Source: Enterobacteria phage vB_EcoM_IME338. From it: a DNA stretch of 64,000 bases. The notes below the pieces were generated by a model. The model had not been told where the DNA came from and searched no databases. It worked only from the letters and a program-made list of their open reading frames with translations. A program made the translations under genes and the position numbers. The stretch is taken from sequence record MH051914; one strand, 5' to 3'. Of this stretch, positions 1 to 64,000 are shown one piece after another. Position 1 is the first letter of the stretch; the number at the start of each line of letters is the position of its first letter.

Positions 1-7042: not shown

Positions 7043-7063
7043 AAGACCAATTTAGGTCTTTTT
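7043..7063 (+). terminator. hairpin plus short T-run inside tRNA array (terminator or processing site)
   Basis: aagacc-aattta-ggtctt followed by ttt. Confidence 0.35.
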
Positions 7064-7142
7064 AGAGGGCTTCTAAGGTTATTACAGCTTGTTGTGGAAC
7101 CTTGTTGCTTAGGTTCTTAGAAGTTCTCTAAAAAGATTTAAT

Positions 7143-7219
7143 GCACCTATAGCCCAACTGGTAGAGGCAGCAGACTTAGAATCTGCTCAGTGTGAGTTCG
7201 AATCTCTCTAGGTGTACCA
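7143..7219 (+). tRNA. tRNA-Leu (anticodon TAG), class I-like short variable arm
   Basis: Acceptor gcaccta/taggtgt, anticodon stem gcaga/tctgc loop cttagaa, 5-nt variable loop, TTCGAAT T-loop, A73, CCA. Confidence 0.55.
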
Positions 7220-7226
7220 AATTAAT

Positions 7227-7302
7227 GCAGGTGTAGCAAAATGGTTATGCGGCTGACTCTTAATCAGTAAGACGATGGGTTCAATTCCCTCCACCTGTAC
7301 CA
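7227..7302 (+). tRNA. tRNA-Lys (anticodon CTT)
   Basis: Acceptor gcaggtg/cacctgt, anticodon stem gctga/tcagt loop ctcttaa, TTCAATT T-loop, CCA. Confidence 0.7.
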
Positions 7303-7308
7303 AACATT

Positions 7309-7384
7309 GGGGTCATAGTTTATATGGTTAAAATTCGAGTTTTGCAAACTTGGGAACTGAGTTCAATTCTCAGTGACTCCACCA
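7309..7384 (+). tRNA. tRNA-Ala (anticodon TGC)
   Basis: Acceptor ggggtca/tgactcc, D-stem gttt/aaat, anticodon stem cgagt/acttg loop tttgcaa, T-arm ctgag-TTCAATT-ctcag, CCA. Confidence 0.65.
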
Positions 7385-7390
7385 ATTAGT

Positions 7391-7465
7391 GCATCCATAG
7401 TTTAAACGGGAAAATTACAGTCTTCCAAACTGAGGTTGAGGGTTCGATTCCCTCTGGATGCTCCA
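7391..7465 (+). tRNA. tRNA-Gly (anticodon TCC)
   Basis: Acceptor gcatcca/tggatgc, anticodon loop cttccaa, T-arm gaggg-TTCGATT-ccctc, CCA. Confidence 0.7.
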
Positions 7466-7472
7466 AATTAAT

Positions 7473-7549
7473 GCTGCTTTCGTATAATTGGCTATTACAC
7501 ATCCCTTGTAAGGATGGAAATGCAGGTTCGAGTCCTGTGAGCAGCACCA
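7473..7549 (+). tRNA. tRNA-Thr (anticodon TGT)
   Basis: Acceptor gctgctt/gagcagc, anticodon stem catcc/ggatg loop cttgtaa, T-arm gcagg-TTCGAGT-cctgt, CCA. Confidence 0.7.
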
Positions 7550-7553
7550 ATTC

Positions 7554-7640
7554 AGAGGTCAAGTGAAAGACCGCTGGTGTCAACTGAAGACCGTAACAAA
7601 TTCCACGGAGTTGAGTTAGCGGCACAACTTCAGACCTCTT
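7554..7640 (+). repeat. inter-tRNA hairpin element, variant copy (CAGAGGTC...GACCTCT)
   Basis: 5' agaggtc pairs with 3' gacctct enclosing about 70 nt; same architecture as CAGAAGACC...GGTCTGG elements. Confidence 0.5.
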
Positions 7641-7644
7641 TCAT

Positions 7645-7719
7645 ACTCGCTTAGTTTATATGGTAAAACACCACCCTTACAAGATGAAGAAAAAGGTTCA
7701 AGTCCTTTAGTGAGTACCA
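7645..7719 (+). tRNA. tRNA-Val (anticodon TAC), weak anticodon stem; possible pseudo-tRNA
   Basis: Acceptor actcgct/agtgagt, D-stem gttt/aaac, loop cttacaa but anticodon stem only 3/5 paired, T-arm aaagg-TTCAAGT-ccttt, CCA. Confidence 0.35.
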
Positions 7720-7720
7720 T

Positions 7721-7799
7721 GTTCCAGTATCCCAATTGGCAGAGAGGCCAGACTTAAAATCTGTGTTATGTATCGGTTCGAATCCGATATGGAGTACCA
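7721..7799 (+). tRNA. tRNA-Leu (anticodon TAA), short variable arm
   Basis: Acceptor gttccag/atggagt (6/7 with wobbles), anticodon loop cttaaaa, T-arm atcgg-TTCGAAT-ccgat, A73, CCA. Confidence 0.5.
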
Positions 7800-7804
7800 A
7801 ATTT

Positions 7805-7880
7805 AGCGGTATAGCATAACTGGCAATGCAACAGTCTCTGAAGCTGTCTTATTAAGGTTCAAATCCTTATGCCGCTGCCA
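7805..7880 (+). tRNA. tRNA-Gln (anticodon CTG)
   Basis: Acceptor agcggta/tgccgct, anticodon stem acagt/gctgt loop ctctgaa, T-arm taagg-TTCAAAT-cctta, CCA. Confidence 0.7.
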
Positions 7881-7911
7881 CTTCTAAGGATTCTTACGAG
7901 AGTCCTTAAAT

Positions 7912-7987
7912 GTGGCCTTATCATAAATGGTAATAACCCATGCTGTGAACATGGTCTATACGGGTTCAAATCCCGTAGGTCACCCCA
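7912..7987 (+). tRNA. tRNA-His (anticodon GTG)
   Basis: Acceptor gtggcct/aggtcac, anticodon stem ccatg/catgg loop ctgtgaa, T-arm acggg-TTCAAAT-cccgt, CCA. Confidence 0.65.
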
Positions 7988-7992
7988 ATTTA

Positions 7993-8069
7993 TAGTCCAA
8001 GTAGCTTATATGGTTAAAGCGCGTGTCTGAAAAACATGAGAAGAGGGTTCAAATCCCACTGGACTACCA
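7993..8069 (+). tRNA. tRNA-Phe (anticodon GAA)
   Basis: Acceptor tagtcca/tggacta, anticodon stem cgtgt/acatg loop ctgaaaa, TTCAAAT T-loop; 3' end register uncertain by 1-2 nt. Confidence 0.6.
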
Positions 8070-8085
8070 ATTTCAAAGGTGCTTA

Positions 8086-8820
8086 ATGAAAGAGATGACA
8101 GAACAAGGTAAGGAGATTTTTAATCTCTTAAAAACCGGTAGAGGGTTTTCTAATCCCCTTATTACTGGTGCAGCAGTTCTCGGTGGAACCGTAGCTGCCT
8201 CTACATCACTTATAAGCTCTATTAGCTCTGTAACAGACCCTACAATAAAGGATAAACTTGTTGCTGCTGGACTGACAACAGTTCTGCTTAACAGCTTTAC
8301 AACGAGCCTGACAAGCACTACATCAACCACTAAGACATTGACAGACTACGGTCAAAAGTCTATTGATGAGTTTTCATCACGTATGCAGGTAGCAAAAGGC
8401 TATTCTAATGTTATGGGTGCAGCAGGAGAGCAAGTTGGTTGTACACCATTTAGTGGTATTATGGGTGTTGCTACAGAGTATGGTCAAAAAGCTATTGACA
8501 CAATTAACAGTGCACTAGATGGTGTTAATGATGTATTAAGCGACTTACAAGATGCTATTGATAAAGGTCTTGATACTATTTCTGATTTAGCTAACCAAGC
8601 TGTTAGCAAGATTAATGAAGGTATCTCAAAGATTACAGCTTATGCAGATGAAGTTGTGCAGATGATTGAAGAAGAAGCTGCCCTTATTGCAGAGTACCTT
8701 AAAACGAATATCAATGGGTTCTTAGCAGGTATCTTACCAGACTGGTTTGACGATGCTTGTAAAACTGGTGTAATTGATACTATTGCAACACCAGAAATGA
8801 AGAACGCATTACAGAAATAA
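8086..8820 (+). CDS. hypothetical Ser/Thr-rich protein with one hydrophobic segment, embedded between tRNA genes
   Basis: ORF 8023..8820 trimmed to ATG 8086 because upstream part overlaps tRNA-Phe; hydrophobic stretch PLITGAAVLGGTVAASTSLI. Confidence 0.5.
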   Translation: MKEMTEQGKEIFNLLKTGRGFSNPLITGAAVLGGTVAASTSLISSISSVTDPTIKDKLVAAGLTTVLLNSFTTSLTSTTSTTKTLTDYGQKSIDEFSSRMQVAKGYSNVMGAAGEQVGCTPFSGIMGVATEYGQKAIDTINSALDGVNDVLSDLQDAIDKGLDTISDLANQAVSKINEGISKITAYADEVVQMIEEEAALIAEYLKTNINGFLAGILPDWFDDACKTGVIDTIATPEMKNALQK

Positions 8821-8821
8821 T

Positions 8822-8914
8822 GGAAGATTAACCCTAAAAGGTAAGGGAGCAGTTTGCTAAACTGCCAGTAGCTGAGAAATCGGTGTACCAGTTCAAGTCT
8901 GGTATCTTCCTCCA
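8822..8914 (+). tRNA. tRNA-Ser (anticodon GCT), long variable arm
   Basis: Acceptor ggaagat/atcttcc, anticodon stem gcagt/actgc loop ttgctaa, long variable arm, T-arm accag-TTCAAGT-ctggt, CCA. Confidence 0.7.
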
Positions 8915-8918
8915 ATTT

Positions 8919-8994
8919 GAATCCGTGACAGAAATGGATATGTGCCTGTCTGCAAAACAGGTTTATAAGGGTTCGAGTCCCTTCGGATTCTCCA
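8919..8994 (+). tRNA. tRNA-Cys (anticodon GCA)
   Basis: Acceptor gaatccg/cggattc, anticodon stem cctgt/acagg loop ctgcaaa, T-arm aaggg-TTCGAGT-ccctt, CCA. Confidence 0.7.
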
Positions 8995-9031
8995 AGTTAT
9001 TTTACTCTCTCTCAATTAAAATAATAATAAT

Positions 9032-9091
9032 GCCCTGCTATAAGTATTCTTCCTTTCGCTACCGAAGAGTATTTTTAGACAGGGCTTTTTT
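9032..9091 (+). terminator. rho-independent terminator ending tRNA operon
   Basis: Long hairpin gccctg...cagggc (9032-9085) followed by TTTTTT. Confidence 0.6.
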
Positions 9092-9156
9092 ACAGAGTTA
9101 TACTTTATAAGAAGACTTATACAGTATGTCTCTGACGTACATTGTGGTTTCTCCTT

Positions 9157-9180
9157 GACGGTCTCTGTACCGTCTTTTTT
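9157..9180 (+). terminator. rho-independent terminator
   Basis: gacggt-ctctgt-accgtc hairpin followed by TTTTTT. Confidence 0.65.
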
Positions 9181-9216
9181 AAGGAGAAACATGGTTAATT
9201 ATTTGGAGAAAACATA

Positions 9217-9417
9217 ATGAGCGAGACCGTTTATAAAGAACTTTATGAAGCTAATAAGAAGCTAGAATTTATGCAGAACACTATCATGGCAATTGCAGAC
9301 AGATTGTCTGTAGCAACAGGTATTGATATTAAAGAGGCATCTATGGATGCACTTCTTGATGCTGTTGATGCAAAGTTCGAAGTTAAGAAAGAAGAGACTG
9401 CTACAGACTCTGAATAA
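9217..9417 (+). CDS. hypothetical small acidic protein upstream of large terminase
   Basis: 66 aa; GGAGAAAACA RBS before ATG. Confidence 0.45.
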   Translation: MSETVYKELYEANKKLEFMQNTIMAIADRLSVATGIDIKEASMDALLDAVDAKFEVKKEETATDSE

Positions 9418-9438
9418 TTCTATTTGCGGAGGCGCTTA

Positions 9439-11040
9439 ATGGACTTAAATGCTGTTAAGCAGAAGCGAGTGGAAGATGTTAGGAAAGTCCTAGCTGGAGA
9501 GTTGGGGCTTTCTGATGAAGTAAAAGAAATTATCAAATCATTCGGTAAAGACCCCTCTAAATTCCTTCCAACTCAAATTCTGACTTTATTAAGATACACA
9601 CCAGACCAAGTTCGCCTCATCTTTAAATTGATGACTGATAAGAACTATGTAGCCCCTCAACCGGGTTCTCAAGAGGTGTTTTTAAATACTAATGCTGACT
9701 TGGTTTTATATGGTGGTGCTGCTGGTGCTGGTAAAACTGCTGCATTGTTAATGGACTCTTTAAGGTTTATTGAAGACCCTAACTATAATGCTGTATATTT
9801 CCGTCGAAATACAACACAGTTACAAGGTGGTTTATGGCCTGCTGCAAAGAAACTATTTGGTAAGTTTGGTGGGGTTCCTCACGAGCAGAAGATGACTATC
9901 ACATTCCCTTCTGGGGCAACTATCAAGTTCACCTACCTAGAACTTGAAAAGCACGCTGAAGGTCATCAGGGTATTGAATACTCAGCTATTTACTTTGACG
10001 AAGGTACACACTTCTCAGCTTCACAGATTTCATACCTACAGACTCGTCTACGTTCCGGTGCTGAAGGTGATTCATACATGAAGATTTCTATGAACCCAGA
10101 TAGAGACCACTTCATTTATGATTGGGTAGAGCCATTCTTAGATGAAGAAGGTTATCCAGACCCTGAGAAATGTGGTCGTATTCGTTGGTATGTTATGAAT
10201 GATGGTGTGATGGTTTCTGATTGGGAGAGAGACAAGATTCTTGAAATGTTCCCTCTTGAGATTCCTCAGACATACACCTTCATCTCTGGTACGATTGATG
10301 ATAACCCAATTCTTGACTTCTTAGAACCTAAATATCGTGGTAAGTTGGAAAACAACACACCTGTAAACGTTGCAAGACTTCGTTTCGGTAACTGGAAGGC
10401 TCGTGCAGAAGGTTCAAACTATTGGCAAAGACAATGGTGTGAGATTGTTGATTCACTACCAGAAGATGTTTTTGATGTCAGAGCATGGGACTTAGCAGCG
10501 ACTTTACCATCTGAAATTAACCCTAACCCAGACTGGACAGCGGGTGTTAAGATGGGTAAATCTAAAAAAGACGGTTGCTATTATATCATTGATGTAGTAA
10601 GATTTAGAGATAGACCCTCTGGAGTCGAAACACAAATTAATTTGACTGCTGAAAGTGACGGTAAGCGAACTGGTATTTTTATCCCTCAAGACCCAGGCGC
10701 TGCTGGTAAATCCTATGCAACATCCCTCATCAGGAAACTTGCCGAGAAAGGTTATCGCGCAAGAGCTAAACCCACAAATAAAGATAAAGTTACCCGCTTT
10801 GCGGGATTTTCTGCTGCTTCTGAAGCTGGACTTGTAAAAGTCTTGAGAGGTAGTTGGAACGAAGCTTACTTCCAAGAACTTGAAGGTTTTTGTGGTGATG
10901 GCAAAACTAAAGATGACCAAGTGGATGCTACCAGTGATGCTTTCAACAGTCTTAATGAAGTTAAATTATTCAAGCCACCATCAATGGGTGCTCACACAGA
11001 CTTAGTGAGAGGAAACCCATATGAGGGGCTTAGACGTTGA
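9439..11040 (+). CDS. terL: terminase large subunit
   Basis: Walker A VLYGGAAGAGKTAAL, Walker B-like IYFDEGTH, C-terminal nuclease-like region; start set to ATG 9439 after GGAGG RBS. Confidence 0.9.
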   Translation: MDLNAVKQKRVEDVRKVLAGELGLSDEVKEIIKSFGKDPSKFLPTQILTLLRYTPDQVRLIFKLMTDKNYVAPQPGSQEVFLNTNADLVLYGGAAGAGKTAALLMDSLRFIEDPNYNAVYFRRNTTQLQGGLWPAAKKLFGKFGGVPHEQKMTITFPSGATIKFTYLELEKHAEGHQGIEYSAIYFDEGTHFSASQISYLQTRLRSGAEGDSYMKISMNPDRDHFIYDWVEPFLDEEGYPDPEKCGRIRWYVMNDGVMVSDWERDKILEMFPLEIPQTYTFISGTIDDNPILDFLEPKYRGKLENNTPVNVARLRFGNWKARAEGSNYWQRQWCEIVDSLPEDVFDVRAWDLAATLPSEINPNPDWTAGVKMGKSKKDGCYYIIDVVRFRDRPSGVETQINLTAESDGKRTGIFIPQDPGAAGKSYATSLIRKLAEKGYRARAKPTNKDKVTRFAGFSAASEAGLVKVLRGSWNEAYFQELEGFCGDGKTKDDQVDATSDAFNSLNEVKLFKPPSMGAHTDLVRGNPYEGLRR

Positions 11041-11056
11041 TAGCTAGGTGAGAAGA

Positions 11057-12583
11057 ATGGCAGAAATTACAGAAACACAAGAAAGCTTACCACCATTTAG
11101 AATGGGTGAAGTAGGTTCTTTGGGTCTGAAGGTTAAGAATGGTAGAATCTATGAAGAACCTCGTCAGGCACTAAGGTTCCCTGAAAGTATTAAAACTTTC
11201 CAATTAATGATGCGTGACCCTGCTGTAGCAGCATCTGTAAATATTATTAAGATGTTTGTCAGAAAAGTCAACTGGAGATTCGTACCTCCAAAGGGAAAAG
11301 AGCAAGACCCTAAAATGCTTGAAAGAGCAGACTTCTTTAATTCTTTAATGGATGACATGGAGCATGATTGGGCAGATTTTATTAACTCTGTAATGTCATT
11401 CTGCACTTATGGATTCTGTGTTAACGAAAAGGTTTATAAGAAACGTCAGGGTAAAAAAGGAAAGTACCAGTCAAAATTTGATGATGGTCTAATTGGGTGG
11501 GCTAAATTACCAATCAGAAATCAATCAACGCTTGATAAGTGGTATTTTGACGAAGACTTTAGAAAAGTTACTGGTGTAAGACAGAATCTGAGAAATGTTT
11601 CACATATTGCTGGAGCAATTAATCTTGGAGAAAGACCACTAACAAGAAAACTCCCACGAGCTAAGTTCATGCTGTTTAAGTATGATGATGAGTATGGTAA
11701 CCCAGAAGGTCGTTCACCAGCTAAGTTCATGCTGTTTAAGTATGATGATGAGTATGGTAACCCAGAAGGTCGTTCACCATTACTTAATGCTTATGTACCG
11801 TGGAAGTATAAAGTACAGATTGAAGAGTATGAAGCTGTTGGTGTTTCAAGAGACTTGGTAGGTATGCCAAAGATTGGTTTACCACCAGATTATCTGGATG
11901 AAAATGCAGAACCTGAAAAGAAAGCTTTCGTACAATACTGCAAAACTGTTGTTAATGATATGATTGCTAACGACAGAGCAGGTTTAATCTGGCCTAGATA
12001 TATCGACCCAGATACTAAAGAGGATATTTTCGAGTTCTCATTAGTTTCTAGACAGGGTGCTAAAGCATATGACACAGGCTCTATTATTGACAGGTATTCT
12101 AAGCAGATTATGATGGCATTTATGTCAGATGTTCTTGCTATGGGTCAATCAAAATATGGTTCATTCTCTCTTGCAGATTCTAAGACAAGCTTATTAGCAA
12201 TGTCAGTAGACATTCTGCTGAAGCAAATTAAGAACGTAATCAACCGCGACTTAGTTGCACAGACTTATGCTCTTAATATGTGGGATGATGAAGAACATGT
12301 GCAAATCACATATGATGATATCGAAACTCCAGACCTTGAAGTAATTGGTTCTTACATTCAGAAGACTGTTGCAGTAGGTGCTTTGGAAGTTGACAAAGAG
12401 CTATCTAATAAACTTAGAGAGCATATTGGTCTTCCTCCTGCTGATGAGTCTCAGCCAGTATCTGAAAAGCTTTCTCCAAATAGCCAAAGCCGTTCAGGAG
12501 ATGGTTATAAGACCGCTGGAGAAGGTACTGCAAAGACACCTTCAGCGAAAGACCCAAGCACAGCAAATAAGGCAAATAAATAA
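11057..12583 (+). CDS. portal protein (putative), contains in-frame 60-bp tandem duplication
   Basis: About 508 aa immediately downstream of terL; position and size typical of portal; start set to ATG 11057. Confidence 0.55.
   Translation: MAEITETQESLPPFRMGEVGSLGLKVKNGRIYEEPRQALRFPESIKTFQLMMRDPAVAASVNIIKMFVRKVNWRFVPPKGKEQDPKMLERADFFNSLMDDMEHDWADFINSVMSFCTYGFCVNEKVYKKRQGKKGKYQSKFDDGLIGWAKLPIRNQSTLDKWYFDEDFRKVTGVRQNLRNVSHIAGAINLGERPLTRKLPRAKFMLFKYDDEYGNPEGRSPAKFMLFKYDDEYGNPEGRSPLLNAYVPWKYKVQIEEYEAVGVSRDLVGMPKIGLPPDYLDENAEPEKKAFVQYCKTVVNDMIANDRAGLIWPRYIDPDTKEDIFEFSLVSRQGAKAYDTGSIIDRYSKQIMMAFMSDVLAMGQSKYGSFSLADSKTSLLAMSVDILLKQIKNVINRDLVAQTYALNMWDDEEHVQITYDDIETPDLEVIGSYIQKTVAVGALEVDKELSNKLREHIGLPPADESQPVSEKLSPNSQSRSGDGYKTAGEGTAKTPSAKDPSTANKANK
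11661..11780 (+). repeat. perfect 60-bp direct tandem duplication, in frame within portal gene
   Basis: ctaagttcatgctgtttaagtatgatgatgagtatggtaacccagaaggtcgttcacca occurs twice back to back (59/60 identical), duplicating AKFMLFKYDDEYGNPEGRSP. Confidence 0.95.
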
Positions 12584-13083
12584 TGGCTGAAGTTATCTCT
12601 ATTTCAAATGCTACACGGGTGCATTCGTATAGAGGTGTCCTTATCATCACTGATAAGTTATCTGTAGAGGCTGGCTCAAGGGTCAGCCTTTCAGGTTATG
12701 TTAGTGATGGTGGAGCCTCTGACGTTTTCACTATTTGCAGGTTACTTGATGCACCAATGAGTGGAAAACCGTTTATTTCAGGAAATTGTAGTGAAATTGT
12801 TAAAATTCCATTTGACAGTTCATGCCTTTTGGGTGTAAAGTTATATAACTGCGAGAATAAACGTATCAATGTTAAAAGCATTGAAGCCGCTTTCATTACC
12901 CTCGACACTGCATTTCAATCTCCAATGACAGTTAATAAAGAAACAAACAGACTTGAATACATTTTTTCACAAAATGATTACAAAGTACTTGTCAAAGGTA
13001 AAGTATATGATATGATTGTAAATGTGGTAGATGAATCTGGTAACCATTCAACAGTCCTTAAACAAAAAGTAAGGTTTAATTAA
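12583..13083 (+). CDS. hypothetical structural-module protein
   Basis: 166 aa ORF, start overlaps portal stop (ATAATGG). Confidence 0.5.
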   Translation: MAEVISISNATRVHSYRGVLIITDKLSVEAGSRVSLSGYVSDGGASDVFTICRLLDAPMSGKPFISGNCSEIVKIPFDSSCLLGVKLYNCENKRINVKSIEAAFITLDTAFQSPMTVNKETNRLEYIFSQNDYKVLVKGKVYDMIVNVVDESGNHSTVLKQKVRFN

Positions 13084-13415
13084 TGGGAACATTAACTATT
13101 GATGGTAAGAATAAAATCCTCGCCACGCTAACCCCAACGACTATTATTTTACACAATGTAGACCCAACGGCAGACCCTACAGCAAATAAGGTTACTCAGC
13201 CAGTGGCTATTTATTTTTCTGAACCGGATAATGGCTTAATTGCCTCAGAAGACACAGTTAACATTACTGTCCCAGCTTCTGCAACGGTCTCACACTATAG
13301 CTTGTGGGATACTAACGATAAATGCGTGGCAACTGGTGCTCTTAGTAAACCTCAATTCTTTGCTGAAGAAGGTATCTATGTTATCTCTTCAGTCTCTGTA
13401 GATTTAAACAAATAG
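13083..13415 (+). CDS. hypothetical structural-module protein
   Basis: 110 aa ORF, TAATGG overlap with upstream gene. Confidence 0.5.
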   Translation: MGTLTIDGKNKILATLTPTTIILHNVDPTADPTANKVTQPVAIYFSEPDNGLIASEDTVNITVPASATVSHYSLWDTNDKCVATGALSKPQFFAEEGIYVISSVSVDLNK

Positions 13416-13426
13416 GGTGAGTAAAA

Positions 13427-14773
13427 ATGAGTTCGAATATCTTCAGACTTGCTGATAGATTATTCAACCAACCTTTACTAGCCACTGAATCATTAGCTCA
13501 CTCAGCAGCAACTTATGTGAATAACAGATTGCTGGGTGATGTCCAAGCAGCAGTAAACTTTGATAAGCCCAAAGGTGACGCAAGAAGTCTTTTAAAAGTA
13601 AGAGATGATATTGCTATTATCCCTATTATGGGTGGTTTAACTCATCGTATGACATTCATTGATGCAATGTGTACAGGTGGTTTAAGCTCTTATGAAGGTT
13701 TACGCAGAGGCTTTGACGAAGCTTTAGCAGATGAGTCAATCAAGACTATTGTTCTGCACATTGATTCTGGTGGTGGTGAAGCTTCAGGTTGCTTTGAATT
13801 AGCACGTCACATTATGGCTTCAAGAGGCCAAAAGAAAATTATTGCTTATGTAGATGAGTTCGCTTGTTCCGCTGCATATGCTCTTGCATCTTCTGCTGAA
13901 GAAATTATTGCGTCACCAGATGCAGATGTTGGTTCTATTGGTGTAATCATGGTTCATCAGGAATTAACTAAGGCGTTTGAAAAGAATGGCGTAACAATTA
14001 ACGTCATCAAAGCTGGTGAGTTTAAAGGTATGGGTTCACCATTCCAAGCACTTTCAGAAGAAAGCAAAGAAAGACTTCAAAAGAGAATTAATGATACCTA
14101 CGCAACTTTTACAGGTTTTGTAGCTGAATCTCGTAATCTCTCTGAAGAAGCTGTAAAGAATACTGAGGCGAATGTTTATTCTGCTCAGGAAGCTCTTGAA
14201 CTTGGTTTAATTAACTCAATCATGTCTCAAGATGATTTCTTAAATTACTTACAAGGTTCTGAAGAGGCTCCTGTAAGTTTAAACGTTAACAATTCAGGTG
14301 AAGAAATGACTGAACAAGAAAAGCAAGAACTAGAAGCTTTGCGTCTTCAGGTTGCTCAAATGAAAGCTAAAGAACAGGAAGCTGCTTTGTCAGATTTGAC
14401 TAATAAGATTTCTGCTTCTGCTGAGGCTTTTGGATTTGATGCAAAAGAAGCTGCAACGACTATTTTAGGTGCTGGTCTTGATAACCCTCTGAGTGTTCTG
14501 TTTATGAATGCTATGGAAGGTGCTAACCAGAAACTTAATGAAACTATCGCATCACATGCTTCTGCAATGGAAGAAAAAGAATCAGAAATTACCAAGCTGA
14601 AAGAAACTGCTGGTGCTGTTCTTGAACATTCCAACGCTATGGAAGAAATGGGTAATGACGGCGAAGCTGATTTGGTTGAAGAAGAAAAAGAACCAGCTAA
14701 GAATGCTTCCGAAGACACCGCTGAACAACGCAAACTGGCTCTCCAGAATGCTCTAAAATCTCTTATCAAATAA
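13427..14773 (+). CDS. prohead protease (S49/SppA-like) fused to coiled-coil scaffold-like C-terminus
   Basis: IVLHIDSGGGEASG and FACSAAYALA serine-protease motifs; C-terminal EQEKQELEALRLQVAQMKAKEQEAA coiled coil. Confidence 0.75.
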   Translation: MSSNIFRLADRLFNQPLLATESLAHSAATYVNNRLLGDVQAAVNFDKPKGDARSLLKVRDDIAIIPIMGGLTHRMTFIDAMCTGGLSSYEGLRRGFDEALADESIKTIVLHIDSGGGEASGCFELARHIMASRGQKKIIAYVDEFACSAAYALASSAEEIIASPDADVGSIGVIMVHQELTKAFEKNGVTINVIKAGEFKGMGSPFQALSEESKERLQKRINDTYATFTGFVAESRNLSEEAVKNTEANVYSAQEALELGLINSIMSQDDFLNYLQGSEEAPVSLNVNNSGEEMTEQEKQELEALRLQVAQMKAKEQEAALSDLTNKISASAEAFGFDAKEAATTILGAGLDNPLSVLFMNAMEGANQKLNETIASHASAMEEKESEITKLKETAGAVLEHSNAMEEMGNDGEADLVEEEKEPAKNASEDTAEQRKLALQNALKSLIK

Positions 14774-14784
14774 GGAACACAATA

Positions 14785-15162
14785 ATGGCATATCAAGGTT
14801 TTACTAAGTTAGGTAACAGAGAACCTCTGAATGATATCATTCTTTGGGAACAGATTACCCCAACAGGCCACTCTCGTAAAGAGTACACCCCACAGGCATC
14901 TACAGAATATCGTGTAGGTGAGGTTCTGAAAGCAGATGGTACTAAGGTTACAGCAGGGCAAGAGGCTCAGGCTGATTCAGTATGTATCGTTAACTTTTAT
15001 GCAGACCTGCAACTGTCTTATCATGGTCAGTTGAAAGTTGTTGGTATTTACCGCGACGCAGAACTGAAAGACATGCTTACTCTTGAGTCTGGTGTTAATG
15101 CTGAGAACGTCAAGAAAGCTCTGGCTGCTAAAGGTATTGATTTCGTACCAACTGGCCTGTAA
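14785..15162 (+). CDS. hypothetical protein (possible head decoration protein)
   Basis: 125 aa between protease and capsid gene; position only. Confidence 0.4.
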   Translation: MAYQGFTKLGNREPLNDIILWEQITPTGHSRKEYTPQASTEYRVGEVLKADGTKVTAGQEAQADSVCIVNFYADLQLSYHGQLKVVGIYRDAELKDMLTLESGVNAENVKKALAAKGIDFVPTGL

Positions 15163-15195
15163 TAACAATAATAAGACATTCTGGAGAATTTTACA

Positions 15196-16299
15196 ATGTT
15201 GACTAATTCTGAAAAAAGCAGATTTTTCCTTGCTGACCTGACTGGTGAAGTCCAGTCTATCCCAAATACTTATGGGTATATTTCCAACTTAGGTCTGTTC
15301 CGTTCAGCACCAATCACCCAAACTACTTTCCTTATGGACTTGACTGATTGGGATGTTAGCTTGCTTGATGCAGTAGACCGTGATAGCCGTAAAGCAGAGA
15401 CTAGCGCACCTGAGCGTGTTCGTCAAATCAGCTTCCCAATGATGTACTTCAAAGAAGTTGAAAGCATCACTCCTGATGAAATTCAGGGTGTACGTCAGCC
15501 AGGCACTGCAAACGAGCTTACTACTGAAGCTGTAGTACGTGCTAAGAAGCTGATGAAGATTCGTACCAAGTTTGATATTACTCGTGAGTTCCTGTTTATG
15601 CAAGCTCTGAAGGGTAAAGTTGTTGATGCTCGTGGTACTCTGTACGCTGACCTGTACAAGCAGTTCGACGTTGAGAAGAAGACTGTTTACTTCGACCTTG
15701 ACAACCCTAATGCTGACATCGACGCTTCTATTGAAGAACTGCGTATGCACATGGAAGACGAAGCTAAGACTGGTACTGTAATCAACGGTGAAGAAATTCA
15801 CGTAGTTGTTGACCGTGTATTCTTCAGCAAACTGGTTAAGCATCCTAAGATTCGTGACGCTTATCTTGCACAGCAGACTCCGCTGGCTTGGCAACAGATT
15901 ACTGGTTCTCTGAGAACTGGTGGCACTGACGGCGTTCAGGCTCATATGAACACCTTCTACTACGGTGGTGTTAAGTTTGTCCAGTACAACGGTAAGTTCA
16001 AAGACAAGCGTGGTAAGGTTCACACTCTGGTGAGCATTGACAGCGTAGCAGACACTGTTGGTGTAGGTCATGCTTTCCCTAACGTATCTATGCTGGGTGA
16101 AGCAAACAACATCTTCGAAGTGGCTTATGGTCCATGTCCTAAGATGGGTTATGCAAATACACTTGGTCAGGAACTGTACGTATTCGAATATGAAAAAGAC
16201 CGTGACGAAGGTATTGACTTCGAAGCTCACTCTTACATGCTGCCATACTGTACTCGTCCTCAGTTGCTGGTAGATGTTCGCGCTGACGCTAAAAAATAA
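15196..16299 (+). CDS. major capsid protein (putative)
   Basis: 367 aa after protease/scaffold; strongly biased codon usage consistent with very high expression. Confidence 0.7.
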   Translation: MLTNSEKSRFFLADLTGEVQSIPNTYGYISNLGLFRSAPITQTTFLMDLTDWDVSLLDAVDRDSRKAETSAPERVRQISFPMMYFKEVESITPDEIQGVRQPGTANELTTEAVVRAKKLMKIRTKFDITREFLFMQALKGKVVDARGTLYADLYKQFDVEKKTVYFDLDNPNADIDASIEELRMHMEDEAKTGTVINGEEIHVVVDRVFFSKLVKHPKIRDAYLAQQTPLAWQQITGSLRTGGTDGVQAHMNTFYYGGVKFVQYNGKFKDKRGKVHTLVSIDSVADTVGVGHAFPNVSMLGEANNIFEVAYGPCPKMGYANTLGQELYVFEYEKDRDEGIDFEAHSYMLPYCTRPQLLVDVRADAKK

Positions 16300-16320
16300 T
16301 ATTCTTAAGGAGGGTTATGA

Positions 16321-16770
16321 ATGTGCTATACAGGCGACCCAGCCAATAACCCTCTTGATAGAGTAAGAATCCTCTGCACAGACACCAATAATGATGAAAT
16401 TCTTATTGAACAGTCTGTGCTAGAGTGGTTCTATCTAGAATCTGGAAAGGATGAAAAGAAAGCAGCCATCAAAGCTCTTAAATATTTACTCTTTCAAGTA
16501 GCCAAGATGGGAGATGAGAAGGTTGGTGGTGTTTATTTACGTAACTCTTCCAGATTCAAATCTCTGAAAGCTGTTTATGACGACCTTGTTAAAAGCTCTG
16601 TTTCAGGACTACCCTATGCAGGTGGTATTAATCAGTGTGATATTGACATGCGTCGTCATAATCCTTGCTCTGTCAAGAAATACACAGAATATGGTGATGC
16701 TGCCAGATACGAAGGCAGAGATTACTGCAACCGTGTTAATGGCGTATTTATTATCGAGCGAGATGAATAA
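16321..16770 (+). CDS. hypothetical head-tail joining module protein
   Basis: 149 aa ORF in structural operon. Confidence 0.45.
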   Translation: MCYTGDPANNPLDRVRILCTDTNNDEILIEQSVLEWFYLESGKDEKKAAIKALKYLLFQVAKMGDEKVGGVYLRNSSRFKSLKAVYDDLVKSSVSGLPYAGGINQCDIDMRRHNPCSVKKYTEYGDAARYEGRDYCNRVNGVFIIERDE

Positions 16771-17252
16771 TGGTTAAAAGGGTTATTCACCCCGCTAGAG
16801 CAAAATTAGTCGGGGCTATGAAGAACTTGCAAACGGCTAATGCTCAAGTTGGGTATTTTCAAGAACAAGGTCAACATAGCTCTGGTTTTTCTTATCCTGC
16901 TTTAATGTATTTACAAGAAGTTATTGGGGTTCCTTCAGCTTCTGGTAAAGTATATCGTAGGTTGTTTGAAATCACTATGATGCTAAACAAACAGACCTTG
17001 TTAGAGCAGACTAAGAAGAATCTATATAAGCAACTTAGAAGTCTCAACACGGACCCTTCAAATACCTTAGAAGCATTTGCAAAGAATGCTCAAAAGGCAA
17101 TTAAAAGAGGTTTTGGTAATTCTGCTATCCTCCCTCCTAACGCACCTTCCACAGTCAAGAAAAAAGGCTTTAATGCACCTCTTGTTGAGACAGGTGATTT
17201 AAGGGAGAACCTTGCTTATAAAATTTCTACTAAGAAGGGTATTAAAAAATGA
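16770..17252 (+). CDS. hypothetical head-tail joining module protein
   Basis: 160 aa ORF, overlapping start/stop with neighbours. Confidence 0.45.
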   Translation: MVKRVIHPARAKLVGAMKNLQTANAQVGYFQEQGQHSSGFSYPALMYLQEVIGVPSASGKVYRRLFEITMMLNKQTLLEQTKKNLYKQLRSLNTDPSNTLEAFAKNAQKAIKRGFGNSAILPPNAPSTVKKKGFNAPLVETGDLRENLAYKISTKKGIKK

Positions 17253-17650
17253 GACTCTTAAACAGACACAGCTTTGTAGTAAAGCGTAAAGTCTCTGAAG
17301 ATGGTTATTATAATGATGATGGTGATTGGGTAGCTTCACAAGATATTGTAGAGGTTAACTGTAAAGGTAATATCCAGCCATATATCAAAGGTTCTGTAAA
17401 GAATGGTACACAGATTGCTTTACCGGAAGGTATTAGGCTTACCGATACAAGAATCCTGTATACCACATATAAGCTTAGAACTTCAGATGATGTAGAGTGG
17501 AATGAGTCTGACATTGTTATGATTGATGGTCATGAGTATGAAGTATTTATGACTATGGATTGGTCACAGCAATTAGCCCATACGTCCCATTATGAATATA
17601 TCATTATTAGAAGGGATAAAATGAATGCAGTTAGAAACAGCAGAACTTGA
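17249..17650 (+). CDS. hypothetical head-tail joining module protein
   Basis: 133 aa ORF. Confidence 0.45.
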   Translation: MRLLNRHSFVVKRKVSEDGYYNDDGDWVASQDIVEVNCKGNIQPYIKGSVKNGTQIALPEGIRLTDTRILYTTYKLRTSDDVEWNESDIVMIDGHEYEVFMTMDWSQQLAHTSHYEYIIIRRDKMNAVRNSRT

Positions 17651-18224
17651 AAAAGGTCTAGTTAGAACCTTAGTGGATGTTATTGGTCACAGACTAGCTC
17701 GTGATAAAAATAATAGACCAAACGTAATTAGAGCTTACCCTTCTGATAACTCAAATGACAAAGGTTTAAAACCTGACCAGCCATTTATTACCGTATATTG
17801 TCAAGATGCTGCAACACCTTATGGTTGGGTTCTTGATAAGTTTGTTGAGGATGATGTAGTTTGCTACAGAATTGCTTTTCAGATTCCAGTATTAATTACG
17901 GTAAATGGTAAAGGTGCTCACAGTATTATGCTTGAGCTTAAACAAAGATTAGAGATGAGTTCAGTCAGAGATTTAATCCTTGAAGAAACAGGAGCTACAG
18001 TACTGGACACTGGAGCAATCCCGAATGACTATACTTATCTCAATACAGATTTCGAAAATTCTGCACCTCTTGTTGTAACTCTTGTAAAAAACTCAGTCCT
18101 GAAAGATGAACGTGGAAGTATTATTGAGCGTGTCATTGTTGATGGTGAGTTGGTTTATGAAGAAGGACAAGAGCCACCAGAATATACTATCCATCTAGAT
18201 GTAGACTCCAAAGGGGTAAAATAA
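17625..18224 (+). CDS. hypothetical tail completion-like protein
   Basis: 199 aa ORF preceding sheath-sized gene. Confidence 0.45.
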   Translation: MQLETAELEKGLVRTLVDVIGHRLARDKNNRPNVIRAYPSDNSNDKGLKPDQPFITVYCQDAATPYGWVLDKFVEDDVVCYRIAFQIPVLITVNGKGAHSIMLELKQRLEMSSVRDLILEETGATVLDTGAIPNDYTYLNTDFENSAPLVVTLVKNSVLKDERGSIIERVIVDGELVYEEGQEPPEYTIHLDVDSKGVK

Positions 18225-19577
18225 ATGTGGAATCCAATTGTTAATGTAGATATTACATTGAACACCGCAGGAACTACAAGAGAAGGTTTTGGCTTGCCAC
18301 TATTCTTAGCTTCAACAGATAACTTTGAAGAAAGAGTGCGTGGTTACACTTCCTTAACTGAAGTTGCTGAAGATTTCGATGAGAGGTCTGCTGCATATAA
18401 GGCTGCTAAACAACTTTGGAGTCAGACTCCTAAAGTAACTCAGCTTTATATTGGTAGACGTGCTATGCAGTACACTGTATCAATTCCTGATGCCGTTACC
18501 GAAAGTACAGACTACTCAATTACTGTTGCTGTTGGTGGTGGAATTTCTCAACCATACCAGTACACAGCACTGAAATCAGACACTGCTGAGAAAGTTTTGC
18601 AACAGTTTAAAACACAGATTGAAGCTGACCAAACAATCAAAGATAAGGTTTCTGTGAATGTGACTGGTAGCAATGGCTCTGCCACAATGATTATTACCAA
18701 AGCTGGTGATAATGACTTTGTGAAAGTAACAACCACAGCAAAGACTGTATATATTGCAAGTACAACTGCCGATACAGCATCAACTGCTCTGGCAGCTATT
18801 GAAGCCTATTCTACTGACTGGTATTTCATTGCAGCAGAAGATAGAACTCAACAGTTTGTCTTAGCAATGGCTTCTGAGATTCAAGCCCGTAAGAAGATTT
18901 TCTTTACAGCTAACTCTGGTGTAACAGCCCTACAAGGCACAGAATTAGCCAGTGCAAATGATGTTCCAGCACAGCTTGCTAAGGGTATGTATACTCGCAC
19001 AGTTTGCTTGTGGCATCACACAGCGGCAGAAGATTATCCAGAGATGGCATACATTGCTTATGGTGCTCCATATGATGCAGGTTCAATTGCTTGGGGTAAT
19101 GCTCAGCTAACTGGTGTAGCTGCTTCTCTACAGCCAGCTAATAAGAGACCTCTGACAAGTATTCAGAAGTCAGCTTTAGATGCACGTCACTGTAACTTTA
19201 TTGACCTTGATGGTGGTGTTCCAGTGGTTCGTAGGGGGATTACTTCTGGTGGGGAATGGATTGATATCGTCCGTGGTGTTGACTGGTTAGAATCAGACCT
19301 GAAAACTTCTCTGAGAGACTTGCTAATTAATCAGAAGGGTGGTAAGATTACTTATGATGATACTGGTATTACCCGTATTCGTCAAGTCATTGAAACCTCT
19401 CTGCAAAGAGCAGTCAACAGAAACTTCCTGTCATCTTACACAGTTAATGTTCCTAAAGCCTCTCAAGTTGCTTTGGCAGACAAGAAAGCGCGTATCCTGA
19501 AAGATGTTACCTTCGCAGGTATCTTAGCAGGGGCTATCTTGGATGTTGACTTGAAAGGTACAGTGGCTTACGAATAA
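18225..19577 (+). CDS. tail sheath protein (putative)
   Basis: 450 aa ORF followed by tube-sized gene, chaperone pair and tape measure (canonical myovirus order). Confidence 0.5.
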   Translation: MWNPIVNVDITLNTAGTTREGFGLPLFLASTDNFEERVRGYTSLTEVAEDFDERSAAYKAAKQLWSQTPKVTQLYIGRRAMQYTVSIPDAVTESTDYSITVAVGGGISQPYQYTALKSDTAEKVLQQFKTQIEADQTIKDKVSVNVTGSNGSATMIITKAGDNDFVKVTTTAKTVYIASTTADTASTALAAIEAYSTDWYFIAAEDRTQQFVLAMASEIQARKKIFFTANSGVTALQGTELASANDVPAQLAKGMYTRTVCLWHHTAAEDYPEMAYIAYGAPYDAGSIAWGNAQLTGVAASLQPANKRPLTSIQKSALDARHCNFIDLDGGVPVVRRGITSGGEWIDIVRGVDWLESDLKTSLRDLLINQKGGKITYDDTGITRIRQVIETSLQRAVNRNFLSSYTVNVPKASQVALADKKARILKDVTFAGILAGAILDVDLKGTVAYE

Positions 19578-19592
19578 TAGAGGTAAATTGGA

Positions 19593-20039
19593 ATGGCTAT
19601 GTATCAGCAATATTCCCCTAAAGACGTTGTATGTAGCTGGAATGGTATTGCCATTGAAGGCTTTGCCCCAGACTCATTCTTACGTCTACAGAGAACATCG
19701 CCACTTGTGACACCAGTTGTTGGTGCAGGTGGTCAAGTTGCTCTGACAAGAAATGCAGACAAGACAGGTACTATTGAGATTGAGCTAATGCAGACTTCTC
19801 TCTCTAACCAGATGCTTTCTGCAATTCAAGCTAAACAAGACAATATGGAACTTGAAGAAGATATCTCTTCTAACTTCGTAATCTACGACCCATCAGGCTC
19901 TGTTCTGGCAACTGGTATTAATGCTTGGTTGCAGGAATTACCACAGGTTGAACTTGGTCGTGACCAGAACTCTAAAACTTGGATTTTTGGTTGTGAGAAG
20001 TTAGACTACACTTCTACAATTCCAGCGTCAAGTGTTTAA
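19593..20039 (+). CDS. tail tube protein (putative)
   Basis: 148 aa ORF between sheath candidate and chaperone genes. Confidence 0.5.
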   Translation: MAMYQQYSPKDVVCSWNGIAIEGFAPDSFLRLQRTSPLVTPVVGAGGQVALTRNADKTGTIEIELMQTSLSNQMLSAIQAKQDNMELEEDISSNFVIYDPSGSVLATGINAWLQELPQVELGRDQNSKTWIFGCEKLDYTSTIPASSV

Positions 20040-20050
20040 TAAATCCTATA

Positions 20051-20086
20051 AGGGGGAGACTTTAAAAGGTCTTCCCCTTTTTTGTT
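20051..20086 (+). terminator. terminator-like hairpin with T-tract
   Basis: agggggagac...ggtcttcccc imperfect hairpin followed by TTTTTTGTTTC. Confidence 0.45.
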
Positions 20087-20112
20087 TCTTTTAAAAGTAT
20101 TAAGGAATCACA

Positions 20113-20511
20113 ATGAAAACAGAATCTAGAGTAATTAACGGTAAGAAAGTGAATATCATTCTGCTTGGGGCAAGAGATGGTATTAAGATGTCTATGAAGT
20201 TGGGTAAAATTGTTGTTCCAACTTTTGCACAGATGCTATCAAGTCTGACTGATAAAGATAAGAAAGAAGTTCCAATGGTTCCATTTAAAGAACTTGTTGA
20301 AGCTTGTTTTGACAGAATTGAAGAAATTAACCTTGAAGAAATGGCTACCCTGTTATTTCAAGGGGCAACTGTTGATGACTTCCCACTTAATATTGATACA
20401 TACTTCCAAGCAAACTATGGTGAGTTTATTGATTACTTAGCATTTGCGCTGGAGGCAAACTTCGGAAGTTTTTTCGAAGCAAGCATTTTCAAAAGCCTAA
20501 CTTCTCAGTAA
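20113..20511 (+). CDS. tail assembly chaperone (short form)
   Basis: 132 aa ORF immediately upstream of tape measure; slippery TTTTTTC near its 3' end. Confidence 0.6.
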   Translation: MKTESRVINGKKVNIILLGARDGIKMSMKLGKIVVPTFAQMLSSLTDKDKKEVPMVPFKELVEACFDRIEEINLEEMATLLFQGATVDDFPLNIDTYFQANYGEFIDYLAFALEANFGSFFEASIFKSLTSQ

Positions 20512-20752
20512 ACATGGGCAATACTCTACAGACACCACTGACTGATGCTGCTGTAGAGGCAACCTATGAAGAAGCAGACGAGATGAAATTTGTGCTTGCT
20601 ATTTATGGTATGGAAGGGTGTAAAGAAACACTTGACCAACTCTTTGCTATGACATTCTCTGATTTATTATCATTGAGACAATTTCTTGAGATTCAGAGGT
20701 CGTATAAAGAGGAAATTGCTTACAACGAACTTAGAAGAGCAGGAAAAATGTA

Positions 20753-20753
<1 letters not shown>
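20113..20753 (+). CDS. tail assembly chaperone, predicted -1 frameshift fusion product (slip at 20469-20475)
   Basis: Heptamer T TTT TTC at 20469-20475; -1 frame open from 20433 to stop at 20751-20753, ending at tape measure start. Confidence 0.45.
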
Positions 20754-28751
<7,998 letters not shown>

Positions 28752-28753
28752 TA

Positions 28754-29926
28754 ATGGCAGTAGGTGAAATTCAAATTAGTGCCTTGCCTCAAGCAGCCTT
28801 ACCAATTGACCTTAGTGATATCTTCCATCTTAAGCAGGGTATTGAGGATAAGAGGTGCACTCTTGAGCAATTACTTGCCCCACACGCAAGTCTAAAAAAT
28901 AACCCTCATGGTGTTACTAAAACACAAATTGGTTTAGATAATGTTATTAATGCTCTTCAGTTAGTCGCTGCAAATAACTTATCAGATATTGTTAATGTAG
29001 CTGAGGCAAGAGCAAATCTACAGATTATGTCTTCAGAAGAGGTTAATAACCTTGTCCAGCAACATATCAAGGACAAGAGTAACCCACACAATACAACTAA
29101 GGCACAGGTTGGTTTAAGTAACGTTCAGAACTGGACAACATCCAACCTTTATAATGAAGATGCAGATAAGTACGCTACAGCAAGAGCAGTAAATAACTTG
29201 TACAAGGCTGTTCAGGCTTCTTATCCAGTAGGTACTATCCATCTTTCTATGAACTCTGCAAACCCTTCTACATATTTAATTTGTGGAGGCACTTGGGAGT
29301 TAGTTTCAAAAGGTAGGGCATTGGTTGGTTATGCCTCTGATGCAAGACCAGCAGGTTCTGTATTTGGTGCTTCAACTGTCACTTTGTCAGTTAATAACAT
29401 GCCTCAACACTCACACTCTGTGTCTCTTAGTGGTGGTGGTCACACTCATAATGCAACTGTGTCAATTTCAGCTTTTGACTATGGGACTAAGACTACCAAC
29501 TCTTTTGACTATGGAACAAAAGATACCAATACAACTGGTAACCATACACACAACGTATCAGGTAACACAAGTACAGATGGCACTCACAACCATGATGTGT
29601 ACCCTAGAGAAAATGATGGTACTGGTAATGCTGTAGCTGACTCTGATGGTGGTGGTGCATGGAGAACATCAAGAACTTCTAGTGACGGTGCACACTCACA
29701 CAGTTTTAACGTCACATCTGGTGCATCAGGTGACCACAGCCACACGGTTGGTATTGGTGCTCACAGTCATACTGTTGGTATTGGCTCACATACACACAAT
29801 GGTACTGTGGCAGTTTCTTCTTCTGAGCATACGCATAGTGGGGACACTAATAGTATTGGTGGTGGACAAGCTTTCAACATTGAGCAGCCATCCTTCGTAC
29901 TGTATGTATGGCAGAGAACAGCTTAA
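28754..29926 (+). CDS. tail fibre protein with C-terminal His-x-His repeat region
   Basis: 390 aa; repeats HSHSVSLSGGGHTHNATVS, GNHTHNVSGNTSTDGTHNHD, GDHSHTVGIGAHSHTVGIGSHTHNG, SSEHTHSG. Confidence 0.7.
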   Translation: MAVGEIQISALPQAALPIDLSDIFHLKQGIEDKRCTLEQLLAPHASLKNNPHGVTKTQIGLDNVINALQLVAANNLSDIVNVAEARANLQIMSSEEVNNLVQQHIKDKSNPHNTTKAQVGLSNVQNWTTSNLYNEDADKYATARAVNNLYKAVQASYPVGTIHLSMNSANPSTYLICGGTWELVSKGRALVGYASDARPAGSVFGASTVTLSVNNMPQHSHSVSLSGGGHTHNATVSISAFDYGTKTTNSFDYGTKDTNTTGNHTHNVSGNTSTDGTHNHDVYPRENDGTGNAVADSDGGGAWRTSRTSSDGAHSHSFNVTSGASGDHSHTVGIGAHSHTVGIGSHTHNGTVAVSSSEHTHSGDTNSIGGGQAFNIEQPSFVLYVWQRTA

Positions 29927-29936
29927 TTTCTTTACA

Positions 29937-29956
29937 GGGGCTTTATAGCCCCTTTT
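29937..29956 (+). terminator. rho-independent terminator
   Basis: ggggc-tttata-gcccc hairpin followed by TTTT. Confidence 0.6.
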
Positions 29957-29972
29957 AAGAGGAAAATTTATA

Positions 29973-32324
29973 ATGGCAGATTACAAATTGAGTCAATTAA
30001 ACTCAATCGATACAATCCGTTCAGATGACCTTCTTCATGTCAGAGTTAAAAAGAGACCTGAAATGCTGGGTGATGAAGACCGTCGAATGACCTATCAAGA
30101 CTTCTTAGCATCTTTTAAACTAGAAAGATTTGTCCAGATTGCTGGTAGTACTATGACGGGTGACTTAGGTATTGTTAAGCTACTCTATGGTGGTAAGGCA
30201 GTATTTGACCCAACAGGCTCTTCTGAGATTACTATTGGGGATGTTTTAAAGACTTTTAAAATCAACGCAAACGACCTTAGACTAACTATTGCAGATGCTT
30301 CAAGGTCAGCAACTGTTTATCATACTCTGAATAAACCAAGTCCTAATGAACTTGGGATGAGAACTAATGAAGAGAATGATGCAAGATACTCAAGATTAGC
30401 TGCAAATAACATCTTTACATTCCAGCAGGTTATTCAAGCAAATGGTGAGGCTATTAGGTTAAAAAACTCTTCTGAGAACTCACCGTTGTATATCAGAGGT
30501 CAGGATAGCGCTGGGAATAATAGGTGGTATGTAGGTAATGATTCGGGGAATGATGATGTTCTTATCTACAACAACAAGACAGGCTCTCAAGTTATCATCA
30601 CTAATGATGTTGCTGTCAATAAAACACTGAGAATCACTGGTCAAGTTCAACCATCCGACTTCTCTAACTTAGATGCTAGATACTTTACTCAGACAGTTGC
30701 TAATCAGAGATTTGCACAGTTAGCTGAAAATAATACTTTCAGTGGTTTAAACAAATTTAATAACTATGTTAGTGTTAGCTCTAATGCTGCTGCTATCGTG
30801 CTAAAAAATAAAGCTGTCAATGAATCTTTGTTCATCCTAGCAAAAGATATTGAAGACAATAATCTGTGGTATATTGGTAAAGGTGATGCAAACGACAATA
30901 TCACATTTTACGATTACAAGGGTGGTACTTCTCTTGTCTTCAACTCGTCTGGTGCTGCATTTAACAAACCTGTAAAAATCACTGGTCAAGTTCAACCTTC
31001 CGATTGGACCAACATTGACTCTAGATACATTCCAGCAGGGACTTTGAGTAATCTTGCTAAGCTAAGTGATGTAAACACTTTTAGGATTGCACAGATTATT
31101 AATCAGAATGGCTCATTGTTACAGCTAAAGAATACTACACAAGACAAAGAGCTATACTTTGCTGGTCATAATGCTGATGGTGTTAGAAGGTGGTACATTG
31201 GGAATGGGGAAACATCCAACCCAAAAAGATTTATTATCCATAACGACAGAACTGCAACTACGATTTACATGGAAGATGATTTCTTGTTGAATAAAACAGT
31301 CAGAGTTAATGGTCAAGTTCAACCTTCTAATTGGTCTAACTTAGATAATAGATATTTTGTTAAGACTAAGCTATTAGACCAATCCTTAATGACTGTAACT
31401 GTAAATAACCTTGAAGACCATCCAGCATTTAATCTTGGATACTCAGGTTTTGTCAGAAATAACGGCGTTACTGATGGCTTGAGAGATTTGGCAATTCATG
31501 TTGCGCACTCTAGTAAGACTGCTGCATATGCAAGGGGTATCTCTTTTTCGTACGGCTCAATGGGTTTAGGAGTATTCACCTATGCCTATGATGACGAGGG
31601 TGAATACGCTGGAGAAGCACAGTTTTATACAACTGATTTTAAACCAACCCCTTCAGATATTGGTGCATACACTAAAGCTGAAACTGACCAGAAGATTGCA
31701 CAGGCAATTAGTGACTCTACAGACCTTAATAAAATCTATCCAGTAGGTATTGTAACGTGGTTTAACAGTAATGTTAACCCTAATACAGCACTTCCTGGGT
31801 TAACTTGGACGTACCTGAACAATGGTGTTGGTAGAACTATCAGAATCGCAGCAGCAAACGGTTCAGATGTTGCTACAACTGGTGGTTCAGACTCTGTAAC
31901 TTTAGATGTTGGTAACTTACCATCACACACTCACAGTTTCTCTGCTACCACTTCATCTTTTGACTATGGTACGAAGGGAACTAACACTACGGGTGGACAC
32001 ACTCACTCTGGTAGTGGTTCTACTAGCACAAATGGTGGGCACACCCACTACATTGAGGCGTGGAACGGTACTGGTGTAGGTGGTAATAGGACTTCATCAT
32101 ATGCTGTATCATACAGGAGTGGTGGTCATGAAACTTATGCATCAGGTGACCACAGCCATACTTTCTCTTTTGGTACTAGCGGTGCTGGTGACCATTCCCA
32201 CTCTGTAGCTATTGGTGCTCACACCCACACAGTTAGTGGTAACACTGGTAGTACAGGTTCTGGTTCGGCATTTAGTGTTACTAACCAGTTCTACAAGTTA
32301 ATGGCTTGGGTAAGAACTGCTTAA
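29973..32324 (+). CDS. long tail fibre protein with internal repeats and C-terminal His-x-His region
   Basis: 783 aa; repeated ITGQVQPS(D/N)(F/W)(S/T)N(L/I)D(A/S/N)RY modules; C-terminal [46 protein letters not shown]. Confidence 0.75.
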
Positions 32325-32403
32325 TCCCTTGTTGACTGATTGTTAAGATGGTGTTAATATTCTTTATGGGTATTCTCACCATCTTGGCTGATGAGGTGAT
32401 TAA

Positions 32404-32601
32404 ATGCCTACAATCCTAGCAATTCTTCTAAAAAATCTAGGTAGTTTCTTCTGGAAACTCATTTTATCCCTTCTAAGTGAATACATGATTGAGAAAGTGT
32501 TCTTTAGGCTTGCAAGATACCTTGCGAGTAAAACAGACACACCTATTGATGATGAGTTCGTAGATAACTTAGAAAAAGCTTTTAAGGGGGAGAATAAATG
32601 A
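32404..32601 (+). CDS. small membrane protein (holin-like candidate)
   Basis: 65 aa; hydrophobic N-terminal half ILAILLKNLGSFFWKLILSLL. Confidence 0.35.
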   Translation: MPTILAILLKNLGSFFWKLILSLLSEYMIEKVFFRLARYLASKTDTPIDDEFVDNLEKAFKGENK

Positions 32602-32969
32602 AGTGGCTGGAGGAAGCTTTTAAAAATAATATTGGTGCAATTGTAGTTGGTATTTTTAGTGTTATTGGGATGTATACCACCATGCAAGTTTCAAGTGGTA
32701 AACAAGAAGTGTCTGTCTCAACAAAGTTACAACAGCTAGATAATTATTCAAAAAGTAATTATTCAGCTATTCGTGATTTACAGTCTGATATGAGGCTGCT
32801 TCAGCTAGGGATGGAGAACCAGAAAGTCCAGTTAGAGAATGTTAAGGGTGAGAACGCAAAACTTACTAAGACTCTTGATAAATTCTCTGATAGTGTGAAC
32901 AATCTGGCTCAATCAGTATCAGCCCTCCAAGCTATTACTGAAAAGAACACAAAGAATACTGAAAAGTAA
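32598..32969 (+). CDS. membrane-anchored coiled-coil protein (i-spanin-like candidate)
   Basis: 123 aa; N-terminal TM segment NIGAIVVGIFSVIGMYTTM then coiled coil. Confidence 0.4.
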   Translation: MKWLEEAFKNNIGAIVVGIFSVIGMYTTMQVSSGKQEVSVSTKLQQLDNYSKSNYSAIRDLQSDMRLLQLGMENQKVQLENVKGENAKLTKTLDKFSDSVNNLAQSVSALQAITEKNTKNTEK

Positions 32970-32975
32970 AGTTTA

Positions 32976-33004
32976 AGGCTCCTTTTTTACGGGAGCCTTT
33001 TTTG
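32976..33004 (+). terminator. rho-independent terminator at end of late operon
   Basis: aggctcc...ggagcct hairpin followed by TTTTTTG; convergent with minus-strand thyA. Confidence 0.7.
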
Positions 33005-33006
33005 TT

Positions 33007-33906
33007 TTATTTACCTACTGACAAAGGTGCTTCAATCTTTCCTGCATGTTGATAGTTGCTAATACCACCAATAAAGTCACTTGCAGTGAGATGTTTTAAG
33101 TCACTTAAAGTGTTAAGTGGGACACCAATCTCAAAAGTTGGTGCATGGAACTCTTCATTGTTCATCAGTTCATAAACCTGCTTCATATGGTTCTGATAAA
33201 TCTGAGTATCTCCAAAGACACCTATCAAATATCGTGGAGTGTATCCAGTCATCTTGCAAAGAACTTCCAGAATAAAGCCATAAGACGCAATATTAAACGG
33301 AAGTCCTAAAAAGGTGTCTACAGAACGCTGATACCATTGCAAATCAACTTCACCCTCGTTAGTGATATAAATCTGAAACAGAACATGACAAGGTGCTAAA
33401 GCCATTGAGTTTGCTGCAATATCTGCTGCATTCCAAGCATTAACAAGCATGTAACGGTCTGTGATATCACCCTTCATCTTCGCTACTAAGGTCTCTAACT
33501 GGTCTACAACACAACCATTATGACCTTCAAAGTTTCTCCACTGAACCCCGTAGATTCTTCCACCTGCATCTTCTAACCAATCTTGTTCAGAAGAGTAATT
33601 AGAGCTTAACCAGCGTTTAAAATCATCTGACCAGATAGTCCAACGTTCTCCGTCATTTTCACCCCAAGTACGATAACGGAGTTCACCAAGCTTATTCTCG
33701 CCATTCAGGAACCATAAAGCTTCCCCAATAACTTGCCGTGTAAACACCTGTTTAGATGTTAAGAGTGGGAAACCAGTTCGCATATCAAAACGAAACTGAG
33801 GTGGAGCAAATGCAGAGATAACATCTCCAGTTCGTGTAGTACGCAGTTCACCAACGGATAAAACATGGTTCAGGATATTTTTGTAACTTGAATCTGCTTG
33901 TGACAT
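33007..33906 (-). CDS. thyA: thymidylate synthase
   Basis: 299 aa; catalytic-Cys context MALAPCHVLFQIY and conserved R/Y folate-binding positions. Confidence 0.9.
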   Translation of the reverse strand: MSQADSSYKNILNHVLSVGELRTTRTGDVISAFAPPQFRFDMRTGFPLLTSKQVFTRQVIGEALWFLNGENKLGELRYRTWGENDGERWTIWSDDFKRWLSSNYSSEQDWLEDAGGRIYGVQWRNFEGHNGCVVDQLETLVAKMKGDITDRYMLVNAWNAADIAANSMALAPCHVLFQIYITNEGEVDLQWYQRSVDTFLGLPFNIASYGFILEVLCKMTGYTPRYLIGVFGDTQIYQNHMKQVYELMNNEEFHAPTFEIGVPLNTLSDLKHLTASDFIGGISNYQHAGKIEAPLSVGK

Positions 33907-33907
33907 A

Positions 33908-34453
33908 TCAAAAGTGTCCTTTTACTTGTGGAACATAAATTTCAAAAGTTGCTTTACCATCCTCTGATGGTTTTGACTGTACCTTTGTAAATACACGGTT
34001 ATCATACAGCTTCTCAAAGAAGTTTTCAAAAGGTAAATGCACAGTGGCCTCTTCAGTAACTTTATGGAAAACTGTATGGAAAACTACACCAGCATACGGT
34101 AAAGCATTGACAAGGACACCTGCACCACCAATTACAAAGACATCTTCATCAATAGAGCTATCAAGATAGTTCAAAAATGCTCCAAAGGATTCTTTGCTGG
34201 CCTTAGCATACATTACATCATCTTTGCCAAAATCTATGCCTAAATATGGTACAGAGTTTGTTAAGATGAGGTTTGCACGTTCTGGTAAAGGTTTACTACC
34301 CAGAGTCTTAAAAGTCTCATTACCCATTACTACTAAGTTGTTTTTAGTGAGTCTCTTAAACTCTTGCATATCCTGTTTATGTCGAGGCCACGGCATACCA
34401 GTTGGAGTACCAAACTCACCATTTTCACCACTTGCAAAGATTAATTTAATCAT
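33908..34453 (-). CDS. folA: dihydrofolate reductase
   Basis: 181 aa; immediately upstream of and co-oriented with thyA; size and LVVMGNETFKTLGSKPLPER motif consistent with DHFR. Confidence 0.8.
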   Translation of the reverse strand: MIKLIFASGENGEFGTPTGMPWPRHKQDMQEFKRLTKNNLVVMGNETFKTLGSKPLPERANLILTNSVPYLGIDFGKDDVMYAKASKESFGAFLNYLDSSIDEDVFVIGGAGVLVNALPYAGVVFHTVFHKVTEEATVHLPFENFFEKLYDNRVFTKVQSKPSEDGKATFEIYVPQVKGHF

Positions 34454-34722
34454 TTTGTAAATCCTTTCTTAATGAACCAGTTGATAACATTCTTCACAGC
34501 TTTATTGCTATGGTAGATTAAGTGTGGTGTAGGTTGGTATGAACCGTAAGCCCAGAAAGCAATGATTTCACTACACCCTGTACACCTTGTACTCTCTTCA
34601 GCAATATGACCGTTGACTATTTCACTTACCTCACCTTGTAAGTCTGTACATCCACAATGTGGGCATTTTAAAGGTTCTCCGTCTTGACTGTAACAGTGTT
34701 CAAACTTCTCAAACAGTTTCAT
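34450..34722 (-). CDS. small zinc-ribbon protein
   Basis: 90 aa with CPHCGC...CTGC cysteine pairs. Confidence 0.5.
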   Translation of the reverse strand: MKLFEKFEHCYSQDGEPLKCPHCGCTDLQGEVSEIVNGHIAEESTRCTGCSEIIAFWAYGSYQPTPHLIYHSNKAVKNVINWFIKKGFTK

Positions 34723-35240
34723 TTTTTGTTTACCTTAAAAGTTTGCTGGATATCAACTACGAAGTCTAAATCATCACACTCACTTGATAGGAAATCTTCA
34801 AAGTGTTTTGGTATAAAACTTAGGAAATCCATAGAACCTAAATCACCTACTAAGCGAATGTAATAATTGTTCTCACAAGTTGCATTAACTACATGTCGGC
34901 CTATGTATGGCTTCACAACCTCTCTGATATCATCTATGAAGATGTTCAGAAGAGTTTTGAAGGATTTAGGGTACTGAGTTCCTCCATACAAGTCAATGCT
35001 TGCTTCAGTCTTTACAGAGATTGATTTAGCATCTCTGAACTCAGTTGCGAACAGATGAGCAGGAAGAATACAAAGTGAGTCCCCAGTATCTTCATCAACC
35101 AACTCAATAGTTCCTGCATCATAGTTTGTTTTAATCAGTATTTCACCTTCTTGTGACTTTTTGGTTTCAAGGTGAGTGGTGATAATACCTCTCAACATTG
35201 ATGCTTCTGGGAGCAGTAAGTTAATTCCAATCTTTTGCAT
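34719..35240 (-). CDS. hypothetical protein
   Basis: 173 aa ORF, overlapping start/stop with neighbours. Confidence 0.5.
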   Translation of the reverse strand: MQKIGINLLLPEASMLRGIITTHLETKKSQEGEILIKTNYDAGTIELVDEDTGDSLCILPAHLFATEFRDAKSISVKTEASIDLYGGTQYPKSFKTLLNIFIDDIREVVKPYIGRHVVNATCENNYYIRLVGDLGSMDFLSFIPKHFEDFLSSECDDLDFVVDIQQTFKVNKK

Positions 35241-35241
35241 G

Positions 35242-35745
35242 TCATACCTCTACAAAGGTGTTTTTGTCATTATCAAACTCGAAGAGTTTTATACACTTCT
35301 GAGTCTTCCAGTCAATCTTTTGGTCATAAGAAAGACCTTGAGAGACTCTCTTACCAACTGTTTGATAGATAATTTCACGCAGAGCATCATATTCCTTCCA
35401 AGCTCTTGTACCAATAGTTATATTGGCTCTCTTATAGCTCTCAACAGCTTGCTCATTCCAACGTTGCTCACTAACACTACCAACTTTGTAGAGTCTTGGA
35501 AGAAGCTCATAAACCATTTGACCTTTCTCTCTGGCAATCTTTAGGTTATGAAGGTACTCGTTAAGGCGACCGTCTTCTTCAAGCCAACGATAAAGACTCT
35601 GGAGACCAAAAATCTCGTTGTTGAAGTGAGCAGCACGTTTCACAGAACCTAAGTCAGCACGATAATCTGATTTAGGGAGGCTTAGAATACAATCTTGTAA
35701 TACATTGTATCCAAAGTACAAGTTCAGTTTTATGGGAAGAGACAT
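35242..35745 (-). CDS. hypothetical protein
   Basis: 167 aa ORF. Confidence 0.5.
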   Translation of the reverse strand: MSLPIKLNLYFGYNVLQDCILSLPKSDYRADLGSVKRAAHFNNEIFGLQSLYRWLEEDGRLNEYLHNLKIAREKGQMVYELLPRLYKVGSVSEQRWNEQAVESYKRANITIGTRAWKEYDALREIIYQTVGKRVSQGLSYDQKIDWKTQKCIKLFEFDNDKNTFVEV

Positions 35746-36089
35746 TTAATATCCTCATTTTTAAAGGTGAACGTGGTGTAGTTGTGACCATCAACATCCA
35801 GCCAAACAGCCTGAACATCTACACCATCGAGATTCTGGTAAAGCTCTTTGATGAAGTGGTCTTTTACAATCTGACTGCTAGTGGTTTCCAGCTTAATGTT
35901 TGAGATTGCTGAACCTACAGCCATATAACCCATGACACGTTTCTTCTCAGTATGCTTAATCTTACCATCTTTGTAAGCCATAATGAGATTGGAAAGAATC
36001 TTTACACCATAATACTTTTCAAGGTGAGTAGGTACACCATAAAAGCCTAATGCGAAGTTTTCAGAGTGGATAATGTTTTCACGTTTCAT
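35730..36089 (-). CDS. hypothetical protein
   Basis: 119 aa ORF. Confidence 0.45.
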   Translation of the reverse strand: MKRENIIHSENFALGFYGVPTHLEKYYGVKILSNLIMAYKDGKIKHTEKKRVMGYMAVGSAISNIKLETTSSQIVKDHFIKELYQNLDGVDVQAVWLDVDGHNYTTFTFKNEDIKCLFP

Positions 36090-36090
36090 A

Positions 36091-36420
36091 TTAATCTGCC
36101 AGCCTTAAATTAAAATTAACACCAAATTTTTCACATACTTCCAACATAAACTCCAGAGAGACATTACCAGTGAGGTTGATTATGTTGGATACGCGAGCCT
36201 GAGATATACCACAAATTTTAGCAACTTGCTCTTGAGAAAGACCTCTGGATTTAATCTCTCTCTTAAAACGATGTGCAACGAAGTCTCTCATTTCGTCTAC
36301 ATCCATCGGACAAATATAACTCTCCATTTCAGCTTCTCTGTCAGCCTCCCAATCATCTTGTGGAGCATAAGGGTCAAAAACCTCATTCATCTTTCTTCTT
36401 CCGTTTACGTGAAGTGTCAA
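36091..36420 (-). CDS. helix-turn-helix (XRE-like) transcriptional regulator
   Basis: 109 aa; LSQEQVAKICGISQARVSNII HTH motif at C-terminal half. Confidence 0.6.
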   Translation of the reverse strand: MTLHVNGRRKMNEVFDPYAPQDDWEADREAEMESYICPMDVDEMRDFVAHRFKREIKSRGLSQEQVAKICGISQARVSNIINLTGNVSLEFMLEVCEKFGVNFNLRLAD

Positions 36421-36595
36421 TCAATGAATCTATGTTTGTAGCCCTAACCTTTTCACGTTCATCGTTAAGATAATCGTCAAGAGCCTTTTCAATCTGTGAA
36501 TCATCTTGACAGATGACTGTAAAGACTGTAAAGCCGTCTGTATCGTCAATTATCTTACCATAACCGCTTCTGGGATGTAACTTTTTAAGAGCCAT
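36383..36595 (-). CDS. hypothetical protein
   Basis: 70 aa ORF overlapping neighbour start. Confidence 0.35.
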   Translation of the reverse strand: MALKKLHPRSGYGKIIDDTDGFTVFTVICQDDSQIEKALDDYLNDEREKVRATNIDSLIDTSRKRKKKDE

Positions 36596-36596
36596 A

Positions 36597-36980
36597 TCAA
36601 ATACCTGTGCAGCTTCTGTTTTCTAAGAAATACTCAACACCATACATAGCTTTTTGCATCAAGTCTTCTTTAAACTGGATACGGTGGTTGAGCATAGCCT
36701 GTACATCAATATCATCACGGTGTTTCTCTTTAATATTTGCAGATTGCAGGAAATACTCTGCAAGAACACGATACTGGTAGTCAGTTACCTTATCAGTCAT
36801 CTCTGTTAAAGACTCTTCAGAGATTGGTTTAAGTAACTCACCATTAGCCAGAGCAACACCTTTAACAATCTGACAAGTATCTTCTGGAACACCGGATAAG
36901 TCCACATTTGGGAGTTCTGTTGCATTGACTGGTAAATTCATTGCCATGACCATTGCAGCAGCTAATAAAATCTTTTTCAT
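36597..36980 (-). CDS. secreted/periplasmic protein with signal peptide
   Basis: 127 aa; N-terminal MKKILLAAAMVMAMNLPVNA signal-peptide-like sequence. Confidence 0.5.
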   Translation of the reverse strand: MKKILLAAAMVMAMNLPVNATELPNVDLSGVPEDTCQIVKGVALANGELLKPISEESLTEMTDKVTDYQYRVLAEYFLQSANIKEKHRDDIDVQAMLNHRIQFKEDLMQKAMYGVEYFLENRSCTGI

Positions 36981-37016
36981 AATGACCTCAAAGTTATATT
37001 AAATTTTGTATTACGT

Positions 37017-37052
37017 TGAGTATAAAAATAAGCTATAACACCTGACTTGTCA
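37017..37052 (-). promoter_or_regulatory. possible minus-strand sigma70-like promoter
   Basis: Minus strand reads TTGACA-17 nt-TATTTT; within 283-bp intergenic region 36981..37263. Confidence 0.3.
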
Positions 37053-37263
37053 ACAGATTTTATAGCTTATTTGGCAGATTTTTTATAAGGCTACTGCCAT
37101 CCTTCCATACCAGACCACACCATGCAAAACCAGACTTCACATCACCCTACCGTGCAATACATCACTTAAAAACCCTTTTAAAAGACTCTTAAGTGATGCT
37201 GGTGAGTACCCGTTGGTTTATGCTGCTCAGTATACTCACCAAATTCCCTATGTCAACAACTTT

Positions 37264-38364
37264 TTATTCGTAATCTCGTATAACTAACCCAACAGGGAAC
37301 TGTAAAGAACCCTTACGAGTCATCTTCTGGAACTGAACCGTTAAAGGCTTCCCGATAAACTCTTCAGGATGCTCAGCAAGATACTGTTTCTTCTCATGAG
37401 TAGTCTTCCATGAGACATCTACAAAGACGTTAGGAAGAGTCTCTACAACGAACTTGCCATGACCACGCTTATCAGTCTTTACACCAGTCACTTTAAACTC
37501 TTCAGTGTGCATCTTCTTATGCTTAATCAAGAAGTATGAACGGTGACAACACTCATAGAAGGAGTCTTCAGAGATTGAACGGTACATTGCACCTTCAAAC
37601 TTAGCTTCAACCCACTTATCATGAGCTTCATCAAACTCTTCCCAAGAGTTAACACGGATAGTCTGTACAGGAACAACTCTACAGGTATCACCAAGCTCAA
37701 TAATGGGTGAGTTATCAATAACTTCACGACGCTCAGGCCAAGTTTTTGAATTGTCACAGATATCATACCAGTAGAATTTAAGAAGGTGACGTTCTGGGTT
37801 GTCAGCATTCTTAATCATAGACACAATATCTTCTAAGTCCCAACCATGAGCATAAATCTCACCATCAAAGTCTTCGACTTGTGGATGTAATTTAAGCAAC
37901 AAAAGCAAATCTGGGATTAGTTCTGCTGGGACGTTGTAAACAGTATTCTCACGAGAATAAGCCGTGAAGCTAACTGAATCAGCATCTCTTGAAATTCTAC
38001 AACGTACACCGTCAAGTTTTGGTTGAGCATCAGCAGGGAACTTCAGATACTTTGCATGGCTAACCTTTGCAGCATCATGAGCAAGTTGTACACCAACCTT
38101 CTCAGTGTTCTGTGCAGACTCTTTTGTGTAAGCATAACCTTTGCGGTCAACTTGCTTTTTATACTTAGCAGCAACTTCAAAGAGAGCTTGCTGTTCAGCG
38201 TTACGCTCATTCTTTTTACCGATGTTTTTAGGTTCTGCTGTATACTCTTCAAACATCATCTTGCCATTTTCTTTACCATACGTGGTAACAACTTTGTCAC
38301 CTACAGCAACACATGACCAGACGTTGAAAGAGCCGTCTTTATTTTGTTTGTACAGAATTGTCAT
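37264..38364 (-). CDS. ATP-dependent DNA ligase
   Basis: 366 aa; adenylation motif KLDGVR (KxDG), size typical of T7-type ligases. Confidence 0.85.
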   Translation of the reverse strand: MTILYKQNKDGSFNVWSCVAVGDKVVTTYGKENGKMMFEEYTAEPKNIGKKNERNAEQQALFEVAAKYKKQVDRKGYAYTKESAQNTEKVGVQLAHDAAKVSHAKYLKFPADAQPKLDGVRCRISRDADSVSFTAYSRENTVYNVPAELIPDLLLLLKLHPQVEDFDGEIYAHGWDLEDIVSMIKNADNPERHLLKFYWYDICDNSKTWPERREVIDNSPIIELGDTCRVVPVQTIRVNSWEEFDEAHDKWVEAKFEGAMYRSISEDSFYECCHRSYFLIKHKKMHTEEFKVTGVKTDKRGHGKFVVETLPNVFVDVSWKTTHEKKQYLAEHPEEFIGKPLTVQFQKMTRKGSLQFPVGLVIRDYE

Positions 38365-38567
38365 TTTCTCTTACCACCAATTTCTACGTCAATAACTTGA
38401 ACATCACCAGCAACATCAAACTTATGAATGATACTTTCCACAGTGTAAGTCCAACCATCAATACGAACCAATTCACCTTCTCGTGGGACGATTGGGTTAC
38501 GTTGAGCTACGGTTGTAGTGGAGTGAACAACATCATAACAGTAGATATAGTTTACTAGGACTTCCAT
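38361..38567 (-). CDS. hypothetical protein
   Basis: 68 aa ORF. Confidence 0.4.
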   Translation of the reverse strand: MEVLVNYIYCYDVVHSTTTVAQRNPIVPREGELVRIDGWTYTVESIIHKFDVAGDVQVIDVEIGGKRK

Positions 38568-38576
38568 ATCTTTTCC

Positions 38577-38795
38577 TTAAAATGATAAGTCAATATTAAT
38601 ACGTTCACCCTTAATGACTCCTGTATGGTCTCTTGCAATCTTCCCTTCAACAATAAGAATGTGTGCAGACCTTAAAGTGTCACTGTTAAAGGCTTTTACG
38701 AACTTGCTAGGCATCACTACAATAAGCATCTCCTGAATCAACTCTGGAGTATAGCAATTGTCGTGAAGTTGTTGGATAACGTCTGCAAGTTTCAT
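38577..38795 (-). CDS. hypothetical protein
   Basis: 72 aa ORF. Confidence 0.4.
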   Translation of the reverse strand: MKLADVIQQLHDNCYTPELIQEMLIVVMPSKFVKAFNSDTLRSAHILIVEGKIARDHTGVIKGERINIDLSF

Positions 38796-38846
38796 ATAAC
38801 CTCCTATATAAGATATTGTATAATATACTCTTCCATGAGCACCTTG

Positions 38847-39379
38847 TCAAGATAGTTTTGCAAACTCTCCGTGGAGTTTTATAGTGGCTTCACAGTAAGC
38901 TTTATGGGCTTCTTCAGGTGTGTCATGATAACCTAAAAACATCTTCTTACCTCTATAACTTATCTGTGCGACCCACCTACCAGACTTCTTCTTAAGACTT
39001 ACACCCTTGTACCCAGATTTATTGGTGACTGGCTTACCTTTATTCCAAGCACTTTGAAAGTCATCTGCTTCCCTTAAGTTTACAATCCTGTTGTCAAGTG
39101 AGTCTCCGTTGATATGGTCAATGATACTTTTGGCATCTTGCCATACACGTAAAGCCATGCGAGTCTGTGTGCTTTATGTGCTTTCTTGTCAAAATAGATA
39201 CTAATCTGTTTATGACCACTTGAATCAGTCTGGATATTACCTGCCACCTTTCCTGCATAATTACTGTTAAAAACACTAACAGCTCTTGATTTACCTTCTC
39301 TACGAAGCCAAGTAAAGACCCCTGTTTCGGGGTCATAGCGTAGCAGCTCCTTTAAACGTTTTTGTAAAATAAAATCCAT
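38847..39379 (-). pseudogene. HNH-AP2 homing endonuclease gene interrupted by a 1-nt frameshift (pseudogene or sequencing error)
   Basis: Upstream frame [14 protein letters not shown]; downstream frame [22 protein letters not shown] plus AP2-like YKGVSLKKKSGRWVAQISYRGKKMFLGYHDTPEEAHKAY; frames meet at A/T run near 39116-39123. Confidence 0.7.
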
Positions 39380-39382
39380 TAA

Positions 39383-39939
39383 TCAATGTACCTCATACCA
39401 GCTCTTACCAACCTTTGCTGTACCAGTTACAAGTGTTTCTTTCCTCAAGCCTAAGTTTTTTGAAGCTTGCCCATACATCCAGTCAGCAATTGCTTTCATA
39501 TCATGTGTCATACCCTCTGGGCATTCCCAACTATTTTCGTCGTGATATGCCAGAAGTAACCTTGCTCCGATAGCTGGTTTTCGAGCATTCAGTTTTGTCA
39601 GGCCATCTTCACAGGCTTTTCTTGCTGCTAGGTTGATGGCTTCATTCTGAATCTGTGCTTCCGAACTCATCAGGAGGTAGTTCAGTAGTTTATGTGGAGA
39701 TTTGCACCATATCCATGCTCCAGCGACCCTGATATAACCACCTTTAGCAATTGAAGAGTTCTTCCCAAAAACCTCTTCCAGAGCCTTTTTAGACGCCTTA
39801 AAATCAGCTTCTAAGCTATCAAGTAACTTCTTAATCTTTGGTAAACGCATATAGTAAGTTTGTTTAGTCAATGCACCTTCTTCCGTAGATGATGCCTTGA
39901 TAGTTTTTGCAAACTTCTCATCGCCAGCCCCGAACAATA
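39383..39939 (-). CDS. DNA polymerase (family A, T7 gp5-like), exon 2
   Basis: Encodes motif B remainder FGAGDEKFAKTI and motif C LLAYHDE; ends ...WYEVH as in T7-type polymerases. Confidence 0.85.
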
Positions 39940-40207
39940 CATCTGGTCAATACACTCGCAAGGTGTACCAGTTCTCTTATGAACTTCTCCGCATTTCTAC
40001 GGAGTGTCGGACTATATCACGTAGCAGTGATGCTACCGTTGCACTTGGGGATGGTCATTAGCTTACCACCCTACTCTACTCAGTTCATACGTTAAGTATG
40101 CTTTTCGATAGTCTCTGAACGTTCCTCTTAAGAGGCTTCGCTGCTGATTACCATATCTTTCCAGACTTAGGCTTCCAGCAATTCACAACGTTTTACATGC
40201 GCCACTG
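39940..40207 (-). ncRNA. group I self-splicing intron (ORF-less, 268 nt) within DNA polymerase gene
   Basis: Exon 1 ends GCG U; internal guide GCGCAU pairs AUGCGU of exon; R-like GUUCAGAGACUA and S-like GAUAUAGUCCG elements; intron ends G; splicing restores AKNGIYALLFGAGDEK. Confidence 0.8.
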
Positions 40208-42350
40208 ACGCATAAATGCCATTTTTGGCTTTCTTACGACCTTTTGTAATCTCGTGAAGAAGCTCCTCATCCTGCGTCTCCCTACAACGAACAATATCAT
40301 CTTCCTTGTTTAGACCGAAGTAAATACTATTCAGTGTATGTGCATCAGTACCTGTGTAGACTTCGTAGAGGTCATTCTCAGCATCATAACGAAGATACTT
40401 ATCAGTTTCTGGATTGAGGTACTTATCGAGATGCTTGCAATAGTATCTTCCATCCTCTTGCTTGGTAAATTCTACTGACTCTTTACCTTCAGTTACCGCT
40501 TTGGTGAAGTCTTTATCACCCATAAAGTTACACAGTAAAACAAGCTGTGCAGAGTTCTGGTCAACTGAAACGATATTAGTCCCTTCCTCGCAAATCCACA
40601 CCTCCCTCATAGGTGCTCCATAGACAGCAGCACCAGACGGTACGTTTACAATACCATATTGTGTCATACGTCCAGTTGAAGTACCAAACACCATTGCACC
40701 AGCACTAAGGCGACCATCAGGACGAATCTGGTTCAACCAACCTTTTTCATCATCCTTTGAGTTCTCAATAGTTCTGCGTCGGTGCATCAAGGTATAGTAT
40801 TTCGCAATCTTCTGTCCAAGCTCACCTTCAATCGTATCATAAGATGATTCAGTAAGTTTTGGTGAAGTACGGATTAAGCAAGGCTCAAGCAAATCTGTGT
40901 ACTTCTTCACAGACCAGTTATGCTCAATGTACTGGACACCTTCGTGTTCAACATAACTCAAACCACACCGTTCCACCATCTCATCCCATTTAGGATGCTT
41001 TGTAATCATCTTTTTGTTGTCTTTGAAGCGACAAACCTTAACAGGACGACCATCAGAGTCTTTCTTATAGTTCCAGTCATCTGGAATCCAACCAACTGAT
41101 TTCAAGTAGTCTTTAACAACTGCTACCTGAGTCATACGAGAAACTTCGAACTCAATTGGTGTATATGGTGCATCAATCAAACCTGTGTAGCGACTTGACT
41201 CAAGTTCAAAGTGGTTAACAACATGACTGTTATAGTACTTCACAGTCTTAACTGTTTTTACTGGCTTCCAGTCTTTGCATTTCTTACCAATCTTTGCATT
41301 CAACTCATTGCAAATTGCACGAGCATCCTTCATTGCTACAAAGCCTTCCTTGTACTCTTCACCAGTTACCGAGTTGGTTGGTGTATAGCAATTCCGCTTT
41401 TCAATGTTAAAAATCTTTGTAGTTGGCTTACCAAATGGCTTGATTTCATATGTCTGCATCTCACCGTTACGTACCTGTTGACGATACTTTGTCTTAGGGT
41501 ACTTGGTAATTCTCTTCAGTCCATCTGCATGACCAAATGCTTCAACATACTCATTCCAAGCTTTTGCAAATTCTTCTCCAGTGACTTTACCTTTGGTCTT
41601 AATAGTTGGAGGAAGATGTGGTTCAACTTCTGAAGCAAGCTCGTTAGTCAACTTGTCAAGTTCCTTTACATGGAACTCCATAAGCTCTTTATCAGCTTTC
41701 CAACCATTGATAGCCTGTTGACTCATCCAGAAAGATGTTTCTTTAGCTCGCATGTAGGTTTCATAGGTGTCTACGCCACACTTCTTTAGCTTCAGATATT
41801 CATTATCCAATGCACGTTTAGTTTTGGCGTTAATACGGATATCTTCCACAACACGAGTGAAGATTTCTGCATTCCACACACCCCAATGTTCAATCTCTGG
41901 TTTACGGACACCAACACGAGCACCCCATGCTGCCAAGCCATGAGCACCTTTATAGCCTTTTGGAGTTGGTCTATCCATCCACTGAACACGAGACTGGATA
42001 AGAGAATCCTGAAAGAAATTACTCCACGGCTTACACTTTGGATTATCAAAGTTCCACAAATCGGGTGCAATGTGATTGAAAACCCACCAGTCATAACCGA
42101 GACCGTTATGGATGCAAAGACGTTTTGCCTTTAACGCAAATTCAACACCTTCACGTAAACCACCCTTAATGTACTTGGTATACTTGTGACCGAGGATAGG
42201 TTCATCTGTAAAGACCCATACAGGTGGCTCTTCATCGTCAGATTTATAGTCTGCGAAAGCCATTACGTGCACTTTAGTGAACTCAAGGAGTAAACCATCA
42301 GTTTCTGTATCACCAACTAAATGTAAGTTTTTAAAATCTACGTTTTCCAT
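40208..42350 (-). CDS. DNA polymerase (family A, T7 gp5-like), exon 1
   Basis: 3'-5' exonuclease motif LVGDTETDGL; motif A IVSVDQNSAQL; start of motif B RKKAKNGIYA; start set at MENVDF after GAGGGAG RBS. Confidence 0.85.
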
Positions 42351-42410
42351 TTTTACTCCCTCTAAAATCATTAACCTCATACATTACTGCAAAAAATTAT
42401 AAAAAGCAAG

Positions 42411-42451
42411 TTGACAATGCACTTGACAAGGTGTTAATCTTTGCGAAGTGG
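42411..42451 (+). promoter_or_regulatory. sigma70-like promoter with ACTTGACAAGGTG element
   Basis: TTGACA 42411-42416 and 42423-42428; 17-nt spacer then TTAATC; divergent from DNA polymerase gene. Confidence 0.5.
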
Positions 42452-42607
42452 GTTTTTACTTAAAAGGTTACTTAACAGTTTAACTATACAGATACTTTAA
42501 AACTCTTAAAAGATTATTTAATAGCTTTTAAAAATCTTTAAAGTATAACGTATAGAATACGTTAAGATAAAAGATTAAAACTTAATAGTTACTTAAAAGA
42601 GGCTTAC

Positions 42608-43030
42608 ATGCAGAAAATGTTTGTTCACCCAGACATAGCTGACTTTGTTAGAGCTTTGCAGAAGTTGGAAGAACTTGACATTGCTGCTCAACGGGAATAT
42701 GCTCACCATCACAGGAGAATGGTTGATATACAACATGAAATAGAGTTGTCTGAAAACTATGAAGATGACTTAAAATGCTCTGTATTTGAGCATATGAAAG
42801 ATGTTGCTACAGCAAGACGTAAAGCTAAAGACACAGTTACTTTACTAGATTCTCTTAAAAAGAGGTTGCAAAGTGGTACAGACCTGTGTAATCTAGCATC
42901 ACTGATTAACGATGTTGAAACTTCTTGGGATAGGCACTATTATCCACGTTCTGAAAAGACACTTGACTTTTCTTCATCCGAAAACTTAAAATGTTCTAGA
43001 AAGAAACTTAACCAACTGAGAGAGAAATAA
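42608..43030 (+). CDS. hypothetical protein
   Basis: 140 aa ORF. Confidence 0.5.
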   Translation: MQKMFVHPDIADFVRALQKLEELDIAAQREYAHHHRRMVDIQHEIELSENYEDDLKCSVFEHMKDVATARRKAKDTVTLLDSLKKRLQSGTDLCNLASLINDVETSWDRHYYPRSEKTLDFSSSENLKCSRKKLNQLREK

Positions 43031-43031
43031 T

Positions 43032-43832
43032 ATGAATATCGATGTAGAAAAGATGCTTGAAGAGAAAGGTGTTGACGAAGCGTTCTTAATCAATGCCGTA
43101 GAAAGCATGGCTATGATTCTTCGTGGCAACAACTACACAGAACAGTTTATGCCTGCAAGCTATAACTTGCCTGAAGACAAGTCTGATAACGGTGCTTTTG
43201 CAGAACAGGTTAACATGATGTTGACAGACACTACACTTGCTCTGGCATCTATTGCGGTTGGTGTTGATGCACTTGCTGAGTTCATTTTTTATGAAATGCA
43301 AAAGAATGACTATATCAGAATGTCAGACGAAGATAAGGAACTGTTACTGACTAAGGACACTGATTTCATTATTGATACGCTTATCTCATCAACGAGTGCT
43401 GTTATGGCTGTTCTTGAGAAGCGTATGGAAGAGAAACTTTCACGATATGAAAAACTTGATTGGGGCGTAGAAGAATTAAACCCACGAATCAAAGAGATTA
43501 TCCAGCAAACTAAAGAGTCTTTGGAAGAAGCTGTTGAAAATGACTCTGTAGCTGATATTGAACCACTTCAGGTGAAAGTTGCACTGATGATTCCAGCTAT
43601 CTCTTCAATGATGAATATCGTTGCACTAATCCAACTGTCACAGATGATGGGTGTGAGTATTGAGTTCATTGAGGAGATGACTGGTGGTCTCAGTATGCAA
43701 GCAATCAATGAGGTTTTGGTGAACATTGGTGCTTCAATCATTGAAGAGAAGCTACGCATTAACTTCGGTGATGATTTTGTGAAGCAAATCTCAGCTATGG
43801 CTGAAAAAGAGTATGCTGACCAACTGCACTAA
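43032..43832 (+). CDS. hypothetical protein
   Basis: 266 aa ORF. Confidence 0.5.
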   Translation: MNIDVEKMLEEKGVDEAFLINAVESMAMILRGNNYTEQFMPASYNLPEDKSDNGAFAEQVNMMLTDTTLALASIAVGVDALAEFIFYEMQKNDYIRMSDEDKELLLTKDTDFIIDTLISSTSAVMAVLEKRMEEKLSRYEKLDWGVEELNPRIKEIIQQTKESLEEAVENDSVADIEPLQVKVALMIPAISSMMNIVALIQLSQMMGVSIEFIEEMTGGLSMQAINEVLVNIGASIIEEKLRINFGDDFVKQISAMAEKEYADQLH

Positions 43833-43850
43833 GTCTTTATAAATCTTACA

Positions 43851-43875
43851 AGCCTCCTTAGTTGGGGGCTTTTTA
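43851..43875 (+). terminator. rho-independent terminator
   Basis: agcctcc-ttagtt-gggggct imperfect hairpin followed by TTTTT. Confidence 0.5.
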
Positions 43876-43893
43876 GTAATTAAGGGAGATAAA

Positions 43894-44637
43894 ATGAGTA
43901 ATATTATTGCATTTACTGGAAAGGCACGTTCTGGAAAAGATACCTCATGCTCTATTGTTAAGAATATCCTAGAAGATGAGTATGGCTACAATGTTGCAGT
44001 AATGGCCTATGCAGACAATCTTAAGCTATCTGCATCAAAGATATTTGACTTGACATGGAATGACCTGTACGGTGAAACTAAAGAGACTCCACAGGTTTTT
44101 GACTTATCATACTCTGAACTTATGTTTAAAGTTACAGAAGCTATGGAGTTTACCTTCAGAGGCGAACGTTATCATACGGACTTCAAACTTATGTCAGAGT
44201 TAACCGGGCGATTAATTATGGAGCTTAAGAAGGTTGCTAAACCAACTCTATTAACACGTCTGGGATTTAGTAAAAAGTATAAATTCTCGTCAAGGCAAAT
44301 TCAACAGATTTGGGGTACTGAAGTTATCCGTAAAGTTATGGGTGACAAATTCTGGGCTAAAGACCTCGAAAAACGAATGGCAAATTTCTTTGACGTTTGC
44401 TCACTTAGAAATCAAGAAGGTGTTGTTTTAATCAGTGACTTAAGGTTTGACTCTGAAGCTGAGTGGTTGAGCAGATTTGCACACCAAATTATTGAAGTAA
44501 AAAGAGACAATGTGGACAAGGTTTCATCACATGTTTCAGAAAATGGGATTTCTACCAAATATGCGCGTGACATTATCCATAATAATGGTACTCTTGAAGA
44601 CCTTGAAAGCAAGCTAAGAGCTATCCTGAAAATTTAA
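43894..44637 (+). CDS. deoxynucleoside monophosphate kinase (P-loop, T4 gp1-like)
   Basis: N-terminal IAFTGKARSGKDT P-loop resembling phage dNMP kinase. Confidence 0.55.
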   Translation: MSNIIAFTGKARSGKDTSCSIVKNILEDEYGYNVAVMAYADNLKLSASKIFDLTWNDLYGETKETPQVFDLSYSELMFKVTEAMEFTFRGERYHTDFKLMSELTGRLIMELKKVAKPTLLTRLGFSKKYKFSSRQIQQIWGTEVIRKVMGDKFWAKDLEKRMANFFDVCSLRNQEGVVLISDLRFDSEAEWLSRFAHQIIEVKRDNVDKVSSHVSENGISTKYARDIIHNNGTLEDLESKLRAILKI

Positions 44638-44645
44638 AAGAGAGA

Positions 44646-44846
44646 ATGAAGATGAGAGTAAAAGATAATTTTAAAGTTATTGACCATCGTTTAGTGGAAC
44701 TCTCATCTCTTTCCAATGAGGTAATGATTGAACGTCTTAAGAGAGTTGAATCACGAAGGAAAGAGATTGCAGATGAAATTCATGAACTGGACAAGATTGA
44801 AAATGGATTGAAGGAAGAACTACAACGAAGAGGTGCTAATGTCTAA
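44646..44846 (+). CDS. hypothetical coiled-coil protein
   Basis: 66 aa ORF. Confidence 0.4.
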   Translation: MKMRVKDNFKVIDHRLVELSSLSNEVMIERLKRVESRRKEIADEIHELDKIENGLKEELQRRGANV

Positions 44847-46824
44847 AGGTCGTAAATTGAAAGAGGCTGGTCAGTTTGTTGGTCATTGCGCATGTCCACG
44901 TTGTGGTTCATCAGATGCTGGTTCAATCTATCATCATGACGATGATTCTTATTCGATGACTTGCTTTAGCTGTAACAAAGGTTTCCCAGAGTGGGATTTT
45001 GATAAAGGACAAATCGTGAGCACTTATTCTACTGGTTCAGATAATAAAAACCGTACTTTCCGTGGAATGGATTTAGATGATGTAAAAGAAAACCTAGAAG
45101 CAATGGACTTGAAAGACAGGAAAATTCCCGCAAAAGTCCTTGAACGCTTAGGTATCAAGGTTGACATTGACAGTGATGGTGAAATTGATGCACATTTCTA
45201 TCCAACTTACAAACGTAATGAAGATGGCAAGCTAGAACATGTTGGCTACCGTGTTCGTCACCGTTACCCAGAAGACCATCCAAAAGAACACCTACGTGGT
45301 AAGCTAAAAGACTTTTCAGGTGGTGTTGGAGATATTAAAGGTGAACTGGCAATGTTCGGTTCATGGATTGCTCCAGAAGGTGGGAACCGACTGTTCATCT
45401 GGGAAGGTGAGATGGAATGTGCGACAGCTATCTACATGACTTCTTTGGCGATTAAAGATAAGTCTCGTCGTAAGAATTACTGTCACGTATCTGTTCCATC
45501 AGGTGCAAACATTAAGTCTATCAAAGACAACTATCAGTACATCACATCATTTGATGAGATTTACTTGTGCTTTGATAACGATGAAGCAGGTGCTAAAGCT
45601 ACCAAAGAGGCTGCTGGTATCCTTCCGATTGAGAAGGTTCGTTTATTCCAGTATCCAGAAGGTGTAAAAGACCTTAACGAATGGTGGACAAAGTTTTATA
45701 AAGAGAAAGATACAGTTCTGGAAGGATTCAAGCAGCGTATCTATAACGCACCTCGTTACTGCCCTGCTGGTATCAAGAACTTTGCAGACGGTTTTGAGGC
45801 AATGAAGAATCGTGGTCAGATTCCATTAATTCCTTTCCCAGAATCTTTCGGGGACTTGAACAGGCTAACTTACGGTGGTTATGGTTTAGGTGAGATTACA
45901 ACTCTGGCAGCACCCTCTTCAGTGGGTAAATCTGCATACACTCGTGAAATGATTTATACTGCTTGGAAAGAAACTGATTATAATATCGGTGTAATTCCTG
46001 TAGAAGATACCTATGAAGAGTTGATGGAGATGCTCTGTGCAATCCACCTGAGCAAGCAGATTTCTGAGATTCCTTATGACGAACGTGATTGGGATGAATT
46101 GAAGAAGGCACACGCAGAACTGTCTAAAGGTCGTCGTATCCACATCGTTGACCATCAAGGGGCAATTGACCAAGATAACTTGCTGGAATTTGTTGACTAT
46201 CTTGTTAACAGTTTAGACTGTAAGATTATTATTCTTGACCCTATTACGTTGGCTCTGTCACGTTCAGATACGGATGAAGAGGAAGTTTTGTCTGAGCTAT
46301 TGCGCCGTTGCAAACGCTACCAGTATGCACAGGTAAACGTCTGTCACGTTCGTAAGAGTGCAGGTGGTCAGAAAGCTAACTCCGAAGGTGGAGATATCTC
46401 TGAAGAGGATATCAAGGGTTCTGGTGCGTATTTCCAGATTTCTATGAATAACATTTTGTTAATGCGTAACAAGGTTGACCCAGACCCTGTTAAGAAAAAC
46501 TTGACAAAAATCAAGTTAACTAAGTGTCGTCGTCATGGTAAGTCAACAGGTATTGCTGGTCATACTTGGTATAATCCAGATACAGGTCGTCTTATCAAAG
46601 CTTCTGGATGTGGTGTTGATATTGATGGTGCAGCAGAAAATATTCGTCAACAGTTTGGTATTGGTGAAGCTGAAGACCATTACGATGACTCTTTACCTCA
46701 TTATGAGGATGAAGTGTTTGACCGCGAGACTGGTGAAGTTTATACTGAAGAGCAACGTCAAAGTTCAACAATTCCACCTGTATTAAGCGAGGATGCAGAT
46801 GACTGCCCGTTCGAAACTGAGTGA
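44839..46824 (+). CDS. DNA primase-helicase (T7 gp4-like)
   Basis: N-terminal Cys4 zinc ribbon CACPRCGS...CFSCNKGF; TOPRIM-like central region; helicase Walker A LAAPSSVGKSAYT. Confidence 0.85.
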   Translation: MSKGRKLKEAGQFVGHCACPRCGSSDAGSIYHHDDDSYSMTCFSCNKGFPEWDFDKGQIVSTYSTGSDNKNRTFRGMDLDDVKENLEAMDLKDRKIPAKVLERLGIKVDIDSDGEIDAHFYPTYKRNEDGKLEHVGYRVRHRYPEDHPKEHLRGKLKDFSGGVGDIKGELAMFGSWIAPEGGNRLFIWEGEMECATAIYMTSLAIKDKSRRKNYCHVSVPSGANIKSIKDNYQYITSFDEIYLCFDNDEAGAKATKEAAGILPIEKVRLFQYPEGVKDLNEWWTKFYKEKDTVLEGFKQRIYNAPRYCPAGIKNFADGFEAMKNRGQIPLIPFPESFGDLNRLTYGGYGLGEITTLAAPSSVGKSAYTREMIYTAWKETDYNIGVIPVEDTYEELMEMLCAIHLSKQISEIPYDERDWDELKKAHAELSKGRRIHIVDHQGAIDQDNLLEFVDYLVNSLDCKIIILDPITLALSRSDTDEEEVLSELLRRCKRYQYAQVNVCHVRKSAGGQKANSEGGDISEEDIKGSGAYFQISMNNILLMRNKVDPDPVKKNLTKIKLTKCRRHGKSTGIAGHTWYNPDTGRLIKASGCGVDIDGAAENIRQQFGIGEAEDHYDDSLPHYEDEVFDRETGEVYTEEQRQSSTIPPVLSEDADDCPFETE

Positions 46825-47080
46825 TAGTTATAAAAGAGAGGGGTTTATACCCTTCTTTGAAGAAAAAAGTTTAAATGAATTTCAGGAAGAGTGTTTGACA
46901 AAGATTGATAGGTTCTATAGAATGCTCCTCATGAAATGCAATGGGGAGGTTGAGATAAAAGAAGATTTCTACCAAAGCACGATTACAGTCATCGTTGCAC
47001 TGCCTAAGCATAATATCAGTTGGCTGTTTATAATTAAAGAAAATGTGTTTGAATATCAAGTATATCGGAGAATATCATGA
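46793..47080 (+). CDS. hypothetical protein
   Basis: 95 aa ORF overlapping primase-helicase 3' end. Confidence 0.3.
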   Translation: MQMTARSKLSDSYKREGFIPFFEEKSLNEFQEECLTKIDRFYRMLLMKCNGEVEIKEDFYQSTITVIVALPKHNISWLFIIKENVFEYQVYRRIS

Positions 47081-47233
47081 AACACTCTAAAGCATTTGAA
47101 AAAGTTTTTGGGGATTCCTTAAAAGCCACTGCTGGTAAACCAGCAAAATACTATGAAGAGAAGCGTGTAAGAACTGGAAAAACTGCACGTAAAGCAGCTT
47201 CTAAAGATAAGCACAACTTCCAGTAATTAATGT

Positions 47234-47262
47234 TTGACAATAGAGTATCAACAAATTAGAAT
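47234..47262 (+). promoter_or_regulatory. sigma70 promoter
   Basis: TTGACA 47234-47239, 17-nt spacer, TAGAAT 47257-47262. Confidence 0.7.
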
Positions 47263-47298
47263 TGGTACTCTTCATAAATTGAGATAGAGGTTTAAATA

Positions 47299-48156
47299 AT
47301 GTCTAAAGTTGTTAAAATGAAAGCTCCGGTAGAGAAGTACAACGGTACTGAACGTCAAACTCTGCGTTACCTGCTGAAAGATGTTTGGTTTTATTACCTG
47401 AACACTTCACCACGTCCGGCAAAAGGTAAATCCATTGATAAGAAATTCCCAGGAAAAGATTGTAACTACAGTGTTTCAATTCTGGCAGAAGATGGTAACA
47501 AGCTGTTTAAAGAGTTTACTAAGTCTAAGAAAAACCCAGAAGGTTGGGATAAAGTCACCACTGAAGCAGTTGATGCAGATGACTTCGAAGAGAAGTTTGG
47601 TTGCAAACCACCATTTGAAGCAGACACTTACCACATCTTGAAAGTAAGTCGTGCAGCAGCTTATAAAGATGGTGCTGTGTGGACAGCTAAACAGTCATTC
47701 CCTGTAATGCTGATTGAAGAAGTAAATGGTAAGCGTGTAGCTGTTAAACAGCCGATGAAGAAAATCAAAGCTCAAGCATCTGATGAACATGAAGATGACA
47801 AGAACTATGATGTAATTCATCCAGATATTGCAGTTGGCAATGGTTCTTTTGGTAGTGTGATTCTTTCTACTCACTTCTACACTTTTGAGAACAATGTTCT
47901 GACAAAACCTATTCAGGAACAGTTTATCATTGATACTCTTGTACCTTACACTGGTGGTAACGGTGCTAACGGTGAACCTGAACTGGATGAAGACGAACTG
48001 GCTATGCTTGGTCTTGATGGTGTTGAAGATAACGGTGAAATCACTGAAGAAGACGCAACAGACCACAAACCTTCGAACGATTCTGATGATGGTGATGATG
48101 AAGATTTGCCAGACCCAGATGACGAAGAAGATGAAGACTTCGATACAGAAGACTAA
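47299..48156 (+). CDS. single-stranded DNA-binding protein-like, acidic C-terminal tail
   Basis: 285 aa; C-terminus DDGDDEDLPDPDDEEDEDFDTED typical of phage SSB tails. Confidence 0.45.
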   Translation: MSKVVKMKAPVEKYNGTERQTLRYLLKDVWFYYLNTSPRPAKGKSIDKKFPGKDCNYSVSILAEDGNKLFKEFTKSKKNPEGWDKVTTEAVDADDFEEKFGCKPPFEADTYHILKVSRAAAYKDGAVWTAKQSFPVMLIEEVNGKRVAVKQPMKKIKAQASDEHEDDKNYDVIHPDIAVGNGSFGSVILSTHFYTFENNVLTKPIQEQFIIDTLVPYTGGNGANGEPELDEDELAMLGLDGVEDNGEITEEDATDHKPSNDSDDGDDEDLPDPDDEEDEDFDTED

Positions 48157-48174
48157 TCTCTAAAAGTTACTTTA

Positions 48175-48200
48175 AAGCCCTGTACTTAGTATGGGGCTTT
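48175..48200 (+). terminator. rho-independent terminator
   Basis: aagccc...ggggctt hairpin followed by TTTT. Confidence 0.5.
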
Positions 48201-48218
48201 TTCATATGGAGAGCCATA

Positions 48219-49259
48219 ATGGAGAAGTACACATTAACAAAACTTCCCGATTCAGTTACACATGTTTTTATTGACTCTGACAGCATTGCCTATAAAGGTG
48301 CTTGTGTAGTTGAGAAAGCAAAATATAAATATGTCAATAAACTCACAGCAGAAGAATCTGAACCATTTGATAATGCAAAAGATGCTGCAAGATGGTTAGC
48401 AGACCAGAGAATCCTTGTGGAAGAACTTGGCCTAGCATTTGATGAAGATGAATGGGAAAGACAGACTTGGAAAGAAGCTAAGAGTGAAAAAGAAGCTATC
48501 ATGGCTACTCAACAGGTGCTTCAGGAATGGCTTAAGGTTGTTGGTAAAGAAAGAACTTGGGTGGGTTATTTAACAGAGAAAGGTGTGCATAAGCATAAAG
48601 ACATTAAAGGTCTTGAGCACCAATATCAAGGTAACCGTAAAGATGCTGTCACACCAACACACTTAGTTGCTTGTCGTAAATATCTTTTATCCAGACCAGA
48701 GTTCAAATTGATTCTTGATGGATTTGAAGCTGACTCTATCGTTATTGCTAAAGCTGAAAAGATGGGAAAAAAGGCTGCCTTAATGAGTATTGATAAAGAC
48801 CTTCGCCAAGCTGAAGGTACTTACTGCATTGATATGACCTATGAAAAATCACCTTTAATTTTCATTGCTGATAACAACGTTGGTGAAATTTGGGATTGTC
48901 CAATAAAATCGACACCAAAAGCTAAGAAGACAGTTGGTGTAGGTTTTAAATTTCTTTGTTACCAAGCTGTGGCTGGTGACAATGCTGATAATTATTTTGG
49001 TTTAAAGGGTGTTGGTAAGGCTACTGTAATGAAAGCCCTTGAAGGTAAAAATACTTATAAAGAGTGTCTTGATGCTATATATGAACTTTATGCTAAGAAA
49101 GAGTCATACACTTATGTATCATGGGATGGTCAAACAATTACCAGAACACCTTTAGAGTTAATGCAGCAACACTTTTTCTTAGCTTATCAGGAAAGAAACA
49201 AGAAAGACGATTTCACTTTTAAGAAATATAATTGGGAGCCTTGTATGAATGAAGATTAA
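48219..49259 (+). CDS. 5'-3' exonuclease / flap endonuclease family protein
   Basis: 346 aa; N-terminal acidic cluster VFIDSDSIAY and LILDGFEADSIVIA resembling GxEADD nuclease motif. Confidence 0.55.
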   Translation: MEKYTLTKLPDSVTHVFIDSDSIAYKGACVVEKAKYKYVNKLTAEESEPFDNAKDAARWLADQRILVEELGLAFDEDEWERQTWKEAKSEKEAIMATQQVLQEWLKVVGKERTWVGYLTEKGVHKHKDIKGLEHQYQGNRKDAVTPTHLVACRKYLLSRPEFKLILDGFEADSIVIAKAEKMGKKAALMSIDKDLRQAEGTYCIDMTYEKSPLIFIADNNVGEIWDCPIKSTPKAKKTVGVGFKFLCYQAVAGDNADNYFGLKGVGKATVMKALEGKNTYKECLDAIYELYAKKESYTYVSWDGQTITRTPLELMQQHFFLAYQERNKKDDFTFKKYNWEPCMNED

Positions 49260-49746
49260 AGGATTTGGTAATTGCCCCAACTATGGTCATTGGGTATCTT
49301 TATGTGGGGAAGTTGACCCCACTAAACATTTTGGCTTTGTCTATTTAGTACACTGTAAGAAGACTGGACAATTTTATATCGGAAGGAAACAGTTTAATAG
49401 CGTGACCAAAAGAAAAGTTGCTGGGAAGACTCGTAAGAAGATAGTCACTAAGGAAAGTGATTGGATGACTTATGAGACTTCTTCTGAGTATATTAAAAAA
49501 GATATTGAGAGCTTTGGAAAAGAATTTTTTGACTTTTACATTATTCAGACCTACTACACAAAAGGTGGCCTAGTCTATGGTGAAGCAAACCTTCAACATA
49601 AATTCGATGTAATGACAAAAAGGATTGACTCGAAGCTCAGACTCTTCTACAATGCCAATATTGCAGCAATTAAGTTTATCACTAAAGAAACTTATGAAGA
49701 TGCTGAAAAAAGAATCCATAAGGTAATGAAAGCGAATTGTGCTTGA
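49249..49746 (+). CDS. GIY-YIG nuclease-domain protein
   Basis: 165 aa; FGFVYLVHCKKTGQFYIGRK matches GIY-(10)-YIG spacing. Confidence 0.5.
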   Translation: MKIKGFGNCPNYGHWVSLCGEVDPTKHFGFVYLVHCKKTGQFYIGRKQFNSVTKRKVAGKTRKKIVTKESDWMTYETSSEYIKKDIESFGKEFFDFYIIQTYYTKGGLVYGEANLQHKFDVMTKRIDSKLRLFYNANIAAIKFITKETYEDAEKRIHKVMKANCA

Positions 49747-49752
49747 TAACTA

Positions 49753-50016
49753 TTGAGAGAGAATAAAATGTTTAACAAAAGTAAAGCTGTGAGTCATGTA
49801 GCAAAGGTTGACAGCAAGATTGAAGAACTTGAGCGCATCCTTGCAAATGCTAGAGAGTCAATAATTAAAGAAGTTGAAGCTGTTGAATCTCAAATGCAGC
49901 ACCTAATGCTTAAACGCCAAGAGCTACGTGAGCATCTTGAATATATTGAAACACGAGAGCTAAAGGTTAACAAATATTTTAAGGAGTACGAATGTTTAAC
50001 TCAAGAGAATCAGTAA
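49753..50016 (+). CDS. hypothetical coiled-coil protein
   Basis: 87 aa ORF. Confidence 0.4.
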   Translation: MRENKMFNKSKAVSHVAKVDSKIEELERILANARESIIKEVEAVESQMQHLMLKRQELREHLEYIETRELKVNKYFKEYECLTQENQ

Positions 50017-50747
50017 AAAACTGGAACCTTCGTTGTGGAAACACTCAAAAGCAACCTTACAGTGATGAGTATTGGGAATCTTTAAAATCTCAATCTCTGT
50101 GTATGCTTGAAGAGGCAAAAGAGCTTGTAAAAGCAATTGAAGAGAAAGACCCCATTGAGACACTGGATGCTCAGGCAGATTTACAATATGTTCTTGACGG
50201 TTTGATTTACCTGTCACAACATGACCATAACGGTGCTATGGAAGCTGTTTGCCATAATAATGACCTGAAGTACACAGATGACTATGAAGAAGCTTTAAAA
50301 CGTCTTGCAGATATTGAGAAGCGCACTGGTCAAGATTGTATTGTCAGAATGTCAGTGGTTGATGGCAAAGAATGGTATGCAATTGTTCGTGCAGCCGATG
50401 GGAAGATTATGAAACAATCTAATCTCCCTAAAGTACAGCTTGGTGAATACATTGTAGAACTTGAAAGCCAAGAACTTTTTGTGGTAGTATCTGAGACATG
50501 CGTTATCTGCAAAGGTCTTGTAGGTAGCTTAAAGGATTTGGGTGTAGATGGTTTTGTAGAAGTTAATCCAATTACCTCTAAGGCAGATAAAGACTTCTGT
50601 AAAGAGAATGGACTATGGATTGCAGATATTGTCTATTATGATGGTGAGCAGTTCCATGTAACCTCATACCCGAAACTGAATTATGATGCTAATAACCTGA
50701 AGTGCTGGTTAAAAGGGGTTGGTTATAATGGATTCACAGAACATTAA
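49992..50747 (+). CDS. hypothetical protein, possible MazG-like NTP pyrophosphohydrolase domain
   Basis: 251 aa; LEEAKELVKAIEEKD...LDAQADLQYVLDGLIYL resembles MazG EExxE...D motif. Confidence 0.3.
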   Translation: MFNSRESVKNWNLRCGNTQKQPYSDEYWESLKSQSLCMLEEAKELVKAIEEKDPIETLDAQADLQYVLDGLIYLSQHDHNGAMEAVCHNNDLKYTDDYEEALKRLADIEKRTGQDCIVRMSVVDGKEWYAIVRAADGKIMKQSNLPKVQLGEYIVELESQELFVVVSETCVICKGLVGSLKDLGVDGFVEVNPITSKADKDFCKENGLWIADIVYYDGEQFHVTSYPKLNYDANNLKCWLKGVGYNGFTEH

Positions 50748-51051
50748 TAAAGAAGGTGTGGCTCAGAAGAGCCACTTCTCAAACTACAATATCTCTATGA
50801 CGGTGTTTATGAATGACCCGTTACTTGAGAAGTATGGTGAGACTCCAGATACACTTCTGGATAATGAACAAGTTTTAAAAGCAGTTCTGTACAAATACGG
50901 GATTGACATTGAGAAAGAGTATTCCTTTGAAATTTGCCTACACAGAAATACTTTTGGGAAAGTTGTGATGGCTCCACTCTTCATGGGTGTAGAAAGAACT
51001 GACTATGGTTGGTTATATCTAAAAAGAAACTTGGAGAAATACCGTGTCTAA
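50719..51051 (+). CDS. hypothetical protein
   Basis: 110 aa ORF. Confidence 0.4.
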   Translation: MVIMDSQNINKEGVAQKSHFSNYNISMTVFMNDPLLEKYGETPDTLLDNEQVLKAVLYKYGIDIEKEYSFEICLHRNTFGKVVMAPLFMGVERTDYGWLYLKRNLEKYRV

Positions 51052-51382
51052 AGCAAAAAAGCTATCTTATGATGACATTATCTCAGGTGCTAAATTAGGT
51101 GTTGATAGTATCGGACAAGATGTTAAGCACGGGGACACAGTTATGTACTGTGACGACCAAAGAGGGAGAAGTGCAATCTTGTTTGGAAGAATTGTTTGCA
51201 AAATGCGAGGCAATTACGTTGTTGCAAACATGGATGTGAACGTTACACAAAAACTTGAAACACTTATGGATGATAATCCATCATCATGGTTCTCCATGAA
51301 CTGTATGCACACTTCATCAGTCACAAAAGTGAGTGATAAGTTTTACGATATGTGGCAGAATGAGCAAATTTTCAAGATTTAA
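51044..51382 (+). CDS. hypothetical protein
   Basis: 112 aa ORF. Confidence 0.4.
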   Translation: MSKAKKLSYDDIISGAKLGVDSIGQDVKHGDTVMYCDDQRGRSAILFGRIVCKMRGNYVVANMDVNVTQKLETLMDDNPSSWFSMNCMHTSSVTKVSDKFYDMWQNEQIFKI

Positions 51383-51386
51383 ACTA

Positions 51387-51410
51387 GGGAGCCTCTTCGG
51401 AGGCTCTTTT
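51387..51410 (+). terminator. rho-independent terminator
   Basis: gagcctc-ttcg-gaggctc hairpin followed by TTTT. Confidence 0.75.
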
Positions 51411-51428
51411 CATCTGTAGGATTCAAAA

Positions 51429-53663
51429 ATGATTAAGACAATTAAAAAATCAAACGGTACAGTAGTAAACTTTGACCCAGAAAGACTGAATAAGTGGGCA
51501 TCATGGGCAGATAAGCGTGGAATTATCTGGTCAGAAGTCACTATGGAAGCTATGAAACGTGTCTATGAAGGTTGCACTACAAAAGAGATGCACCAAGCCA
51601 TGATTGATGTTTGTGTTGATAAACAAACTCAAGAGTACTCAGATATGGCTGGGCGGCTACTTCTAGGGATTATCTACAAAGAAGCCTTTGGAGGCTTTAC
51701 TAAGGTTCCTACGCTGATTACCTTCGTTAAAAATATGGAGAGAGCAGGGCTTTGGGAGAAGATGGACTACTCACAGGAAGAGCTTGAATACCTGCAAGGT
51801 TACATTGTGCACTCAAAAGATATCTCTTATGGTTATGCAGTCCTGAAACAGTTCAGAGACAAGTATGGTATCCGTGATATTAAAACGGGAAGACTTTTTG
51901 AGTCACCACAATTTATGTTTATGGGTATGGCTATGAAAGCCTTCGAGAAGCAACCAAAGCACCGTAGACTGCAAGATGTTATCAAGCTGTACACTTACCT
52001 ATCTGACCTGAAGATTAATGCTCCTACGCCTTATCTGAATGGTTTAAGAGCTACTAAATCAGGTTATGCGTCATGCTGTTTGATTAAGGCGAATGATACT
52101 GCTGAATCACTTGGTATTGCTGCAAAGGTTGCTTATGATATGACTACAAAGCAAGCTGGTATTGGGATGCTGATGGAGACTCGTACTATTGGTGATGGTA
52201 TCCGTCAAAATACTATTGAGCACATGGGTAAACTACCTTATTACAAGCTTGTACGTTCATCTGTAGAGGCAAACAAACAAAAGAGCCGTGGTGGTTCAGC
52301 TAACAACTTCTACACCGCTCTAGACCCGCAGATTGAAGATTTACTGCGTTTGAAGCACCCTACAACGGTTCCTTCGAAACGTATTAACGAGATGGACTAC
52401 TCATTCGGTACAAATGATTATTTCTGGCAGTGTGTTCAATATGATACAGACTGGTTGCTATTCTCTTACAAGGATGCACCAAAACTCTATGACATGTTCT
52501 ACACAGCATCTGCTGATGAGTTTGCTATGGCAGTTGGTCACGCAGTACATTCAGGTGTGAAGCACAGACGGGTGAAGGCTCGTGAAATTGCTAAACTGTT
52601 TATCCAGCAGCGTTATGCAACAGGCCGTGTGTACCCATTCTTCACAAATAATGCAAACACACATACACCATTTAAAGAACCTTTGAAGATGTCAAATCTT
52701 TGTATGGAAATTGTGTTGCCAGTGTACGGCTTTGAGAAAGAGACAGACCTTTACAGAGACAATGCTGTGAAAGAGGATGGTGAGGTGGCTCTTTGCTTCC
52801 TAGCTAGTTTGGTTGCAGGGAGAATTTCAGAAGATGAATACGCTGACGTTGCTTATTATGCTCTTGCAATGGTTGACTCCGTTATTGACCTTATGGATTA
52901 TCCGTATCCGTCGATGCGTAACCATGTTCAGAAGCGTCGTTCTGTTGGGATTGGCCTTACAAATGTGGCTCATTACCTTGCGAAGAACTACGTGAACTAC
53001 TCTTCACGAGCAGGTAAGACAAAGCTTCATGAACTTGCAGAGATGCACTCTTACTACTTACACGAAGCCTCTCTGAGACTTGCTAAAGAACGTGGTGTAC
53101 CTGAGTATATGCAGTTCACTAAGTATCCTGAAGGCTGGGTTCCTCCAAAGACAGCCAATAAGAAGATTGATGAAAAGCATGATGCAAAACTACGATATGA
53201 TTGGGATGACTTAGCACAACGTATCAAAGAAAATGGTGGAATCCGTAACTCTGTACTTGAGGCTTATATGCCTAATGAGAGTTCTTCACTGGCAACTAAT
53301 ACAACAAATGGTTTGTACCCAATTCGTGACTTTATTTTAACTAAAAAGTCTGCAACTGGTAACGTACTGTTTATTGTTCCAGATTACGAAGAGTTGAAGT
53401 ATGTCTATGAAATTGCTTGGGATATTGACACCTTTGACCTGATTGATTGTTATGCAATTGTTCAAAAGTTCACTGGTCAAGCTATCTCTTCAGATTTCTA
53501 TGTTGACTATGCAAAGTCTAAGAAGGTATCATTGGCTCAAGCTTTGAAGTACATGATTTATGCCAACTCTGTAGGTATGAAAACCATGTACTACCTTAAC
53601 AGTCGCATTGGTGTAGGTAAATCTGCACTGCAAGATGCTTATTGCGAGGGTTGTGGTGTTTAG
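51429..53663 (+). CDS. nrdA: ribonucleotide reductase class Ia alpha subunit
   Basis: 744 aa; N-terminal ATP-cone-like region; C-terminal CEGCGV redox Cys pair. Confidence 0.9.
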   Translation: MIKTIKKSNGTVVNFDPERLNKWASWADKRGIIWSEVTMEAMKRVYEGCTTKEMHQAMIDVCVDKQTQEYSDMAGRLLLGIIYKEAFGGFTKVPTLITFVKNMERAGLWEKMDYSQEELEYLQGYIVHSKDISYGYAVLKQFRDKYGIRDIKTGRLFESPQFMFMGMAMKAFEKQPKHRRLQDVIKLYTYLSDLKINAPTPYLNGLRATKSGYASCCLIKANDTAESLGIAAKVAYDMTTKQAGIGMLMETRTIGDGIRQNTIEHMGKLPYYKLVRSSVEANKQKSRGGSANNFYTALDPQIEDLLRLKHPTTVPSKRINEMDYSFGTNDYFWQCVQYDTDWLLFSYKDAPKLYDMFYTASADEFAMAVGHAVHSGVKHRRVKAREIAKLFIQQRYATGRVYPFFTNNANTHTPFKEPLKMSNLCMEIVLPVYGFEKETDLYRDNAVKEDGEVALCFLASLVAGRISEDEYADVAYYALAMVDSVIDLMDYPYPSMRNHVQKRRSVGIGLTNVAHYLAKNYVNYSSRAGKTKLHELAEMHSYYLHEASLRLAKERGVPEYMQFTKYPEGWVPPKTANKKIDEKHDAKLRYDWDDLAQRIKENGGIRNSVLEAYMPNESSSLATNTTNGLYPIRDFILTKKSATGNVLFIVPDYEELKYVYEIAWDIDTFDLIDCYAIVQKFTGQAISSDFYVDYAKSKKVSLAQALKYMIYANSVGMKTMYYLNSRIGVGKSALQDAYCEGCGV

Positions 53664-53718
53664 TTTTAATAACTATGGGGGTCGTAAAAGACCCTCTAAA
53701 ATTAACTTTGGAGAAACT

Positions 53719-53976
53719 ATGAAAGACTTAATAGCAAATCACGAGTGGCCTATATACTTGCTCCACAAGCCTCGGAAAACGATGTACTATGTGAGTAGCA
53801 CAGATATGATGATAAAACAAAAGGATGACTCATGGGTTGCTGGTATCTCTTACATCTCTACAGCAGATGGTAAAATCTACGCAAGACCTTATGAGATGTT
53901 TAACAAAGAAAATTGGGAAGTTTTAGACAGAAAACAAGCCTTAGAAATGCTAAAGAAAGGAGAAATCACACTATGA
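53719..53976 (+). CDS. hypothetical protein between nrdA and nrdB
   Basis: ORF trimmed to ATG 53719 after GGAGAAAC RBS; about 85 aa. Confidence 0.4.
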   Translation: MKDLIANHEWPIYLLHKPRKTMYYVSSTDMMIKQKDDSWVAGISYISTADGKIYARPYEMFNKENWEVLDRKQALEMLKKGEITL

Positions 53977-55046
53977 TTAACCAGCACCCAATCTTTTTAG
54001 GTGGTGAGAGAAAAACTTTTGACTCACTTAATAAGCACTACCCAAAAATCTTTGAACTATATAAACAACAAAAAGCACAAGACTGGTCAGAAGATGAGTT
54101 CCCTTTTGAACAATCACGCCTTGATTTTGAGAGTGTACCAGCATCAATGTCAGGTGTAATGCTTGAGATTCTTAAGTGGCAGTGGGAAGCAGATACCCAA
54201 GTTGCTAAGAGTTTAGCGTTTGCCTTTGCGCCATTCATCTCTGATGACATTTATGCAACTGCAATTATGAAGCAGTCTGAGATTGAAAACCTACATGCAC
54301 TTACTTACTCGGAGATTGTCAGACAATGTATTAAAAATCCTGAAACAATCTTAGATGAGATTAACCAGAACATTGCTGTACAAGACCGATTAAAAACTGT
54401 GAATCGTGTTCTTGAAGAATTGCTGGACGAAGGTATAAACTATCGGCTAAGTTATGTCCGTGACTCACTTCTGGATAAAGACCCTTTACACTTCCATAAA
54501 GTGATTCTAAAAGGTCTATTTGCAGTGACTGCACTTGAAGGTATATCCTTTATGGCATCCTTTGCATGTACTTTTGCACTCGATGCTCAAGATAAATTTC
54601 AGGGTATTGCTCAAGCTGTCCAGAAAATTATGCTTGACGAAATCCTTCACACTAAAATTGATATTGAAGTTTTAAAAGAAACTTTAAGAGATGATGAGTG
54701 GCAAAAAGCTTTCCAACAAATTCTCCCAGAGATTAAAGTAATCTTAGATGAAGTAGTTGAAAGCGAAGAAAAATGGTCGTATTATATCTTCTCCGAAGGA
54801 CGTGCTGTAGTTGGGTTAAATACAAAACTTCTTCATGAGTGGGTTTACTATAATGCTGCCCCACTGTATGATATGTTTGGCATTCCCAGAGATTTTGTAG
54901 CTCCTAAAGAACCACCTTTGAAGTATATGATTAAGAAGATGGAAATTGATAAAGAGCAGAATGCTAATCAGGAGCAACAGAATGGTGCGTATTTATTGAA
55001 TACTGTTGTAGATGATTTGAATAGTGGATTTTTAGAGGTTCCTTAA
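53973..55046 (+). CDS. nrdB: ribonucleotide reductase class Ia beta subunit
   Basis: Start ATG 53973 after AAGGAGAAA RBS; ferritin-like helices with carboxylate/His pairs, e.g. LDEILHT. Confidence 0.85.
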   Translation: MINQHPIFLGGERKTFDSLNKHYPKIFELYKQQKAQDWSEDEFPFEQSRLDFESVPASMSGVMLEILKWQWEADTQVAKSLAFAFAPFISDDIYATAIMKQSEIENLHALTYSEIVRQCIKNPETILDEINQNIAVQDRLKTVNRVLEELLDEGINYRLSYVRDSLLDKDPLHFHKVILKGLFAVTALEGISFMASFACTFALDAQDKFQGIAQAVQKIMLDEILHTKIDIEVLKETLRDDEWQKAFQQILPEIKVILDEVVESEEKWSYYIFSEGRAVVGLNTKLLHEWVYYNAAPLYDMFGIPRDFVAPKEPPLKYMIKKMEIDKEQNANQEQQNGAYLLNTVVDDLNSGFLEVP

Positions 55047-55288
55047 TGACTTATGTAATTTACTCCAAAACTGGATGTCCTCAGTGTGAGACTGCAAAGA
55101 ATTTTGCAAAAGCTCGTGGCATTGACCATGTTGTGAGAATGTTAGGGCAGGACTATGAGCTATCGGAACTAATGGACATTGCACAGATGCCAGTTCGTCA
55201 GATGCCATTCATCATGAAAACTGATGGACAAAATCTAAAACCTGTTGGGACGCTACAGAATTTTATGGCAGAGGTGAATAATGCTTAA
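55046..55288 (+). CDS. nrdH: glutaredoxin-like protein (NrdH-type redoxin)
   Basis: 80 aa; N-terminal CPQC active-site motif; adjacent to nrdB. Confidence 0.65.
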   Translation: MTYVIYSKTGCPQCETAKNFAKARGIDHVVRMLGQDYELSELMDIAQMPVRQMPFIMKTDGQNLKPVGTLQNFMAEVNNA

Positions 55289-55487
55289 ACGCCTTTGGGA
55301 AGGTTTGGTTATTGATGCACCAGTTATTGTCATTGGTATGCTTATTGCTAACCTATTTACTGACTTTAAACAAGGTTTGTTGTTTGGAGTCATGTTACTA
55401 TGGGTTATCTTTGAAATATTAGAAATACAGCTAGGCATCACTGAAAAACTAAGAGAACTCTTTTCAAAGTTTTCTAAAAAGATTTAA
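55281..55487 (+). CDS. small hydrophobic protein
   Basis: 68 aa; two hydrophobic segments. Confidence 0.35.
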   Translation: MLKRLWEGLVIDAPVIVIGMLIANLFTDFKQGLLFGVMLLWVIFEILEIQLGITEKLRELFSKFSKKI

Positions 55488-55493
55488 AATGAA

Positions 55494-55516
55494 AGGGTCT
55501 CTTCGGAGACCTTTTT
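55494..55516 (+). terminator. rho-independent terminator
   Basis: ggtctc-ttcg-gagacc hairpin followed by TTTTT. Confidence 0.75.
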
Positions 55517-55535
55517 AGCATGTAAAGGGGCAATA

Positions 55536-56732
55536 ATGAACAAAGTACAGATTATTAAAAAGAATGGCTCACTTGAAGAACCGGATATCAAAAAAGTTTT
55601 AACAGCAGTAACTAAGTCAGCTAACAGGGTTGGTTATAAAGAACTCCCACCAGATGTTATCCAAGCTCTTGAGTCAGCATTTATGAGGATTCTGGTAAAA
55701 TCCACTAAGCAGAATAACTTGCTCATCTCGGTAAATGATATCCACAGTATCGTTGAAGGTGCTTTGGCAGAAGTCAATCACGAGATTTATGAGTCTTACT
55801 CAACATATAGAAATTACCGTAAAGAAGTTGCTCAAAATTGGGATGAGCTTTACCAAAAGACCAAAGACACACTCTTCTTAGGTGACCGTGAAAATGCTAA
55901 CTTTGACAGCAGTTTAATTTCTACAAAAGGTTCAATTATTCGTGGTTACCTGACTAAAGAAATCTTTAAACAGTACCATTTAACACCAGAGGAACTTGAA
56001 GCCATTGAAAAAGGGTTTATCTACATCCATGACTTAAGAGACCTAATTTTTGGTGGTATCAACTGTTGCCTGTTCGACATTGGTAAAGTACTGAAAGGTG
56101 GCTTTGAAATGTCTGGCATCGAATACTGCGAACCTAAATCTGTGCTGTCAGCCTTACAGGTTATTGGTGATGTAGTTCTTTCAGCAACTGCACAGCAATT
56201 TGGTGGTTTTACTTTAGCAGAGATTGATAAGGTACTTGTACCGTATGCTAAGAAATCTCTACGCTATCATGCTGAGAAAGCAGCATCCTACGGTATTCCT
56301 AAAGAACATTACCACAATTATGTCATGGAGCAGCTACAGATTGAACTGACTCAAGGTTTCCAGTCACTTGAAATGAAACTAAATACTGTACCTTGTAGTC
56401 GTGGGGATTTTGCATTCACAACTTTGACATTCGGGTTACTTGACTCAGATATGTCCAATGAAGATAACCGACTGCAATATATAATTGCAAGTACTCTCCT
56501 AGATGTTCGTATGAATGGACAAGGTAAGAGCAAAAAGCCTGTTGTATTCCCTAAACTGGTTTATATTTATGACCAGAAGAGACATAGTGAGAATATCTGT
56601 CAAGGACACCTGTACAGTAAAGCCATTGAGTGTTGCTCTAAAGCAATGTATCCAGATTTCTTAAGTGTATCTGGTCATGGTGCTGTAGCAGAGGCTTTTG
56701 AGCGTTCTGGTAAGGTTATTTCACCGATGGGT
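55536..56732 (+). CDS. nrdD: anaerobic ribonucleotide reductase (class III), exon 1
   Basis: N-terminal ATP-cone; exon ends ...VISPMG, continued in exon 2 as CRAFL matching the conserved PMGCR(S/A)FL of NrdD. Confidence 0.85.
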
Positions 56733-57048
56733 TAACAAGCTCTATAGCTCATCTAAAACGTGCCTAAACAGGGAAACTCTACAGATGTAGACAATCCTGT
56801 GCTAAATGATGTACGATGTAAGAAACTATACAACATAGGAGTCTTACATGCCAAACAACTTCGAATATGAGTTTGAATACATCTAAATGCCGAACGACTA
56901 ACCGTGATGAATGTAGCGGTGTAGGGTCAAGCGACTCGAAATGGTACGCTACTTAGAAATAAGTAGAAGATATAGTCTGGACTTACTGGTGACAGTAAGC
57001 AGCTTGAATAAAGCGGGGTAAGTGTAGCGAACTTATCTGAACAACAAG
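56733..57048 (+). ncRNA. group I self-splicing intron (ORF-less, 316 nt) within nrdD
   Basis: Exon 1 ends GGU; guide GCUCAUC pairs GAUGGGU; P/Q-like CCUAAACAGGGAAACUC...GACAAUCCUGUGCUAAAU, R-like ACGACUAAC, S-like AAGAUAUAGUCUGG; ends G at 57048. Confidence 0.8.
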
Positions 57049-57996
57049 TGTAGAGCATTTTTATCACCATACCATAATGAAGATGGTGAAGAATTTTATG
57101 TAGGTCGCGCTAACATCGGTGCTGTATCTTTGAACTTGCCAATGATTTACCAGTACTCTAAAGAGAATGGTTTAGATTTCTGGAAAGAGCTTGATAAGTA
57201 CCTAGAAATGATTCGTAGCTTCCACAAGAAACGCTACGAAATGATTGCTAATATGCCAGCAAGTTCTAACCCTCTTGCATTTACACAAGGTGGTCTGTAC
57301 AAAGGGACTAAGAAACCTACTGACAAGGTTGGCTGGGATATCGTGAAGTCCTTCACAGCTTCTTTTGGGGTTACTGCTCTTGATGAGCTGTCTGTTCTTG
57401 CTGAAGGTAAACGACTTCATGAAGTTGGAAGTTCTAGTTTTGCATACGATGTTCTGGCATACATCAACATGAAAACTGAAGAGTTTAAAGATGAAGATGG
57501 CTTCTTATATGCCGTATATGGCACTCCAGCAGAATCACTTTGTGGAACTCAGCTAAAACAGTTCAGAGATATGTTTGGAGTTATCAAGGGTGTTTCTGAT
57601 AAAGAATACTTTACAAATAGTTTCCATATGAATGTTGCAGCAGATATCTCACCATTTGAGAAGCAGGACTTAGAAGAACCCTTCTTCCATATCTGTAGAG
57701 GCGGCAGAATCCAGTATGTAAGGGTAGCTAATCCAGAAAACTTATCAGCACTTAAAAGTTGTATTACAAGAGGGATGTTGAAAGGTTTCTATCAGGGACT
57801 TAACTTTGACTTAGCAATCTGTGAACATTGTGGTAACAGACCAAAGGCTGATGTTGAAGAATGTGAGGTTTGCCATTCACATGATATTTCTGTGATTAAC
57901 AGGGTGTGCGGGTACTTGTCATTCACAAAAATTAAAGGTCAGTCTCGAATGAATGACGCTAAGATGGCAGAAATTAAGGATAGGGTTTCTATGTAA
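57049..57996 (+). CDS. nrdD: anaerobic ribonucleotide reductase (class III), exon 2
   Basis: Frame open from 57028; CRAFLSPYHNEDGEEFYVGRANIGAVSLNLP; C-terminal Cys4 cluster and glycyl-radical motif RVCGYL. Confidence 0.85.
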   Translation, partial: CRAFLSPYHNEDGEEFYVGRANIGAVSLNLPMIYQYSKENGLDFWKELDKYLEMIRSFHKKRYEMIANMPASSNPLAFTQGGLYKGTKKPTDKVGWDIVKSFTASFGVTALDELSVLAEGKRLHEVGSSSFAYDVLAYINMKTEEFKDEDGFLYAVYGTPAESLCGTQLKQFRDMFGVIKGVSDKEYFTNSFHMNVAADISPFEKQDLEEPFFHICRGGRIQYVRVANPENLSALKSCITRGMLKGFYQGLNFDLAICEHCGNRPKADVEECEVCHSHDISVINRVCGYLSFTKIKGQSRMNDAKMAEIKDRVSM

Positions 57997-57999
57997 AAC

Positions 58000-58029
58000 T
58001 TGACAAGGTGGTGTAGGTCTTGATAGGCT
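58000..58029 (+). promoter_or_regulatory. sigma70-like promoter with ACTTGACAAGGTG element
   Basis: TTGACA 58000-58005, 17-18-nt spacer, ATAGGCT. Confidence 0.45.
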
Positions 58030-58153
58030 TACATCACCTTTTTTATTAGGAATCACAACATGATTAAGACATTCTTGTTAGTCACCTTAGTAGGCTCTGT
58101 CTTACTAGGTTTCTTGTTAGGGCTTTTATACAACACATTGAAAGGAAAGAGAG

Positions 58154-58546
58154 ATGACTAAATTAAATAAAAATCAAATGAACTGGCTTAAAGATTATGC
58201 TTTAGAGTGTGGCTCTTGTGAGAAAACTCACAGAAAATACTCAGAGTTTTACATAGCATGTACTCTTTTAATAACTGATTCTGTTATTGATGATGCAAAG
58301 GATGATGACATTGAACTCCCTTCGTCACTGCGTGATAAAGTTTTGGTAGCAACTGGTACATGGTCAGACTCATATGGCACAGAGATTGGTGACCTATCCT
58401 TCTACAGCATTGAACAAACGATGAATCCAAAGTATGTTGCTCTGATGACTCGTGCTCAGGAAGATGAACTCCTTCAGGAATTTATTAAAGAACACTGTGA
58501 AGAGTACGTCACAAAACATGTAAGGTTTGAAGTTGAGGTGATTTAA
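58154..58546 (+). CDS. hypothetical protein
   Basis: 130 aa ORF upstream of nrdG. Confidence 0.45.
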   Translation: MTKLNKNQMNWLKDYALECGSCEKTHRKYSEFYIACTLLITDSVIDDAKDDDIELPSSLRDKVLVATGTWSDSYGTEIGDLSFYSIEQTMNPKYVALMTRAQEDELLQEFIKEHCEEYVTKHVRFEVEVI

Positions 58547-59031
58547 TGAATTACATGGAAATACGAAAATTCGATACAGCAAACGGTGAAGGTGCTCGTG
58601 TCAGTCTTTTTGTAGCTGGTTGTAAGCATCACTGTGAAGGCTGCTTTAACAGGGAGTCTTGGAAGTTTAATGCTGGTAAAGAGTTTACTTATGCAAACCT
58701 CTACGGAATCATCCAACTAATGGGTGATAATGCTGTCAGTGGTTTGTCAATACTTGGTGGAGAACCTCTGGATGATAGAAATATTCAAGAGGTTACCAAT
58801 TTATGCAAACGTATTAAAACTGTTTACCCAGAGAAGTCTATCTGGCTCTGGACAGGTTTTCAGTTACACGAAAAAATTCACCTAGATGTGATGAAATATG
58901 TTGACGTGGTGATTGATGGTAAGTATGATTCATCTAAACCAACAGTTAAACCATATCGTGGTTCTGATAACCAAAACCTCTGGAGAAAAGAGTATGGGTG
59001 GAAAGGCGATTGCCAATGGCGAGCAGAATGA
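58546..59031 (+). CDS. nrdG: anaerobic ribonucleotide reductase activating protein (radical SAM)
   Basis: 161 aa; CKHHCEGC radical-SAM-type cysteine cluster near N-terminus. Confidence 0.8.
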   Translation: MNYMEIRKFDTANGEGARVSLFVAGCKHHCEGCFNRESWKFNAGKEFTYANLYGIIQLMGDNAVSGLSILGGEPLDDRNIQEVTNLCKRIKTVYPEKSIWLWTGFQLHEKIHLDVMKYVDVVIDGKYDSSKPTVKPYRGSDNQNLWRKEYGWKGDCQWRAE

Positions 59032-59269
59032 TTATTCTGGCAAGTGGACTTACGACATCAATAAGTTAGATGCTTGGATGATTTACACAAGAGAAAAATT
59101 TGGTGAACGTTCATTATGTGCTCTTGCAACGATTGTAAAGAGTGTCACCTTTGTCATAAACGAGCCAGATAAATTTGGAGACTTCTACAGGATTCAAAAC
59201 ATCAGAGAAGGTGTAACTCCAATCGGTATCACTGAAGAAGAACTTCATAAGTTCTGTATTAAACTCTAA
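58994..59269 (+). CDS. hypothetical protein
   Basis: ORF 58913..59269 trimmed to ATG 58994, overlapping nrdG 3' end. Confidence 0.35.
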   Translation: MGGKAIANGEQNDYSGKWTYDINKLDAWMIYTREKFGERSLCALATIVKSVTFVINEPDKFGDFYRIQNIREGVTPIGITEEELHKFCIKL

Positions 59270-59285
59270 TGAGAGAGACTAAAAA

Positions 59286-59543
59286 ATGGGAATTTTAGGT
59301 AATATGAAGGCTGGCTTCTTGAAGGCACTGGCAAAAGCAGCAGCAATCATTTCTATGACTGGAAAGCAGGTTGGTGTAGATGCTTCAGCAGTTGCACAAG
59401 TTCTTGCAAGCCAAATTGAAAAGCAGCCTTACATCCACGTCGGACGTGGAAAAGGTGGTAAAAAACAAGCACATCGACCAACTGGTGCAGCAGCAATTAA
59501 ACGTGCAGCTAAGAAAGCTCGTAACCGTAAACGTAACAAATAA
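59286..59543 (+). CDS. hypothetical small basic protein
   Basis: 85 aa; Lys/Arg-rich C-terminus. Confidence 0.4.
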   Translation: MGILGNMKAGFLKALAKAAAIISMTGKQVGVDASAVAQVLASQIEKQPYIHVGRGKGGKKQAHRPTGAAAIKRAAKKARNRKRNK

Positions 59544-59554
59544 GGGTAGTTAAC

Positions 59555-59866
59555 ATGAAAAAGATTTATAACACTCGTAAGATTCAGATTGCAGTTCTGT
59601 GTCAGTTTATGGTTGAGCAACATAACGCACATTATTGTGGTACGGGATTTCTAACCTTTGGTGGTGAACACATCCCATTTAAGAAAGCTGTGAAGATGTA
59701 CAATGAATCTCTTGATGGTAGTAAAGAGCTAGAACAGCTTAAACTAACTTACAACAAGAAAGACAAGAAGATTGTATGTCTAAACCATTCTATTAAACCT
59801 ACAAATTACATTATAAGCAACATTGGTGAAGAAGGCTTCCTCAAAGTGTTGAAAATCTCACAGTAA
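59555..59866 (+). CDS. hypothetical protein
   Basis: 103 aa ORF. Confidence 0.4.
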   Translation: MKKIYNTRKIQIAVLCQFMVEQHNAHYCGTGFLTFGGEHIPFKKAVKMYNESLDGSKELEQLKLTYNKKDKKIVCLNHSIKPTNYIISNIGEEGFLKVLKISQ

Positions 59867-59879
59867 GACTATATGATTA

Positions 59880-59904
59880 GGGAACTGTAAAGGTTCCCTT
59901 TTTT
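59880..59904 (+). terminator. rho-independent terminator
   Basis: gggaac-tgtaaag-gttccc hairpin followed by TTTTTT. Confidence 0.75.
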
Positions 59905-59918
59905 ATTTTGGAGATAAT

Positions 59919-60434
59919 ATGTATCTGTCAAACCTGAAACGTTCTGCTGCAATGTCTGTCCTAAGACTGAGCTTTGAAGAACGTCAAGAGTTCATTGACT
60001 CCCACCAATACGACCCTTCTAACTCTAATCACATGATTCTCTGGAATCGTGACAGTACCCGTGAAAGAGCACTATTCCGATATTACCCACACTACACCAT
60101 AGATAATCTGTATGAATGTTTTGTTGTGAAGAACACCATTGCAGTGCTCAATAAGCTTTGTAGATACACAGGTAACCAGTCCTTCACATTAGGCCACCAC
60201 AAGCCTGTTACAAAAGGTGGTGAACATCACTGTGCGAACTGGTTTATCCAAACTAAAGCTGATAATCAGAAGCAAGGAGATAGTCTTTTAAGCACCTCTA
60301 AGATGACCTATGAAGAGCAAGAGAAATATATCAAAAATAATATGCCAGATGTGCTTGACAACAACTATACAGATTTGGCAATATCTCTCCTGTTGAAGTT
60401 CGAGACAGTTTATAGGGCAACTTACAATGTCTAA
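59919..60434 (+). CDS. HNH-motif nuclease-family protein
   Basis: 171 aa; LGHHKPVTKGGEHHCANWFIQTKADNQKQGD resembles HNH core. Confidence 0.45.
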   Translation: MYLSNLKRSAAMSVLRLSFEERQEFIDSHQYDPSNSNHMILWNRDSTRERALFRYYPHYTIDNLYECFVVKNTIAVLNKLCRYTGNQSFTLGHHKPVTKGGEHHCANWFIQTKADNQKQGDSLLSTSKMTYEEQEKYIKNNMPDVLDNNYTDLAISLLLKFETVYRATYNV

Positions 60435-60705
60435 AGAAAAGTGGGAAATTTTACCATTAGCCAGTGAAGGTGGTAATGATTGTGAAATGTATATGATACG
60501 TGGTCATGTTCCAGAACCAATTGCACTTGAGATGATAAACAATTTTACAGGTGTTTCATACAAAGATTTAGGAGAACCGACTGTCAAGCAGCAATGGGTT
60601 AAACCTGTACCAGACAGCACAGGTGACTGTAGTGTACTTTATCACATTGTAGACCCTGCAAAATGCAAATCTGCAATGGCAGTAACAAACGTAACTTTTG
60701 ATTGA
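60427..60705 (+). CDS. hypothetical protein
   Basis: 92 aa ORF. Confidence 0.4.
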   Translation: MSKEKWEILPLASEGGNDCEMYMIRGHVPEPIALEMINNFTGVSYKDLGEPTVKQQWVKPVPDSTGDCSVLYHIVDPAKCKSAMAVTNVTFD

Positions 60706-61598
60706 GAGAGAAAACTATGAAAACTGTTATTGAAGCCGTCGTCACAGCACAAGAGAAATTCTTCCACACAGAAAAATTTAATATCATCCAATTCCCATCT
60801 GGAGAAATTGGTGGAAACTTCTCTGAAGATTTTGTTAAGTTTACTGAGCGTAATGCTGGTAAGATTGATAATGTTATAATTACTGTACAGGGATATGACA
60901 AAGATACACTGTTTGCATTAGCTTTGGCTAAGGATGCCGTTGACAGTCTTGTTCCCCAGAAATCAGCGATGAAAACCGTTGTTTTCGGGTTCTTACCAAA
61001 TGCTCGATATGACCGCCACATGTTCAAAGGTGATGCAGCAGCACTGAAAGTCTTTGCCAACCTAGTTAATGCAATGGGCTTTGATGCAGTATGTGCTCTT
61101 GACCCTCACAGTAATGTTGCAGAAAACTTATTTAAGTGCTTCCAAAGCATGAAGCAAAAAGATGTGGCAGTACACTTTGCAAGTGACCCACGCATTGATT
61201 TCTTGGTAGCCCCAGATGCAGGTGCAGCTAAGAAGACTGAAGAGACTGCTAAAGAGGTGGATAAACCATACATCACAATGTCTAAAGTACGCAACCTTAA
61301 GACTGGTGAAATCACTGGTATGCGAATCCTTGACGATGTTGATTTGACAGATAAAACCGTCATGATTCTAGATGATATTTGTGATGGAGGACGAACCTTT
61401 ATAGAAGCAGCTAAACATCTTCGCGAAGCAGGTGCAAAACGTGTGGAACTCTATGTAACACATGGTATCTTCTCTAAAGATGTTGAAAACCTTCTTGACA
61501 ATGGCATTGACCACATCTACACTACAAACTCTTTAGGCGAAGCTAAAGACCGTGGCTTAACACATTACGGCCAAGTTATTGTAGCAGCCATTGATTGA
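60702..61598 (+). CDS. ribose-phosphate pyrophosphokinase-like protein (PRPP synthetase family; candidate ADPR-PP synthetase of an NAD+ reconstitution pathway)
   Basis: 298 aa; PRPP-binding-like loop VMILDDICDGGRTFIEA; adjacent to and co-oriented with NAMPT-like gene. Confidence 0.75.
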   Translation: MREKTMKTVIEAVVTAQEKFFHTEKFNIIQFPSGEIGGNFSEDFVKFTERNAGKIDNVIITVQGYDKDTLFALALAKDAVDSLVPQKSAMKTVVFGFLPNARYDRHMFKGDAAALKVFANLVNAMGFDAVCALDPHSNVAENLFKCFQSMKQKDVAVHFASDPRIDFLVAPDAGAAKKTEETAKEVDKPYITMSKVRNLKTGEITGMRILDDVDLTDKTVMILDDICDGGRTFIEAAKHLREAGAKRVELYVTHGIFSKDVENLLDNGIDHIYTTNSLGEAKDRGLTHYGQVIVAAID

Positions 61599-61607
61599 AA
61601 CTTTATA

Positions 61608-61627
61608 GGGGCTTAAAAGCCCCATTT
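61608..61627 (+). terminator. hairpin with T-run (possible attenuator) between prs-like and NAMPT-like genes
   Basis: ggggct-taaa-agcccc followed by ATTTT. Confidence 0.45.
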
Positions 61628-61643
61628 TGAGAGAGATTAAAAG

Positions 61644-63425
61644 ATGACTAAATCACTTTATGCAGTACCAGCAGGTCTTAATGCAGATGCTTACAAGGCA
61701 TCACATATATATCAGTATCCAGATGCTACGCAATATCTTATGTTGAACCTGACACCACGTAGTGACAAATGGTTTAACAGCCCTTTGGCAATTGACGGTG
61801 TAGTGGCTTTTGGTATTCAACGTTTCGTTAAAGATTACTTGATAGACCACTGGAACGCCACTTTCTTTGAACGTGATAAAAAAGAAGCAATTGACGAAAT
61901 CTTAGAAGTCATGAATGGTGTTCTGGGTAAAGATGCTATCGGTCGAGAGCATTGGGAAGCACTTCACGACTTAGGTTATCTACCAGTTGAAGTATACGCT
62001 GTAGAAGAAGGCACAGTTGTTCCAATGCGTGTCCCGATGATTGTCTTTCAGAACACTGTTTCAGGTTTCCATTGGGTAGCAGGTTATCTGGAAGATGCTT
62101 TCTCTGCTGAGATTTGGAAGGCTTGTACCATTGCAACTATTGCATTGCACTACAAACGTATCTGTAAGAAGTGGGCTGACCTTACTTGTGACAATGACTT
62201 GCATTTGCCTTATCAGTGCCATGACTTTGCTATGCGTGGTATGTCCGGCTTTACTGATGACGCATTTAACGCTGTAGGACACTTAACCAGCTTTAAAGGA
62301 ACTGATAGCTTCCCTGCTGTGTATACAGCTAAACGCATCTATGGGCAGTCCTACCCAATCTCTGATATTGGTAGTTCTGTACCAGCCACTGAACACTCTG
62401 TAATGTGTGCAAACATTGCTTGGGAAGGTGGTAATGAGTTGATTGAAGAAGAAAGACGTTTTAAAGGTGAGTTACAAACCTTCCGTCGTTTCTTAACAGA
62501 AACTTACCCAACTGGTATTGCAAGTGTTGTCTCAGACACTTATAACTTTTGGAGAACTGTGTCAGAAATCTTACCAGCACTTCGTAAAGAGATTATGGAA
62601 CGTGATGGTAAACTGGTAATTCGTCCTGACTCTGGTGACCCTGTACATATTGTCACAGGCTATAAAGCAATCCACTTAGAGTGCGCTAAAAAGGCTTATT
62701 ACGAACACCTAAGCAAGCTGGAAGCCAGCGACACAATGCTGAATGCTGTTCTGAACATGAAGCTTGAAAACATCAACTATGGTATTGCTGGATGGCTACT
62801 GTCAGAAGGCTACGAAATGGTTGTTGACAGAGAAGACTTTGAAGTTGCTGATACAGTGCTGTTGAAAAATGCTTATATGGTTGGCTCTGCAAACGTTGTA
62901 ACACGTCCTGTAGCAGAGATTGATGGGGCTATTAAGACCTTGTATAACATCTTTGGAGGAACTATCAACTCTAAAGGTTTTAAGGTACTGGATGAGCACA
63001 TTGGACTTATCTATGGTGACTCTATCACGTTGGAACGTGCAAACGAAATCCTGAAGCGTCTGTATGAAATGGGTTTTGCAAGCTCTAACGTAGTGTTTGG
63101 CGTAGGCTCTTACACTTACCAGTACATGACTCGTGACACCTTTGCATTTGCTGTCAAAGCAACTCTTGCAAGCATTGGTGGTAAAGAGATTATGCTTGCA
63201 AAAGACCCTAAAACAGATAGTGGTGTTAAGAAATCTGCCTTTGGTGGTGTAGCACCTATGTGGGATGGTGATAAGCTGAAAGCTGTAGATGGCTATGGAT
63301 TCCAGAGTTTTGCAGATGTACTTGACCACCCAGCTTGTGCCTTACGTTTAGTCTTTAGTGACTCTGAGCAGTTCGGCTACAAAACTCTTGGTGATATTCG
63401 AAATAATATTGACAAGCAGCTTTAA
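61644..63425 (+). CDS. nadV: nicotinamide phosphoribosyltransferase-like protein (NAMPT/NadV family)
   Basis: 593 aa; size and motifs (e.g. GSSVPATEHS, RPDSGDP) consistent with type II phosphoribosyltransferase NAMPT family. Confidence 0.8.
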   Translation: MTKSLYAVPAGLNADAYKASHIYQYPDATQYLMLNLTPRSDKWFNSPLAIDGVVAFGIQRFVKDYLIDHWNATFFERDKKEAIDEILEVMNGVLGKDAIGREHWEALHDLGYLPVEVYAVEEGTVVPMRVPMIVFQNTVSGFHWVAGYLEDAFSAEIWKACTIATIALHYKRICKKWADLTCDNDLHLPYQCHDFAMRGMSGFTDDAFNAVGHLTSFKGTDSFPAVYTAKRIYGQSYPISDIGSSVPATEHSVMCANIAWEGGNELIEEERRFKGELQTFRRFLTETYPTGIASVVSDTYNFWRTVSEILPALRKEIMERDGKLVIRPDSGDPVHIVTGYKAIHLECAKKAYYEHLSKLEASDTMLNAVLNMKLENINYGIAGWLLSEGYEMVVDREDFEVADTVLLKNAYMVGSANVVTRPVAEIDGAIKTLYNIFGGTINSKGFKVLDEHIGLIYGDSITLERANEILKRLYEMGFASSNVVFGVGSYTYQYMTRDTFAFAVKATLASIGGKEIMLAKDPKTDSGVKKSAFGGVAPMWDGDKLKAVDGYGFQSFADVLDHPACALRLVFSDSEQFGYKTLGDIRNNIDKQL

Positions 63426-63439
63426 AAGTATATGATAAG

Positions 63440-63462
63440 AGGCTCCTATAGGAGCCTTTTTA
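63440..63462 (+). terminator. rho-independent terminator
   Basis: aggctcc-tata-ggagcct hairpin followed by TTTTT. Confidence 0.75.
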
Positions 63463-63478
63463 ATTTCTGGAGAAAGAT

Positions 63479-63814
63479 ATGAAAATCAAAGAGATGAATA
63501 TTAACGTTGTCTTGGAAGAACGCTGGGAAAACATTAAGAAACCTGAAGATGGTAAAAAGTTTCTTAACAAAATTTTAGTAGCAGCTAAAGAAGAACTGAA
63601 TGGCAAGATTGCAGCAGCAATCACAATAAAGGTTTGTGTAAAAGGTCTTCCAGACAACCACCAATTTGCACTTGACGAGTTTAAAGAAAGCTTCTACAAT
63701 CCAAACAAACAGATGCTTGAAAGTAACTTTGCAGTATCTACAAGTATCGTCCATGACAGAAGCTTTATCCTTTACAAAAATATGAGAGGTGAGTCATGCA
63801 AGCATATTGGATAG
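63479..63814 (+). CDS. hypothetical protein
   Basis: 111 aa ORF. Confidence 0.45.
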   Translation: MKIKEMNINVVLEERWENIKKPEDGKKFLNKILVAAKEELNGKIAAAITIKVCVKGLPDNHQFALDEFKESFYNPNKQMLESNFAVSTSIVHDRSFILYKNMRGESCKHIG

Positions 63815-63972
63815 AAATTTTACTGTCACTTGGTAGTGTAGCAGTATTTGTTTACCTTCTTTGCAAGTACTACGCAGAGTACAAGAAGTGTGATTACTGC
63901 AATGGGGAAGGTTATACAAGAGCAGGTTGTTGCCCTATGTGTGGCGGTTCTGGTAAGATGTTTAATAAGTAA
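63796..63972 (+). CDS. small membrane protein with C-terminal Cys-rich motif
   Basis: 58 aa ORF not in supplied track: MQAYWIEILLSLGSVAVFVYLLCKYYAEYKKCDYCNGEGYTRAGCCPMCGGSGKMFNK. Confidence 0.3.
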   Translation: MQAYWIEILLSLGSVAVFVYLLCKYYAEYKKCDYCNGEGYTRAGCCPMCGGSGKMFNK

Positions 63973-64000
63973 TTTAACAGTAAACTAAGAGGTAAGTATT

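Follow-up and report, generated by a model that had tools for sequence, protein, structure and literature searches.

The portal gene of Enterobacteria phage vB_EcoM_IME338 (MH051914) contains, as deposited, a 60-bp segment that occurs twice in succession, and the question raised by this locus is whether the duplication belongs to the phage or to its sequence record. Its host of isolation was E. coli BL21(DE3), and its genome was obtained from 2x300 MiSeq reads assembled with Newbler 3.0 under default parameters (PMC6499177). A stretch of 64,000 nt of this record, referred to here as the window, was analysed and compared with related phages and with other records of the same submission. From these sequence comparisons, the duplication very probably represents an artefact of sequence joining or handling after assembly rather than biology.

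The repeat and the gene that carries it

Direct reading of the letters revealed two head-to-tail copies of a 60-nt unit within the portal gene, identical at all 60 positions (Table 1). TRF reported the same structure, with a period of 60, 2.1 copies and a score of 243 over positions 11655-11779, and a position-by-position scan showed identity at a spacing of 60 over 61 consecutive positions in window 11659-11779. The in-frame tandem duplication announced by the original prediction is therefore seen by three routes, although its placement at 11661-11780 was one base out of register. This shift explains the 59/60 identity then counted, which becomes 60/60 at 11660-11779. The repeat is codon-aligned in the ORF, the distance between 11057 and 11660 being divisible by 3, and the 20 residues that had been described as duplicated are AKFMLFKYDDEYGNPEGRSP.

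No other perfect direct repeat of at least 25 nt was found in the 64-kb window. The probability of a perfect adjacent repeat of 60 nt is about 4^-60 per position, and such a repeat cannot have originated by chance in 64 kb. At the repeat boundary, perfect microhomology is limited to 1 nt, and the agreement between CACGA and CACCA (4/5) is compatible with chance. Diverged repeats of a His-x-His type, including GDHSHTVGIGAHSHTVGIG, were observed at 29722-29788 and 32138-32219, in two long, neighbouring ORFs (28754-29926 and 29973-32324) that are tail-fibre genes by position. These repeats share 68-80% identity and are therefore old and genuine, in contrast to the portal duplication.

Table 1. 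Features of the window discussed in the text (positions in the 64,000-nt window).
Feature	Position	Strand	Basis
Terminase large subunit gene (T4-type), directly upstream of portal	9439..11040	+	Pfam Terminase_6N and Terminase_6C; start by homology to HY02 gp052
Portal protein gene (deposited length 508 aa; 488 aa in relatives)	11057..12583	+	Pfam, exact protein match, PDB portals, AF2
CACGA, abutting copy 1 on the left	11655..11659	+	4/5 versus CACCA (11715-11719, end of the unit); perfect match is the last A only
Copy 1 of the 60-nt unit, encoding AKFMLFKYDDEYGNPEGRSP, aa 202-221	11660..11719	+	TRF, identity scan
Copy 2 of the 60-nt unit, 60/60 versus copy 1, aa 222-241	11720..11779	+	TRF, identity scan
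Rotated-origin mark, last 25 nt of the window, AACAGTAAACTAAGAGGTAAGTATT	63976..64000	+	24/25 versus HY02 nt 1-25, directly preceding the HY02 rIIA ATG

The product of the gene is identical to AWD91339.1, a 508-aa protein of vB_EcoM_IME338 (record of 85,675 bp). The open-reading-frame list begins the ORF at a GTG at 11048; homologues start at the ATG at 11057. The protein matched the Pfam family PF06074 (Portal_Mu) with 89.9 bits (cut-off 23.9, E=2.6e-25), and this match is broken into two stretches by the 20-aa insertion. Portals of the Felixounaviruses Bas63 (9mt4) and Sf14 (9c39) have been solved (PMC12609058). Apart from the insertion, the IME338 protein matches both structures from end to end: phmmer aligned residues 1-508 with residues 1-488 of 9mt4_B across a single 20-aa gap, and identity to the Bas63 portal outside the insertion is 99.8%, with one substitution (V/A). 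Additionally, an AF2 model of the portal matched 9mt4_A in Foldseek with E=1.2e-64 and a TM(target) of 0.77. The putative portal assignment of the original prediction is thereby established by the Portal_Mu profile and the solved Bas63 portal.

The genomic context is equally typical. The portal gene follows the terminase large subunit gene, and genes for an S49 prohead protease and the major capsid protein lie further downstream. Upstream of the terminase, a large tRNA gene cluster is expected at about 4,900-8,900 of the window by homology to RPN213 (9,066-13,876, with about 22 tRNAs annotated there); a tRNA cluster in this position is typical for Felix O1-like phages. By profile, fold and gene position, this is an ordinary Felixounavirus portal gene. 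It shares its neighbourhood and fold with Bas63 gp3 and the Sf14 portal but differs from these 488-aa proteins, which lack the duplication, by 20 extra residues.

Absence from relatives and position in the protein

The original prediction had proposed a comparison with related portal genes, and this comparison did not bear out a real duplication. All 258 related phage records (Felixounavirus) are single-copy at this site, with 1476 nt in place of the 1536 nt of the window, and each aligns in two pieces. In the 301-member 90% protein cluster, the other members listed (40 read, 15 listed) are proteins of 488-491 aa or partial fragments. Ten Logan/ENA contigs with the identical downstream gene carry a single copy wherever the site is covered, and the complete portal genes present on six of them all encode 488 aa. 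Searches for the duplication junction, with an exact 36-mer and a codon-degenerate 39-mer, returned no match in viral, genome and metagenome contig collections, and the junction was not found in E. coli complete genomes either. Independent sequence support of the kind that a real duplication should have was thus absent from the 258 records and from these three contig collections.

An exact-protein look-up of encoding contigs recovered the 508-aa portal from one contig only. The UniRef100 entry for this protein is given as "n=2, Tax=root", and the second member is most likely a RefSeq copy of the same record. When one copy of the unit is removed, the IME338 portal becomes exactly the portal of Salmonella phage NJ12, a protein seen on 26 contigs. 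As judged from these comparisons, the true IME338 portal is most likely an ordinary 488-aa protein identical to that of NJ12.

The position of the insertion was considered in an alignment of 80 portal sequences (79 homologues and the query) reaching down to 33% identity. The best-conserved block of the family runs from (I/L)PR through KF(L/M)LF, NPEGRSPL and the next helix to GMP, and holds two of the ten invariant residues, P236 and G238. This block, which contains the insertion, is gap-free in all 79 homologues; the insertion thus falls, on this alignment, where the family displays no length variation. In the AF2 model, copy 2 occupies the native role, forming strand 224-228, the NPEGRSP turn and the long stem helix 242-264, while residues 203-218 of copy 1 are looped out after strand 196-200 with pLDDT below 50. 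The extra 20 residues lie between wing strand 196-200 and the strand-turn leading into the stem helix, a place where no solved or sequenced relative has them. The model suggests that a real duplication is structurally not impossible, as one copy may be extruded as a loop with the native fold formed by the other.

On that basis, a very recent in-frame duplication could be envisaged. Slippage, or illegitimate recombination involving the CACGA and CACCA sequences, would have produced it, and the single-plaque bottlenecks of the isolation procedure would have fixed it. It would have been tolerated because 20 residues could loop out of the wing domain just ahead of the stem helix. The repeat is perfect and in frame, its boundary carries the 4/5 quasi-microhomology (a weak point), and the predicted fold is preserved with copy 1 as a low-confidence loop. 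Tandem duplications produced by slippage in phage genes likewise are head-to-tail, perfect and in frame, with a short imperfect boundary repeat. Furthermore, the phage has been shown to be viable: its burst size is 81 and its titres exceed 1e10 (PMC6499177). Reads of 300 nt also span the 120-nt repeat, and the assembler alone should therefore not invent it. We nevertheless regard a real duplication as very unlikely. It occurs in no other Felixounavirus sequence examined, and it would interrupt a block without length change in every homologue aligned. The reading frame carries no evidential weight, because 60 is divisible by 3 and a 60-nt insertion keeps the frame at any position. Perfect 60-bp tandem repeats are also genetically unstable, and one that was neither neutral nor beneficial would disappear as lysates were amplified. 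The remaining objections to a real event come from the sibling records.

A second 60-bp repeat and the handling of the batch

The record of the sibling phage IME339 (MH051915, T4-like, 164,366 bp), which is unrelated to IME338 but shares its paper and submission batch, contains one perfect tandem duplication, at 58422-58481 and 58482-58541, with a unit of exactly 60 bp (TRF: period 60, 2.0 copies, 100% match). It lies in the conserved uvsW.1-like "DNA helicase" CDS AWD91499 (96 aa), and no flanking homology was found at its boundaries. Among 501 T4-like records, the repeat is present in IME339 and its RefSeq copy NC_055741 only; the other 499 have 460 nt where IME339 has 520. The uvsW.1-like CDS of the sibling IME340 is likewise 60 nt shorter than that of IME339.

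The batch scan covered about 830 kb, with IME253 and IME347 outside it. Perfect tandem repeats of at least 25 bp were absent from the complete IME281, IME340, IME341 and IME18 records (559 kb) and from 46.7 kb of IME167. In the whole of the scanned sequence, two such repeats were present, one in IME338 and one in IME339, each exactly 60 bp long, each unique to its record and both in conserved genes. We place the IME339 repeat and the portal duplication in one class of artefact.

This second lesion bears directly on the two origins offered by the original prediction, recent slippage or an assembly artefact. Real slippage events have idiosyncratic lengths, and independent natural duplications are not expected to share one; the IME338 repeat has the length of a repeat in IME339, an unrelated phage from its batch, and is supported by a single record. 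The twin lesion therefore counts against slippage and favours a fixed-length handling step, so that the artefact part of that proposal is retained in the form of a handling or joining error. For the same reason, the proposed gain of a repeat by a structural packaging-vertex protein is unsupported as biology.

Several observations indicate that the records were edited after assembly. The sibling records IME281, IME339, IME340 and IME341 (T4-like) were deposited as circular with base 1 at the ATG of rIIA.1, from which it follows that the authors had rotated the assemblies to begin at a conventional point. In the case of IME338, comparison with HY02 places the end of the window exactly one base before the rIIA ATG. 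By accession arithmetic, with IME281 ending at AWD91286 and IME339 starting at AWD91413, the portal AWD91339 is the 53rd of 126 CDS, the same rank as the HY02 portal (gp053). The Felix O1 reference record also begins at the rIIA ATG. From the window end and the rank of the portal, we strongly infer that rotation placed base 1 of the IME338 record at the rIIA ATG and that the window corresponds to record positions 21,676-85,675. With such a rotation, the original contig ends would now be internal. This cutting and re-joining, seen in the siblings and strongly indicated for IME338, is a further point against a real duplication.

Two other features of the submission were noted. The eight phages of PMC6499177 do not include vB_EcoS_IME167 (MH051912, 49,794 bp); the batch is therefore larger than the set described in that paper. 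In MH051913 (IME281), region 16648-17778 contains a gp35 hinge-connector CDS of 657 nt followed by an unannotated gap of about 470 nt before gp34. The gp35 gene is about 1.1 kb in IME339, IME340 and IME341, and the short CDS of IME281 may reflect a frameshift or truncation in the record.

A possible route to the portal duplication can be outlined as follows. The IME338 contig would have been taken as circular and its first base reset, by rotation, to the rIIA start codon. At the old contig junction, or during a cut-and-paste of text, a fixed 60-nt stretch would have been retained twice. As a candidate route, the first line of the contig may have been used to locate the end overlap, and the sequence cut behind the match when the cut belonged ahead of it. 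The outcome would be a perfect head-to-tail 60-bp repeat, located by happenstance in the portal gene. The length of 60 nt could correspond to one line of a 60-column sequence file or to a k-1 overlap for k=61. Common sequence files, including Newbler.fna output, have a line length of 60 nt.

Two kinds of evidence to be expected from such a handling error were found: rotation of the record, which for IME338 is deduced from the comparison with HY02, and a lesion of the same fixed length in another genome of the batch that is absent from relatives. Among the common problems of phage assembly, the Phage Annotation Guide names contigs that run past 100% of the genome and redundancies that have become internal (PMC8785237). 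As with the untrimmed overlaps of circularised and re-oriented phage genomes (PMC8785237), IME338 combines a short perfect copy at a presumed contig junction with rotation. Its repeat, like known finishing errors, is absent from relatives and recurs in a genome handled alike. It differs from the usual finishing errors, which are k-mer-sized repeats (55/77/127 nt, SPAdes) at record ends, in being 60 nt long, internal and associated with Newbler.

Some details constrain the route. Newbler 3.0, the stated assembler (PMC6499177), has no fixed 60-nt overlap, which counts against the artefact reading, and a de Bruijn overlap (k=61, giving 60 nt) was set aside as speculation, as the paper names Newbler. 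Duplication of a line in the final file was also discarded: numbered along the final record, the copy starts are not multiples of 60 (offset 41 in IME339 and 34 in IME338), and a duplicated line would therefore have to predate the rotation. The pipeline does not generate the lesion in every case either: the rotated siblings IME281, IME340 and IME341 are clean, and the lesion must therefore be sporadic. No end overlaps were found in the sibling record IME18.

A different kind of error would have arisen within the assembler itself, with Newbler building the repeat from chimeric or low-quality reads or from a minority sub-population, without manual editing. The paper reports only automated assembly with Newbler 3.0 and default parameters (PMC6499177), and the duplication is unique to the IME338 record, as this explanation would predict. 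We consider it extremely unlikely, however, because 2x300-nt reads span the 120-nt repeat and give an overlap-layout assembler no cause to double it. Base-level errors are absent from the rest of the assembly. In a comparison with RPN213 over 37 kb, all real genes are full length and without frameshifts, and the portal is the only gene with an internal indel of more than 1 aa, which rules out generally poor assembly as the cause. That the repeats of two genomes both measure exactly 60 suggests a fixed-length text or joining step rather than read noise, and the rotated origins testify to editing after assembly.

Consequences for the phage and for public databases

The chance that the duplication is real, with the identical 60-bp length in IME339 a coincidence, is very slim. 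If it were, IME338 would be a viable Felix O1-like phage whose portal carries twelve additional loops of 20 residues in its most conserved strand-turn, immediately before the stem helix that is wrapped by the C-terminal "bouquet" of the adaptor. This would indicate an unexpected plasticity of the portal core, which could conceivably alter packaging or the recognition by portal-sensing defence systems.

Under the preferred reading of a handling artefact, the consequences concern the databases. The erroneous 508-aa portal (AWD91339.1 / UniRef100_A0A2S1GPP5) sits in public protein databases, and the lengthened 96-aa uvsW.1-like CDS of IME339 is present in GenBank and UniProt and was copied to RefSeq NC_055741. 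Both lengthened proteins can mislead alignments, structure predictions and repeat surveys of structural proteins. A practical test for perfect tandem duplications is to seek the same fixed length in the sibling records of a submission. For the biology of IME338, the duplication is without consequence, and its real portal is almost certainly the ordinary protein of 488 aa.

Follow-up and report, generated by a model that had tools for sequence, protein, structure and literature searches.

On the minus strand of the DNA analysed here, a stretch of 64,000 nucleotides of Enterobacteria phage vB_EcoM_IME338 (sequence record MH051914; hereafter the window), a DNA polymerase gene is followed by an HNH gene that is read in two frames, by two small ORFs of unknown function (PHROGs 4230 and 4427) and by a DNA ligase gene. 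The polymerase gene is interrupted by a group I intron, and the coordinates of the main features are collected in Table 1. The window belongs to the genome of a Felix O1-like myovirus (Ounavirinae, Felixounavirus), of which it spans roughly three quarters. The 24 kb surrounding the HNH locus were matched by 292 phage records, none of which is identical to them, and the top matches are Escherichia phages CRP22, L27 and phiWec172/174, with ~95% identity over ~91%. The only ORF of the window for which CRP22 has no homologue is located at 35242..35745 (PHROG 9143, function unknown).

Table 1. Features of the polymerase-HNH locus in the window, with the evidence or description for each.
Feature	Position	Strand	Description and evidence
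DNA polymerase, exon 1	40208..42380	-	Start at 42380 (ORF list) or 42350 (alignment of CRP22 residue 1)
ORF-less group I intron of the DNA polymerase gene	39940..40207	-	268 nt; Rfam RF00028, 62.2 bits (gathering score 50)
DNA polymerase, exon 2	39383..39939	-	184 codons + stop; 100% aa identity to the CRP22 C-terminus
HNH-AP2 homing endonuclease gene, whole (probable pseudogene)	38847..39379	-	533 nt (relatives: 534 nt, 177 aa); ortholog alignments, Pfam, PHROG
Frame 1 ORF	39080..39379	-	99 aa; ORF list, tblastn, alignment
Frame 2 ORF	38847..39158	-	103 aa; ORF list, Pfam, tblastn
Lesion	39127..39128	-	One G missing between A39128 and T39126; alignment with 22 relatives
Promoter-like site TTGACA-17-TATATT	38822..38850	-	11/12 sigma-70 consensus matches; marks the 3' edge of the cassette

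The HNH-AP2 gene and its missing base

In a preliminary description of this DNA, made from the letters alone, the two overlapping ORFs were taken to be two frames of one HNH-AP2 gene. This is borne out by the ORF list and by the protein obtained after a one-base repair, which carries both an HNH_3 and an AP2 domain. The two ORFs overlap by 79 nt in different frames. Residues 1-84 of the frame 1 ORF (39379..39128) are the genuine N-terminal part of the protein and its last 15 residues are out of frame, and the frame 2 ORF encodes, from 39127 on, the core of the His-Me finger together with the DNA-binding AP2 domain. By tblastn, residues 1-84 of the CRP22 HNH protein fall on 39379..39128 (frame -1) and residues 84-177 on 39131..38850 (frame -3). 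With one base restored, the frames join into a protein of 177 aa, and the canonical HNH motif appears in it as had been foreseen.

In the repaired protein, Pfam HNH_3 is matched over residues 69-104 (E 7.6e-14, 51.5 bits, cutoff 24.8), Pfam AP2 is matched with E 3.2e-11 (43.8 bits, cutoff 33.3) and PHROG 99 'HNH endonuclease' with E 1.3e-70; the AP2 part aligns with the solved plant AP2/ERF structures 7wq5 and 5wx9. Searched alone against Pfam, the frame 1 ORF gives no match, and the frame 2 ORF gives AP2 together with HNH_3 only at profile positions 19-38, which is the second half of the profile. A member of the HNH-AP2 family is expected to be a single ORF with a His-Me finger (HNH_3) and a C-terminal AP2 domain. 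The AP2 domain is present in the repaired protein, the His-Me finger is complete only when the missing base is put back, and in place of the single ORF there are two overlapping frames in the window.

At the lesion, CCAAAAGGTATC (Pro-Lys-Gly-Ile) in the relatives stands against CCAAAAGTATC in the window; in short form, the junction is AAAAGGTATC in the relatives and AAAAGTATC in the window. What is missing is one of the two Gs of a doublet located directly 3' of the A4 run 39131..39128. A single-base frameshift had been rightly recognised beforehand, but its description as lying 'in a homopolymer' is only loosely right, as the site is a doublet beside a run, and the position first given for it (39116-39123) has to be moved: the alignment puts the lesion 4-11 nt away, at 39127/39128. 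The catalytic Asp-His of the IIDHINGD...N...N core follows three codons later, and therefore frame 1 keeps residues 1-84 only, the core and the AP2 domain being left in frame 2. The break falls inside the HNH_3 domain.

The orthologs of the relatives are annotated as one 534-nt, 177-aa 'HNH endonuclease' CDS whose start lies 3 nt past the polymerase stop. Alignment to intact HNH-AP2 endonucleases, a check that had been proposed together with the preliminary description, leaves a one-base gap in the window against these 534-nt genes. The region is 94.6-98.5% identical in nucleotides to the single-ORF orthologs and, judging from this identity to annotated HNH genes, its reading as one gene is far beyond chance. 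Because the window has two frames and a one-base gap with respect to 22 relatives, its copy is regarded as a pseudogene of the HNH-AP2 family, that is, as a probably non-working member.

The occurrence of the deletion was surveyed in 22 close relatives taken from GenBank phage records, all of them Felixounavirus genomes. The 534-nt ORF is intact and uninterrupted in 20 of the 22 and GG stands at the lesion site in every one. The remaining two, RPN213 and D1-2, share another alteration: close to the 5' end, GGGG has become GGGGG, and in their annotation the start has been moved to an internal ATG (163 aa). The G run in which this insertion is found belongs to a hairpin, GACCCC-GAAACA-GGGGTC (39317..39334, minus strand), which is located 45 nt inside the HNH gene and had been marked as resembling a terminator.

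The search was extended with a 54-nt query built so that each of its 28-mers spans the deletion junction, gapped matches being also returned. It retrieved 35 phage records, none at 100%; all 35 matches span 55 nt and the extra base is therefore present in all of them. In exact-pattern scans the deletion allele was absent from IMG/VR, from JGI metagenome contigs and from GTDB species genomes, and 3 IMG/VR contigs carry the intact allele. A search for related loci in IMG/VR returned 7, and an exact look-up of the two ORF products in a large index of public assemblies gave no record.

A cassette beside a mosaic polymerase gene

The HNH gene is, as far as the flanks of the aligned genomes indicate, a precise cassette of ~530 nt inserted between the polymerase stop codon and the promoter of the operon that follows. 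The polymerase stop TGA (39385..39383) stands 3 nt ahead of the HNH ATG (TGATTAATG) and, at the other end, the -35 box of the promoter-like site overlaps the HNH stop codon. The corresponding precise empty site is found in VpaE1, which is devoid of the HNH gene (...CAC TAA TTAGTA TTGACAAGG) and where the same promoter sequence (TTGACAAGGTGCTCATGG...) is located 6 nt past the polymerase stop. The HNH gene has no promoter of its own; intact copies would be co-transcribed with the polymerase gene and translationally coupled to it through the closely spaced stop and start codons.

The cassette is present in ~45-54 of ~200-290 related records, and at least 80% of the locus query is covered in 54 of 200. 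Among the matches listed, ~32 records have both the HNH cassette and the polymerase intron, and at least 10 (e.g. HY02, CRP22, Z31, ph2-2, ECOH1 and bumzen) have the cassette without the intron. Felix O1 (FO1a) carries at the same spot a different HNH allele of 167 aa which shares only the C-terminal 26 residues, and further divergent alleles also exist. The presence of the element next to a conserved essential gene, that of DNA polymerase, is in this way sporadic (54/200 records, the empty site of VpaE1 and the other allele of FO1a). Beyond the genus, tblastn revealed HNH-AP2 relatives in 3,510 phage records; one of them, in Erwinia phage Coenus (58% identity), also adjoins the polymerase gene. 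A precise cassette, a sporadic distribution and a variety of alleles are, on comparative grounds, standard for a free-standing homing endonuclease gene (HEG).

Regarding the intron of the polymerase gene, its boundaries were inferred from the intronless gene of CRP22, with U before the 5' splice site and G ending the intron. The inferred exon join, ...AAT GGC ATT TAT GCG T/TA TTG TTC GGG... (the stroke marks the junction), restores NGIYALLFGAGDEKF as in CRP22. The same 268-nt intron was found in 96 phage records, in some of which it carries an 'endonuclease VII' ORF of ~530 nt. VpaE1 has the intron without the HNH cassette, and the 'endonuclease VII' ORF of its intron (positions 1266-1726 of the fetched locus) looks split into two overlapping ORFs. 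Most of the ORF-less introns among the matches listed have an HNH gene downstream. The HNH gene occurs with and without the intron, and the two elements are therefore not strictly linked.

An ORF-less intron with a free-standing HNH gene downstream resembles the 'collaborative homing' described elsewhere (PMC3984707), which is defined by an endonuclease target at the site of intron insertion; the likeness here concerns the gene arrangement only. In contrast to that system, the HNH gene is also found next to intronless polymerase genes and the intron is also found without the HNH gene or with an endonuclease VII ORF. All combinations of presence and absence occur, and a strict dependence between intron and HNH gene is neither supported nor excluded.

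The site of intron insertion is recoded in several intronless relatives. In the alleles of CRP22, HY02 and FO1a, 10-11 consecutive synonymous third positions differ from the window over ~30 nt across the insertion site (ATT TAT GCG TTA TTG TTC GGG GCT GGC GAT in the window; ATC TAC GCC CTG TTA TTT GGA GCC GGA GAC in the intronless alleles), and neither the protein nor the flanks differ. The recoded stretch corresponds to 40190..40230 and 39910..39940 (minus strand) in the window and to 2240-2360 in the fetched CRP22 locus. The intronless allele of the phiSUSP1 type retains the intron-type sequence at the insertion site. From its sequence, the recoded site looks like a short co-conversion tract or like a homing site that was recoded and is resistant to the nuclease.

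A sharp mosaic boundary is observed as well. The nucleotide identity between the window and FO1a is 93.4% in exon 1, 71.8% in exon 2 (76.6% in amino acids) and ~95% further downstream. CRP22, which is intronless here, shares the HNH allele of the window, and at the protein level its exon 2 and that of the window are 100% identical. From this match and from the divergence of FO1a, the type of exon 2 seems to travel with the HNH allele, a linkage that would be expected of a co-conversion tract or of a linked immune target. The mosaic pattern suggests a homing target within the 3' part of the polymerase gene. In a co-infection, an intact enzyme would cleave the matching region in relatives without the HEG, and repair would then copy in the cassette together with the adjoining 3' segment of the polymerase gene.

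Other homing elements and their traces were also recorded. A second group I intron (56675..56999, plus strand; Rfam 55.9 bits) lies in the gene for anaerobic ribonucleotide reductase and divides it in two; the gap between the two nrdD halves is 56733..57141 and the intron there is ORF-less. At the position of this nrdD intron, CRP22 has an ORF for an HNH homing endonuclease of 154 aa. No intact homing endonuclease gene was found in the window, and the CRP22 genes for HNH endonucleases at 10557-11045, 55367-55822 and 63419-63883 and for endonuclease VII at 12223-12570 have no counterpart at their loci in it. A cluster of 20 tRNA genes is found at 4992..8991 (plus strand; Rfam tRNA matches of 33-70 bits), and the CRP22 region matching this cluster contains an HNH and an endonuclease VII gene, both missing in the window. 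Besides, two records named 'Campylobacter phage A132/A126' (MG065664.1 and MG065668.1, UNVERIFIED) contain the Felixounavirus polymerase-intron-HNH locus at ~96% identity; they are probably mislabelled or contaminated.

Readings of the frameshift

A HEG passes through an accepted life cycle of invasion, fixation and then decay. Considered as a whole, the locus is best explained as a free-standing HNH-AP2 HEG of the Felixounavirus type which has probably been inactivated by a real one-base deletion. By the change from GG to G, residues 1-84 would be disconnected from the part of the protein with the His-Me finger core and AP2 domain; the endonuclease would thereby be inactive and the HEG would have entered the degeneration phase. 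A decaying endonuclease or a sequencing error were the two readings put forward in the preliminary description, and the choice between them is the right one to consider, with 20/22 relatives intact and the extra base in 35/35 records.

The second of these readings holds that the phage truly has an intact gene of 534 nt and that one G was dropped from the consensus in an AAAAGG context. It seems unlikely, but several observations agree with it. The change is a single-base deletion beside a short homopolymer, it is private to the window sequence among the records and contigs scanned, GG is found at the site in 22 of 22 relatives, and the remainder of the gene keeps an identity of 94.6-98.5% to functional-looking copies. 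It also counts against a real mutation that the deletion allele has no independent confirmation in any other record or contig searched.

The quality of the rest of the window speaks against such an error. When all 129 CDS of CRP22 were compared with the window by tblastn, ~85 had a counterpart, and the HNH gene is the only frame break among them, the split of the polymerase gene being due to its intron; with one frame break only among ~85 CDS, this is not an indel-prone assembly. The chance that a lone random error lands in these 533 nt of ~58 kb of coding sequence is ~1%, by our own estimate, and GG is atypical as a site of homopolymer errors. The 2.8-kb locus was also aligned with ten relatives, and the window shows no private indel there besides the missing G.

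The substitutions also bear on the question. Those private to the window in the HNH gene are three non-synonymous (H14R, K135R, A166T) and no synonymous ones. Among the singletons in the alleles of 20 relatives, 6 changes are non-synonymous as opposed to 14 that are synonymous (Fisher one-sided p = 0.047 against the window; p = 0.02 when the first 12 relatives were used), and of the 9 private changes in the polymerase gene of the window none is non-synonymous and all are synonymous (p = 0.0045 against the HNH gene), all of which is to be read bearing in mind that the HNH side of the comparison consists of three substitutions only. Private changes that are all non-synonymous fit a relaxed constraint on the window copy, and this pattern points to a real and fairly recent inactivation. 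K135R, however, is also found in a more distant allele and could reflect recombination, and the HNH polymorphisms of the relatives (21 non-synonymous, 34 synonymous) indicate that the constraint on this gene is only moderate. There is no excess of private divergence in the HNH gene with respect to polymerase exon 1 (3/533 vs 8/1193) and only the ratio of both kinds of change stands out; the density of private substitutions not being raised, any decay would therefore be recent. On balance, a real deletion that has left the HEG as a decaying pseudogene is the reading we favour with reasonable confidence.

It is very improbable that the split gene is still productive, be it through -1 slippage of tRNA-Lys on A_AAA_G (which would give a G85S enzyme), as a split enzyme or as an AP2-only DNA-binding protein. 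The frame change required from frame 1 to frame 2 is indeed -1, and the Lys codon AAA is preceded by an A, so that re-pairing is possible with a product ...MPK-S-IIDH; compensatory frameshifting at low level over indels has been documented elsewhere (PMC5009743), and other phage systems have recruited DNA-binding domains from HEGs (PMC10448857). Nevertheless, the site is G CCA AAA G and contains no X XXY YYZ heptamer: the P-site CCA would re-pair as GCC, and tRNA-Lys is the only tRNA able to re-pair there. Over the 40-90 nt downstream, shuffled sequences give stronger folds than the real one (minimum free energy z = +0.8 to +2.0), and no SD-like stimulator is found upstream. The two-frame layout is not conserved either, with a plain in-frame GG in 35/35 records and 22/22 relatives. 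As for the fragments, the ATG of frame 2 at 39158 is not preceded by a Shine-Dalgarno sequence (upstream sequence AAAGCACACAGACTCGC), and the break lies inside HNH_3, which is matched in full only in the repaired protein.

A programmed -1 frameshift site was rejected on the three counts of heptamer, stimulatory element and conservation; ribosomal frameshifting had been ranked beforehand as a lower-probability alternative, and the absence of such signals agrees with this ranking. Any rescue by frameshifting would be adventitious and at trace level. Least probable of all is a tolerated attenuation, in which a trace of full-length enzyme (G85S) made by tRNA-Lys slippage, or an AP2 fragment persisting as a DNA-binding protein, would let the phage retain some homing or immunity function and spare it the cost of a fully expressed nuclease.

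Known systems and meaning of the locus

The closest known copies are those of SLAM_phiST56 (XJW10041.1), HY02 (AIK67904.1) and CRP22 (WIL01216.1), all of 177 aa and at the same locus right after the polymerase stop. These Felixounavirus orthologs are like the window in their HNH_3 + AP2 architecture, in their flanks and in their nucleotide identity (94.6-98.5%), and unlike it in having a single 534-nt ORF, whereas the window lacks one G and has the changes H14R, K135R and A166T. For Felix O1 itself, six HNH endonuclease genes and zero introns have been reported (PMC3185647).

Homing endonucleases that combine an HNH with an AP2 domain are recognised as a family, with members in protists, cyanobacteria and phages (Magnani et al. 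2004, as cited in PMC10448857). HEGs vary in their presence among phages and often contain frameshifts (Barth et al. 2023, PMC10448857), and 29% of the IPA-HNH HEGs are located near DNA polymerase genes (PMC10448857). The IPA-HNH proteins of phage ICP1 share with the window gene an N-terminal HNH and a C-terminal AP2 domain, and they are likewise free-standing, placed by essential genes, variable in presence and often inactivated by frameshifts. Related to this, ICP1 gp115/gp116 is a pair of HNH and AP2 proteins split by a frameshift (PMC10448857). In that pair the split is between the domains, whereas in the window the break is inside the HNH motif; moreover, the HNH of the window is a canonical Pfam HNH_3 and the ICP1 proteins are too divergent for this profile, ICP1 being of a different phage lineage from the Felixounavirus of the window.

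I-TevIII of T4 is reported to be a defunct phage homing endonuclease which is mobilised in trans by mobE (PMC2790892). It resembles the window gene in that the function of a phage HEG has been lost and the surrounding element persists, and it differs in being intron-encoded and of another architecture. A trans-acting helper is not evident in the window, where no other HEG was found.

The finding is correct and of an ordinary kind, as frameshifted HNH-AP2 homing genes have already been described. In practical terms, annotating the two ORFs as two hypothetical proteins should be avoided: they call for a single entry, an HNH-AP2 homing endonuclease pseudogene, or else for a renewed check against the reads. 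Beyond annotation its significance is small: the window copy is one data point which fits the life cycle of HEGs and the reported instability of these genes in phages. It is known that nucleases sit at boundaries of genetic exchange (PMC10448857), and the locus as a whole, with an ORF-less polymerase intron, an insertion site recoded in intronless relatives and a 3' segment of the polymerase gene that seems to go together with the HNH allele, offers a neat illustration from nature of this known biology, in which nuclease genes mark the boundaries of recombination.

Follow-up and report, generated by a model that had tools for sequence, protein, structure and literature searches.

The window analysed here is a stretch of 64,000 nucleotides from Enterobacteria phage vB_EcoM_IME338 (sequence record MH051914), which is a Felixounavirus (Felix O1-like myovirus). 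Its DNA polymerase is of family A and is encoded on the minus strand in two parts. Exon 1 occupies 40208..42350, as judged from the ORF list, a weak match to Pfam DNA_pol_A and alignment to intron-less genes of 900 amino acids. Exon 2 occupies 39383..39939; its product matches positions 218–381 of DNA_pol_A and aligns to residues 517–621 of T7 gp5. Between the two lies an insert of 268 nt (39940..40207, minus strand), and a frameshifted gene for a free-standing HNH(HNN)-AP2 homing endonuclease follows at 38847..39379 on the same strand, its start codon 4 nt past the polymerase stop.

Exon boundaries

The minus-strand ORFs that cover the polymerase halves run over 40167..42380 and 39383..39937 in the ORF list. 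The original prediction took them for parts of one gene separated by 268 nt, and alignment to the intron-less alleles of phages CRP22 and HY02, in which a single CDS encodes 900 amino acids, bore this out with a gap of exactly 268 nt. We placed the start of exon 1 at 42350, the annotated start in SLAM_phiST56, a 98%-identical phage. Counted from there, exon 1 comprises 714 codons and the first base of codon 715 and ends in GGC AUU UAU GCG U; exon 2 opens with UA UUG UUC GGG, supplying the last two bases of codon 715 and 184 further codons before the stop at 39383..39385. Among the junctions tried, 40208|39939 alone restored the intron-less protein sequence (...AKNGIYALLFGAGDEK...), with a shift of one nucleotide in either direction giving AVLF or ASLF. 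The restored stretch at the joined exons reads ...NGIYALLFGAGDEK..., also given as ALLFGAGDEK, and a ligated mRNA would read ...GGCAUUUAUGCGU|UAUUGUUCGG... across the junction. In this comparative test, the protein predicted for the joined exons was colinear with the intron-less 900-aa homologues, from which it did not differ at the junction.

The insertion site is codon 715, which falls within motif B (the O-helix). The restored motif aligned to T7 gp5 with zero gaps, confirming the proposed equality of length. The interrupted codon is equivalent to F528 of T7 gp5, or about position 764 of the E. coli enzyme, and the helix is broken between the equivalents of T7 Y526 and Y530. As predicted, a U (40208) ends exon 1 and a G (39940) ends the insert, and the exon-1 reading frame soon meets a stop: a UAA at 40169..40167, 13 codons inside the insert. 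That stop, together with an insert length of 268 nt that is not a multiple of three, led us to reject an intein.

Ribozyme fold

A covariance-model search, which had been proposed as a check on the group I identity of the insert, returned Rfam model RF00028 with 62.2 bits against a gathering score of 50 (E = 2.3e-13). The aligned span, 39987..40270, wrongly takes in bases of exon 1 and misses the 3′ 47 nt of the intron. The intron begins with CAGUGGCGCAUG and ends in ...ACCAGAUG, the terminal G being at 39940; intron position n corresponds to window position 40208 − n. Direct pairing identified an internal guide region at 40197..40207 (minus strand) that carries strands of both P1 and P10. The predicted guide sequence, GCGCAU (intron 6–11), pairs with AUGCGU of exon 1 at six of six positions, with a U.G pair (U40208 opposite G) at the 5′ splice site, and CAGUG (intron 1–5) pairs at all five positions with UAUUG, the first five bases of exon 2. 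This region is unchanged across the intron-bearing alleles of every exon haplotype, and P1 is invariant in eight natural variants.

The R-like and S-like core elements that had been suspected were both found, as GUUCAGAGACUA and GAUAUAGUCC. Both align to the Rfam model, and they pair as P7 (GACUA at 40109..40113 with UAGUC at 40010..40014, 5/5). Rfam alignment, a pairing check and the minimum free energy (MFE) fold place the catalytic core, consisting of the P7 5′ strand, P7.1, P7.2, the P3 3′ strand, P8 and the P7 3′ strand, at 40010..40113 on the minus strand. In the helix map all helices from P3 through P9.2 are paired, the P3/P7 pseudoknot included. P2 is absent, and the extra hairpins P7.1 and P7.2 lie between P7 and P3′ at intron positions 108–122 and 137–160. 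P6 is a short hairpin, CCUC-UUAA-GAGG (40124..40135, minus strand), delimited by the alignment of intron forms and by a compensatory change from C-G to U-A.

The MFE fold independently recovered P3, P4, P5, P6, P7.1, P7.2, P8, P9 and P9.1. Its z-score was weak (−1.76, with 7 of 200 shuffles folding equally well), and we therefore rested the identification on the covariance model and on comparative pairs. In eight distinct natural variants, 584 of 584 pair cells were paired (100%), compared with 29–45% in slid controls. The Felixounavirus copies vary little, so that support from covariation consists of compensatory C-G/U-A changes at two pairs, in P6 and P8, and of three wobble changes. Variation in P7.1 and P7.2 keeps the pairing through wobble, and the L5 tetraloop is a GNRA in all three of its variants (GGAA, GUAA and GAGA). 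The intron was also correctly described as ORF-less: the sense strand within 39940..40207 holds zero ORFs of at least 20 amino acids. Antisense ORFs of 54 and 62 amino acids cross the intron (a hypothetical protein in phage L27), and we dismissed them as chance ORFs in a conserved ribozyme.

On these sequence comparisons, the insert in the polymerase gene is a genuine, ordinary group I intron with boundaries exact to the nucleotide. By inspection rather than by a formal classifier, we assign it to subgroup IA2, for which the presence of both P7.1 and P7.2 speaks. We infer that it splices and that splicing depends on guanosine. The polymerase is split inside the O-helix and about 96 viable isolated phages carry the insert, for which splicing would have to work; moreover, the exon bases for P1 and P10 are kept in every intron-bearing allele, whatever its haplotype, which makes sense only if splicing is selected.

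A gene in pieces would be another way to account for the arrangement, with exon 1 translated unspliced as far as the UAA, exon 2 translated from the UUG at 39937, and the two polypeptides assembling into an enzyme. Most GenBank records do show two DNA polymerase CDSs, exon 2 does have a UUG codon at its start, and split functional phage enzymes exist, such as the Aeh1 ribonucleotide reductase (cited in PMC3322345). However, the insert has all the parts of a group I ribozyme, with P1 and P10 fitted to these exon ends and their exon partners preserved among all haplotypes. No Shine-Dalgarno-like sequence occurs in the 15 nt before the UUG, where the bases are UAUUGACCAGAUGUA, and the polypeptides would be divided inside the O-helix. 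The annotators of phage Meda joined both pieces. We consider separate translation extremely improbable.

Alleles among related phages

A scan of IMG/VR gave 16 related loci and was supplemented by BLAST sampling of GenBank phages. The same intron is present in about 96 public phage genomes, approximately one third of the sequenced relatives, and takes three forms: the ORF-less form of the window, a form with an Endonuclease VII-family ORF in the P6 loop, and a remnant left by deletion of that ORF. The ORF-bearing intron, found in JH2, EC6 and many others, is 802 nt long; its P6-loop insert measures 534 nt and contains a 160-aa ORF of the Endonuclease VII family (Pfam Endonuclease_7), which is intact in both copies compared (dN 0.148, dS saturated). 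The 311-nt intron of phage Mushroom is, from the alignment of forms, a true ORF-deletion remnant. Variation between forms was read from a multiple alignment; a pairwise MAFFT alignment of the 802-nt and 268-nt introns had the first 72 nt out of register, with apparent variation that was spurious. In the literature searched we found no published description of this intron. Its traces are "two introns" in an ncRNA scan of SPJ41 and a joined CDS in the Meda record.

The ORF-less intron could be the decaying relic of an invaded one, that is, a post-homing remnant whose endonuclease gene was deleted at the end stage of the homing cycle. ORF-bearing forms occupy the same site, Mushroom demonstrates that ORF deletion does occur here, and the core haplotypes 158C/176C/183G and 158U/176U/183A each have ORF-less and ORF-bearing members. 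We nevertheless think this history unlikely. The 268-nt form carries no residue of an ORF or of an extended stem. Its P6 is one compensatory pair away from the P6 of ORF-bearing introns and equals the short P6 hairpin, AAGCCUC..GAGGAA, of the outgroup introns in the N4-like phages MIF8 and ZQ2. A single P6 sequence is common to all ORF-less copies, whichever core haplotype they have, a pattern better explained by recombination inside the intron than by the same deletion happening repeatedly. By parsimony with the two outgroups, the short P6 of the window intron appears to be the ancestral, never-invaded state.

The ribozyme is 97.6–98.9% identical between genomes whose flanking exons are 72–85% identical. 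A 100-nt identity profile against ten relatives, refined in 60-nt bins, delimited a diverged haplotype block of approximately 1 kb (39383..40650, minus strand), made up of the last ~450 nt of exon 1 together with exon 2. The block includes the insertion site and abuts the HNH gene, and in it identity to B-type relatives is 72–85%, as against 93–100% in the remainder of the polymerase gene. Between the window and intron-less CRP22, differences are confined to about −24 to +25 nt of the junction, where the window sequence is that of ORF-bearing JH2; in Meda, the haplotype switches exactly at the intron. Conversion tracts as short as these, with the insertion site at their centre, suggest homing. 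At the pol and nrdD loci of the genus, intron-less, ORF-less and ORF-bearing alleles segregate independently. The window also has an nrdD intron, as does T4.

Neighbouring endonuclease gene

We delimited the HNH-AP2 gene by alignment with the intact 177-aa genes of ST56, CRP22 and HY02. The window copy has lost one nucleotide near 39127/39128, where CCAAAAGGTATC has become CCAAAAGTATC (GG to G), and is inactivated by the loss. The deletion lies just upstream of the catalytic DH..N..N motif and splits the gene into ORFs of 99 and 103 amino acids; frameshift aside, identity to the intact genes is about 98%. The neighbour had been predicted to be a decayed HNH endonuclease gene. It is indeed frameshifted and immediately downstream of the polymerase, but "decayed" overstates the condition of a gene that has lost one base. 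After repair of the frame, the translation matched Pfam HNH_3 (E = 9e-15, amino acids 69–104) and then AP2 (E = 3e-11, amino acids 122–171), and it contains the HRLAW, DNR and NLRE boxes described in PMC2248197. The sibling phage MBP4696116 has an independent nonsense mutation in the gene, and intact copies are under purifying selection (dN/dS about 0.1–0.25). We also considered whether a −1 ribosomal slip on CCA-AAA-G might restore the frame and set the idea aside as speculation without support. The HNH-AP2 gene is a separate, free-standing selfish gene at a polymerase-end site.

The layout had been taken as a hint that the HNH enzyme mobilises the intron in trans. In such collaborative homing, HNH-AP2 would cut intron-less alleles at or near the motif-B site, and the ORF-less intron would spread together with the HNH gene by repair. 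The intron, or A-type exon sequence, would shield the donor genome, paralleling the T3 gene 5.3/PhiI intron and cyanophage psbA. The pathway is established in other systems (reviewed in PMC3984707), and in T3 an HNH gene directly follows the polymerase gene. The HNH gene lay downstream of seven of seven sampled ORF-less introns and of all four 268-nt loci fetched, and its intact copies are under the purifying selection noted above. In addition, the diverged ~1-kb block reaches from the HNH site to past the insertion site and accompanies HNH allele A, as would be expected if a break made by the HNH enzyme had led to a long co-conversion tract.

However, the same HNH allele (96–98% identical) adjoins intron-less polymerase genes, in CRP22, HY02, L006 and L008, as well as intron-containing ones. 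Among 42 evenly spaced relatives, the HNH gene was present in 12 of 16 intron-bearing and 15 of 26 intron-less genomes, an association short of significance (p = 0.33, in Fisher tests that shared ancestry confounds). The seven of seven for ORF-less introns corresponds to p = 0.07 uncorrected for shared ancestry, with carriers that are nearly clonal, and half of the ORF-bearing introns are missing the neighbour. Because the HNH allele occurs equally often beside intron-less genes, the hinted trans-mobilisation is without support. HNH allele B, moreover, occurs with the very insertion-site sequence of HNH-less genomes, and the tract that separates the window from CRP22 is ~50 nt long, centred on the insertion site, and stops short of the HNH gene. 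The window HNH gene is itself frameshifted. We also rejected it as a close relative of T3 gp5.3, to which it had 12 of 28 identities around the catalytic motif (E = 0.005 in a single comparison). Homing driven by HNH-AP2 is, in our judgement, improbable.

A broader scheme would make the last third of the polymerase gene the target of three independent selfish elements: the motif-B ribozyme, the Endonuclease VII-family gene of the P6 loop, and HNN-AP2. HNN-AP2 would cut the same ~1-kb block, with the ORF-less intron carried along and/or selected as protection. We give this scheme little credence. If true, it would be a second natural case of "convergence on one target" after T3 gene 5.3/PhiI, in a different polymerase motif and phage family, and the pathway would be that of the birth of mobile introns.

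Discussion

The explanation in which we have high confidence, taken as a whole, is that codon 715 of the polymerase gene is interrupted by a group I intron in its ancestral, ORF-less form, most likely spread with the aid of ORFs in sibling introns, and that the HNH-AP2 gene is a separate element. Under this explanation, the polymerase would be transcribed as a single pre-mRNA in which P1 forms between the guide sequence and the last bases of exon 1, with the U.G pair marking the cleavage site. P7 would hold an exogenous guanosine that attacks the 5′ splice site, P10 would position exon 2, and ligation after the terminal G would give a polymerase of 899 amino acids that matches the uninterrupted enzymes of relatives exactly at the junction.

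The window intron has no endonuclease gene and therefore would be unable to move by itself. We propose that a homing endonuclease gene of the Endonuclease VII family (His-Me finger) entered the P6 loop in sibling phages, and that ORF-bearing introns may supply a cut at intron-less alleles in mixed infections, by which both intron forms would spread. ORF-bearing siblings are the most likely source of that cut, and their Endonuclease VII-family gene is a likelier and more economical mobiliser than HNH-AP2.

These findings bear on the annotation of the genus. Most Felixounavirus GenBank records list two "DNA polymerase" CDSs where a single joined CDS is called for; some annotators only, for example those of Meda, have joined them. 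The statement in the founding Felix O1 paper that the group has no introns fails for about one third of relatives. Three intron sites in the family-A polymerase genes of phages are listed in the literature, and motif B is a fourth. With over 250 sequenced genomes of coliphages and Salmonella phages that are easy to grow, and with adjoining HNN-AP2 genes, the genus constitutes a large natural experiment usable for the study of the homing cycle, of the invasion of introns by endonucleases, and of collaborative homing. Conceptually, nothing here is new: the intron behaves as expected of a familiar class whose elements Rfam detects routinely.

One close structural comparison is with the T4 introns in td, nrdB and nrdD/sunY and with RF00028, with which the polymerase intron shares a P1 with U.G, the P3/P7 pseudoknot and the GUUCAGAGACUA and GAUAUAGUCC elements. 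As in the T-even introns, extra hairpins separate P7 from P3′, P5 and P9 are capped by GNRA loops, the last base is a G, and the setting is a conserved gene of nucleotide or DNA metabolism in a virulent phage. Unlike them, the intron lies in another host gene and at another site and has neither P2 nor an ORF; in T4, td and sunY encode I-TevI and I-TevII.

Published intron sites in phage family-A polymerases, in E. coli Pol I numbering, are 674 (SPO1, SP82, Bastille and Pf-WMP3), 676 (phiL7) and 881 (PhiI and W31) (PMC3428280). Those introns are likewise of a self-splicing type, interrupt a highly conserved Pol A motif and are associated with endonucleases of the His-Me/HNH superfamily. The motif-B site, however, is none of the three, and the sibling endonuclease belongs to Pfam Endonuclease_7 rather than to the I-HmuI/I-BasI/I-TslI type, the window copy having none.

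In the T3 gene 5.3/PhiI I-TslI intron and cyanophage psbA systems, a free-standing enzyme cuts at the intron site (Bonocora & Shub 2009; Zeng et al. 2009, as summarised in PMC3984707). With the T3 system the window shares an HNH-family gene immediately after the polymerase gene, and some genomes have an ORF-less intron in the polymerase gene itself. Here, in contrast, such a cut is hypothetical, the co-occurrence shows no clear specificity, the window HNH gene is frameshifted, and its likeness to T3 gp5.3 is confined to the neighbourhood of the catalytic motif. The HNN-AP2 genes of the Xanthomonas phages Xp10, OP1 and Xop411 (PMC2248197) have the same HNH_3 and AP2 domains, the same HRLAW, DNR and NLRE boxes, and a comparable series from intact to degenerate copies. 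They differ in phage group and in site, and degeneration in our case is at its very first step, with the frameshift in the window and the nonsense mutation in MBP4696116.

Finally, the lysin intron of Streptococcus thermophilus phages occurs at one site as a full-length, ORF-bearing form and as shorter deletion derivatives (Foley et al. 2000, as cited in PMC11878797). It resembles the polymerase intron as one widespread intron with ORF-bearing and shorter forms at a single site; in contrast to it, the shortest form of the polymerase intron appears to be ancestral, and only the 311-nt form is clearly a deletion product.

A group I intron interrupts the polymerase gene

The DNA polymerase is encoded, as originally predicted, by two minus-strand ORFs, exon 1 (40208..42350) and exon 2 (39383..39939), separated by 268 nt (39940..40207). 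We set the intron boundaries by comparison with intron-less alleles. The polymerase of CRP22 and HY02 is a single CDS of 900 aa, and comparing these genes with the window left one gap of exactly 268 nt. Joining 40208 to 39939 is the sole register that gives ...KNGIYALLFGAGDEK..., as in the intron-less proteins; moving the junction by one base yields AVLF or ASLF. The last base of exon 1 is U and that of the intron is G; the exon-1 frame meets a UAA 13 codons into the insert, which holds no sense-strand ORF of at least 20 codons. The group I covariance model RF00028 matched 39987..40270 (-) with 62.2 bits (gathering score 50, E = 2.3e-13). These coordinates are not the intron boundaries, as the 5′ end is pushed into exon 1 and the last 47 nt are missed, and the alignment is sound over the P3–P9 core.

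Direct base-pairing bore out the proposed guide sequence: intron GCGCAU pairs at 6/6 positions with exon AUGCGU (P1), with U.G at the cleavage site, and intron CAGUG pairs at 5/5 with exon-2 UAUUG (P10). P3, P4, P5/P5a (GNRA loop), P6, P8, P9 (GAAA loop), P9.1 and P9.2 are also complementary; P2 is absent from this map. The proposed R-like and S-like core elements are present as a complementary P7 (GACUA/UAGUC) in a pseudoknot with P3, and P7.1 and P7.2, both lying between P7 and P3′, are complementary as well. Phage IA-type introns are characterized by such extra P7.1 and P7.2 hairpins, and we assign the intron to this type by inspection only. An unconstrained MFE fold independently recovered most helices, with a z-score (-1.76) unimpressive alone. 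When ten intron copies from different phages (8 distinct sequences) were aligned, 584/584 pair cells were standard pairs, with a C-G to U-A double change in both P6 and P8 and wobble changes in three pairs; sliding the 3′ partners by 1–3 columns as a control reduced pairing to only 29–45%. The L5 loop was always GNRA (GGAA, GUAA or GAGA). Because variation is limited, this pair conservation corroborates the covariance-model match, short of independent proof. The insert is a genuine, structurally complete group I intron with boundaries exactly as proposed, and it is almost certainly self-splicing.

Antisense ORFs of 54 and 62 codons cross the intron (window 39897..40095 (+); 1309..1497 of the phage L27 locus, L024). 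One is annotated in phage L27 as a hypothetical protein, almost certainly a spurious call inside the ribozyme.

Annotation of the locus in related phages

By megablast, 260 phage records match 38800..42400, nearly all of them Felixounavirus, the Felix O1-like myoviruses infecting Salmonella, E. coli and Shigella. The top match, Salmonella phage SLAM_phiST56 (98.3%), has three minus-strand annotations here, DNA polymerase, DNA polymerase and HNH endonuclease, and most records likewise carry two separate polymerase CDSs. The Felix O1 genome paper describes one 906-aa polymerase and an absence of introns (PMC3185647). Our literature search found no publication on this intron. An ncRNA scan in the SPJ41 paper lists "two introns" and in the Meda record the polymerase pieces are joined, so the intron had been noticed only implicitly.

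Elsewhere in the window, a tRNA cluster of ~21 genes (4990..8990 (+)) fits the 22–23 tRNAs reported for Felix O1-like phages. Felixounavirus polymerase/intron sequence (88–96% identity) is also present in MG065664 and MG065668 ("Campylobacter phage A132/A126") and in GU169904 ("Staphylococcus phage SA1"), which are probably mixed or mislabelled assemblies.

Intron forms and their origin

BLAST with the intron alone found a full-length copy at ≥90% identity in ~96 records, out of roughly 260–300 Felixounavirus-level records. Four allele classes occur: the intron-less polymerase; the 268-nt ORF-less intron of the window; a ~802-nt intron whose 160-aa ORF is annotated "endonuclease VII" (Pfam Endonuclease_7, E 1e-19); and a 311-nt intron (Mushroom, Tf, NS7). 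The 160-aa ORF occupies the loop that caps an extended P6 stem. The 311-nt form is an ORF-deletion remnant, because it retains this stem and has the sequence immediately preceding the ORF fused to the last ORF codons. The P6 of the 268-nt form is short (CCUC-UUAA-GAGG), one compensatory pair apart from the ORF-bearing stem. It matches the P6, likewise short and ORF-free, of the nearest ribozymes outside Felixounavirus, those of Erwinia phage MIF8 (L027 2455..2702) and Escherichia phage vB_EcoP-ZQ2 (L026 460..703), which score 94 and 92 bits with RF00028. The most parsimonious reading is that the ORF-less form was never invaded and that the Endo VII-family ORF arrived later. The window intron is an ORF-less, probably ancestral-type member of a polymorphic, mobile Felixounavirus lineage. 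Two ribozyme core haplotypes exist, and because each includes ORF-less and ORF-bearing members, the sequences indicate recombination within the intron.

The MIF8 and ZQ2 introns are unannotated and interrupt an RNAP2-like RNA polymerase gene in these N4-like phages (Schitoviridae); 3′ of its core, each carries an ORF of ~215 aa.

Evidence of intron mobility

The ribozyme is 97.6–98.9% identical across genomes whose flanking exons are just 72–85% identical. Every intron-bearing allele, regardless of exon haplotype, reads ...UAUGCGU|UAUUGUUCGG... at the junction, precisely the bases with which P1 and P10 form; at these positions intron-less alleles have different synonymous codons. The window is 98–100% identical to intron-less CRP22 throughout the gene, apart from a stretch of ~-24..+25 nt around the junction, where it is identical to ORF-bearing JH2: a short tract of co-conversion with the insertion site at its center. 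In Meda, the exon haplotype switches exactly at the intron. The Endo VII-family ORFs of JH2 (L002 3212..3694) and EC6 (L029 1613..2095) are both intact at 160 aa and 79% identical in protein (dN 0.148, dS saturated), and are old genes that have been maintained. Their nucleotides are 73% identical and the surrounding ribozyme 97.6%, and therefore ORF and ribozyme have had very different histories or rates. The exon/ribozyme contrast, the shared P1/P10 partners, the tract, the Meda switch and the maintained ORFs point to breaks at the insertion site. The endonuclease borne by sibling introns is the obvious candidate for making them, its activity and target being inferred.

The neighboring HNH gene is a separate selfish element

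The original prediction also hinted that the adjoining HNH-AP2 gene (38847..39379 (-)) mobilizes the intron in trans. Such collaborative homing has been reviewed (PMC3984707), and in T3 an HNH gene immediately follows the polymerase gene; the window and T3 HNH proteins have the motif neighborhood alone in common, although the analogy is real. Across 23 fetched loci, the window's HNH allele (96–98% identical) lies beside three further 268-nt introns but also beside four intron-less genes. Six more intron-less genes and the introns of Meda and Mushroom have different HNH alleles as neighbors, and a further six intron-less genes and JH2's ORF-bearing intron stand without HNH. In an evenly spaced sample of 42 records, an HNH neighbor accompanied the 268-nt intron in 7/7, the 311-nt intron in 1/1, the 802-nt intron in 4/8 and the intron-less gene in 15/26. 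Fisher p values, uncorrected for the near-clonality of the 268-nt carriers, were 0.33 (any intron), 0.07 (268-nt form) and 1.0 (802-nt form). HNH allele B occurs with the same insertion-site sequence as HNH-less genomes. Intron-less genomes of the window's A-type exon haplotype with intact HNH exist, and therefore the intron is not needed for self-protection. A functional partnership with the HNH gene is unsupported, though still conceivable.

What keeps the partnership idea alive is a diverged block. For the first 1.7 kb of the polymerase gene the haplotypes are 93–100% identical; identity falls to 72–85% from ~40650 to the gene end, and recovers downstream of the HNH site. This sharp ~1-kb block (~39383..40650 (-); exon 2 and the final 450 nt of exon 1) includes the insertion site, abuts the HNH gene and goes together with HNH allele A. 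A long conversion tract seeded by an endonuclease acting in the region would look similar; the block does not show that the cut lies at the intron site. A second mosaic patch (~37600..38000 (-)) lies in the DNA ligase gene (37264..38364), with 66–83% identity to CRP22, JH2, HY02 and SP116 in surroundings of 91–100%.

The HNH gene was described as decayed. It is frameshifted, appearing as two overlapping fragments, but by the loss of a single nucleotide (GG to G following CCAAAA, shortly before the catalytic motif; a true deletion or a sequencing error) rather than by long decay. Once this base is restored, the gene encodes 177 aa and combines an HNH_3 with an AP2 domain; the protein also has the HRLAW, DNR and NLRE boxes known from free-standing HNN-AP2 endonucleases of phages (PMC2248197). 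The frameshift occurs in 0/5 other copies, the gene being intact there in ST56, CRP22, HY02, L27 and REP9. Salmonella phage MBP4696116 inactivates its homolog (L023 248..781) independently, by a TGG to TGA nonsense change (…HRLA*LYVYG…), and dN/dS is ~0.1–0.25 among intact copies. Because of the one-base defect, the intact relatives, the independent knockout and this dN/dS, we consider HNH-AP2 to be a functional selfish gene in the population, now and then knocked out, and no long-decayed relic. It is an element separate from the intron, with a single inactivating frameshift.

A second intron in nrdD

Rfam gave a second group I match (55.9 bits) at 56675..56999 (+), splitting nrdD (anaerobic ribonucleotide reductase) between ORFs 55536..56735 and 57130..57996. 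This intron too is ORF-less and, measured against intron-less relatives, ~316 nt long. Relatives have the same three states (record spans 885, 1201 and 1627, of which the longest includes an HNH homing endonuclease ORF), which segregate independently of the polymerase intron: CRP22 is intron-less in the polymerase and ORF-bearing in nrdD, and EC6 is the reverse.

The insertion site

As predicted, motif B of the spliced protein (GRKKAKNGIYALLFGAGDEK) aligns ungapped with T7 gp5 (TRDNAKTFIYGFLYGAGDEK). The split codon, 715, corresponds to T7 F528 in the O-helix (motif B), between Y526 and Y530. Taking the standard T7/Klenow equivalences K522=K758, Y526=F762 and Y530=Y766, it falls at ~764 of E. 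coli Pol I. Published phage Pol A introns lie at 674 (SPO1, SP82, Bastille, Pf-WMP3), 676 (phiL7) and 881 (PhiI, W31), and therefore the motif-B site is missing from that list (PMC3428280). The polymerase intron is a new member of a well-known intron class, at an insertion site new to published lists.

Follow-up and report, generated by a model that had tools for sequence, protein, structure and literature searches.

Among the known systems closest to the intron studied here are introns of phage T4 and of Bacillus phages. The td intron of T4 belongs to subgroup IA2 of the group I introns, interrupts the gene of thymidylate synthase and encodes the GIY-YIG endonuclease I-TevI in the loop of helix P6a. 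The nrdD intron of T4 (sunY) interrupts the gene of the anaerobic ribonucleotide reductase and carries the gene of another GIY-YIG endonuclease, I-TevII, in the P9 region. The DNA polymerase introns of phages SPO1 and SP82 encode the HNH endonucleases I-HmuI and I-HmuII, and their homing begins with a nick and gene conversion. Surveys of the ribonucleotide reductase (RNR) genes of phages name nrdD as the one most often split (PMC3653736). Among Felixounavirus, the GenBank record of Salmonella phage Meda (MH586731) joins the nrdD exons around an HNH gene, the paper on phage SPJ41 lists 'two introns' among its ncRNAs (PMC9951933), and the paper on the BASEL collection states intron boundaries as annotated.

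We analysed a stretch of 64,000 nucleotides from Enterobacteria phage vB_EcoM_IME338 (MH051914), called the window hereafter. The source phage belongs to Felixounavirus (Felix O1-like myoviruses), and its nrdD is interrupted at 56733-57048. The insert is of a familiar type, nearly identical relatives already have it annotated, and it opens no new question. The nrdD intron of SPJ41 is the same 316-nt form, with 97.2% identity to that of the window. What we add is a secondary structure that we verified, a demonstration that an HNH gene was cleanly deleted, the exact position of the intron at the codon of the catalytic cysteine and the coexistence of three allele states. In the literature searched we found no description of the deletion, of the Cys-codon site, of the fold or of the cross-lineage distribution of the nrdD intron, nor any published splicing evidence for a Felixounavirus. 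We read 56733-57048 as an IA2 group I intron of the clade of T4 td and nrdD, at the endonuclease-deleted stage of a mobile intron, whose splicing restores NrdD; we put the probability of this reading at about 0.93.

The likeness to the T4 introns is of two sorts. With td, the window intron shares 66% core identity overall, an in-frame UAA at its start, the layout from P3 to P9.2 including P7.1 and P7.2, the GUGA loop of P9 and the P9.2 strands GGUAAG/CUUAUC. The endonuclease ORF of td also lies in the P6a loop, where those Felixounavirus that have the HNH gene carry it. Unlike the window intron, td sits in the thymidylate synthase gene, has a P2 helix and encodes a GIY-YIG instead of an HNH endonuclease. 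With sunY, the window intron shares the host gene, 70% core identity and the lack of P2. The guides are GCUCAUG in sunY and GCUCAUC in the window, for the 5' exons UAUGAGU and CGAUGGGU, respectively. Yet the insertion sites differ, since sunY splits T4 codon Y180, which corresponds to Felix residue 280/281 and not to 399/400, and its GIY-YIG ORF (I-TevII) is in the P9 region and not in P6a. The first-pass annotation of this locus, made from the letters, was right that T4 nrdD also contains an intron, but the comparison may mislead: the T4 insertion, with its GIY-YIG gene, is some 120 codons further upstream. We rejected the window intron as its orthologue, because both insertion site and endonuclease family differ. 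The BLAST matches had hinted at a chimeric intron, resembling sunY in its 5' half and td in its 3' half. This is unsupported as well: both halves are 66-72% identical to td, sunY and the introns of Vibrio phage F97 and Phapecoctavirus nieznany. With the SPO1 and SP82 introns, the Felixounavirus element has in common an endonuclease of the same family (I-HmuI_NUMOD-like plus HNH_3), encoded in each case by a group I intron of a phage. The genes interrupted and the lineages of the phages are different, and the endonuclease is absent from the window copy.

Boundaries of the insertion and the spliced product

The nrdD region (55536-58000) is 95-96% identical to that of many Felix O1-like myoviruses, e.g. 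Salmonella phage BPSELC-1. The gene order is nrdB, glutaredoxin, a small membrane protein, nrdD (as two ORFs), several small ORFs and nrdG. The interrupted gene is made of the following parts.

55536-56732, + strand: nrdD exon 1, 399 codons for the ATP-cone and the N-terminal portion of the NRDD domain, up to ...SPMG
56733-57048, + strand: group I intron (IA2, T4-type) of 316 nt, with an in-frame UAA at its start and a terminal G (omega-G) at 57048, identified by Rfam RF00028, covariation and fold
57049-57996, + strand: nrdD exon 2, whose first codon, TGT, is that of the catalytic Cys (equivalent to T4 C290), with the glycyl-radical domain and the stop codon

The exon 1 ORF (55536-56735) ends in ...KVISPMG at a stop codon UAA made of the first three bases of the insert, and exon 2 reads TGT AGA GCA TTT from 57049, i.e. 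CRAFLSPYHNEDGEEFYVGRANIGAVSLNLP. Once the 316 nt of 56733-57048 are removed, the two ORFs fuse into a NrdD of 714 aa with an unbroken PMG/CRAFL motif. This protein covers positions 1-560 of the 562 of the Pfam NRDD profile in a single stretch, and also matches ATP-cone and Gly_radical. Its alignment with the class III reductases PDB 9d3x and T4 1h78 is free of gaps across the PMGCR(S/A)FL block (PMGCRSFL in 9d3x), and in the alignment with T4 1h78 the first Cys of exon 2 falls on NrdD residue 290. In T4 NrdD, C290 is the thiyl-radical cysteine of the finger loop. Hence, the intron is placed exactly between a Gly codon and the catalytic Cys codon. This has value for annotation: most Felixounavirus records give nrdD as two unrelated CDSs or as misc_feature, and it is a single gene for a 714-aa enzyme.

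Intronless alleles are colinear at the junction, and both splice sites are thereby fixed independently of any RNA model. A query composed of the last 200 nt of exon 1 and the first 200 nt of exon 2 gave an unbroken match in many Felixounavirus genomes, including FO1a (a Felix O1 isolate), DR094, O157 typing phages and AYO145A. When five intronless alleles were read base by base, the exon flanks were found to abut with a 0-nt gap and to encode ...SPMGCRAFLSPY.... The genome paper of Felix O1 reports no introns, in agreement with the intronless allele of FO1a (PMC3185647).

The assignment to group I relies on several features. In a local search, Rfam RF00028 (Intron_gpI) matched 56675-56999 on the + strand over the full model (1-253), with E = 2e-13 and 55.9 bits for a gathering score of 50, a modest margin of only some 6 bits. 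The match ends at P9; the last 49 nt hold P9.1, P9.2 and the 3' tail. Besides this score above the gathering threshold, we found a P1 with a U.G wobble, an omega-G with P10, and the conserved core with its pseudoknot. The presence of P7.1 and P7.2 between P7 and the 3' strand of P3, together with a core identity of 66-72% to the T4 introns, places the intron in subgroup IA2. Over bases 152-311, BLAST gives 72% identity with the 3' portion of the td intron. A scan of the homologous loci with Rfam at the gathering threshold missed every ORF-containing homologue, T4 td included, and reported only the T4 nrdD intron and the ORF-less introns of phage S4-7 and of a phiKZ-like phage. Boundaries in the homologues were therefore set from exon alignments. 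By the same token, split genes of phage genomes that are negative in Rfam may still hold introns, since those with ORFs are missed at this threshold.

Everything that the first-pass annotation had observed stands. The nrdD frame breaks after ...VISPMG and restarts at 57049, as the ORFs and the translation of exon 2 confirm; the conserved PMGCR(S/A)FL block is restored, as seen in the gap-free alignment with 9d3x and T4 1h78; the insert has 316 nt, is preceded by an exon U and ends in G (G57048). The guide GCUCAUC (56747-56753) does pair with GAUGGGU (56726-56732), with the U.G wobble at the splice site, and the likeness to td that it had noted is confirmed by the BLAST match of bases 152-311. 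Of the checks that it had proposed, the covariance-model search passed the threshold (55.9 bits for 50), the structural comparison returned a full P1-P10 architecture supported by covariation, and the alignment of the spliced protein with NrdD yielded a complete NrdD.

Secondary structure and covariation

We numbered the intron 1-316, so that a window coordinate is the intron number plus 56732, and compared six introns: those of the window, Vibrio phage F97, Phapecoctavirus nieznany, phage phita32, T4 td and T4 nrdD. The 14 helices below were placed by hand. They follow each other in the same order in the six homologous introns and are bounded by conserved single-stranded motifs.

P1, + strand: exon GAUGGGU 56726-56732 with guide GCUCAUC 56747-56753 (intron 15-21); 7 bp, the last exon U paired to G
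P10, + strand: guide GCUCUAUA 56739-56746 (intron 7-14) with exon 2 UGUAGAGC 57049-57056; 8 bp, present in the MFE fold
P3, + strand: CGUGCC 56759-56764 with GGUACG 56943-56948 (intron 27-32 and 211-216); 4 of 6 pairs compensatory
P4, + strand: 56768-56773 with 56795-56800 (intron 36-41 and 63-68); encloses P5
P5, + strand: 56778-56782 with 56787-56791 (intron 46-50 and 55-59)
P6, + strand: 56801-56802 with 56889-56890 (intron 69-70 and 157-158)
P6a, + strand: 56808-56813 with 56878-56883 (intron 76-81 and 146-151); its loop is the site of the HNH gene in relatives
P7 (pseudoknot), + strand: GACUA 56896-56900 with UAGUC 56973-56977 (intron 164-168 and 241-245); encloses P7.1, P7.2, the 3' strand of P3 and P8
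P7.1, + strand: 56902-56904 with 56917-56919 (intron 170-172 and 185-187); covariation
P7.2, + strand: 56924-56928 with 56933-56937 (intron 192-196 and 201-205); covariation
P8, + strand: 56949-56955 with 56960-56966 (intron 217-223 and 228-234); GAAA loop
P9, + strand: 56982-56988 with 56993-56999 (intron 250-256 and 261-267); GUGA loop
P9.1, + strand: 57002-57005 with 57011-57014 (intron 270-273 and 279-282)
P9.2, + strand: 57017-57022 with 57032-57037 (intron 285-290 and 300-305)

In this hand-placed structure the window intron has no P2 helix, as is the case in T4 sunY. Helices placed by hand are chosen for their complementarity; independent support comes from the covariation in a MAFFT alignment and from the minimum free energy (MFE) fold. 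For the former, the ORF-trimmed cores of the six introns were aligned without structural guidance and the structure of the window intron was projected on the alignment. We used trimmed cores, and no covariance model of the homologues, because ORF insertions of 500-700 nt would break the matches.

Among these six sequences, which are few and related, standard pairs fill 95.7% of the 398 pair cells; sliding the 3' partners by 1-3 columns lowers this share to 34-43%. Compensatory changes affecting both sides occur in 34 of the 69 pairs, against 2-7 in the slid versions, and none of 500 column shuffles reached any of the observed pairing measures. The most informative helices are P3, P6a, P8 and P9.2. 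P6 and P7 (GACUA/UAGUC) are invariant in the six introns and hence uninformative; P7 is neither supported nor contradicted by covariation. P1 is retained in five of the six homologues on the MAFFT alignment, where td is misaligned. P10 is also misaligned there and hence stands outside the formal count. Its guide covaries with the exon context: exon and guide read UGUAGAGC/GCUCUAUA in the window, UGUAG/CUAUA in nieznany and, over 8 bp, UGCCGAUC/GAUUGGCA in Vibrio phage F97. The MFE fold of 56726-57056 (-88.8 kcal/mol, z = -3.2) recovers by itself P10, P3, P4, P5, P6, P6a, P7.1, P7.2, P8, P9, P9.1 and P9.2. The only helices lacking from it are P7, a pseudoknot, and P1, a competitor of P10. In the window intron all core helices are intact and none contains a non-standard pair.

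Deletion of the HNH gene and allele states

The first-pass annotation had called the intron ORF-less and endonuclease-free. This is correct for its present state, but the short state is a derived one, and a relic of 12 codons remains.

56848-56886, + strand: relic of an HNH homing-endonuclease ORF, ATG CCA AAC/AAC TTC GAA TAT GAG TTT GAA TAC ATC TAA (MPNNFEYEFEYI and stop), identified by alignment with phages 35FD and Meda

The sister phages 35FD and Meda carry at the same site a 742-nt intron with the homing endonuclease gene (HEG+), which aligns end to end with that of the window but for one gap of 426 nt. In its P6a loop, this longer form encodes an HNH protein of 154 aa (a 465-nt gene) that matches Pfam HNH_3 and I-HmuI_NUMOD-like, and the Felixounavirus HNH protein is 52% and 39% identical to those of nieznany and F97, respectively. 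What remains of the gene in the window are its first three codons, its last nine and the stop, with the ribosome-binding site AGGAG kept upstream. The deletion junction, at about 56856/56857, is in frame and shows a short AAY microhomology at its edges. The deletion is confined to the loop of P6a and spares both strands of the helix; the last codons of the ORF were retained because they form the 3' strand of P6a. Judged from these alignments, the ORF-less state is derived, by an in-frame deletion of 426 bp in an I-HmuI-like HNH gene. The junction is identical in the window, D1-2, momo and EC6, and a single deletion event is therefore probable. In phage momo a mutation has turned the start codon of the relic into ATA, which is what one would expect once an ORF is dead. 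The window copy thus lacks one mark of mobile introns, an intact gene for a homing endonuclease within the intron.

The remnant loop may be structured. In the MFE fold, AUGUAAGA (56815-56822) pairs with UCUUACAU (56842-56849), and the predicted stem (56815-56849) buries the start codon of the relic and leaves the AGGAG ribosome-binding site in the loop that it closes. In HEG+ relatives, the stem contains one mismatch. In T4, a hairpin limits the translation of I-TevI, and the stem of the window resembles it.

Intronless alleles, introns with the HNH gene and introns without it coexist in Felixounavirus. Approximate counts in the phage collection, duplicate and partial records included, are about 135 records for the intronless allele, 61 for the intron with the HNH gene and 93 for either intron form, which leaves about 32 for the ORF-less one. 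The HNH gene is thus retained in about two thirds of the intron-bearing relatives. The insertion site is identical to that of the window in other Felixounavirus with the intron (e.g. Meda MH586731, SPJ41 ON868915, D1-2, EC6, REP8), intron identity to the window is 95.6-98.7% among the matches listed, and the ORF-less forms share the deletion junction. Felixounavirus hence offer a convenient natural series (empty site, HEG+, HEG-deleted) in which to study the homing cycle, with coliphages and Salmonella phages that are easy to grow.

The coexistence of intron-plus and intron-minus alleles is accompanied by a flanking haplotype linked to the intron, a pattern that homing with co-conversion would produce.

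57049-57102, + strand: intron-linked exon 2 haplotype, about ten fixed differences from intronless Felixounavirus; putative co-conversion tract

We compared twelve alleles, of which seven are intronless (five from Felixounavirus, one from Suspvirus and one from Mooglevirus). All seven differ in early exon 2 from all intron-bearing alleles, HEG+ and ORF-less alike. Relative to the five intronless Felixounavirus, the fixed positions are +3, +9, +18, +24, +26, +33, +39, +48, +54 and usually +12, and 8 of the 10 changes are synonymous. In the final 60 nt of exon 1, no position consistently separates intron-bearing from intronless alleles among the twelve. Local divergence is near 18% in the first 55 nt or so of exon 2 for a background of about 5%, which suggests that this stretch was imported with the intron by co-conversion; both this event and the homing that would have driven it we infer from the alleles. 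Substitutions that make intron-bearing alleles resistant to their own nuclease would leave an identical pattern. With the change at +3, from TGC to TGT, a C.A mismatch in P10 becomes a U-A pair.

Exon 1 of Escherichia phage momo differs in another way. Between nt 700 and 1100 of its nrdD, a span of about 400 nt, it differs from the window at 9-20 positions per 50 nt, for some 2-4 elsewhere; this is a patch of mosaic recombination just upstream of the intron.

Proposed splicing and probable spread among phages

The self-splicing chemistry that we infer would proceed as follows. The transcript would fold into the P3-P9 core, whose P7 would bind an exogenous guanosine, and P1 (GAUGGGU with the guide GCUCAUC) would offer to this guanosine the U.G of the 5' splice site. 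The 3' splice site would next be positioned by P10 (GCUCUAUA with UGUAGAGC of exon 2) and G57048, and ligation of the exons at ...CCGAUGGGU/UGUAGAGCA would restore the 714-aa NrdD. The UAA in the first bases of the intron would halt ribosomes on unspliced RNA. With its HNH gene reduced to 12 codons, the window copy should be unable to initiate homing by itself, and could spread only by ordinary recombination or with the nuclease of a co-infecting HEG+ phage.

One may ask whether a group I intron by descent is still an efficient one. The HEG-deleted copy might splice poorly, and nrdD might be a pseudogene tolerated under aerobic propagation. In T4, nrdD is dispensable for aerobic laboratory growth, so that the viability of the phage is no proof of nrdD expression, and the window encodes the aerobic nrdB and a glutaredoxin immediately upstream. 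The HNH gene is already lost and its relic is decaying, as the ATA start in momo illustrates, the Rfam score is modest, and the self-splicing of the window intron is itself a prediction. Yet this reading is hard to reconcile with core helices that are all intact and without non-standard pairs, and with a deletion that falls wholly in the P6a loop and spares both strands. It is also at odds with exons that are open and full length in all five intron-bearing phages in which the whole nrdD was read, with differences in exon 2 that are mostly synonymous, and with the presence of the ORF-less form in about 30 independently isolated phages. We regard poor splicing with a decaying nrdD as quite improbable. 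In a 'gene in pieces', such as nrdA of Aeromonas phage Aeh1, a selfish insertion has split the gene, and each half is made as a polypeptide of its own, the two forming an active enzyme with no need of RNA splicing. This would suit the GenBank records, which mostly show two separate nrdD CDSs, and the announcement of phage Mushroom, which calls the homologous insert a free-standing homing endonuclease (PMC4392139), but it is excluded in practice. Exon 2 opens with the codon of the catalytic Cys, which is preceded by neither start codon nor ribosome-binding site: no ATG, GTG or TTG occurs from the last stop in frame, at 57025, to the Cys codon at 57049, and the first in-frame start in exon 2, TTG at 57130, comes 27 codons late and would drop CRAFLSPY with the catalytic Cys. 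The ribozyme fold, moreover, is complete, covarying and matched by P1 and P10 to both exons.

A splicing intron that has lost its endonuclease is the reading we retain, and its relatives with an endonuclease reach well beyond Felixounavirus. Phapecoctavirus nieznany, phage phita32 and Vibrio phage F97 have homologous introns between the same Gly and Cys codons of nrdD (MG/CR), and Vibrio phage 184E37.3a gives the same intron-to-nrdD BLAST match. In the first three, the ribozyme cores are 67-72% identical to that of the window, the I-HmuI-like HNH genes are kept in P6a, and P1 and P10 are retuned to each exon context, whereas the NrdD proteins of these phages are only 29-34% identical to that of the window. 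The contrast between the two ranges of identity suggests that the intron-HEG unit has spread horizontally, and that its target is conserved because it encodes the active site. This makes another case of active-site codons of RNR genes as hot spots for mobile introns.

The picture might be extended, and here we lean only slightly in favour. The MG/CR intron and its HNH gene would be a single unit that has moved among at least four unrelated lineages (Ounavirinae, Stephanstirmvirinae, phita32-like phages and Vibrio phages), with P1 and P10 retuned at each move; Felixounavirus would catch all three homing stages together with a one-sided co-conversion tract in exon 2; and the sunY-like guide and 5' exon (UAUGAGU in sunY, UAUGGGU in the window) would allow an origin by switching of sites within nrdD. 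The introns at the MG/CR site have the guide GCUCAU(C/G) on (C/U)(G/A)UGGGU, near-identical to the P1 target of T4 sunY within one gene. On the likeness of these targets, a switch between the sunY and MG/CR sites by reverse splicing is conceivable.

The records of these phages deserve a few remarks. In Vibrio phage F97 (OZ195764, extract 50-4184), nrdD is in at least three pieces, with two insertions that each carry an HNH gene, and the second insertion is at the MG/CR site of the Felix intron. In nieznany (extract 938-1700) and phita32 (extract 905-1667), the homologous IA2 intron with its I-HmuI-like HNH gene lies at MG/CR, and the HNH gene is annotated merely as 'hypothetical protein' between two nrdD fragments.

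Rfam gave a second group I match in the window at 39987-40270 on the - strand (62.2 bits), between the minus-strand ORFs 40167-42380 (737 aa) and 39383-39937 (184 aa); this is presumably the ORF-less DNA polymerase intron reported for phages Mushroom and Meda. Vibrio phage S4-7 has two ORF-less group I introns in its DNA polymerase gene (extract 1365-1586 and 1958-2210, with 69 and 58.5 bits), and the gene is annotated as three separate CDSs. Elsewhere in the window, 4992-8991 on the + strand holds a dense tRNA array with 20 Rfam tRNA matches, typical of Felix O1-like phages; Felix O1 itself reportedly has 22 tRNAs.

Follow-up and report, generated by a model that had tools for sequence, protein, structure and literature searches.

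The stretch of DNA analysed here (the window, 64,000 nucleotides of Enterobacteria phage vB_EcoM_IME338, sequence record MH051914, representing ~64 kb out of a genome of ~86 kb) carries a Prs-like ORF followed by a NAMPT-like ORF, both on the + strand, as the first-pass annotation had reported. The phage belongs to Felixounavirus (Felix O1-like) and its nearest isolates are ~96% identical at the nucleotide level. Two group I introns were also noted in it. The two genes are called adps and namat below, after genes 79/80 of Escherichia phage JohannRWettstein (Bas63), the operon in which the pathway NARP1 (Adps + Namat) was first found and confirmed by genetics (bioRxiv 10.1101/2024.02.11.579819). 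All features are listed in the table.

Features of the adps-namat locus, with positions in the window
Feature	Position	Strand	Remarks
Terminator-like hairpin with T-run	59879..59899	+	z = -1.91 (weak); conserved in Bas63
171-aa nuclease-like ORF (phrog_3500), neighbour outside NARP1	59919..60434	+	96% identical to bas63_0077 (gp77)
92-aa ORF (phrog_4726), neighbour	60427..60705	+	overlaps 171-aa ORF by 8 nt; ends 11 nt before adps ATG
Left copy of 10-bp direct repeat TTGCACTTGA	60521..60530	+	exactly two copies on the window + strand
adps: ADPR-PP synthetase, Prs-family, 293 aa (likely start)	60717..61598	+	286/293 identical to Bas63 gene 79
GC hairpin GGGGCU-UAAA-AGCCCC in adps-namat spacer	61608..61623	+	
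namat: nicotinamide ADPR-transferase, NAMPT fold, 593 aa	61644..63425	+	580/593 identical to Bas63 gene 80
Terminator-like hairpin with T-run, directly 3' of namat	63437..63460	+	z = -2.93; stem identical in Bas63
Right copy of 10-bp direct repeat TTGCACTTGA	63666..63675	+	inside downstream 111-aa ORF (63479..63814)

Gene pair, neighbouring ORFs and transcription unit

Both ORFs match their families far beyond chance. The Prs-like ORF matches Pfam Pribosyltran and Pribosyl_synth and the PHROG family 'ribose-phosphate pyrophosphokinase' (5.7e-99), and the NAMPT-like ORF matches Pfam NAPRTase (5.7e-35) and NAMPT_N, together with PHROG 'nicotinamide phosphoribosyl transferase' (1.4e-201). The position 60702, given earlier as the beginning of the first gene, is the mechanical TTG start of the ORF; translation more likely begins at the ATG at 60717, since TTGAGAGAGA precedes both the adps and the namat ATG and the same start is annotated in Bas63. 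From the adps stop to the namat start there are 45 nt on the same strand. The published neighbourhood criterion for NARP1 looks for a Namat homologue at most 10 genes from adps, and in the published survey such a homologue was found in the immediate vicinity of 97% of Adps-clade genes; in the window namat is the very next gene.

The 26 ORFs scanned gave no match to an Nmnat, Macro or RyR family of Pfam, which bears out the earlier statement that the window holds no NMN adenylyltransferase. None of these three genes is annotated anywhere in the complete, near-identical Bas63 genome either, and it is from this annotation that the lack of Nmnat in the rest of the genome, beyond the window, is read. 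The four flanking ORFs were searched for a Macro domain in Pfam, PHROG and NCBIfam and for the RyR domain (PF02026) in Pfam, with no match. As neither a Macro-domain phosphatase nor a RyR-domain gene is attached, the locus is of the basic, two-gene NARP1 type.

Upstream of adps, where the first-pass annotation counted an HNH-motif gene plus two small ORFs, the interval 59919..60705 holds two ORFs, of 171 and 92 aa. The 171-aa ORF matched none of the Pfam and NCBIfam families and gave a weak match (1e-4) to a PHROG HNH family; it carries the conserved stretch GHH...GG.HH..NW.IQ...DNQ. Its AF2 model (pLDDT 66.7, pTM 0.70; β89-93 and β108-112) retrieved nothing below E 0.29 with Foldseek against the PDB, an HNH nickase (4h9d) appearing at E ~3 and Cas9 HNH domains at E 3-9. 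A search of the PDB sequences returned staphylococcal protein A repeats only, each stretch being non-significant, and these were taken as spurious. The homologue in Bas63, gene 77, is called GIY-YIG in the PhageMaP preprint; the PhageMaP supplements have no entry for gene 78 or for bas63_0077/0078. The 92-aa ORF is an orphan restricted to the Ounavirinae, and its AF2 model, built from a 6-sequence alignment, is unusable (pLDDT 51.7).

The 51-nt stretch 61596-61646, which includes the spacer hairpin, folds at -12.6 kcal/mol (z = -3.07). The hairpin stem is conserved in Bas63 with a changed loop, and a Justusliebigvirus has a different hairpin in the same spacer; it might serve as a partial terminator or as an RNA stability element. 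The hairpin behind namat is probably the 3' end of the transcription unit; Erwinia phage phiEa21-4 has an annotated terminator in the corresponding position behind nadV. At the other side, the hairpin in front of the 171-aa ORF, which is preceded by a promoter-like site (59849-59877), probably forms the 5' boundary of the four-gene block, as suggested by its intergenic position and conservation. Terminator-like sites in the region number 5, against 4.6 expected after shuffling, and the counts of the promoter scan were likewise not above shuffle, so that the operon boundaries are drawn from position, folding z-scores and conservation.

The module is lost in rare natural variants. A natural deletion of 3145 bp between the two TTGCACTTGA copies removes NARP1; in a metagenomic Felixounavirus contig (L010) it leaves a p92(1-34)::p111 fusion gene with its junction exactly at the repeat.

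Sequence determinants of the two enzymes

A profile comparison of the first ORF between Prs and Adps, as proposed in the first-pass annotation, gave an NCBIfam pattern like that of the validated Adps of Bacillus phage SpβL1 and unlike that of Prs. The window Adps passed the broad subfamily model TIGR01251 (136 bits, cut-off 113) and failed the cut-off of every Prs equivalog model, the best score being 113 bits against a cut-off of 296. SpβL1 Adps, at 106 bits, likewise fails the Prs equivalog cut-offs, whereas E. coli Prs passes easily on the same NCBIfam models with 533 and 423 bits. A search of NCBIfam for dedicated Adps or Namat models returned none, the validated proteins and those of the window matching generic Prs/NAPRTase models only. 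By BLASTP, the window Adps scores 96.7 bits to SpβL1 Adps compared to 65.9 bits to E. coli Prs. Its K190 aligns with the catalytic lysine K162 of SpβL1 Adps and is invariant in the five Adps sequences compared; K162A is the published, inactive knockout of the SpβL1 enzyme. On the strength of the 97.6% identity to Bas63 Adps, the query that defines the clade, together with the BLASTP scores and the NCBIfam pattern, the first enzyme is assigned by sequence, within the Prs family, to the phage Adps clade and not to cellular Prs.

The best PDB matches of the window Namat are the crystal structures of SpβL1 Namat, 9w5w and 9w5x (E 3e-129). We mapped the Namat determinants described in PMC12774641 onto it, and the published NAD+-contact residues D15, Y17, K42-W43, F195, R198, D221, H251, R327 and D329 were found to be complete, with the further contacts G458-D459, G488-S489-Y490, Y494 and T496-R497-D498 also kept. 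Six of these (F195, R198, D221, H251, R327 and D329) correspond to the Nampt-like catalytic core of SpβL1 Namat (F189, R192, D215, H245, R306 and D308). The Namat-specific selectivity-clamp helix motif is present as GSYTYQYMTRD at aa 488-498, including Y490 and Y494; this adenine-binding motif is absent from NAMPTs (PMC12774641). The clamp loop of Namat provides a residue that stacks on adenine: its third position holds R, K or Y, and where this is K or Y the stacking is done by the fourth residue (PMC12774641). The loop of the window protein reads TPRSDKW, with K42 aligning with R40 of SpβL1 and W43 next to it, which is the Bas63-type arrangement.

Compared to the crystallised SpβL1 enzyme, the window Namat has two insertions of ~15 and ~77 aa (aa 259-274 and 343-427), and a search with the region of the larger one alone (aa 340-429) gave no meaningful match in Pfam or PDB. 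These insertions could add a function, e.g. by docking Adps for the hand-over of labile ADPR-PP. The codon differences from Bas63 are mostly synonymous across the pair, with 33 synonymous and 7 non-synonymous differences in adps and 76 and 13 in namat; the 92-aa ORF has 12 and 9, respectively.

NARP1 and competing explanations

The pair is very probably a basic two-gene NARP1 counter-defence operon of Felixounavirus. The first-pass annotation was right about the NARP1 architecture, and the pair comes close to being its type example: its products share 98% identity with those of Bas63 genes 79/80 and carry the sequence determinants of Namat and Adps. When a SIR2-, TIR- or SEFIR-based NADase defence of the host cuts NAD+ into ADP-ribose and nicotinamide, Adps would spend ATP on adding a pyrophosphate to the terminal ribose of ADP-ribose, yielding ADP-ribose pyrophosphate (ADPR-PP), and Namat would swap the pyrophosphate for nicotinamide and thereby restore NAD+ directly, with both the NMN intermediate and an NMN adenylyltransferase being dispensable. 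In Bas63, deletion of genes 79-80 reduces plaques on a SIR2-HerA host ~20-fold and deepens NAD+ depletion (bioRxiv 10.1101/2024.02.11.579819). Single deletion of g79 or g80 lowers the plating efficiency on Sir2-HerA by 10^4 to 10^6 and complementation restores it (bioRxiv 10.1101/2024.10.10.617714). Homology, gene order, retained catalytic and selectivity residues and the lack of Nmnat, Macro and RyR partners are observed in the window itself, and its enzymes would be expected to behave like their Bas63 and SpβL1 counterparts.

A classical nicotinamide salvage, in which a true PRPP synthetase and a true NAMPT produce NMN and host NadR or PncC completes NAD+, is what the Pfam, PHROG and NCBIfam names and most GenBank records of related phages (Prs + NAMPT/NAPRTase) suggest, and SpβL1 Namat does retain a PRPP-to-NMN side activity in vitro, by analogy with which some classical salvage flux by the window pair may be conceivable. 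However, when both donors were offered, SpβL1 Namat, which favours ADPR-PP over PRPP, formed NAD+ only, and SpβL1 Adps converted ADPR and ATP to ADPR-PP but gave no product in the Prs control assay. These in vitro specificities and the crystal structures come from the SpβL1 proteins, which are ~30-34% (Adps) and ~47% (Namat) identical to those of the window; Bas63 Adps purified poorly. Moreover, Bas63 still overcomes SIR2-HerA when the host is ΔpncC ΔnadR, a result that rules out NMN salvage, and ADPR-PP (m/z 720.010) was formed only with wild-type Bas63 together with an active defence system, genes 79/80 being required (bioRxiv 10.1101/2024.02.11.579819). With the salvage reading thus already largely refuted for a phage whose enzymes are 98% identical, with the window Adps below every Prs equivalog cut-off and with the adenine-binding motif in place in the second protein, classical salvage is highly improbable for the window pair. 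Even less probability, to the point of being negligible, is left for a NARP2-type pathway as in KVP40, in which NMN made by Nampt from PRPP is turned into NAD+ by a phage Nmnat: the Nampt fold of the second gene would fit, but in the published survey Nmnat accompanies 94% of NARP2-type Nampt genes, the scanned ORFs hold no Nmnat-like domain and Bas63 has none annotated, while namat directly follows an Adps-clade gene and the survey found no phage with both pathways.

The first-pass annotation had further proposed that the upstream ORFs may belong to the same unit. Co-transcription with the pair is probable, yet there is nothing to link these ORFs with NAD+ reconstitution. A larger NAD+ unit of four genes, with both ORFs as NARP1 accessories comparable to Adpp phosphatase or RyDEP glycosidase elsewhere, would agree with the tight packing (8-nt overlap, 11-nt gap), the terminator-like hairpins on both sides, the gene order conserved across Ounavirinae and the accessory genes documented within NARP1 operons of other phages. 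Against this, two genes are experimentally enough (SpβL1 NARP1 knock-in and co-expression), the upstream genes are divergently oriented at the NARP1 loci of SpβL1 and Justusliebigvirus, and no Macro or RyR domain was found in either upstream ORF. Both NARP1-deleted variants have kept the 171-aa ORF. Its homologues in Stephanstirmvirinae adjoin a helicase, away from NARP1, although this subfamily also has NARP1, and its Bas63 homologue gp77 reportedly acts against retron Ec67 and not against an NADase (bioRxiv 10.1101/2024.10.10.617714). In Kolesnikvirus the slot of the 92-aa ORF is filled by an unrelated ORF. These comparisons of the upstream ORFs between loci drew on annotation tables and pairwise alignment. 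We therefore regard the four-gene unit as very unlikely and the upstream ORFs as not part of the NARP1 pathway, even though the 92-aa ORF could, from its position and conservation, assist or regulate the pathway or act as a small anti-defence protein in its own right. A combined reading, i.e. an Ounavirinae NARP1 with undescribed lineage-specific additions (the 92-aa ORF and/or the Namat insertions), is very unlikely as well.

The basic two-gene operon thus stands as the preferred reading, and it is a phage pathway already described, with no new biology in it; NARP1 was described in 2024 from a phage of the same genus as the window phage. The practical value lies in annotation: public records as well as Pfam, PHROG and NCBIfam still name the pair 'ribose-phosphate pyrophosphokinase' and 'nicotinamide/nicotinate phosphoribosyltransferase', whereas an annotation as Adps and Namat reads the two genes correctly. 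For therapy with Felix O1-like phages, the phage is predicted to resist NAD+-depleting defences of the SIR2, TIR and SEFIR types. It is predicted to stay sensitive to aRES-type defences, since it has no Adpp phosphatase.

Comparison with known NAD+ reconstitution systems

The closest known system is that of Bas63, with ~95% nucleotide identity over the two genes and an identical gene order that extends to the two upstream ORFs and to the intergenic and flanking hairpins. All functional residues are identical, and the substitutions, 7 in Adps plus 13 in Namat, fall at none of the mapped functional positions; Bas63 has an extra small downstream ORF, bas63_0081, that the window lacks. In NARP1 of Bacillus phage SPbetaL1, adps also precedes namat, the catalytic lysine is shared (K162 for K190) and so are the catalytic core of Namat and its GSxΦxΦxΦTRD motif. 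There the genes abut, whereas those of the window are split by the spacer with its hairpin; the clamp loop has R40 instead of K42-W43, and the two Namat insertions are missing.

The same two core enzymes occur in NARP1-AP of Vibrio phage Gary (Adps-Adpp-Namat) and in the RyDEP-associated NARP1 of Mycobacterium phage DyoEdafos, which differ from the window in having, respectively, a Macro-domain phosphatase and a RyR-domain (PF02026) glycosidase. As neither was found in or beside the window operon, the prediction is that this phage cannot feed ADPR-1''-phosphate or cyclic ADPR signals into the pathway. NARP2 of Vibrio phage KVP40 (Nampt + Nmnat) likewise restores NAD+ in infection with a NAMPT-fold enzyme, but it depends on PRPP and on a phage-encoded Nmnat, and it operates regardless of defence activity; the window differs from it by the adjacent Adps, the adenine-clamp motif and the lack of a detected Nmnat. 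Finally, cellular Prs (E. coli) and NAMPT share folds, catalytic chemistry and the Pribosyltran loop with the window enzymes. The window Adps is 28% identical to E. coli Prs and stays below threshold on the Prs equivalog models, and according to literature the substrates are ADPR and ADPR-PP, compared to R5P and PRPP for the cellular enzymes.

The Adps and Namat genes

Two long open reading frames lie in the same orientation on the + strand of the window (60702..61598, 298 aa from a TTG codon, and 61644..63425, 593 aa). The first matches Pfam Pribosyltran and Pribosyl_synth and the PHROG 'ribose-phosphate pyrophosphokinase' (5.7e-99), the second Pfam NAPRTase (5.7e-35) and NAMPT_N and the PHROG 'nicotinamide phosphoribosyl transferase' (1.4e-201). 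This bears out the pair of Prs-like and NAMPT-like genes described in the first-pass annotation, apart from a shift of 15 nt in the start of the first gene: because TTGAGAGAGA precedes the ATG at 60717 and the same start is annotated in Escherichia phage JohannRWettstein (Bas63), this ATG is most likely the true start of adps, which then encodes 293 aa. The same motif stands before the ATG of namat. A 4.5-kb query around the gene pair matched 257 phage records with up to 93% nucleotide identity, almost all of them Felix O1-like phages of E. coli, Salmonella, Shigella and Citrobacter; the nearest isolates are approximately 96% identical to the window (first 25 kb compared), and by this comparison the phage is a typical Felixounavirus.

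As the first-pass annotation had proposed, we compared the first protein with bona fide Prs and Adps (the ADPR-PP synthetase of the Prs family). In BLASTP it scored 96.7 bits against Adps of Bacillus phage SPbetaL1 (SpβL1) and 65.9 bits against E. coli Prs. It also behaves like SpβL1 Adps towards the NCBIfam profiles. With scores of 136 bits for the window protein and 106 bits for the validated SpβL1 Adps, compared to 533 and 423 bits for E. coli Prs, both Adps proteins were recognised at the level of the broad TIGR01251 model only and failed every equivalog-level Prs model. Lysine K190 of the window Adps corresponds to SpβL1 K162 and is invariant in 5 Adps sequences, and the K162A mutation inactivates SpβL1 Adps (bioRxiv 10.1101/2024.02.11.579819).

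Among solved structures, Namat, the nicotinamide ADPR-transferase, best matches 9w5w and 9w5x (E 3e-129); over their aligned part, the 9w5x sequence and the SPbetaL1 Namat gene are 100% identical. We mapped the nicotinamide- and NAD+-contacting residues given in PMC12774641 on the window protein (see table). Its Namat-specific consensus GS-X-Φ-X-Φ-X-Φ-TRD reads GSYTYQYMTRD, and K42-W43 in the variable selectivity-clamp loop is the arrangement that PMC12774641 describes for Bas63. Insertions of about 15 and about 77 aa, which the crystallised SpβL1 enzyme lacks, are present in Namat of both the window and Bas63 and vary in length between Gram-negative phage Namats. No homologue of them was detected in Pfam or the PDB, and the structural paper (PMC12774641) contains no discussion of them; the word 'insertion' is absent from its text.

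As of June 2026, neither Adps nor Namat has a model in Pfam, PHROG or NCBIfam. Namat would be labelled 'nicotinate phosphoribosyltransferase' by NCBIfam NF006629, and in GenBank most relatives still bear the Prs and NAMPT names. As NCBIfam has no dedicated model for either protein, automated annotation can be expected to go on mislabelling both genes.

Features of the window, with residue positions for Namat
Feature	Position	Strand	Remark
471-aa DUF2828/DUF7788 protein	3411-4826	+	directly upstream of the tRNA array
22-tRNA gene array	4992-8994	+	typical of Felixounavirus genomes
Group I intron	39987-40270	-	above Rfam gathering score; splits DNA polymerase gene (40167..42380, 39383..39937)
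SegE-type GIY-YIG endonuclease	49249-49746	+	replication and nucleotide-metabolism region
MazG-like PRA-PH domain protein	49992-50747	+	replication and nucleotide-metabolism region
Group I intron	56675-56999	+	above Rfam gathering score; splits nrdD (55536..56735, 57130..57996)
GC hairpin + T-run	59879-59899		5' bracket of four-gene block; conserved in Bas63
171-aa ORF	59919..60434		
92-aa ORF	60427..60705		
Direct repeat TTGCACTTGA	60521-60530 and 63666-63675	+	no other + strand copy in the window
Small hairpin	61608-61623		adps-namat spacer; conserved
Namat insertions	62418-62465 (aa 259-274) and 62670-62924 (aa 343-427)		relative to crystallised SpβL1 Namat
GC hairpin + T-run	63437-63460		3' bracket of four-gene block; conserved in Bas63
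111-aa ORF	63479..63814		downstream of namat
Namat N-terminal contacts	D15, Y17		contacts of PMC12774641
Namat core	F195, A196 (for S190), R198, D221, A248		contacts of PMC12774641
Namat catalytic histidine	H251		contacts of PMC12774641
Namat core	R327, D329		contacts of PMC12774641
Namat loop	G458-D459-S460		contacts of PMC12774641
Namat selectivity-clamp helix	G488-S489-Y490, Y494, T496-R497-D498		contacts of PMC12774641

Neighbouring genes and natural loss of the pair

An HNH gene and two small ORFs had been placed in 59919..60705, possibly in the same unit as the gene pair. ORFs are indeed present there, two rather than three, both on the + strand and encoding 171 and 92 aa; they share 8 nt, and 11 nt separate the end of the second from the adps ATG. 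Co-transcription of the four genes is plausible because of this tight packing, the conserved hairpins bracketing the block and the terminator that the annotation of Erwinia phage phiEa21-4 places after nadV. At both block edges a promoter-like -10 (TATGAT) directly precedes the GC hairpin and T-run (59849-59899; 63409-63460), a pattern conserved in Bas63. However, terminator-like sites are no more numerous than expected from shuffled sequence.

A functional link of the upstream ORFs to NAD+ reconstitution is not supported. The genes upstream of NARP1 (the two-gene pathway of Adps and Namat that rebuilds NAD+ after NAD+-destroying defences) are in opposite orientation in SpβL1 and one Justusliebigvirus, and in Stephanstirmvirinae, which carry NARP1 at another place, homologues of the 171-aa ORF adjoin a helicase and lie more than 5 kb away from any NARP1 gene. 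The 92-aa ORF is restricted to Ounavirinae, Kolesnikvirus having an unrelated ORF in its place, and in the literature the two NARP1 genes were enough in knock-in and co-expression experiments. The only family signals of the 171-aa protein in our analysis are a weak PHROG HNH match and a conserved GHH...N...DNQ stretch; its moderate AF2 model (pLDDT 66.7) gave no significant fold match. It is 96% identical to bas63_0077 (Bas63 gp77), termed GIY-YIG and reported as an approximately 10-fold counter to retron Ec67 (PhageMaP preprint, bioRxiv 10.1101/2024.10.10.617714). For the 92-aa ORF, no family or structural match was found and the AF2 model was poor. Its evolution is faster than that of the adjacent genes: of the codon differences from Bas63, 12 are synonymous and 9 non-synonymous. 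Just past the window end, downstream, lie rIIA and rIIB, reported as counters to qatABCD (PhageMaP preprint, bioRxiv 10.1101/2024.10.10.617714). Given these reported activities of gp77 and rIIA/rIIB, the surroundings of the gene pair resemble a series of separate counter-defence genes more than one enlarged NAD+ unit.

Among the homologues gathered for the 92-aa ORF, an 80-aa protein turned up in which its first 34 residues are fused to the C-terminus of the 111-aa ORF downstream of namat. The metagenomic contig bearing this fusion (83.7 kb; locus L010 4001-4243) has the usual Felixounavirus gene order without adps and namat, and the junction falls exactly on the 10-bp direct repeat TTGCACTTGA, with a 3145-bp deletion between the copies. 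In Salmonella phage FM4b (locus L011 1092-1339), a different internal deletion has reduced Adps to a stub of 33 aa and Namat to one of 55 aa, and phage FG1m has the same two-piece match pattern. Since such loss is seen in only 2 of the 223 matching isolate records (FM4b and FG1m), NARP1 is nearly universal in Felixounavirus yet dispensable.

Elsewhere in the window, neither group I intron contains an ORF of at least 130 aa. In Bas63, a single CDS encodes the polymerase, and a homing endonuclease lies within the nrdD join. By position and length, the 471-aa protein corresponds to Bas63 gp130, which has been described as Ro60-like and as a counter to the hhe defence (PhageMaP preprint, bioRxiv 10.1101/2024.10.10.617714).

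Pathway variant and comparison with Bas63

The domain names suggest a route via NMN, which is excluded by the persistence of Bas63 counter-defence in a ΔpncC ΔnadR host (bioRxiv 10.1101/2024.02.11.579819). In line with the lack of an NMN adenylyltransferase noted in the first-pass annotation, Nmnat-type, Macro and RyR Pfam families were all absent from the 26 window ORFs scanned, and the complete Bas63 genome annotation contains no such gene. This argues against NARP2, which depends on a phage Nmnat, against NARP1-AP with its Macro-domain ADPR-1''-phosphate phosphatase and against a RyDEP-coupled NARP1. A phage with just the two core NARP1 genes should stay vulnerable to aRES defences.

NARP1 was discovered in the Bas63 genes bas63_0079 and bas63_0080, deletion of which resulted in approximately 20-fold fewer plaques and a deeper NAD+ depletion on SIR2-HerA, while ADPR-PP (m/z 720.010) appeared only when wild-type Bas63 and the defence system were combined (bioRxiv 10.1101/2024.02.11.579819). 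In an independent Bas63 knockout screen, single deletion of g79 or g80 lowered the efficiency of plating on Sir2-HerA by a factor of 10^4 to 10^6, and complementation restored it; the effects of these genes against retron Ec86 and against hhe were weaker (bioRxiv 10.1101/2024.10.10.617714). The two Bas63 proteins are identical to those of the window at 286/293 and 580/593 positions and the flanking genes are the same; none of the 7 substitutions in Adps and 13 in Namat falls on a mapped functional residue. Codon differences are mostly synonymous (33 compared to 7 non-synonymous in adps, 76 compared to 13 in namat), consistent with purifying selection. We infer the in vitro specificity of the Felixounavirus-type enzymes from the distant SpβL1 homologues, the only ones for which it has been measured; Bas63 Adps is reported to be difficult to purify. 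The match to NARP1 put forward from the gene order holds at the protein level: judged by its sequence, the gene pair is NARP1, a system already known, and the phage is closely related to the one that defined it.
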